A stretch of 17,342 nt of DNA from Promethearchaeota archaeon (GTDB taxonomy: Archaea > Asgardarchaeota > Lokiarchaeia > Sigyniarchaeales > SOKP01), in the NCBI GenBank assembly GCA_016926735.1, contig JAFGOA010000017.1, positions 1-17,342 on the forward strand. The letters are read 5' to 3'. Numbering within the stretch: position 1 is the stretch's first letter; every line of letters begins with the position of its first letter. A model generated the notes under the pieces. The model saw only the letters and a program-made list of their open reading frames with translations. It had not been told where the DNA came from and did not search any database. Shown here piece after piece: positions 1 to 17,342 of the stretch. The position numbers and the translations under genes were made by a program.

Positions 1-897
1 TTGTGTGTTCCAATTTTGAGCAGCATCCTCTGCTTGTGTAAGATAAGTATTATCTCCTGTCTTCATATATAATAAGGTTGCTGTACAAGCAATTTCATCC
101 CAGAATCCACTCCAAGATTGATAAAAACCTCCAGCTACAGAATTATAATAATCGTCTGATTGCGCTGCTATAGCAAGATTATATAAATCTAAGGCATGTT
201 CTAGACATAATGCTGCATATGTAGGTTCAGAGTCTTCTAATATAATTGAAGTGATTGTCAGTGCTGCTGCTGTTGCTCCACATACTGCGGACCCTCCCTG
301 TGAAGTTGTTACTTTATAAGAAGGTCTACTCATTACATTCTCTAAAACTTCAACAGATCCCCACCAAGCATGATCAGCACCACCATCTCCAATTTGAAAA
401 TAAAATTCATTAGGAGTTGGATTACATTTTATGAAATAATCAGTTCCCCATTTAATCGCATCAATAGCTTCTTCTAATTGCCCTGATTTTTGAAACCCAG
501 ATTTGTATTCAAGGATACCAAGAGCAATAGTTAATACTGTTGATGCCATTGGTAAACCAAATTTTACATGATCACCTGCATCTAAATACCCTCCTGCGAG
601 ATCTAGTCCAACATCTACACCATCATTTAAACATGAATCATCTCTCCAGATAACAGGATTATCATCGGGCAGATCACCCGTTCTTTGTTGCAGATAGAAA
701 TAAATTGTTTTCTGTAAAGCAGCGGCATAATTATCTCTTGATTCTGCTGAAGGCGCCCATGAATTTTCTAAAGAAATAGGTTTTGAACCTTTTACAGAAT
801 CAAAATTAACATTTGATAAAAGAATTAGAACTCCAGAAAATACCAATAGAGTCAGAAGTAAAATACTTTTAGTTCTTAATATGTAATTTTTATTCAT
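1..897 (-). CDS. Glycoside hydrolase family 9 (endoglucanase/cellulase), secreted; 5' part only, runs off the left edge
   Basis: Manual translation from ATG at 897 (in-frame GTG at 906) is open to base 1: MNKNYILRTKSILLLTLLVFSGVLILLS (signal peptide/TM)...NYAAALQKTIYFYLQQRTGDLP...WRDDSCLNDG...DLAGGYLDAGDHVKFGLPMA...IKWGTDYFIK...QIGDGGADHAWWG...FYQSWSGFWDE. DAGDHVKF is the GH9 catalytic-base motif. Confidence 0.95.
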   Translation of the reverse strand, partial: MNKNYILRTKSILLLTLLVFSGVLILLSNVNFDSVKGSKPISLENSWAPSAESRDNYAAALQKTIYFYLQQRTGDLPDDNPVIWRDDSCLNDGVDVGLDLAGGYLDAGDHVKFGLPMASTVLTIALGILEYKSGFQKSGQLEEAIDAIKWGTDYFIKCNPTPNEFYFQIGDGGADHAWWGSVEVLENVMSRPSYKVTTSQGGSAVCGATAAALTITSIILEDSEPTYAALCLEHALDLYNLAIAAQSDDYYNSVAGGFYQSWSGFWDEIACTATLLYMKTGDNTYLTQAEDAAQNWNTQ

Positions 898-930
898 TTT
901 TTTCACATAGATATTTTTAAAATTATTTAT

Positions 931-1029
931 TTGATCAATTGTTAGATTTAATATCAGTTATGTTCATCAATTTAGAATTGATAATAGAAATCTTTATTTT
1001 CATGTAAGATTAGCTTAATTCTTGATCAA
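931..1029. promoter_or_regulatory. Two perfect TTGATCAA palindromes (931-938, 1022-1029) upstream of the GH9 gene; possible operator sites
   Basis: Seen directly; 1-mismatch copies at 963-970 (TTCATCAA) and 1199-1206 (TTGATCAT). Function is inference only. Confidence 0.25.
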
Positions 1030-1368
1030 ATGAATACAATACTTATAATATTCTAAGTGTCTTTTAAAAGAATATGGAGAAACTTTGAACTAATTATTAA
1101 TTTTTATTTATTTATTTTTTTTTCTCAAATATCTGATAGAATGATAATATTTATGATGGTATTATTAGATTAGGTTATCAAAATTATTCATTGCTATTTT
1201 GATCATGTTAAAAATTATTAATAATGGGAGATAAATGAAAAAATCAACTCTAATCAAAGAAATATATTTTTATATATAAATAAGAATACGAAAAATGAAA
1301 GTAATATGATAAGAATTAAAATACAAAAAATCTAAATATATTATAATTCATTTAAAGATGATTTATAA

Positions 1369-4300
1369 ATGCAAAATTTAAAAATAAATAAGATTACAGC
1401 AAAAATATTAATGATATTACTATTTTTCAATATAATTTCAAATTTAATTTTCAATCCACTAACATCTTTTAAAAATTCTGAGAAGAATGATTCAGAAAAT
1501 ATTTTGAGAATATCAACAGATAGCGGAGGAGGATATATTATGAATACTGATGCATCATATTCATGGATTGAAATTAATGAAACTGGAATATTAATGGATG
1601 AAATATCAGATGTTGATTCTACTGAATTTGAAAGCATTGAATTTTCTACATGGAACTTTACTTTTTATAATATGATATATGACAGACTTGATGTTAGTAA
1701 TAGGGGATTTATGATTTTTCCTGAAGATGACGGTGGATCATTTCCAATAGATATTCCAAATATATACTCTATAAATGAGGATTGTGTTGCTTTATTTGCA
1801 GATTGGATTGTGACCTCAGAGAGTGAAGGAGGCGGAGGAATGATATACTATCAATTTTTATCTTCCCCAAACAGGTTAGTTATTGAATATAAAGATGTAT
1901 ATAATTCAGACGATCCTGATTATGAATATGTTGGCTCTTTTGAAGTAATTTTTCTTGAATCAGGAGATATAAAATTTCAATATAAAAATATAGAGAATAT
2001 ATCTGAGGACCCAGTAGTAGTAGGATTAGACCATGGAGATACATTAAACTATAATTTTTATGATGGATTTAATCAAAGTGTTTTACCTTTAAGTGAACTA
2101 GCAATTGAATTTACATTTAATGAAATGATTGATTTTAACTATTCATTGAATTTAGCCATTGATGAGGAATATTCTTGGATTGTTACCACGATAAATTATG
2201 ATAAATTGGATTTATTATTTGGTACTTCATGGGAAGCTAAATATGGATTATTTCCTGATCCTATACGTGGACAAAAAACAAATATTACTATAACTTCAAT
2301 TGAAGAAGATTCTTCTAATTGGAAAATTAATTATACTATCTGGGATTGGCATCATAGATTTACAGAATCTTTATTATATGTTGATATGGTAGAGAATTCA
2401 ATAATCTATAATAAAAATCCTTCAGACTATAATCAAATACATAATCTGACAAACTTATTCCCTCTATTTCTTCCAACACCTTCATATTGGTATCTTAAAG
2501 GTGCTAATTTATCTCAATATTATACGCAAATTTTAAGAAATATAGAGACATCTCACTCATCAAGCATCTATTCTTATGATTATGAAGATATGGTAGAATT
2601 ATCCCATAAGAGAGATATAACAATCAGTAGTCATGATTTAAGTATTTATGAAAATGCTTTATATACATCTGAGGGAATATTGCATTCTCTTCATTTTAGT
2701 TATGCAAACCATACTGATTATAAAAATGATGGTATTGTTTTTTCGATGGAAATGGTTACACCACAACATTTAATAAACCATACTTTAGAAGCGGATGTAA
2801 ATAATGAATTTTCATGGATTGTAACTGATATTAATAGCAATAAATTGGATTTTTTCTATGGAACAGATTGGGGGAAATCAATTGGATTAATATCGAATCC
2901 AATAAAAGGTCAAAAAAATAAAATAAATGTTACTGATATGAATATAAATTCTACTCATATGGAAATACGTTATGATCAATGGGATTGGATAAATAGATTG
3001 GAGTCATTTTCAGAATCATATCTTCAAAGTAATACTACAGGTTATAAACGAGATCCATTTAATTATAGTGAATCTTATAATATACCTTCTAATTTTCTAC
3101 CATTTGTACCGAATTACGCAGATATTTACTTTAAATATTGCTATATGGGCGTACAAATGGATTATCCTGATCCCCCCGATATTGATGATGATGACCAATC
3201 AATTACAATATATCAATCCGAATGGAAAAATATAACAGGGCATATTATTACCATTACTAAAAGGTCAGAGTATAATTTATCTGGAGTTTTAGATGAATTC
3301 TCAATAAAATGGAGAAATGATACCTCTCATGAAAGTGAAATAATATTTCAGATGGAAAATGCTCTTCCTCTACTTAGCAGCGTTTCTCTGGGATTTGAAG
3401 TTAATGATGAATTTTCTTGGATCGTCTCTGAAGTTAATAATACTTTTTTGGAATCCTATTTAGGGTCAGATTGGGAAAATATATTTGGTTTACCTCTAAA
3501 TCCTACACAATATAGCAAAACCAAAATAAATATAACAAATATTGCTGAAAATGAAACATATTGGAAGGTAAATTATTCAATGTGGGATTGGATAGATCGT
3601 TCAAATGATTTTGATCCATTACCTGAAAACATTGATTCCTTGAATTTTAGAACTGAACCATTTAATTACACAAATCCACACAATTTTACTAACATTATAC
3701 CTTTATTTCTTCCTAATCCTACTGATTTATACGTTCAATATGGAAATCTTGATGATAGTCTATATTCATTTGGATCTGGGGGTATGAGTGGTCTTATATT
3801 TAACACTATTTTTGGCATGTATCTTAATCCATATGATAATAGCAAAACTCTATCATTCAGACTTGACAAAGATGATGATAGAATCTATGGATATGCTGAA
3901 TATAATTCACTTGGTTTTTTAAAACATTTTTATATAGAGAGTAGAGATCCATATACAGATGACCCAATTACAGTTTTTAGCATAATAAACTATTTTGAAG
4001 GACCAAAACCCTCATATGTTAAAATAAATGAAAGTGAGATTTATGAATATAATATTTATCTAAATGAGGAAATCGCACCAGAATATTTTATCGGTACAAA
4101 TTTTCCTGAAAAAATAATAATTTCAATTGAGTATATTGGTGGGAATGATCCATTAAATAACGAAACTACTATAATATATCATCTATCTTTTTTATGGAAT
4201 GGATCTATTGTATATTTTGGTTTAATATATAACATTCTTTGTCAAGATCTTACAGATAATAATCAGTTCTACAATATCAATAATTATTTTGTAAATCCAG

Positions 4301-4902
4301 ATACAGATTGGAGTCAAATTGAGTCAGTAATTGAACTTATACTTGATAATGAGGATTTTACTTTTGAAGCATTCAGTAATGGTTACCAATTTTCTATTAG
4401 TAGTGGAGATTATAATATTACAAGTGATTACCGATATACTTCTCAAGGAATATTGAATATAGCAACTATATCTATTAATGATCAAATACTTATGACATAT
4501 CAATTGAATACTTCTGAAATAATTGATGAAATTGATCCTGAATGGGTTATTACGCCTTCAGATCAAAAAATTAAATTTGGAGATAATTTTAATTATATTG
4601 TAGAGGCATTTGATGCATCTGGAATTCATCATTATGATATTAATGATACTGAGAATTTCAATATAGGTCAGAATACAGGTTTAATTACAAATACTATATC
4701 TCTTGCTGTTGGTGAATACTGGTTAGAAATATATGCATTTGATACTTATGGTAATAATTGTACTGCAATAATTAAAATAACTATAGAAGAGAAACCAAAA
4801 TCTAATATTCCTGGATATGAAATTATGACAATATTTACAGTAACATCAATTTCTTTGGTAATCCTCCTCTTAGTTAAAAAAAAAAAGGTAATTCCTAAGT
4901 AA
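1369..4902 (+). CDS. Large cell-surface glycoprotein: signal peptide, NIDO-like beta domain, three ~200-aa repeats, Ig/cadherin-like domain, Loki-CTERM-type anchor
   Basis: N-terminal hydrophobic segment; many N-x-S/T sequons; repeated E(Y/F)SWIV...G(T/S)xW...WDW...P; C-terminal NIPGYEIMTIFTVTSISLVILLLVKKKK. Domain names are by resemblance. Confidence 0.85.
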   Translation: MQNLKINKITAKILMILLFFNIISNLIFNPLTSFKNSEKNDSENILRISTDSGGGYIMNTDASYSWIEINETGILMDEISDVDSTEFESIEFSTWNFTFYNMIYDRLDVSNRGFMIFPEDDGGSFPIDIPNIYSINEDCVALFADWIVTSESEGGGGMIYYQFLSSPNRLVIEYKDVYNSDDPDYEYVGSFEVIFLESGDIKFQYKNIENISEDPVVVGLDHGDTLNYNFYDGFNQSVLPLSELAIEFTFNEMIDFNYSLNLAIDEEYSWIVTTINYDKLDLLFGTSWEAKYGLFPDPIRGQKTNITITSIEEDSSNWKINYTIWDWHHRFTESLLYVDMVENSIIYNKNPSDYNQIHNLTNLFPLFLPTPSYWYLKGANLSQYYTQILRNIETSHSSSIYSYDYEDMVELSHKRDITISSHDLSIYENALYTSEGILHSLHFSYANHTDYKNDGIVFSMEMVTPQHLINHTLEADVNNEFSWIVTDINSNKLDFFYGTDWGKSIGLISNPIKGQKNKINVTDMNINSTHMEIRYDQWDWINRLESFSESYLQSNTTGYKRDPFNYSESYNIPSNFLPFVPNYADIYFKYCYMGVQMDYPDPPDIDDDDQSITIYQSEWKNITGHIITITKRSEYNLSGVLDEFSIKWRNDTSHESEIIFQMENALPLLSSVSLGFEVNDEFSWIVSEVNNTFLESYLGSDWENIFGLPLNPTQYSKTKINITNIAENETYWKVNYSMWDWIDRSNDFDPLPENIDSLNFRTEPFNYTNPHNFTNIIPLFLPNPTDLYVQYGNLDDSLYSFGSGGMSGLIFNTIFGMYLNPYDNSKTLSFRLDKDDDRIYGYAEYNSLGFLKHFYIESRDPYTDDPITVFSIINYFEGPKPSYVKINESEIYEYNIYLNEEIAPEYFIGTNFPEKIIISIEYIGGNDPLNNETTIIYHLSFLWNGSIVYFGLIYNILCQDLTDNNQFYNINNYFVNPDTDWSQIESVIELILDNEDFTFEAFSNGYQFSISSGDYNITSDYRYTSQGILNIATISINDQILMTYQLNTSEIIDEIDPEWVITPSDQKIKFGDNFNYIVEAFDASGIHHYDINDTENFNIGQNTGLITNTISLAVGEYWLEIYAFDTYGNNCTAIIKITIEEKPKSNIPGYEIMTIFTVTSISLVILLLVKKKKVIPK
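2143..4010 (+). repeat. Three tandem intragenic protein repeats (~201-213 aa)
   Basis: The Trp of SWIV falls at 2176, 2815 and 3418 (spacings 639 and 603 nt). Shared motifs: SWIV, FGTSW/YGTDW/LGSDW, P..GQK, WDW, P.(D/N)Y, FPLFLP/LPFVP/IPLFLP. Boundaries approximate. Confidence 0.9.
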
Positions 4903-4904
4903 TA

Positions 4905-4914
4905 TTTTTTTTTT
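4905..4914 (+). terminator. Oligo-T tract, likely archaeal intrinsic terminator
   Basis: T10 immediately after the 4902 stop, between convergent genes. Confidence 0.5.
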
Positions 4915-4995
4915 CTCGTATACTATAATAAAAATATCTTTTTCTTTTTTTATATTGATTCATCGATAATAGAAATTATATAAATAGTCACATAA

Positions 4996-5958
4996 TTAAT
5001 TATAACTATCCGATTTTAGTGTCGTATTTGATCTAAAATGTAAAAAATCTCTAATTACGTACCCATCATTTTCAAATTTCAGAGCATGTAGTCCACAATT
5101 GCTTCCAATAAGATTCTCCTCCAACTCTCCAATACTAAGGATTGTCTCAAATCCAATATCTTTAAGAGAATCAATTATTTGTTTAACATATTTTAAATCA
5201 TTCAGATTAACAAAAGATTGAAATTGATTCTCAATAACAGATCGAGTTGGATTTAATGGTGTAAGTTTTATAATAAATTTCTTTGGATTAAATAATTCAC
5301 TAATAACATCTTTATCGATAGGATTATATTTATTAGCGGCGAAATTAAGTGTTATTTTTCTATCCTTTCCTATTATAAAATCTTCTCCATATTCAGCAAT
5401 TTCTTTTAAAGACCATTTAGGATAAGGAATAATTTGATCTCTTAATTTCTCATCAGTCGTATGTAATGAAAATTGCATCTGAAATTGATATTTTGAATAT
5501 ATAATATGTTTTATTTCCATTAATTCGGCCATAAATTCTTTTGCTTTCCTTGGAGCAATGGTGGAGATACAAGGTATTAAACCTGGTGCATCATATCTAT
5601 ATGGAAGTTGTTTCAATACCTCTAACACATTTGGATTTAATGTTGGTTCTCCCATTCTAGCAAATTGTATTTTAAATTTAGGAATAGAAATTTTTTTCTC
5701 AGGATATCTGTTTAAAACCATATAATCAATTTGATTAAATATATCATGTGTAGAAAGATTTCCCTTAAAATATTTTCCTGCATCGCAGATTGAGCATTTT
5801 ACAGGACATCCATACATTGTAGAAATAATTAAAACCCATTTTTCTTCTCTTGAATGTGGTGGTTGAATAGATTCTATAAATTCAAGATATTTATTTTCAA
5901 TTTCTCCAATATAAAGAATAGCTAATTCTTCATAACCATATTTTTTAACAATTTCCAT
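4996..5958 (-). CDS. RlmN/Cfr-like (class A) radical SAM protein
   Basis: ISTMYGCPVKCSICDAG (CxxxCxxC), ARMGEP (MGMGEP-like), FSLH and C-terminal GSNCGL (AACGQL-like). True RlmN activity is not assumed. Confidence 0.8.
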   Translation of the reverse strand: MEIVKKYGYEELAILYIGEIENKYLEFIESIQPPHSREEKWVLIISTMYGCPVKCSICDAGKYFKGNLSTHDIFNQIDYMVLNRYPEKKISIPKFKIQFARMGEPTLNPNVLEVLKQLPYRYDAPGLIPCISTIAPRKAKEFMAELMEIKHIIYSKYQFQMQFSLHTTDEKLRDQIIPYPKWSLKEIAEYGEDFIIGKDRKITLNFAANKYNPIDKDVISELFNPKKFIIKLTPLNPTRSVIENQFQSFVNLNDLKYVKQIIDSLKDIGFETILSIGELEENLIGSNCGLHALKFENDGYVIRDFLHFRSNTTLKSDSYN

Positions 5959-6211
5959 AATATACTCAATTTAAATAATAATTTCAAAAATATCAATAAT
6001 ATACTAATTAATTTTTACAATGGTATTTATTTTATTGAACCAGAAATTCTAATTACATATAAAATATCTCTATTTATAGAGATTTTAAATATTAAATTTA
6101 ATTAAATAAAGATTTATTCCTTCATAAGTCTAATTGCATAAAAATATAATTCTTAAAAAAAAGAAAGTTATTAATTAGAAAAATAATCGTGTTAACTTTA
6201 AATCTAATAAT

Positions 6212-6502
6212 TTATTTTCTCATTTTTGTCCATTTATTAAGATAGAAAAACCCTATAACAATTAGAGTAATTAGAACAATTCCTATAATTCCAGCTAAAT
6301 AATTATTTTCTATCCATGACAAGATAGGGGTCCAAATATCCCCTTCACCCTCATGACCAACATCTTCTAATACTCTTTCTAATCCATCAGGATTTTCTGA
6401 TAAAAATCCAAGACTATACCCTATACTCAACATTAAAATTAAAACTATAATAGTAGAAAAAAGAGTTATCAATGGCCATTTATATTCCTTTAATTTTTCC
6501 AT
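6212..6502 (-). CDS. PDGLE-domain membrane protein (NikN/CbiN-like accessory subunit of a Ni/Co ECF transporter)
   Basis: SENPDGLERV motif between two TM helices; starts 3 nt after cbiM. Confidence 0.9.
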   Translation of the reverse strand: MEKLKEYKWPLITLFSTIIVLILMLSIGYSLGFLSENPDGLERVLEDVGHEGEGDIWTPILSWIENNYLAGIIGIVLITLIVIGFFYLNKWTKMRK

Positions 6503-6505
6503 TCT

Positions 6506-7177
6506 TTAGTTCACTCCGAAAAATTTTTGAGTTGCTATAAAATTGGGTTTGGTTTTTAGTATATAATAAATTATTAACGCTGAGATCACTGCTTCTCCTA
6601 TTCCAATTATTGAATGCCAAATTACCATTGCCGGTACAACAAAATCATATGTACCAATTCCTGAAAGTACTAATTGTGTTCCGCATATCGCCGAAGCAAG
6701 TAATACAGATAAATATGCTCCTATTCCAGTAGATAAAGTTATATTAAGTGTATTATTCATTTTAGTTTTATTTAATATTTTTTTTAATCCAACAACAATG
6801 AAAAAACCAATAATTCCGCAAATAATCCCCATATTGAAGGTATTTGCGCTGAGTGCTAAAATTCCTCCATCTCCAAATGTTGTTTGAACTAGTAAAACCA
6901 AAAATAACACAAATAAAGATGCCCAAGGACCTAATATAACAGCCACCAACGTTCCTCCAATTAAGTGACCCGAAGTTCCTCCAGGAATAGGATAATTAAC
7001 AAATTGAAATGCAAAAATGACTGCTGCTAATACACCAATATAAGGAATATATTTTTCAGAATCTTCCGATTTAAAAATCGTTCCCATTTTAAAATATGCA
7101 ATAATAAACATGATAATGCATATTATCCAAAAAATTCCTAAAATAGTAGGGCTCAATAATCCATCACTTATGTGCAT
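6506..7177 (-). CDS. cbiM: Ni/Co ECF transporter S component CbiM/NikM
   Basis: MHISDGLL N-terminus and GGTSGHLIGG motif. Start moved from the track's TTG at 7186 to ATG at 7177, because this family binds metal via the free Met1 amine and His2. Confidence 0.93.
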   Translation of the reverse strand: MHISDGLLSPTILGIFWIICIIMFIIAYFKMGTIFKSEDSEKYIPYIGVLAAVIFAFQFVNYPIPGGTSGHLIGGTLVAVILGPWASLFVLFLVLLVQTTFGDGGILALSANTFNMGIICGIIGFFIVVGLKKILNKTKMNNTLNITLSTGIGAYLSVLLASAICGTQLVLSGIGTYDFVVPAMVIWHSIIGIGEAVISALIIYYILKTKPNFIATQKFFGVN

Positions 7178-7226
7178 AAAGATCAACTATACCAAATTTT
7201 AATCATTCATCGTATATTTTTATTAA

Positions 7227-7291
7227 TATGAATTATTTAAAATTTAGTATGATATTCTATAAGAATATTACTATTTTATAAAAAAGTATGA
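7227..7291. promoter_or_regulatory. Candidate NikR-type operator array in the divergent cbiM/cbiQ intergenic region
   Basis: GTATGA at 7247-7252 and 7286-7291 (E. coli NikR half-site); TATGA-N16-TATGA (7227/7248) and TATTA-N16-TATGA (7266/7287); inverted repeat ATATTCT-ata-AGAATAT at 7252-7268. The AT-rich background lowers confidence. Confidence 0.4.
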
Positions 7292-7450
7292 ATACCTCTT
7301 ATCTTTAATATAGTTATATATAGATTGTTTTTTTTTTTTAAAATTAGGAAATTCAGATATTAAATAAATAAAAGTAAATCTTATATTGGGCTATTAATTC
7401 CAAATCAAGAAATATTATTATATTTAACCAAATTATAAATAAAGATATAA

Positions 7451-8254
7451 ATGGAATCATTCCTACCATTTAGACATGAAAATGAGTACACTTATTTATC
7501 AGAAATTCATCCTACAGTTCGATTCATTATTCCCTTTATTTTAATTATTCCGTTTTTAATAATTAAAGATATATATCTTACAATTACAATTCTTTTTATT
7601 AATTTATTGCTTTTATTTATATTCCAGTTGAAATTAAAAAGAATTCTCTTAAGAATCAAGAAAATTTTTATTTTAATTATAATATTAGTTATTTTTTTAC
7701 CCCTATACTTAGGGAAAACCATCCTTTTTCAATTAAATATTGGTGTAATTATAAATATTTATAAAGAAGGGTTTGATTTGGCAATTCTTCTATTTTTACG
7801 AATTTTTTCATCTATTTTTATATTTATGACTTTTTTTTCTTCTTTAACCTATTCGGAATTTATAGAAGCAATAACTAAACTACGGGTTCCCTTGATTTTT
7901 ACTGGTTCTCTAATTATATTATTGCATTATATTCCGATATTAGCATATTCAAATAGACGAATTTTAAGTGCCCAAGAATTAAGAGGAAAAAAAATTACAT
8001 CTTATTGGTTAAAATTAAAAACTCATGCATTTATTTTGGGAAAAACAATTCTGATAAATATGGATCGTAGTGAACAATTATATGAAAGTCTTAAAATGAG
8101 AGGATTTTCTGGAAAAATAACATTTATTCCCAAACGTATTAAATTTCTGGATATTTTAATTCTGTTTGGATTTTTGTTTTTGATTTTTCTTTTGGTGTAT
8201 TTTATTAATTTAAAAGAATTATATTTAGGAGTTGCAGATATATTAAATCTATAG
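7451..8254 (+). CDS. cbiQ: ECF transporter transmembrane T component CbiQ/NikQ
   Basis: IHP.VR N-terminus, multiple TM helices, AQELRG and SLKMRGF coupling-helix motifs. Confidence 0.92.
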   Translation: MESFLPFRHENEYTYLSEIHPTVRFIIPFILIIPFLIIKDIYLTITILFINLLLLFIFQLKLKRILLRIKKIFILIIILVIFLPLYLGKTILFQLNIGVIINIYKEGFDLAILLFLRIFSSIFIFMTFFSSLTYSEFIEAITKLRVPLIFTGSLIILLHYIPILAYSNRRILSAQELRGKKITSYWLKLKTHAFILGKTILINMDRSEQLYESLKMRGFSGKITFIPKRIKFLDILILFGFLFLIFLLVYFINLKELYLGVADILNL

Positions 8255-9000
8255 AGGTAAAAGAATTAGAATTTTCATATAATACAGACTTTTCTATAAA
8301 TAATATCTCATTTAATATTGAAAATAACTCTATTTTTGCACTTTTAGGTAATAATGGTTCCGGAAAAACAACACTACTGAGGTTATTAGTTGGGCTTTTA
8401 AAACCAAGTTCAGGTGAAATAAGAATATTTGGTGAGACATTAACAAGAGATAAAACAAAACTATGGAACATAAGAAAAAAAATTGGATTTTTATTTCAGA
8501 ATCCAGATGATCAACTCTTTGCTCCAACAATTCAAGAAGATATTGGTTTTGGTGCTCGTAATCTTAAATTAGATGAAGATGAAGTTATGAAAAGGGTCGA
8601 TTGGGCGCTTCAATCTGTTAATTTATTAGAATATAGGAATTATTCACCATTCAACCTATCTTGGGGACAAAAGAAAAGAGCAGCTTTAGCAGGATTATTA
8701 GTTATGAAACCAAAATTATTGATTTTAGATGAACCTTTTGCAAATCTCGATTTTAAATCCATTTATAAGCATTTAGAGATAATCGAAAAGCTAAGAAAGG
8801 AGGAGAAAATGACAATATTATTTACATCTCATAATTTATTCTTTATAGAACATTGGGCGGATGAGATATTGGTATTAGATAAAGGCAATGCAATTTATAG
8901 TGGTAACTGCACAGAAGGATTAAATAATTTAAAAGTTCGAGATTTAATTGGTTCATTCGATGAAATCCGTGATCTCATACTTAAAAATAAATCGAAATAA
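8242..9000 (+). CDS. cbiO: ECF transporter ATPase CbiO/NikO (full length; probable non-canonical ATT start)
   Basis: The frame of the 8587 ORF is open back to TAA at 8206-8208 and encodes IKSIEVKELEFSY...GNNGSGKTT (Walker A)...FQNPDDQ (Q-loop), then LSWGQKKR and LLILDEP. No ATG/GTG/TTG lies upstream of Walker A. AGGAG at 8227-8231 precedes ATT at 8242. The start position is uncertain. Confidence 0.9.
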   Translation: MKSIEVKELEFSYNTDFSINNISFNIENNSIFALLGNNGSGKTTLLRLLVGLLKPSSGEIRIFGETLTRDKTKLWNIRKKIGFLFQNPDDQLFAPTIQEDIGFGARNLKLDEDEVMKRVDWALQSVNLLEYRNYSPFNLSWGQKKRAALAGLLVMKPKLLILDEPFANLDFKSIYKHLEIIEKLRKEEKMTILFTSHNLFFIEHWADEILVLDKGNAIYSGNCTEGLNNLKVRDLIGSFDEIRDLILKNKSK

Positions 9001-9073
9001 AATACTTTATAATTTCTTATTTTTATTAGTATTTCAATAAGATATATAGTAAATAAAAAAGTATTCACAGAAA

Positions 9074-9535
9074 ATGCATTTAGTTCTTACTTATTTTGAC
9101 AGGTTAAGGGGACCAAGTATATTTTTATCATATCCAGAAATAGAAATTGAAGAAGATATAATTAATAAACTTATAAAATTCTTTGATTTAGACATTAATG
9201 AGACTTTTTTTGAAATTGTGCTCATCAATAAAAATAAGAAAATTATAAATCTTTATATTGAAATTCCTTCAGAATGGGCACGTGGAAATAAAGAAATGGT
9301 AATGCTCTCTTTAATAATGAAAAAAACATATCCAAGCGAACTACTTTACGCATTTATTGTTGAGACTTCCCATAAAATCCTTAAAACAAACAATGTTTAT
9401 AAGGCATTTTATAAAGATGATGATCATTTTAATGATAATATTGAAGTATTTTTGGCTCATGAACAAATTCGCTTAATTCTTTTTGATAGCCTTAATGCCT
9501 TAATTTCTAGATTAGAATCAAAAAAAAAAGTATAA
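9074..9535 (+). CDS. Asgard longin/uDENN-like domain protein
   Basis: LVLTYFDRLRGP..F..YP N-terminal pattern and IPSEWARG.KEMVMLSLI resemble the FD...GP and ARG motifs of NPRL2/folliculin/DENN-type longin domains. Confidence 0.6.
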   Translation: MHLVLTYFDRLRGPSIFLSYPEIEIEEDIINKLIKFFDLDINETFFEIVLINKNKKIINLYIEIPSEWARGNKEMVMLSLIMKKTYPSELLYAFIVETSHKILKTNNVYKAFYKDDDHFNDNIEVFLAHEQIRLILFDSLNALISRLESKKKV

Positions 9536-9618
9536 TCAAAAAATTATTGTAGAAAATATTTCTTTAGTTTAAATTAGATAATGATAGTTTTGAAAAAAGT
9601 TTATTATTCTTTATTGAT

Positions 9619-9628
9619 ATATTTAAAT
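9619..9628 (+). promoter_or_regulatory. Probable TATA box for the H/ACA RNA
   Basis: ATATTTAAAT; TTTAAA at 9622-9627 ends ~25 nt upstream of the first paired base (9652). Confidence 0.5.
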
Positions 9629-9651
9629 TGGGAAAATAATGATGGAATAAC

Positions 9652-9712
9652 TGCGTTATCGAGGGCATATATGACCCTATATGATTATATGTGCAAAGAC
9701 GCGCAAACATCT
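9652..9712 (+). ncRNA. H/ACA hairpin 1; predicted target 23S U2496 (E. coli numbering)
   Basis: Lower stem 9652-57/9698-9703; upper stem GCAUAUA 9665-71/UAUAUGU 9686-92; K-loop U9672.U9685, G9673.A9684, A9674.G9683; pocket AUCGAGG/GCAAA; 14 nt to ACA. Confidence 0.92.
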
Positions 9713-9736
9713 GGAGTTTTTATAGTCAAAAATTTA

Positions 9737-9821
9737 GCCCTGGTAAAAATGGGCTCTTGGTTGAGCATAAGGAGGAATCCAAGCGATGATACTAGGGCAG
9801 TAACCCAGGCAGGGTACATGA
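9737..9821 (+). ncRNA. H/ACA hairpin 2; tentative target 23S U2586 (E. coli numbering)
   Basis: Lower stem GCCCUG 9737-42/CAGGGU 9810-15 directly before ACA; stem UCUUGGU 9755-61/ACUAGGG 9791-97; K-turn UGA 9762-64 / GAU bulge 9785-87 / GAU 9788-90 with a GC/GC C-stem; apical GGA-GGAA-UCC (GNRA tetraloop). Confidence 0.85.
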
Positions 9822-9849
9822 TTATGCCCAATAAAGCATAGAAATTAAA

Positions 9850-9929
9850 GCCTAGCACGAGAGAACATATTTGATTTTAAGGTATCTCCTTGGAATGATA
9901 ATTTTGTGTTAGTGTTTTAGGCAACAGTC
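9850..9929 (+). ncRNA. H/ACA hairpin 3; target not identified
   Basis: Lower stem GCCUAG 9850-55/UUAGGC 9917-22; upper stem AACAUA 9864-69/UGUGUU 9905-10; K-turn-like UUUGA 9870-74 / AAU-GAUAA 9894-9901; apical UUAAGG/CCUUGG; ACA 13-14 nt from the upper stem base. Confidence 0.8.
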
Positions 9930-10000
9930 TATGCCCCTATCTTTATATGATTTTGATATTTTTAAAGATTTAAATCTTGTAATTCATAAAAAAAGAGAGA

Positions 10001-10465
10001 TTAAAGAAAACTTATTGAATCAGAATTAAATAATTCTTTTAATTCTTTATTCACAACATTCTCACTTACATCTAAATAGCTTTCTAATACTTTTTCTAAT
10101 TTTGGGGCCCATTTTTTCATCACTGCTCTGATAAATCCAATATTAACATTTTTCTCAGTAGCAATGCATAAAACACCTCTACCGATCTTCATAGAAAAGA
10201 TCATTCCTTTATTATACTCTGTTATTTGGAGATCAATATTTCCATAACCTAATATTACACCTTGCTCTTCTCCAGCCATAAAGACTGCTCCACCAATTGC
10301 ACCGATTTTTTCAACGGAAGTATTGTCATCGGATAATTTAAATTTGGATTGACTTAACAAGGTAATACCAGTTTCATCAATTATGATAGTATATTTAACA
10401 CCAGCAGTACTATCTATTATTGATTTTAAAATCTTTTTTAGAACAATTTCGTCTTCATAGCTCAT
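10001..10465 (-). CDS. Roadblock/LC7 (MglB/LAMTOR-like) domain protein
   Basis: IIIDETGI..S, EKIGAIGGAVF..GE, ITEYNKG.IF, LCIAT...VNIG.IR follows the roadblock pattern. Confidence 0.85.
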   Translation of the reverse strand: MSYEDEIVLKKILKSIIDSTAGVKYTIIIDETGITLLSQSKFKLSDDNTSVEKIGAIGGAVFMAGEEQGVILGYGNIDLQITEYNKGMIFSMKIGRGVLCIATEKNVNIGFIRAVMKKWAPKLEKVLESYLDVSENVVNKELKELFNSDSISFL

Positions 10466-10535
10466 TTTTATCCATCAATCCAATTATACTTTAAATATAA
10501 TATATATTTTTCTCTATAATGATTTATATAAAAGA

Positions 10536-10550
10536 TATATAAATTTCTTT
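10536..10550 (-). promoter_or_regulatory. BRE-TATA promoter for the roadblock gene
   Basis: The minus strand reads AAAGAAA-TTTATATA, ~70 nt upstream of the ATG at 10465. Confidence 0.5.
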
Positions 10551-10690
10551 AGAAAAATCTAAAATTTATACCCTTTACCTGTATAAATAAAATAAAAATT
10601 AGTATATAAATAATTAAGTATCAAATCTTTTGTTCTTATAATTATAACGAAAATCTATGATTAAGATATAAGGTTTTACTAATTTTAGGT

Positions 10691-11038
10691 TTAGAATAAT
10701 ATTTGTCTTTTAATTATGGATTTAAGTGTTTTATATCCATTAATATTTTGATTTGGTCTTTTTAAAAATATTACCAATTTAATAGAATCATCCTCATTTA
10801 ACGTTCTAACAATTTTAATGTAATTTTCATTATCTACAAATTTTCGTTGTTTTGCAATTGCTTCTAATGCGAGTTCTTGTTCTTTAAATGGAAATTTATC
10901 TGTTATTTTAGAAACAATTGGAAATCCGTGATAATCAGCAATTACACCAGCAGCAAAATTAGGGAAATTTTGACAAATATTATTAAGAAAATAATCTACT
11001 TGATCCTGACTAACTAAATTTTCACTAATAAAAATCAC
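10691..11038 (-). CDS. Divergent roadblock/profilin-fold-like small protein
   Basis: Helix followed by FAAGVIADYHGFPIVS (roadblock-like beta-hairpin) and ELALEAI helix; GTG start; shorter than its neighbour. Confidence 0.55.
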   Translation of the reverse strand: MIFISENLVSQDQVDYFLNNICQNFPNFAAGVIADYHGFPIVSKITDKFPFKEQELALEAIAKQRKFVDNENYIKIVRTLNEDDSIKLVIFLKRPNQNINGYKTLKSIIKRQILF

Positions 11039-11196
11039 TTTCAGTTATAATTAAGCAATAATTATTTGAAAAAAAAAGATTATTTTAAAGATGTATAACA
11101 TCAAGATGATATAGTGATAAATCGGTATTGGAAAAATAATTCAAATAGATAAAGTAAAATAAAAAGAAGTAAAGAAAAATGAGCTTTTTTTGTGAA

Positions 11197-12180
11197 TTAT
11201 TTTTCAGAATGTTTATTTTTTAGACTCACAATATCGATATTTAAATTCTCAATAAGTTCACTAAAACGATTTCTAACAGTAACCTCGGTTACTTGTGAAA
11301 CTTGAGCAATTCTTTTTTGAGTTCTTTTTTCTCTTGTAATTAAAGTACTTGCATATATAGCAGCGGCACACAATCCTGTTGGACCTCTTCCGGATGTTAA
11401 ACCTCTTTCAGAAGCCATCTTTATTATCATTTTTGCAATCTTATGGCACTCTGCTGAGAGATCTAATTCAGAGATAAAACGTGTTAAAAAGTCAGAAGGT
11501 TTTGTAGGATTTAAACTTAGATCAAGCTCATTTGAGATAAATCTAAATGATCTTGCTATTTCTTTCTTATCTACACGTGCTATATCTGCTATTTCAAAAA
11601 GAGTTCTTGGTATTTTGTACATACGGCAAGCAGCATAAAGACTAGCAGCAGCTACTCCTTCAATACTTCTTCCTCGAATAAGATGTTTTTCTACAGCGTT
11701 TCTATAGATTTTTGCGGAGCATTCCCTTAGATTTTTTTGTAGCTCTAAGCTTGATGCCATTCTATCTAATTCACTAAGAGCAAATGTGAGATTTCTTTCT
11801 GTAGCATCAGAAATCCTAATTCTACTTTGCCATTTTCTTAATCGATGGATTTGACCTCTTAATTTTACAGGTATCTCTTTACCATAGCTATCTCTATTTT
11901 TCCAATCGATCATTGTACTAAGACCTTTATCATGAATCATGTATGTCATAGGAGCTCCAGTTCGTGTTCTTTTCTTTTTTTGGTCAGAATCAAAAGCTCG
12001 CCACTCTGGACCTCTATCAATAGAATTTTCTGAATGTACAAGTCCGCAATTTTCACATATAATCAAACCTCGATTATGGTCAAAAAATACATTTTTTCCA
12101 CATTCATTACAAATATTTTTTTCTGTAGTAATTTTATCAGAGATGAATTTTTCTTCTTTCCAACTTGAAATATTAAACAC
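11197..12180 (-). CDS. tfb: Transcription initiation factor IIB (TFB)
   Basis: Zn ribbon CNEC...CENCG, B-reader GPEWRAF, HDKGLST, two cyclin repeats (RGRSIE, SGRGP), VTEVTVRNR. Confidence 0.98.
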   Translation of the reverse strand: MFNISSWKEEKFISDKITTEKNICNECGKNVFFDHNRGLIICENCGLVHSENSIDRGPEWRAFDSDQKKKRTRTGAPMTYMIHDKGLSTMIDWKNRDSYGKEIPVKLRGQIHRLRKWQSRIRISDATERNLTFALSELDRMASSLELQKNLRECSAKIYRNAVEKHLIRGRSIEGVAAASLYAACRMYKIPRTLFEIADIARVDKKEIARSFRFISNELDLSLNPTKPSDFLTRFISELDLSAECHKIAKMIIKMASERGLTSGRGPTGLCAAAIYASTLITREKRTQKRIAQVSQVTEVTVRNRFSELIENLNIDIVSLKNKHSEK

Positions 12181-12220
12181 CTAATAAGGTTTTGATAGAT
12201 TATATTTTTGTGGGTAAATT

Positions 12221-12469
12221 TTATTTAAATTTAGCATAAAAGTTATGGTTAGGATTTATTTCTTGATTTGGTTTAGTTTTTACAGAAATAAAGGGTGTAT
12301 CAATGGGTCCAAAAATATCTTTTACAAAACCAATATTATTATATTCTTCATTATATATTGGTTTTTTTAAGACTTTTTCAAGATTTTTATTCCATTTTGT
12401 AGCTCTAAAAATTTGATGTTTTTTAGCAGAAATACCTATATAATGTAAATCCAATTTAACCCAATTCAA
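12221..12469 (-). CDS. gar1: H/ACA RNP subunit Gar1/Naf1
   Basis: IGFVKDIFGPIDTPFISVK motif; gar1-tfb adjacency is common in archaea; TTG start. Confidence 0.9.
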   Translation of the reverse strand: MNWVKLDLHYIGISAKKHQIFRATKWNKNLEKVLKKPIYNEEYNNIGFVKDIFGPIDTPFISVKTKPNQEINPNHNFYAKFK

Positions 12470-12552
12470 TAAAAATCCCTCTTTAATGTTATTTTGTGAA
12501 ATATATTATAACATTAAGTATAATTTCTTAAACTAATTTAATTTATTGTCTA

Positions 12553-12560
12553 TATATAAA
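12553..12560 (-). promoter_or_regulatory. TATA box upstream of gar1-tfb
   Basis: The minus strand reads TTTATATA, ~85 nt upstream of the gar1 start. Confidence 0.4.
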
Positions 12561-12634
12561 TCTTAAGGTTTTATCTCTTCTCTCAGTTTACCTAAAAAGG
12601 AAAGGTTTTTTTAACCGTATTTTCTAAAAGTAAT

Positions 12635-13720
12635 TTAGTTTTGGATTTTTTGAATATCATATTTTTTTTTACAGATACATTCTGATTCAGATTTGTTTAA
12701 TTCTTCAAGATCTTGATTTAAAATAAAATTTTTTAGTAACTTGTTCATATTTTCATTACAATCTTTTGAAGAACAATTATGAATTCCTCTTTTGCTTCCT
12801 GATCCAGAAGGATCACACAATATTCGAACTTTTTTAAAATCTTCTTTTTTTAATGCTTGTCTAAAAGATTCAAATAAAGAATAAAACCATGGAGGTCTAT
12901 ATTTTTTTTGTTTCCATAAAGATTCTACAAGAGACCCTTTTTGAATATTACATGGATTTATCGAAATTGTATTAATATTACTTTCTGTAAGTTTTTTAAT
13001 TGATTTTATGCAATCATCTATACTTCCTTGTTCATTTAGAAAAGGAGGTTTAAAAAGAAGATAAACTTTTATTCCTATATCCATCTCATGAATTAATTTT
13101 ACTGCTTTCATAAACTTATCAAAAGTGAGGTTTTTATTAATATATTTATTTCTAATATAATCATCCACACTCTCAAGTCCTATACCTAACTCTATATACT
13201 TATTTTCAAGATAATTCAGCATTTGTTTTAATAAATTCTTATTTATGAATTCTACTCTCGTTTCAAAAGTAATTTCTTTAATATTAGGGATTTCAGAAAT
13301 TCTTTTATATATATGTATTCTGGTTTCCTCACTGATTTCTTTACTGTCAAAGAAGCTTCCAGAATTAAAGATTTTTAATGCGTAATTATTTGTATCACTA
13401 TTTATTTCATCGATTTTTTGGTCTAAAGCATAATCAAATTGATTAATAATTTGTTGAGGATCCACATAGTCGATATTAGCATCTTCAACATACCCACACA
13501 TCGAACAACCTGAATTTTCTAGAGCCCAACAACATCCCCTAGTCCTAAGAATAATAGTGATTTCTTTTCCAATCTCATCTAAGAGTCTTTCTTCTTTAAT
13601 CCAAAAACTTACAGGTTTATTTAACTGATCTATAGTATATTTTTTTTTATAATTAAGAGATTTCTTTCTTAATTTGGCAATTTCCTCACTTAAGCAATTC
13701 TTATTATTTCTTGATTTCAT
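12635..13720 (-). CDS. raSEA: Archaeosine biosynthesis radical SAM protein RaSEA
   Basis: IILRTRGCCWA...GCSMCGY (widely spaced Cys motif), KIFNSGSFFD, YLLFKPPFL, SINPCNIQKGS, YRPPW, GSKRGIHNC. Overlaps arcS. ATG at 13720 preferred to TTG at 13729. Confidence 0.92.
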   Translation of the reverse strand: MKSRNNKNCLSEEIAKLRKKSLNYKKKYTIDQLNKPVSFWIKEERLLDEIGKEITIILRTRGCCWALENSGCSMCGYVEDANIDYVDPQQIINQFDYALDQKIDEINSDTNNYALKIFNSGSFFDSKEISEETRIHIYKRISEIPNIKEITFETRVEFINKNLLKQMLNYLENKYIELGIGLESVDDYIRNKYINKNLTFDKFMKAVKLIHEMDIGIKVYLLFKPPFLNEQGSIDDCIKSIKKLTESNINTISINPCNIQKGSLVESLWKQKKYRPPWFYSLFESFRQALKKEDFKKVRILCDPSGSGSKRGIHNCSSKDCNENMNKLLKNFILNQDLEELNKSESECICKKKYDIQKIQN

Positions 13721-15788
13721 ATAAATCAACTACTCTCCCAAAATTAGTATTTTTAACATATTGAGAACTCACAATCATATTTCCCACTGCTATAATATTT
13801 TCTTTACTTTTATCAAAAATGCACACATTATCATTAGGATGTATATTTGGTTTGATTTCTAATATTCCTGGTTTAAATAAAGTATTTCCATTTATTTTAA
13901 TGCCATCAAATATTAAATAGTTTGAGAAGTTCTTCGCAAAAGCAATTTTTTTAGCTCCTTTTATAGTAAGTTCTATTTTCCCAGAGGAGATTTCGAATTT
14001 TCCGATAATATCTTTTTTATCCGAATGAAAAATCTCAATCTTTGTTTTTAACCTATTTTTTCTGTAGTATACCTCTTTATTAATCAAGAGATTACCAATA
14101 CCACGTCCAAATTGATAATCAATAATTTTTCGAAATTTTCTTATCCACATTTTCGAAATAGACCTTTCTTTTTCTACACCTTCATCTATAATATATAAAG
14201 TTTTAAATGAATGTATTAGGTTATTTAGATGATCTAACGATTCATTTGAAGTGGTATTTTCTTTAATATCTGTGTAGATAAATTTGTTTTCTAATGCTTT
14301 TTCAGCATTTTGAGCAATATCAACATATTTCCCCTCTAAATGACATATAATAGGAATATTTTTATCATATTTATTAATTAATCTTATCAGCATTTCGGAT
14401 GTTATTTTAATCTCATCCTCATCCCAATCACCCGTAACTGGAATATCATATGATTTAGCAGGGTAAATATCTTCTAATTGTCTAGGAATTATCCCTAAAG
14501 GAGATGTTAGAATAAATTCTTGAAATTCAGGGTATTCTGGATGATTTCTTAAGATTTTTAGAAATTTTTGATGTGATTTTGATTCTGAATAAGGTTTTTT
14601 TGCTGAACAAGGAAATAAAATAATCAATCTTGTTGATGGTTCAGGTGTAAAATTTTGAATAATATTATTTCTAAAATAATTAAAATCAGGACGATAATAA
14701 GATGAGGGTCCTAAACAATTAACTATTTTATTTTTTTGAATTATCTGAGAGAAATTTTCTGCAAAATTATAATAATCTTTATCATAAATCCTTAATAAGG
14801 ATATGAAATTTGGATTATTCATTGAAGATTTCTCAACAAAATTACGAAAATCTTCCGTATGTAGAAACTGGATAGTTTTATTCATATAATTTTTAATAGT
14901 TGAAAGATTGTGGTAGCATAATAAATCTATTTTTTCTGGAGATTTAGTATCTCCTATTAACTCTACCAACTTTCCTTTACAAGCTAAACAACTACAAGGA
15001 AGGTTTTTTATTTTGGTAAGGGGTAACAGAGTTTCTATAGAATCATATAAATTATGTGATGATATCACCAAGGAGTAAGAGCTATCGATCAAATCAAATC
15101 CAAAATAAATAAGGATAGGTAAATAATATGAGATTATTGTCCCTGAAATCATAAATACTAGATTACTATCAAGATTTTCTCTTAAATTTTTAATAACATC
15201 AATAATTCTTCTATAATAGGTGAGATTATCGAATAAATCAATGAAATTTAAAATTTTAATGTTTTTATTCTTTTTTATAAAAGATAAGTATAATTTTATC
15301 ATGTCAAAATCCTTAAATAATTTAATAGAAAGACCAAAATCAATTTTAGGATTATCTTTTAGTATTATTTCAACATTTTCTAAATAATTTTTAATCTCAT
15401 ATTCAGAGAAATTATTGTTTATAGATACTGTTGGAATGTTGAATGGAATTATTGGAATAATATTACTTTTAAAAAATAACTCATTTTTTTCATTCAATAT
15501 TTCATGAAATTTTGTTAACAATCCATAATAAGTATAGAGGAAAATTGATTCTCCAAACATCTTGTTTAAAATATCCTCTTTTAGATATTTTTCTTCTGAA
15601 ATCATAAAGATATCATGATATCCAAAGGAATCAATGAATTCTGCATTATTGGATAAAAATTGTTTAAAAGGAATGATAATATTTGGAGTATTAACAGATT
15701 TTTTTGTAGCATTATGAATCTTAATTTTACCAATTCTTGATAAATTTATCCTAGTTTTTATTAAATCAAAAAAAAAAACCATTTTCAA
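13704..15788 (-). CDS. arcS: Archaeosine synthase ArcS (TgtA2): degenerate TGT barrel, catalytic domain, PUA domain
   Basis: SRIGKI...TPN TGT-like start, LPCSCLAC...HN Zn site, PCSAKKPYSESKSH motif, TSPLGIIPRQLE..YP...YDIPVTGDW, DYQFG and C-terminal PUA. Start is TTG 15788 or ATG 15782. Confidence 0.93.
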   Translation of the reverse strand: MKMVFFFDLIKTRINLSRIGKIKIHNATKKSVNTPNIIIPFKQFLSNNAEFIDSFGYHDIFMISEEKYLKEDILNKMFGESIFLYTYYGLLTKFHEILNEKNELFFKSNIIPIIPFNIPTVSINNNFSEYEIKNYLENVEIILKDNPKIDFGLSIKLFKDFDMIKLYLSFIKKNKNIKILNFIDLFDNLTYYRRIIDVIKNLRENLDSNLVFMISGTIISYYLPILIYFGFDLIDSSYSLVISSHNLYDSIETLLPLTKIKNLPCSCLACKGKLVELIGDTKSPEKIDLLCYHNLSTIKNYMNKTIQFLHTEDFRNFVEKSSMNNPNFISLLRIYDKDYYNFAENFSQIIQKNKIVNCLGPSSYYRPDFNYFRNNIIQNFTPEPSTRLIILFPCSAKKPYSESKSHQKFLKILRNHPEYPEFQEFILTSPLGIIPRQLEDIYPAKSYDIPVTGDWDEDEIKITSEMLIRLINKYDKNIPIICHLEGKYVDIAQNAEKALENKFIYTDIKENTTSNESLDHLNNLIHSFKTLYIIDEGVEKERSISKMWIRKFRKIIDYQFGRGIGNLLINKEVYYRKNRLKTKIEIFHSDKKDIIGKFEISSGKIELTIKGAKKIAFAKNFSNYLIFDGIKINGNTLFKPGILEIKPNIHPNDNVCIFDKSKENIIAVGNMIVSSQYVKNTNFGRVVDLYEIKK

Positions 15789-15878
15789 ACAACATTAAGT
15801 TTAGATTTATTTATATCCAAGAAAATCTTGTACTGTGAAAAAATAATATTTGATCCTTATAAAACTAATCTTTCAAAA

Positions 15879-17144
15879 TTAATCCAAACTATCCTTTTTA
15901 TTTCGATCGATAAAAAAATCAGCGTTAAAGTTTGGAAACAATTTATTTTTATTTCCTTCCTTAAGACCATATATTAGACCTAAATCTTCTAATTTTCTAA
16001 TGTGATATTCAATAGTCTTTCTGTTAATATTGAGGTTCTCTGAAATTTTTGTATTCCAAATTCCTGGATCATCTTCTATTATTTTTAATATTTTTAAAGT
16101 AAATTCACTTTTCTGCAATTTAAGATCAATATTTGAGATTGGATTTTTCTCAATATATGGTAAATAAACCACATAATTTTCCATTGTTTGTTTCTTTATT
16201 ACTTTATAAACATTCAATATTTCAAGATGCCACACTAAATTTCCAGGATTTAAATTTGTTTTCCTAAGTAATTCATTAAAATGCATTCCTGGTGTTTCTA
16301 ATATTAAATCTATAATTTTATTTCGATTTTCATTTTCCAATACTTCATCTAAAGAAAGTCTGTGTACACCTTTCGGAAAAAATTGAGTTCTTTTTTTTAA
16401 TGTTCTTATGTATTCTTTTTTAGAAATAACACTAATTATTGAAATAATCGAAATTATTGAAATAGGAATTAATATTGATAATGTAATTATTAAAGATAAA
16501 TTAAAAGTAGTAATTTCTGTAGTTTTATAAATTGTTATATAATAATCTTTATTATTTTGAAGATTTTCTATTGATGCCTCTAAATAATTATATTCTAATC
16601 CGTTAATTTCATTTGTATCAACAAGTTTGAGATCTGTTTGATTTGTATAATAAGCAATTGAATATTTAGAGTTAGGTTCTAAACTCAATAAAGGGATTTT
16701 TATAAATTGAAATGATACTTTTGAAATAGTGTCATTTGTTTTAATTTTATAAGTTGTATTATAAAGAAAATCTAAACAATAATCATTATATCTTGAATTT
16801 TCTGGAAAATTATCTTTGAAATTATCCCAGTTAAAAAAAGCTGTAAAATTAAATTCTACAAAATTTGAAACACTAATATTAATCTTTAACTGTTTTGATT
16901 GTGTAGCTAATGCTAAAGAATCACATTTAATGTTTAAAAGCATAGATTCGTTAGATGAAATATTTAGGTTGAAAAAATTAGATCCCTCAATATAATAAAA
17001 ATTATATTCTTTATTAGGTAAAAGAGATGGTGATGAATCAATTGAGTATTGTTTGATATATTCAAGATCACAATAACCAATAGTGAAAAAAAGGAAGATT
17101 ATTGTATATATCTTCTTTTTTTTAAAAAACTTAACTCTAATCAT
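15879..17144 (-). CDS. Membrane-anchored transcriptional regulator with tandem winged-helix domains (COG3398-like)
   Basis: N-terminal hydrophobic segment, ~190-aa sequon-rich domain, TM (LSLIITLSILIPISIISIISIISVI), basic patch, then VLENENRNKI...PGMHFNEL...WHLEIL and DPGI...TIEYHIRKLEDLGLI. Confidence 0.85.
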   Translation of the reverse strand: MIRVKFFKKKKIYTIIFLFFTIGYCDLEYIKQYSIDSSPSLLPNKEYNFYYIEGSNFFNLNISSNESMLLNIKCDSLALATQSKQLKINISVSNFVEFNFTAFFNWDNFKDNFPENSRYNDYCLDFLYNTTYKIKTNDTISKVSFQFIKIPLLSLEPNSKYSIAYYTNQTDLKLVDTNEINGLEYNYLEASIENLQNNKDYYITIYKTTEITTFNLSLIITLSILIPISIISIISIISVISKKEYIRTLKKRTQFFPKGVHRLSLDEVLENENRNKIIDLILETPGMHFNELLRKTNLNPGNLVWHLEILNVYKVIKKQTMENYVVYLPYIEKNPISNIDLKLQKSEFTLKILKIIEDDPGIWNTKISENLNINRKTIEYHIRKLEDLGLIYGLKEGNKNKLFPNFNADFFIDRNKKDSLD

Positions 17145-17291
17145 ATTTCAACTTTAATTTTAACTTATTTATACTTTATATATATCAATCAGTTTTAAAA
17201 TATCGGGTATAATATTCACCGTTGCATAATATCAAAACAATTTGAAAATTTATTTTTTAAATGGCGAAATTTATACCTTATCCTTTTTAAA

Positions 17292-17342
17292 TTTTTTTTT
17301 TTTTTTTTTTTTATTAAATAAAAAAAAAATTAAAAAAAAAAA
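17292..17342. repeat. Low-complexity poly-T / poly-A tract at the window end
   Basis: About 21 T followed by A-runs; may be a terminator tract or a contig-end artefact. Confidence 0.6.

Follow-up and report, generated by a model that had tools for sequence, protein, structure and literature searches.

The window, a stretch of 17,342 nucleotides from contig JAFGOA010000017.1 of a Promethearchaeota archaeon, contains a real single-copy non-coding RNA gene that folds into three K-turn or K-loop hairpins, each with an ACA after it (Table 1). The preliminary description of this DNA had noted a GC-enriched intergenic island, and we find a GC content of 0.37-0.44 across 9650-9899 against 0.13-0.25 in the flanks. 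The extent given there, 9652-9929, is replaced by one of ~9629 to ~9935 that includes a 5' extension. As T-runs come next, the 3' end is uncertain, from 9935 to ~9965. An AT-rich run just 5' of 9652 had been taken for the promoter, which was wrong; the conserved BRE/TATA element lies ~27 nt upstream of the RNA start. In the consensus of 61 homologues, an A-run and then a T-rich block stand ~22-32 nt 5' of the model start, and in the homologue from the GC-rich genome L074 they form the sole AT-rich block. The promoter predicts a transcription start at ~9628-9631.

Conservation in relatives, which was to be sought with a covariance model, is extensive. By blastn, the RNA is single-copy in 23 of 24 genomes of the same family, and our covariance model, R1, matches 119 of 131 same-family genomes, 6/14, 1/4 and 0/1 genomes of the sister families, and 34 of 123 genomes from other families of the Asgard phylum. 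One complete genome of the family, G010, gave no match with either blastn or R1.

An 86-aa ORF lies open over the RNA. It had been judged a mis-call, and we concur, as codon-level conservation was looked for and is absent. The ORF matches no Pfam family, its substitutions relative to same-genus relatives fall evenly on codon positions 1/2/3 (7/5/5 and 17/16/13), and its frame has two to four stops in same-genus relatives; each of the 24 family sequences has one stop or more in every forward frame. The flanking genes had been described as longin and roadblock. Pfam supports a roadblock-type protein for the downstream ORF, and gives the upstream ORF no support as a longin at E <= 0.01.

Four metatranscriptome studies each yielded one short contig at the locus, all inside 9645-9863 and none on the flanking genes. 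No RNA-library contig covers 9300-9644 or 9864-10300, a gap in contig cover that proves nothing. These data are contigs only, which fix neither strand nor ends and may stem from DNA carry-over, and we take the four as a hint of expression.

Table 1. Positions of the RNA gene, its structural elements and nearby features in the window.
Feature	Position	Strand	Details
86-aa ORF, not a gene	9581..9841	+	no Pfam family, no codon-level conservation
BRE/TATA promoter	9592..9607	+	purine-rich BRE-like GAAAAAAG 9592-99, then TATA box UUUAUUAU 9600-07
Whole RNA gene, ~305 nt	9629..9935	+	model R1 match 9628-9939 at 290.7 bits; single-copy, conserved
P1 clamp, 5' strand	9629..9632	+	UGGG, pairs CCCA 9827-9830; encloses units 1 and 2
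C/D-like K-turn, box-C-like strand	9633..9646	+	C-stem AAAAU 9633-37, bulge AAU 9638-40, GA 9641-42, NC-stem UGGA 9643-46
Unit 1, K-loop hairpin	9653..9709	+	
Unit 1 lower stem H1	9653-57/9700-04		
Unit 1 5' guide	9658-64		AUCGAGG
Unit 1 upper stem H2	9665-71/9686-92		
Unit 1 K-loop	9672-74, 9683-85		UGA 9672-74, GAU 9683-85
Unit 1 3' guide	9693-99		GCAA(AGA)
Unit 1 ACA	9707-09		two nt after lower stem; 14 nt after first 3'-guide base
C/D-like K-turn, box-D-like strand	9710..9720	+	NC-stem UCUG 9710-13, GA 9714-15, C-stem GUUUU 9716-20
Helix J clamp, 5' strand	9722..9727	+	AUAGUC, pairs GAUUAU 9820-9825; encloses unit 2
Unit 2, K-turn hairpin	9738..9818	+	
Unit 2 lower stem H1	9738-42/9810-14		from family alignment
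Unit 2 5' strand	9748-54		AAUGGGC
Unit 2 upper stem H2	9755-61/9791-97		7 bp, plus U.U
Unit 2 K-turn	9762-64, 9788-90		UGA 9762-64, GAU 9788-90, bulge 9785-87
Unit 2 C-stem and apical hairpin	9771-80		C-stem GC/GC; apical hairpin at 9771-80
Unit 2 3' strand	9798-9801, 9802-08		CAGU, then AACCCAG
Unit 2 ACA	9816-18		one nt after lower stem
P3 clamp, 5' strand	9836..9842	+	GCAUAGA, pairs UCUAUGC 9928-9934; encloses unit 3
Unit 3, K-turn hairpin	9850..9926	+	
Unit 3 lower stem H1	9850-54/9918-22		extended by 9855-58/9912-15 across UU bulge
Unit 3 5' guide	9859-65		GAGAGA(A)
Unit 3 upper stem H2	9866-71/9900-07		~7 bp, one mismatch and one bulge
Unit 3 K-turn	9872-74, 9897-99		UGA 9872-74, GAU 9897-99, bulge 9894-96, C-stem hairpin 9877-93
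Unit 3 3' guide	9908-11		GUUA
Unit 3 ACA	9924-26		one nt after lower stem
gar1, H/ACA particle protein	12221..12469	-	2.3 kb from RNA gene; PF04410 33.3 bits, cut-off 29.3

Three H/ACA-type hairpins, clamp helices and a fourth K-turn

If the RNA folds as proposed, then its stems should covary among relatives, as the preliminary description also held. Among 61 distinct homologues, 90.7% of cells pair, compared with 34-44% when the partners are slid by 1-3 columns; of the 64 base pairs in the model, 58 show compensatory changes on both sides, and none of 500 shuffles attains any of the measures. The same is found in 17 out-of-family homologues, none of which went into building R1: 84.2% of cells pair against 36-45% when slid, and 62/64 pairs change on both sides. 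Pairing in the modelled helices ranges from 70% to 100%, and they show compensatory changes. RNAalifold, run on the raw MAFFT alignment, recovers a partial structure only.

All three units share the form lower stem, open pocket, upper stem, and they agree with the units first described, with a K-loop in unit 1, K-turns in units 2 and 3, and an ACA 2, 1 and 1 nt after the respective lower stems. The K-motifs and ANA boxes, whose conservation had likewise been expected, are kept. An ANA is present in 61/61 homologues in unit 1 (ACA 51, AUA 9, AAA 1), 59/61 in unit 2 (ACA 41, AUA 15, AAA 3) and 57/61 in unit 3 (ACA 50, AAA 6, AUA 1). On the 3' side of the K-motif, UGA is near-invariant, occurring in 60/61 homologues in unit 1, as AUGA in 58 in unit 2, and as AUGA in 53, GUGA in 7 and UUGA in 1 in unit 3. 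The 5'-side NGA is mostly UGA, and the GA dinucleotides of the K-turns are near-invariant.

Upper stems in Pyrococcus have 5-6 bp between pocket and K-turn (PMC2377435), a rule drawn from one genus; unlike these, the upper stems of units 1 and 2 have 7 bp and an additional U.U pair, and that of unit 3 has ~7 bp. The bottom pair of the unit-1 upper stem is unpaired in 14 of 61 homologues. As the unit-2 lower stem is absent from R1, its covariation was judged by eye. A different lower stem for this unit, 9736-43/9791-98, drawn in the manner of the preliminary description, can form in the window and is not kept in the family, where the stem listed in Table 1 is conserved.

The RNA had been pictured as a bare string of three hairpins. 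The hairpins stand, and to them are added three clamp helices and a fourth K-turn. P1 is 89.6% paired with 5/5 pairs changed on both sides, and is 82.3% paired in out-of-family homologues; helix J is 95.8% paired with 6/6 pairs changed on both sides, and 86-98% paired out of family. P3 is 96.0% paired, 5/5 of its modelled pairs are changed on both sides, and its two strands are absent together in 5 of 24 family sequences. The fourth K-turn is C/D-like, and its two helices, paired to 95.4% and 84.8%, contain compensatory changes. Its box-C-like UGA occurs in 61/61 homologues and its box-D-like GA in 60/61, and the pair beside this GA (model pair 10-131) is CG in 26, UG in 19 and UA in 15, and never unpaired. 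The box-D-like strand lies directly 3' of the unit-1 ACA, with the NC stem adjoining that ACA. Some out-of-family homologues, including the most HgcG-like one, lack the C/D-like K-turn. We know of no published H/ACA RNA for which a clamped arrangement of this kind has been drawn.

Predicted guide pockets and candidate rRNA targets

The window's own assembly (G000) contains no rRNA that we could find, so targets were taken from the rRNAs of relatives. Complementarity on both sides of an unpaired UN is complete for unit 1 and partial for units 2 and 3.

Unit 1 is the best supported of the three, with a predicted canonical pocket for the U at E. coli LSU position 2496, beside the peptidyl-transferase centre. 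Its 5' guide reads UCGAGG in 56 of 61 homologues and ACGAGG in 4 more; its 3' guide reads GCAA in 53 and GCAU in 8. UCGAGG and GCAA pair with UUGC-UU-CCUCGA(UG) in LSU rRNA through 4 + 6-9 bp, at a site that is identical in 9/9 LSU rRNAs of the order and unique in LSU and SSU rRNA. The site arises in 0 of 2000 shuffles under an exact pattern that was defined after the sites had been seen; with mismatches allowed, its score of 10-12.5 lies inside the shuffled-rRNA range of 10-12. A yeast guide serves 25S pseudouridine 2865, which we take to be the same rRNA position. The 3'-guide pairing is just 4 bp, and data from Pyrococcus rank the 3'-guide arm as the more important one (PMC2377435).

For unit 2, two pairings compete, and the choice between them is one that we infer. 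The most likely target is U2586, which would be bound by AACCCAG 14 nt before the ACA; here 4 nt separate the upper stem from the guide, and the 5' arm hardly pairs. In Pyrococcus, guides work at ANA-to-guide spacings of 14-15 nt (PMC2377435). The alternative is U2554 in the A-loop, which could pair with CAGU and AAUGGGC adjoining the upper stem, 18 nt from the ACA. CAG occurs in 56 and ACCC in ~53 of 61 homologues, and AACCC stands 14 nt before the ACA in the 4 out-of-family homologues counted. ACCC is missing from the RNA of just one genus (L021, L023), and the single available rRNA of that genus reads C, not U, at 2586. We rejected the helix-89 loop as a unit-2 target. AUGGGCUCUU has a 10-bp match to it 28 nt from the unit-1 site, but its rRNA letters vary while the guide is constant, with no compensation in G011 or G006, and the window's own genus has C in place of the U to be modified. 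Near position 314 of SSU rRNA, CAGUACCCA has a 9-bp match that fits no two-sided pocket.

Unit 3 matches the helix-69 loop, where its short arms GUUA and GAGAG would select U1915 and perhaps also U1917. The guides are highly conserved (GAGAGA in 58 of 61 homologues; GUUAG in 58, GUUAA in 3), and the site does not vary among the 9 LSU rRNAs of the order; of five genomes searched outside the order, two have it in identical form and three gave no match. The pairing amounts to 4 + 5 bp only and leaves five rRNA bases unpaired. The guide lies 16 nt from the ANA, or 14 without the two bulged U, and GUGU 9912-15 can alternatively pair with GCAC 9855-58. Unit 3 resembles sR-h45 of Haloferax volcanii, a double-hairpin H/ACA guide for helix-69 pseudouridines, in which this type of pocket leaves several helix-69 loop bases unpaired such that two nearby uridines could be served. 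Two other LSU sites were rejected for unit 3: one at ~1018 scores within the range of shuffles, and one at ~421-435 would unzip the upper stem and lies 22 nt from the ACA.

Relation to HgcG and possible roles

A search of Rfam, proposed in the preliminary description, returns no match for the window at the gathering threshold, and does place a relative. The window scores 12.4 bits against HgcG (RF00064; gathering score 77), in an alignment that sets HgcG motif 1 on unit 2. RF00064 matches the R1-matched locus of genome G174, the highest-scoring of the Asgard homologues, at 50.5 bits (E 9.5e-12) over the full model length, and the link between this locus and the window runs through R1. The model matches 7 of 12 distant homologues at E <= 1, and no Asgard homologue reaches 77 bits. 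SRP RNA and RNase P RNA (RF01857, RF00373), other archaeal RNAs of ~300 nt, were discarded as identities, as the genome has them at other loci, on contigs C171 and C228. The HgcG consensus has a motif-1 5' pocket ending in GCGAGG, where the window has CGAGG at the corresponding place; AACCC before the lower stem and ACA of motif 2, corresponding to unit 2; and GUGUUA after the K-turn stem of motif 3, as in unit 3.

Judged by its candidate targets and the bridging Rfam match, the RNA is a divergent orthologue of Pab40/Pf7/Afu4, the RNAs of the HgcG family. Like Pab40, Pf7, Pho40 and Afu4, it combines three H/ACA motifs in a single molecule, and every motif has its ANA and a K-turn or K-loop. 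The published targets of Pab40 are 2588 (motif 1) and 2016, a helix-69 position (motif 3); motif 2 of Afu4/Pf7 was initially proposed to act on the A-loop and subsequently on P. abyssi 2678 (PMC2377435). Assuming a constant offset of 92, P. abyssi 2588, 2678 and 2647 would equal E. coli 2496, 2586 and 2555; with this numbering, the window RNA shares with the family its fixed motif order, the targets in helix 89/peptidyl-transferase centre (motif 1) and helix 69 (motif 3), and the choice between A-loop and 2586 (motif 2). It differs in its lower stems, which have 5 bp in units 1 and 2, and, unlike the HgcG consensus structure, it adds P1, J, P3 and the C/D-like K-turn round motif 1. Pab21 of Pyrococcus is described as an H/ACA sRNA to which a C/D box motif is attached (PMC2377435), and so likewise joins an H/ACA hairpin and a C/D-type K-turn in one transcript; in the window, the two strands of the K-turn flank hairpin 1 and adjoin its ACA. 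Among open-licence papers and bioRxiv, we found no description of H/ACA RNAs from Asgard or Lokiarchaeal genomes, and a 2021 review of H/ACA RNAs mentions neither Asgard nor Lokiarchaeota (PMC7991803).

Collectively, our data make it very probable that the locus encodes one ~305-nt RNA with its own BRE/TATA promoter, a three-module archaeal box H/ACA guide that is the Lokiarchaeial (Promethearchaeia) orthologue of Pab40/Pf7/Afu4. The H/ACA reading had been put forward at the outset, and the covarying stems, conserved K-motifs and ANA boxes, and the presence of Cbf5, Nop10, Gar1 and L7Ae genes in the genome all support it. From conservation, structure, motifs, complementarity and gene context, we infer a particle in which L7Ae would sit on the K-loop or K-turn atop each hairpin, and Cbf5-Nop10-Gar1 on the lower stem and ACA of every hairpin. 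The open pockets would base-pair with the 23S rRNA segments that flank a uridine, Cbf5 would isomerise this uridine to pseudouridine, and P1, J, P3 and the C/D-like K-turn would clamp the modules into one compact RNA. More speculatively, and with a low chance of being right, the clamps and the C/D-like K-turn could be an Asgard-wide elaboration of an old three-motif H/ACA RNA: a rigid particle carrying four L7Ae that docks on nascent 23S domain IV-V and coordinates modification of helix 69, 2496 and 2586 or 2554, or acts as a folding chaperone.

The RNA could instead be H/ACA-like and serve other ends, as an rRNA-folding chaperone or with other targets such as tRNA or small RNAs. Of the three units, the first alone has a target that is clean and canonical; units 2 and 3 pair over short stretches or with odd geometry. 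The conserved blocks are longer than the segments for which an rRNA partner is seen. Of the four candidate sites, three cluster in domain V round the peptidyl-transferase centre and one is in helix 69, a distribution that would also suit a folding role. We nevertheless consider this improbable, as the guide letters in common with the experimentally tested Pab40 family are those that pair with rRNA, and when the whole G000 genome was scanned for bipartite targets of unit 3, none stood above background. For the Pyrococcus RNAs, no tRNA targets are reported (PMC2377435).

About as small is the chance that the locus yields three separately matured single-hairpin guides. Each unit does have its own ANA box, and in one relative a stand-alone copy like unit 3 is found (L055:920-1000, E 6.5e-12). 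However, P1 joins the 5' end to sequence past unit 2, and J and P3 covary too, which makes sense only within one molecule. The homologues also hold all three units in one order, RNA-library contigs span the unit boundaries (9645-9863, 9682-9863), and Pab40 was seen as one RNA on a Northern blot (PMC2377435).

A dual function, in which the C/D-like K-turn would recruit Nop5-fibrillarin to guide 2'-O-methylation, is more doubtful still. The near-universal UGA and GA and their covarying stems would fit it, as would the report of a C/D motif on Pab21 (PMC2377435), but the K-turn is kept here without a conserved spacer of guide length, where 10-12 nt of antisense upstream of box D or D' would be expected. 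With ~6 variable nt between the box-C-like element and hairpin 1, and an ACA box and a paired NC stem before the box-D-like GA, a conserved antisense element would not fit; the motif's absence from some out-of-family homologues, the most HgcG-like included, also speaks against this function. That the 86-aa ORF is a true small-protein gene can be set aside: it is open in the window and in a 98%-identical relative, but beside the missing Pfam match, even substitutions and stops described above, conservation reaches 95 nt past its stop codon and tracks base pairs rather than codons.

Read as a three-motif archaeal guide, the RNA fills an annotation gap, as the HgcG model misses it at its gathering score and the ORF lies open over it. 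It also bears on the claim, made in the preliminary description, that the RNA speaks directly to the origin of eukaryotic snoRNAs. As the RNA is the orthologue of a published one, that claim is overstated, and the RNA is no special link to eukaryotic snoRNAs. The eukaryotic H/ACA snoRNAs for the same rRNA sites have two hairpins with an H box and an ACA, lack K-turns, and serve one or two sites per RNA. A guide with three motifs that serves helix 69 and the peptidyl-transferase region is old, being common to Thermococcales, Archaeoglobus and many Asgard families, and the rRNA sites in common with eukaryotes are therefore best read as inherited archaeal ones and not as an Asgard-eukaryote novelty; P. 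abyssi 2588 is among the sites conserved in eukaryal rRNA (PMC2377435). Structural and RNP-assembly work in cultured Asgard archaea could start from the conserved clamps, the fourth K-turn and the proximity of gar1, which in 22 of 28 genomes with both genes is found no more than 6 kb from the RNA gene.

Conservation and architecture of the RNA

The RNA at 9629-9935 (+) is real and well conserved. The letters of its three hairpin units, K-motifs and ACA triplets, checked by coordinate, lie where the preliminary description had placed them, in an intergenic island that is indeed G+C-enriched (0.37-0.44 inside vs 0.13-0.25 in the flanks). Folding of the plus strand beats its own shuffles (z = -3.0), whereas the minus strand shows no clear gain (z = -1.6). 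By blastn, a full-length match of 67-98% identity, single copy per genome, is present in 23 of the 24 other family genomes; in the rest of the order (16 genomes) blastn at this sensitivity returned essentially nothing, a single 22-base match only. An alignment of 24 family sequences, with the structure read from it, served to build the covariance model R1, which has 311 positions and 64 pairs. R1 matches 119/131 family genomes, 6/14 and 1/4 genomes of two sister families, 0/1 of a third, and 34/123 genomes from the phylum's other families, in almost every case across the full model.

Across the alignment of 61 distinct homologues, the share of paired cells is 90.7%, compared with 34-44% when partners are slid by 1-3 columns, and 58 of the 64 pairs show changes on both sides; none of 500 shuffles attains any of these measures. 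Fitting the alignment to R1 biases it in favour of the model, but the slid controls fall far short of it. Among 17 out-of-family homologues, none of which entered the R1 build, 84.2% are paired vs 36-45% slid, with 62/64 pairs altered on both sides. The expected conservation and covariation of stems in relatives is thus borne out, both inside and outside the family. One 100% complete genome of the same family (G010) is matched by neither blastn nor R1, while four of the five genomes of its genus match. In another genome (G050), the full-length RNA is accompanied at a distance of ~500 nt by a separate copy of 81 nt (L055:920-1000, -). This copy matches only the unit-3 part of R1 (positions 220-301, 51.2 bits, E 6.5e-12) and may be a duplicated single-hairpin guide.

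Two other readings of the locus fail. SRP RNA and RNase P RNA, archaeal RNAs of similar size, are each located elsewhere in the same genome. The 86-aa ORF open over the RNA gene is rejected as a protein gene, and its earlier dismissal as a mis-call holds: a Pfam search found no family, substitutions against same-genus relatives are spread evenly across codon positions (7/5/5 and 17/16/13), and the frame is interrupted by 2-4 stops in the same relatives. In all 24 family sequences, each plus frame holds one stop or more.

Features of the RNA gene and its surroundings (window coordinates)
Feature	Position	Strand	Remark
86-aa ORF	9581-9841		open over RNA gene
Promoter	9592-9607		BRE-like purine run and TATA box, ~27 nt upstream of 9629
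P1 clamp	9629-32 with 9827-30		UGGG with CCCA; encloses units 1 and 2
C/D-like K-turn, C-stem	9633-37 with 9716-20		
C/D-like K-turn, core	9641-42 opposite 9714-15		bulge AAU; GA opposite GA
C/D-like K-turn, NC-stem	9643-46 with 9710-13		directly 3' of unit-1 ACA
Helix J	9722-27 with 9820-25		encloses unit 2
P3	9836-42 with 9928-34		encloses unit 3
Upstream ORF	9074-9535		Pfam search without match
Downstream ORF	10001-10465	-	MAPKK1_Int/Roadblock type (Pfam)
TFB gene	11197-12180	-	adjoins gar1
gar1	12221-12469	-	PF04410, 33.3 bits; 2.3 kb from guide RNA gene

The preliminary description had drawn the RNA at 9652-9929 with a TATA box ~25 nt upstream. The conserved RNA begins ~23 nt earlier than that start, and its promoter is a different one from the AT-rich run immediately preceding 9652. 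The BRE/TATA block lies at equal distance in the 61 homologues, and in a GC-rich homologue genome it is the sole AT-rich block upstream. Further helices clamp the guide units, with unit 1 enclosed by a C/D-like K-turn. P1, this K-turn, J, and P3 covary both within and outside the family, and the two P3 strands are absent jointly in 5/24 family sequences. The spacer of the C/D-like K-turn is ~6 nt and variable, leaving no space for a methylation guide, and the motif is absent from some distant homologues. This clamped architecture is interesting, if modestly so.

Genomic setting and expression

The genome encodes Cbf5, Nop10, and Gar1 along with two L7Ae-family genes. We sought gar1 in 41 genomes, 28 of which hold both gar1 and the RNA; the two are linked (≤6 kb, one contig) in 22 of these, across two families and including four genomes from one sister family, while in the other six they lie on separate, mostly short contigs. 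Relatives of the TFB (74-87% identity) carry Promethearchaeota/Promethearchaeia labels, one of them a 'Loki' bin, and on these labels the assignment to a probable Lokiarchaeial Asgard stands. The neighbours had been called longin and roadblock; Pfam upholds only the roadblock type.

One short contig (151-219 nt, 95-99% identity) came from each of four metatranscriptome runs, which belong to four different studies. All four contigs lie inside 9645-9863, and two span unit boundaries; such contigs are blind to strand and ends and may derive from relatives or DNA carry-over. The same four runs gave no contig for neighbouring genes.

A second RNA-modification gene lies nearby, an archaeosine-type tRNA-guanine transglycosylase-like gene (13704-15788, -; TGT, DUF5591, TGT_C2, PUA), adjoined by a radical-SAM gene (12635-13729). 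Downstream of CbiM (6506-7186, -) and CbiQ (7451-8254, +), a 137-aa ORF (8587-9000, +) aligns with ABC_tran only at the C-terminal end of the profile (positions 84-137). In this ECF/cobalt transporter cluster, the gene for the ATPase may be truncated or split. A 1177-aa ORF (1369-4902, +) has no Pfam family at E ≤ 0.001.

Relationship to the HgcG/Pab40 family

An Rfam scan, suggested earlier as a check on the H/ACA reading, gave no match at the gathering threshold; it yielded just a 12.4-bit match, below the HgcG cut-off, to HgcG (RF00064, Pab40), an H/ACA family. RF00064 also matches R1-located loci of distant Asgard genomes, at E ≤ 1 in 7/12, none reaching the gathering score; the best (G174) is full length at 50.5 bits (E 9.5e-12). 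In that genome a tRNA gene (L189:459-530, +; 70.7 bits) lies ~60 nt downstream of the homologous RNA. According to the available text of PMC2377435, Pab40, Pf7, Pho40, and Afu4 each carry three H/ACA motifs, and the HgcG consensus has GCGAGG, AACCC, and GUGUUA where the window RNA has UCGAGG, AACCC, and GUGUUA. Given the shared three-motif build, the guide letters, and the RF00064 matches in distant homologues, we file the RNA, from sequence comparison, as a divergent HgcG/Pab40 orthologue. It thus belongs to a known RNA type, and the direct bearing on the origin of eukaryotic snoRNAs once claimed for it is overstated: it has no special relevance to that question. We found no paper describing Asgard H/ACA RNAs in the open-licence literature or bioRxiv.

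Candidate rRNA targets

PMC2377435 places motif 1 at P. abyssi 23S 2588 and motif 3 at 2016 (helix 69), and moves motif 2 of Afu4/Pf7 from an initial assignment at the equivalent of 2647 to 2678 by its own rules (for Pyrococcus, 14-15 nt spacing and an upper stem of 5-6 bp). At a constant offset of 92, positions 2588, 2647, and 2678 would correspond to E. coli 2496, 2555, and 2586; this offset also reproduces the eukaryotic conservation that the paper states for 2549, 2588, and 2603. As the window genome has no assembled rRNA, we searched LSU and SSU genes of relatives, numbered by alignment to an E. coli 23S gene.

In unit 1, AUCGAGG and GCAA directly adjoin the upper stem and pair with UUGC-UU-CCUCGAUG, identical in 9/9 LSUs examined; the predicted target is U2496, with the 3' guide beginning 14 nt upstream of ACA. 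The exact pattern, set after the site was seen, occurs once in LSU and SSU and in 0/2000 shuffles. With mismatches allowed, the score does not exceed the best matches in shuffled rRNA, so the strength of this assignment lies in geometry, invariance, and homology rather than raw score.

Unit 2 admits two readings. In one, CAGU (9798-9801) and AAUGGGC (9748-54), both adjoining the upper stem, pair with the GCUG and GCCCAUU that flank A-loop U2554, a unique site (0/2000 shuffles) 18 nt from ACA; L077, a sister-family homologue, has this pairing in canonical form with a spacing of 15 nt. Alternatively, AACCCAG (9802-08), starting 14 nt before ACA, pairs with CUGGGUU directly before U2586. In the out-of-family homologues counted (n=4), AACCC sits directly after the upper stem, again at 14 nt from ACA, and the one genus without ACCC in the RNA has C at 2586 in the sole rRNA available for it. 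For this family we tentatively favour U2586 as the predicted target on the Pyrococcus rules. The window RNA departs from their upper-stem length. The G010 LSU has a U in the A-loop at 2555, where most LSUs examined have A; sister-family G030 also has U there. The helix-89 stem of G010 differs as well.

In unit 3, GUUA (9908-11) pairs with UAAC directly before U1915 and GAGAG (9859-63) with CUCUC in the 3' strand of helix 69; the arms are short, and five loop bases are left free.

Past the 2586 region, two LSU genes (L032 in G007, L043 in G011) carry a long AU-rich insertion immediately after the conserved GUCGUGAG, which may be an rRNA intron or expansion segment; at that point the conserved sequence continues in the LSUs of G003, G006, and G010.

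Follow-up and report, generated by a model that had tools for sequence, protein, structure and literature searches.

Hairpin 1, at positions 9652-9709 of the window (the whole stretch of DNA analysed, 17,342 nt of contig JAFGOA010000017.1 in the Promethearchaeota archaeon assembly GCA_016926735.1), is a genuine archaeal H/ACA pseudouridine-guide hairpin, and the guide call is a solid one. It is probably the first guide module of a ~235-nt H/ACA sRNA of Promethearchaeia (Lokiarchaeia) that pseudouridylates U2496 of 23S rRNA (E. coli numbering). The anatomy of the hairpin, the covariation of its stems, the invariance of its guide letters, the uniqueness of its match to rRNA, the E. coli numbering of the target, the genes for the RNP proteins, and the presence of the sRNA in RNA libraries are matters of observation. 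With this finding, a known and conserved archaeal-eukaryotic site of pseudouridylation, in helix 89 of the peptidyl-transferase centre, and the RNA that guides it reach into the closest archaeal relatives of eukaryotes.

Anatomy and conservation of hairpin 1

The hairpin lies near the 5' end of a small RNA gene on the forward strand, and consists of a lower stem, a pocket, an upper stem, a K-loop, and an ACA box:

9630-9864, + strand: small RNA gene, ~235 nt, with a clamped hairpin 1, a linker, an H/ACA-like hairpin 2, and a conserved 3' domain
9652-9709, + strand: hairpin 1
9652-9656, + strand: 5' strand of lower stem P1 of hairpin 1, partner 9701-9705; GCG/CGC, GCA/UGC, and GGC/GCC covary
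9657-9664, + strand: 5' guide strand of the pocket, U-AUCGAGG; predicted partner 23S CCUCGAU(G), E. coli 2498-2504(5)
9665-9671, + strand: 5' strand of upper stem H2, partner 9686-9692
9672-9685, + strand: K-loop, with a U9672.U9685 mismatch, tandem G9673.A9684 and A9674.G9683 pairs, and loop 9675-9682
9693-9697, + strand: 3' guide strand GCAAA; G9693-A9696 predicted to pair with 23S UUGC (E. coli 2492-2495), A9697 facing C2491
9707-9709, + strand: ACA (ANA) box, 14 nt past the upper stem and right after the lower stem

The guide strands AUCGAGG (9658-9664) and GCAAA (9693-9697), the ACA (9707-9709), and the 14-nt spacing are all in the sequence as an earlier note on this DNA had described them; the 14 nt (9693-9706) separate the last pair of the upper stem, G9665.U9692, from the ACA box, which in relatives is ACA, AAA, or AUA. 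Five pairs make up the lower stem (6-7 in relatives) and seven the upper one, where a U.U mismatch then precedes the GA pairs. L7Ae would presumably bind at the K-loop, whose two UGA triplets, at 9672-9674 and 9682-9684, do not vary among 19 sequences and are frequent among the 65 rows of a larger alignment.

Covariation backs all three helices of the hairpin, and the pocket strands are unpaired and invariant, as expected of an archaeal H/ACA hairpin. In the alignment of 19 family homologues, 92.4% of the pair cells are paired and 11 of the 21 pairs are compensatory, a result reached by none of 500 shuffles; slid controls on the same alignment give 23-52% paired. Across 65 distinct sequences the corresponding values are 89.1% and 18 of 21, in an alignment that was fitted to the model and is for that reason biased toward the structure. 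Helix 3 of hairpin 1 is compensatory at 4 of 4 pairs among the 65 distinct sequences, while helix 5 (upper stem H2) is compensatory at 4 of 7 pairs in the 19 sequences and at 6 of 7 in the 65. The G.U pairs within the covarying stems are compatible with the + strand only. Within the pocket, TCGAGG on the 5' side is near-invariant and position 9658 is variable (65 distinct rows), and on the 3' side GCA is invariant and the fourth letter is mostly A (65 rows). (We note that hairpin 1 has an unremarkable folding energy, with z = -1.83 and 10 of 200 shuffles folding as well or better; it is the comparative evidence, not the folding energy, that places the hairpin beyond chance.)

The target in helix 89 of 23S rRNA

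Both the 23S and the 16S genes are absent from assembly GCA_016926735.1, and since the genome lacks an assembled 23S, the target was read from the rRNA of relatives. The cognate-lineage sequence was taken from a genome of the same genus, whose sRNA is 99% identical, and reads CUUGC-UU-CCUCGAU. With this sequence the pocket is predicted to form a bipartite duplex around an unpaired 5'-UN-3', in which 4+7 = 11 Watson-Crick pairs and a possible U9657.G wobble surround the unpaired UU. The earlier note had predicted the target UUUGC-PsiN-CCUCGAU, with 12 pairs and UA as the unpaired dinucleotide. The real target starts with C, A9697 (which is invariant and faces that C) has no pairing partner, the pairs number 11, and the unpaired dinucleotide is UU. 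The exact predicted string, TTTGCTNCCTCGAT, was also searched for and has no match in the genome itself; its 12 matches among 11 of 61 relatives, with none of 10 fetched loci in rRNA, are chance matches (a reversed-pattern control gave 4), the real 23S having C at the first letter of the string.

In the 23S rRNAs of 10 relatives from several classes, the corresponding sequence is UUGC-U(U/A)-CCUCGAUG. An ungapped alignment with rrlB of E. coli K-12 places the target U at C2496, and this alignment and the single outstanding match in rRNA agree on the position that had been proposed beforehand, a U at E. coli 2496 where E. coli itself has C. Yeast 25S position 2865 corresponds, we take it, to E. 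coli 2496 by an offset of 369, which we draw from a review's E. coli marks at 2870 and 2921 and from the customary numbering.

The mechanism that these features suggest would begin with the binding of L7Ae to the K-loop at 9672-9685. The open pocket would then pair to the pre-23S rRNA at helix 89, on its 3' strand, GCAA (9693-9696) with UUGC (2492-2495) and AUCGAGG (9658-9664) with CCUCGAU (2498-2504). U2496 and U2497 would be left unpaired 14 nt from the ACA box, and given this placement Cbf5 would be expected to isomerise U2496 to pseudouridine. Assembly of the RNP and pseudouridine at the site are what we infer from sequence; the reading predicts that cultured Promethearchaeia carry pseudouridine at their equivalent of E. 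coli 2496. Cbf5 (TruB_N), Nop10, Gar1, and L7Ae are all found over their Pfam cut-offs in the genome, and the gene for Gar1 lies inside the window:

12221-12469, - strand: Gar1 gene (H/ACA RNP subunit), Pfam Gar1 match over the cut-off
11197-12180: TFB gene, adjoining the Gar1 gene

Guides for the same site in Euryarchaeota and eukaryotes

In the literature, snR46 is the guide for Psi2865 of yeast 25S rRNA, which lies in the peptidyl-transferase centre and is conserved in human. SNORA16A is the guide for Psi4412 of human 28S rRNA, and a table row equates Psi4412 with yeast Psi2865, so that papers support the equivalence of these two sites that the earlier note had drawn. Like hairpin 1 as predicted, snR46 and SNORA16A/B (ACA16) guide the equivalent uridine of the peptidyl-transferase centre, and the proposal that hairpin 1 is their functional counterpart holds in that the predicted target position is the same. 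The architectures differ: snR46 and SNORA16 have a hairpin-hinge-hairpin-tail form with an H box, no K-turn, and Nhp2 in place of L7Ae, whereas the RNA described here is archaeal, with a K-loop and K-turns. The earlier note had also offered hairpin 1 as a possible ancestor of snR46/SNORA16; an Rfam search at E <= 10 returned no sequence or model match to either of them.

A further counterpart is found in Euryarchaeota. According to Muller et al. 2008 (PMC2377435), motif 1 of Pab40 guides Psi2588 of P. abyssi 23S rRNA in helix 89, as seen both in vivo and in vitro; the target assigned to motif 1 of Pf7 and of Afu4 is that of Pab40 motif 1; and Psi2588 was termed conserved with eukaryotes at that time. 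From the spacing in the paper's numbers (2549/2588/2603 versus yeast 2826/2865/2880) and from helix counts, Psi2588 would be the same nucleotide as E. coli 2496. The guide-target pair was already known from Pyrococcus, and the specificity to Asgard archaea and eukaryotes, and with it the novelty, that had been claimed for it is not supported; the finding reveals no special Asgard-eukaryote link. The pair extends over Thermococcales, Archaeoglobus, many Asgard families, and eukaryotes, and this distribution fits a pre-eukaryotic origin, which was proposed in 2008 (PMC2377435).

Motif 1 of Pab40, Pf7, Pho40, and Afu4 (Rfam HgcG, RF00064; Thermococcales and Archaeoglobus) is likewise the first hairpin of a multi-hairpin H/ACA sRNA and has a K-loop. 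The likeness to hairpin 1 includes a pocket whose 5' strand ends in CGAGG and whose 3' strand starts with GC (the Rfam consensus pocket of HgcG motif 1 is ..GCGAGG / GCGAC), 8 positions between pocket and GA pairs, and an ACA at 14 nt. In contrast, the lower stem here is short and AU-rich (5-7 bp, versus 8 G+C-rich pairs), the 3' guide is GCAAA rather than GCGAC, and hairpin 1 is nested in a C/D-type K-turn, whereas the HgcG model is without one. An Rfam search of the region gave nothing at gathering score; HgcG, whose threshold is 77 bits, reached 12.4 bits (E 0.36), with the alignment on hairpin 2 instead of hairpin 1, and at E <= 10 there was no H/ACA snoRNA model, the output consisting of a chance-level C/D match and the weak HgcG match. 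The hairpin 1 module can be regarded as the Asgard counterpart of Pab40/Pf7/Afu4 motif 1, and as a functional counterpart of snR46/SNORA16.

The dimensions of hairpin 1 can be set beside those that the same paper (PMC2377435) gives for archaeal guides. In active Pyrococcus guides, 14-15 nt separate the ANA box from the target U, or the top of the pocket, and the 14 nt of hairpin 1 fall inside this range. The upper helix H2, from pocket to K-turn, is reported there as 5-6 bp; here it has 7 pairs plus the U.U, and motif 1 of Pab40, an active guide, likewise spans 8 positions in the Rfam consensus, so that counting conventions may differ. The search descriptor of that study has a lower stem of at least 7 pairs, compared with 5 here. 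Of the two guide duplexes, the one on the 3' side is said to matter more, and one of 4 bp that included two G.U pairs failed; in hairpin 1 the 3' guide duplex is 4 bp, and it is 3 bp in relatives that carry GCAU.

A K-turn clamp around hairpin 1

Across the phylum, hairpin 1 is nested in a C/D-type K-turn, whose elements are as follows:

9633-9637, + strand: 5' strand of K-turn stem I, partner 9716-9720
9639-9645, + strand: C-box-like AUGAUGG, with G9641 and A9642 placed for sheared pairs with A9715 and G9714
9710-9720, + strand: D-box-like UCUGGAG and 3' strand of stem I (9716-9720), with GA at 9714-9715; supported by covariation

Helix 1 (K-turn stem I) is compensatory at 2 of 5 pairs in 19 sequences and at 4 of 5 in 65. 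G9644, G9645, and A9646 pair with U9712, C9711, and U9710, and a G-C pair of this C-box-like/D-box-like stem becomes A-U in some sequences. The U, G, and A of the C-box-like motif are invariant in the 19 sequences, and AUGA(U/A/C)GG is present in 49 of the 65 distinct rows; on the opposite strand, A9715 does not vary and G9714 is conserved to at least 90% (19 sequences), and the D-box-like motif is kept in other Asgard classes. The ACA box of hairpin 1 directly abuts the stem of the K-turn, an arrangement that might hinder Cbf5.

The eukaryotic U85 scaRNA is a composite C/D and H/ACA RNA. Composite RNAs are also represented by Pyrococcus Pab21 with snoR9, in which, as here, a C/D-type K-turn and an H/ACA module share a transcript; Pab21 occurs with or without its C/D motif. 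Unlike in Pab21 and U85, the K-turn strands here flank the H/ACA hairpin directly, with linkers of 6 nt and 1-4 nt, so there is no room for a methylation guide, and the K-turn motif is best read as a clamp, not a second guide. Literature searches aimed at other questions brought up no description of a K-turn-nested H/ACA arrangement; this nesting, and the helix 89 block of hairpin 2, may be new observations.

Hairpin 2 and a second complementarity to helix 89

Hairpin 2 follows on the same strand:

9738-9818, + strand: hairpin 2, lower stem 9738-9742/9810-9814, ACA 9816-9818; from the alignment
9749-9758 and 9802-9808: hairpin 2 blocks, the invariant 5' block AUGGGCUCUU and the invariant AACCCAG, respectively
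9783-9789 with 9763-9764: hairpin 2 K-turn, GCGAUGA with GA

The block AUGGGCUCUU is complementary to 23S AAGAG(C/U)(C/U)CAU (E. coli 2468-2477) in helix 89, 20 nt upstream of the hairpin 1 site and on the same strand, and this match has no U at the canonical place. In two other classes the block makes 10 Watson-Crick pairs with the 23S, which shuffled blocks equal in 1 of 300 trials and in 2 of 300; in one lineage they do so in 10 of 300 trials, and within the genus itself the match does not stand alone, another 10-nt run, with wobbles, lying elsewhere in the 23S. Scans of hairpin 2 with all pocket boundaries, and with the conserved blocks, gave no canonical UN site that relatives back; as candidate targets, the 3' block alone points to a U at E. 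coli 2586 and the 5' block alone to helix 89 2468-2477.

A complementarity of this kind, together with the weakness of a 3-4-bp 3' guide duplex in hairpin 1, would suit an RNA whose two hairpins serve as an H/ACA-type assembly tether or chaperone on helix 89, pseudouridylation at 2496 being absent or incidental. We consider this unlikely: the pocket has the very geometry of active guides, with 14 nt to the ACA and an unpaired UU, the analogous Pyrococcus motif pseudouridylates the same site, and the non-unique match in the genus and the 10-of-300 control weaken the part assigned to hairpin 2.

The preferred reading, hairpin 1 as a guide for U2496, can also be joined with the hairpin 2 match, and we put the combination forward tentatively, as one that is probably not right. 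The RNA would be a phylum-wide Asgard composite of a clamped H/ACA guide and the AUGGGCUCUU block of hairpin 2, with an RNP that has three points of grip on the 3' strand of helix 89 and is chaperone as well as modifier. If this were true, the three-point grip would offset the shortness of the 3' guide duplex, and the RNP might also chaperone the folding of the peptidyl-transferase centre. The clamp and the antisense block of hairpin 2 are the features from which one could learn something new on how archaeal H/ACA RNPs engage pre-rRNA.

Uniqueness of the match

Two 23S rRNAs and one 16S rRNA of relatives, when scanned with the hairpin 1 pocket, contain a single site that reaches 8 or more pairs with 3 or more on each side, and it scores 4+8; the letters conserved across relatives (UCGAGG and GCA(A)) by themselves give 9-10 pairs. 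In the 35 tRNAs predicted in the genome itself there is no site with at least 3+3 pairs, and the 3.9-Mb genome has one occurrence of the conserved core motif, where chance would give ~1.9. These counts make it quite improbable that hairpin 1 is a true guide for another RNA, or for a neighbouring uridine such as U2497, the more so as the canonical rule picks the 5' U of the unpaired pair. What speaks for such a target is that the scan covered just these rRNAs and tRNAs, that the invariant A9697 is unpaired with the 2496 target, and that archaeal H/ACA motifs, according to Muller et al. 2008 (PMC2377435), may serve as many as three sites and can accept a UNN arrangement.

A score of 12 pairs is also attained by shuffled guides, in 32 of 2000 and 29 of 2000 trials (~1.5%, which is not vanishing), and one could argue from this, from the lack of an Rfam match at gathering score, and from a folding energy that alone is not significant that hairpin 1 is an L7Ae-binding element of other function (for example, in processing or stabilising the transcript) with a fortuitous complementarity to rRNA, but this is very improbable, since the unpaired pocket letters are invariant across the phylum while every stem changes, just as one would expect if a conserved target constrained them, the ANA box, K-loop, and 14-nt spacing are all present, and the pocket equals that of Pab40 motif 1.

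Expression and distribution of the sRNA

The sRNA block is kept from GGGAAA to GCCUARCACGAGAG in 19 family genomes, and closes with the following domain:

9819-9864, + strand: conserved 3' domain, with a small hairpin UAUGC/GCAUA and the tail GCCUAGCACGAGAG; conserved in the alignment

A third K-turn that had been considered within 9819-9864 was rejected by eye, the tandem GA geometry being unsuitable.

Within 9400-10100, metatranscriptome contigs from 4 studies are confined to 9645-9864, which they cover (the uncovered parts are not thereby silent), and three of these contigs end at 9863/9864. This cover is consistent with a stable transcript, of which the contigs leave the strand and the ends unfixed, DNA being possible in RNA libraries. 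A literature search for Asgard H/ACA guides or pseudouridine maps returned nothing relevant in the literature searched.

The sRNA is single-copy in 114 of 126 family genomes, from most of which the covariance model supplied here recovers the gene, and it lies within 3 kb of a TFB gene in 62 of 80 related loci. Across the class and at least 7 further families of the phylum, the guide letters TCGAGG and GCA are fixed while the stems around them have wholly changed.

Anatomy and covariation of hairpin 1

Hairpin 1, the H/ACA-type hairpin proposed to guide pseudouridylation of 23S rRNA, belongs to an sRNA region within the interval 9536-10000, which is flanked by protein-coding frames. With small corrections, the window contains what the earlier note had described: the two unpaired guide strands of the pocket, the ACA box, and a spacing of 14 nt (9693-9706) from the upper stem to ACA.

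Features of hairpin 1, read from the sequence
9652-9656/9701-9705, plus strand: lower stem, U9652-A9705, G9653-C9704, C9654-G9703, G9655-C9702 and U9656.G9701
9658-9664, plus strand: 5' pocket strand AUCGAGG
9665-9671/9686-9692, plus strand: upper stem, G9665.U9692 through A9671-U9686
9672/9685, plus strand: U9672.U9685 mismatch, followed by GA dinucleotides (9673-9674 and 9683-9684) placed for the tandem sheared pairs of a K-loop
9693-9697, plus strand: 3' pocket strand GCAAA
9707-9709, plus strand: ACA box

Hairpin 1 is the minimum-energy fold; its energy is ordinary (z = -1.83, equalled by 10 of 200 shuffles), so the single sequence alone proves little, and the short lower stem counts as a weak point. 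By DNA search the region was found in 19 of 61 related genomes, all of them from the window's own family, and the homologues align from GGGAAA (9630) to GCCUARCACGAGAG (about 9864). Under a hand-written structure, 92.4% of the cells in the first 98 nt of this 19-sequence alignment are paired (23-52% in slid controls), and 11 of the 21 pairs have changed on both sides, which none of 500 column shuffles matched. A covariance model built on these 98 nt detects a single copy in 114 of the family's 126 genomes and in 118 out of 151 in a sample of the class; in a sample of the phylum it matches 51 of 151, with seven further families represented. On 65 distinct sequences, compensatory pairs rise to 18 of 21, in an alignment that was fitted to the model and is therefore biased towards the structure. 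Across the same 65 sequences, TCGAGG of the pocket is nearly invariant, GCA is invariant and the fourth letter of the 3' strand is mostly A, while the stems have been rewritten; the box in relatives is ACA, AAA or AUA. Distant members have wholly different stems (for example, GCCUUU/AAAGGC below and CUAGCC/GGCUAG above), yet they keep UCGAGG and GCAA(A/G). A guide with an invariant target would be expected to show just this: unpaired letters that stay the same between stems that covary.

The predicted target in 23S rRNA

Marker genes put the completeness of the window's own genome at 99%, yet its 23S and 16S are both unassembled; the target was read from relatives, 12 of 21 of which have a 23S. 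Six full 23S copies, one of the same genus, read GGCUUGCUUCCUCGAUGUCGG, and four more, of other families and classes, read GGCUUGCU(U/A)CCUCGAUGUCGG. A same-genus 23S and, from the same family, one 23S and one 16S were scanned for a U with pairing to the two pocket strands on either side. Of all sites in these three rRNAs, the proposed 23S target alone reaches 8 or more pairs with no fewer than 3 on each side. Its 5' side contributes 4 pairs and its 3' side 8, one being G.U; shuffled pocket strands reached 12 pairs in 32 and 29 of 2000 trials. The window's own genome has 35 predicted tRNAs, none with a site of 3+3 pairs or more, and contains the conserved core motif a single time in 3.9 Mb, where about 1.9 occurrences are expected.

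From the 23S of the relatives and these scans it follows that GCAA pairs with UUGC and AUCGAGG with CCUCGAU. The Watson-Crick pairs of this match number 11, against 12 in the earlier note; A9697 lies opposite a C, and UU is left unpaired. The literal string of the earlier note, with U first, is absent from the rRNAs, and its matches in relatives are due to chance. A further weak point is the 3' guide duplex, which comprises 4 Watson-Crick pairs here and 3 in relatives with GCAU; by the Pyrococcus rules (PMC2377435) this duplex is the most important, and one of 4 bp that included two G.U pairs proved inactive. On comparative sequence evidence, hairpin 1 is well supported as a predicted pseudouridine guide. 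No pseudouridine map for any Asgard archaeon was found in the literature searched, a limited library.

Two other 23S loci of relatives, L175 (genome G162) and L177 (genome G189), both of other Asgard families, are unrelated to the remaining copies in the stretch upstream of about E. coli 2450, which precedes the motif AAACAGAG; this pattern suggests an intron, or a split or permuted 23S, at the peptidyl-transferase ring. The same-genus 23S, L014 (genome G003), has an insertion of about 45 nt relative to E. coli directly after CCUGGG, at about E. coli 2525, which is probably an expansion segment.

Eukaryotic and archaeal counterparts

The motif GAUGUCGG begins at position 2502 of E. coli K-12 rrlB (2904 nt), and an ungapped alignment of the neighbourhood sets the target U opposite C2496, the position that the earlier note had named. 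Yeast 2865 is carried to E. coli 2496 by an offset of 369. This offset also agrees with the E. coli numbering that we take to hold for C2501 and Um2552. It agrees further with a review's 'Ec' marks at 2870 and 2921. A review table gives snR46 as the guide of 25S Psi2865; a second review places Psi2865 in the peptidyl-transferase centre and describes it as conserved in human; a 2026 paper has 28S Psi4412 guided by SNORA16A and hypo-modified after knock-down of the host gene; and a paper on Entamoeba snoRNAs lists snR46/2865 and ACA16/4412 in one table row. The proposed equivalence of the site to snR46 Psi2865 and SNORA16 Psi4412 is borne out.

The evolutionary claim, a guide-target relationship that may predate eukaryotes, is neither new nor Asgard-specific, as indicated by motif 1 of Pab40/Pf7/Afu4 in Muller et al. 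2008 (PMC2377435). There, seven H/ACA sRNAs were identified in Pyrococcus abyssi, and 23S Psi2588 is guided by motif 1 of Pab40 (an Rfam HgcG member, called Pf7 in P. furiosus and Afu4 in A. fulgidus); Psi2588 was seen in rRNA from cells and formed with good efficiency in vitro, the paper gives Afu4 and Pf7 the identical motif 1 target, and P. abyssi 2678 is equated with a Haloarcula pseudouridine (PMC2377435). The spacings of 2549-2588-2603 quoted there (39 and 15) are those of yeast 2826-2865-2880. An offset of 92 carries P. abyssi 2549, 2554, 2585 and 2588 to E. coli 2457, 2462, 2493 and 2496, all in helix 89. The Haloarcula pseudouridine, which we take to be E. coli 2586, yields an offset of 92 again. 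Judged by numbering rather than by alignment, P. abyssi 2588 very likely corresponds to E. coli 2496; if this equivalence holds, the guide-target pair is common to Thermococcales, Archaeoglobus and Asgard archaea, and is therefore no special Asgard-eukaryote trait.

The geometry of hairpin 1 equals that of HgcG motif 1, whose Rfam consensus has the pocket ..GCGAGG/GCGAC, 8 positions between pocket and GA pairs, and ACA 14 nt beyond the upper stem; CGAGG and GC are common to both. Another weak point of hairpin 1 is its upper stem of 7 pairs and a U.U, since the Pyrococcus paper gives 5-6 bp (PMC2377435), although the count in HgcG motif 1 is the same. The kind of guide-target pair is already known; two structural oddities merit attention.

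A K-turn around hairpin 1

A K-turn of the C/D type surrounds hairpin 1.

Features of the K-turn
9633-9637/9716-9720, plus strand: stem I
9639-9645 and 9710-9716, plus strand: C/D-type boxes AUGAUGG and UCUGGAG, with GA invariant on both strands
9644-9646/9710-9712, plus strand: non-canonical stem, G9644.U9712, G9645-C9711 and A9646-U9710

Both K-turn helices (9633-9646 and 9710-9720) covary and are kept in other Asgard classes. The linkers to hairpin 1, just 6 nt and 1-4 nt, offer no space for a methylation guide, and the K-turn therefore looks like a clamp or an extra predicted L7Ae site.

Hairpin 2 and the 3' domain

Hairpin 2 (9738-9818), the second H/ACA-like hairpin of the sRNA gene, has a K-turn, GCGAUGA, and an ACA box. 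The 3' block AACCCAG of hairpin 2 is invariant; it lies 14 nt from the ACA at 9816-9818 (window 9802-9818) and complements CUGGGUU directly before E. coli U2586, the predicted target of Afu4 and Pf7 motif 2 in the Pyrococcus study (PMC2377435). A 5' guide matching U2586 was not found in hairpin 2: its 5' block AUGGGCUCUU fails to extend the AACCCAG pairing, and, given its upper stem, the distance to ACA would be 18-21 nt.

The block AUGGGCUCUU (invariant, 9749-9758) complements 23S AAGAG(C/U)(C/U)CAU at E. coli 2468-2477, in helix 89 and 20 nt upstream of the hairpin 1 target. It forms 10 Watson-Crick pairs in two other classes, 9 in a genome whose RNA and rRNA sequences are both to hand, and, counting two G.U, 10 pairs in the window's own genus; shuffled blocks did as well in 1, 2 and 10 out of 300 trials. 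The canonical UN position of this match has no U. The boldest reading is that hairpin 2 would act as a tether on the same rRNA strand as the hairpin 1 target.

In a conserved 3' domain (9819-9866), UAUGC and GCAUA form a small hairpin and GCCUARCACGAGAGAAC forms the tail.

RNP proteins, RNA evidence and neighbouring genes

Cbf5 (TruB_N), Nop10, Gar1 and two L7Ae-family proteins are encoded in the window's own genome, all over Pfam cut-offs.

Gar1 gene in the window
12221-12469, minus strand: Gar1, 82 aa (Pfam)

A TFB gene (327 aa) adjoins Gar1; both are on the minus strand (11197-12469), 1.3-2.6 kb from the sRNA gene. Of 80 related TFB loci, 62 have the sRNA within 3 kb, at times in inverted orientation. 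Metatranscriptome contigs from four studies over 9400-10100 comprise five short ones (75-219 nt) that cover only 9645-9864, and three, from three studies, end at 9863/9864. This cover fits a stable small RNA, the contigs giving neither ends nor strand and coming from libraries that may hold DNA. Two small ORFs on the minus strand, of 154 and 115 aa (10001-10465 and 10691-11038), adjoin the sRNA and are roadblock/LC7-like by eye.
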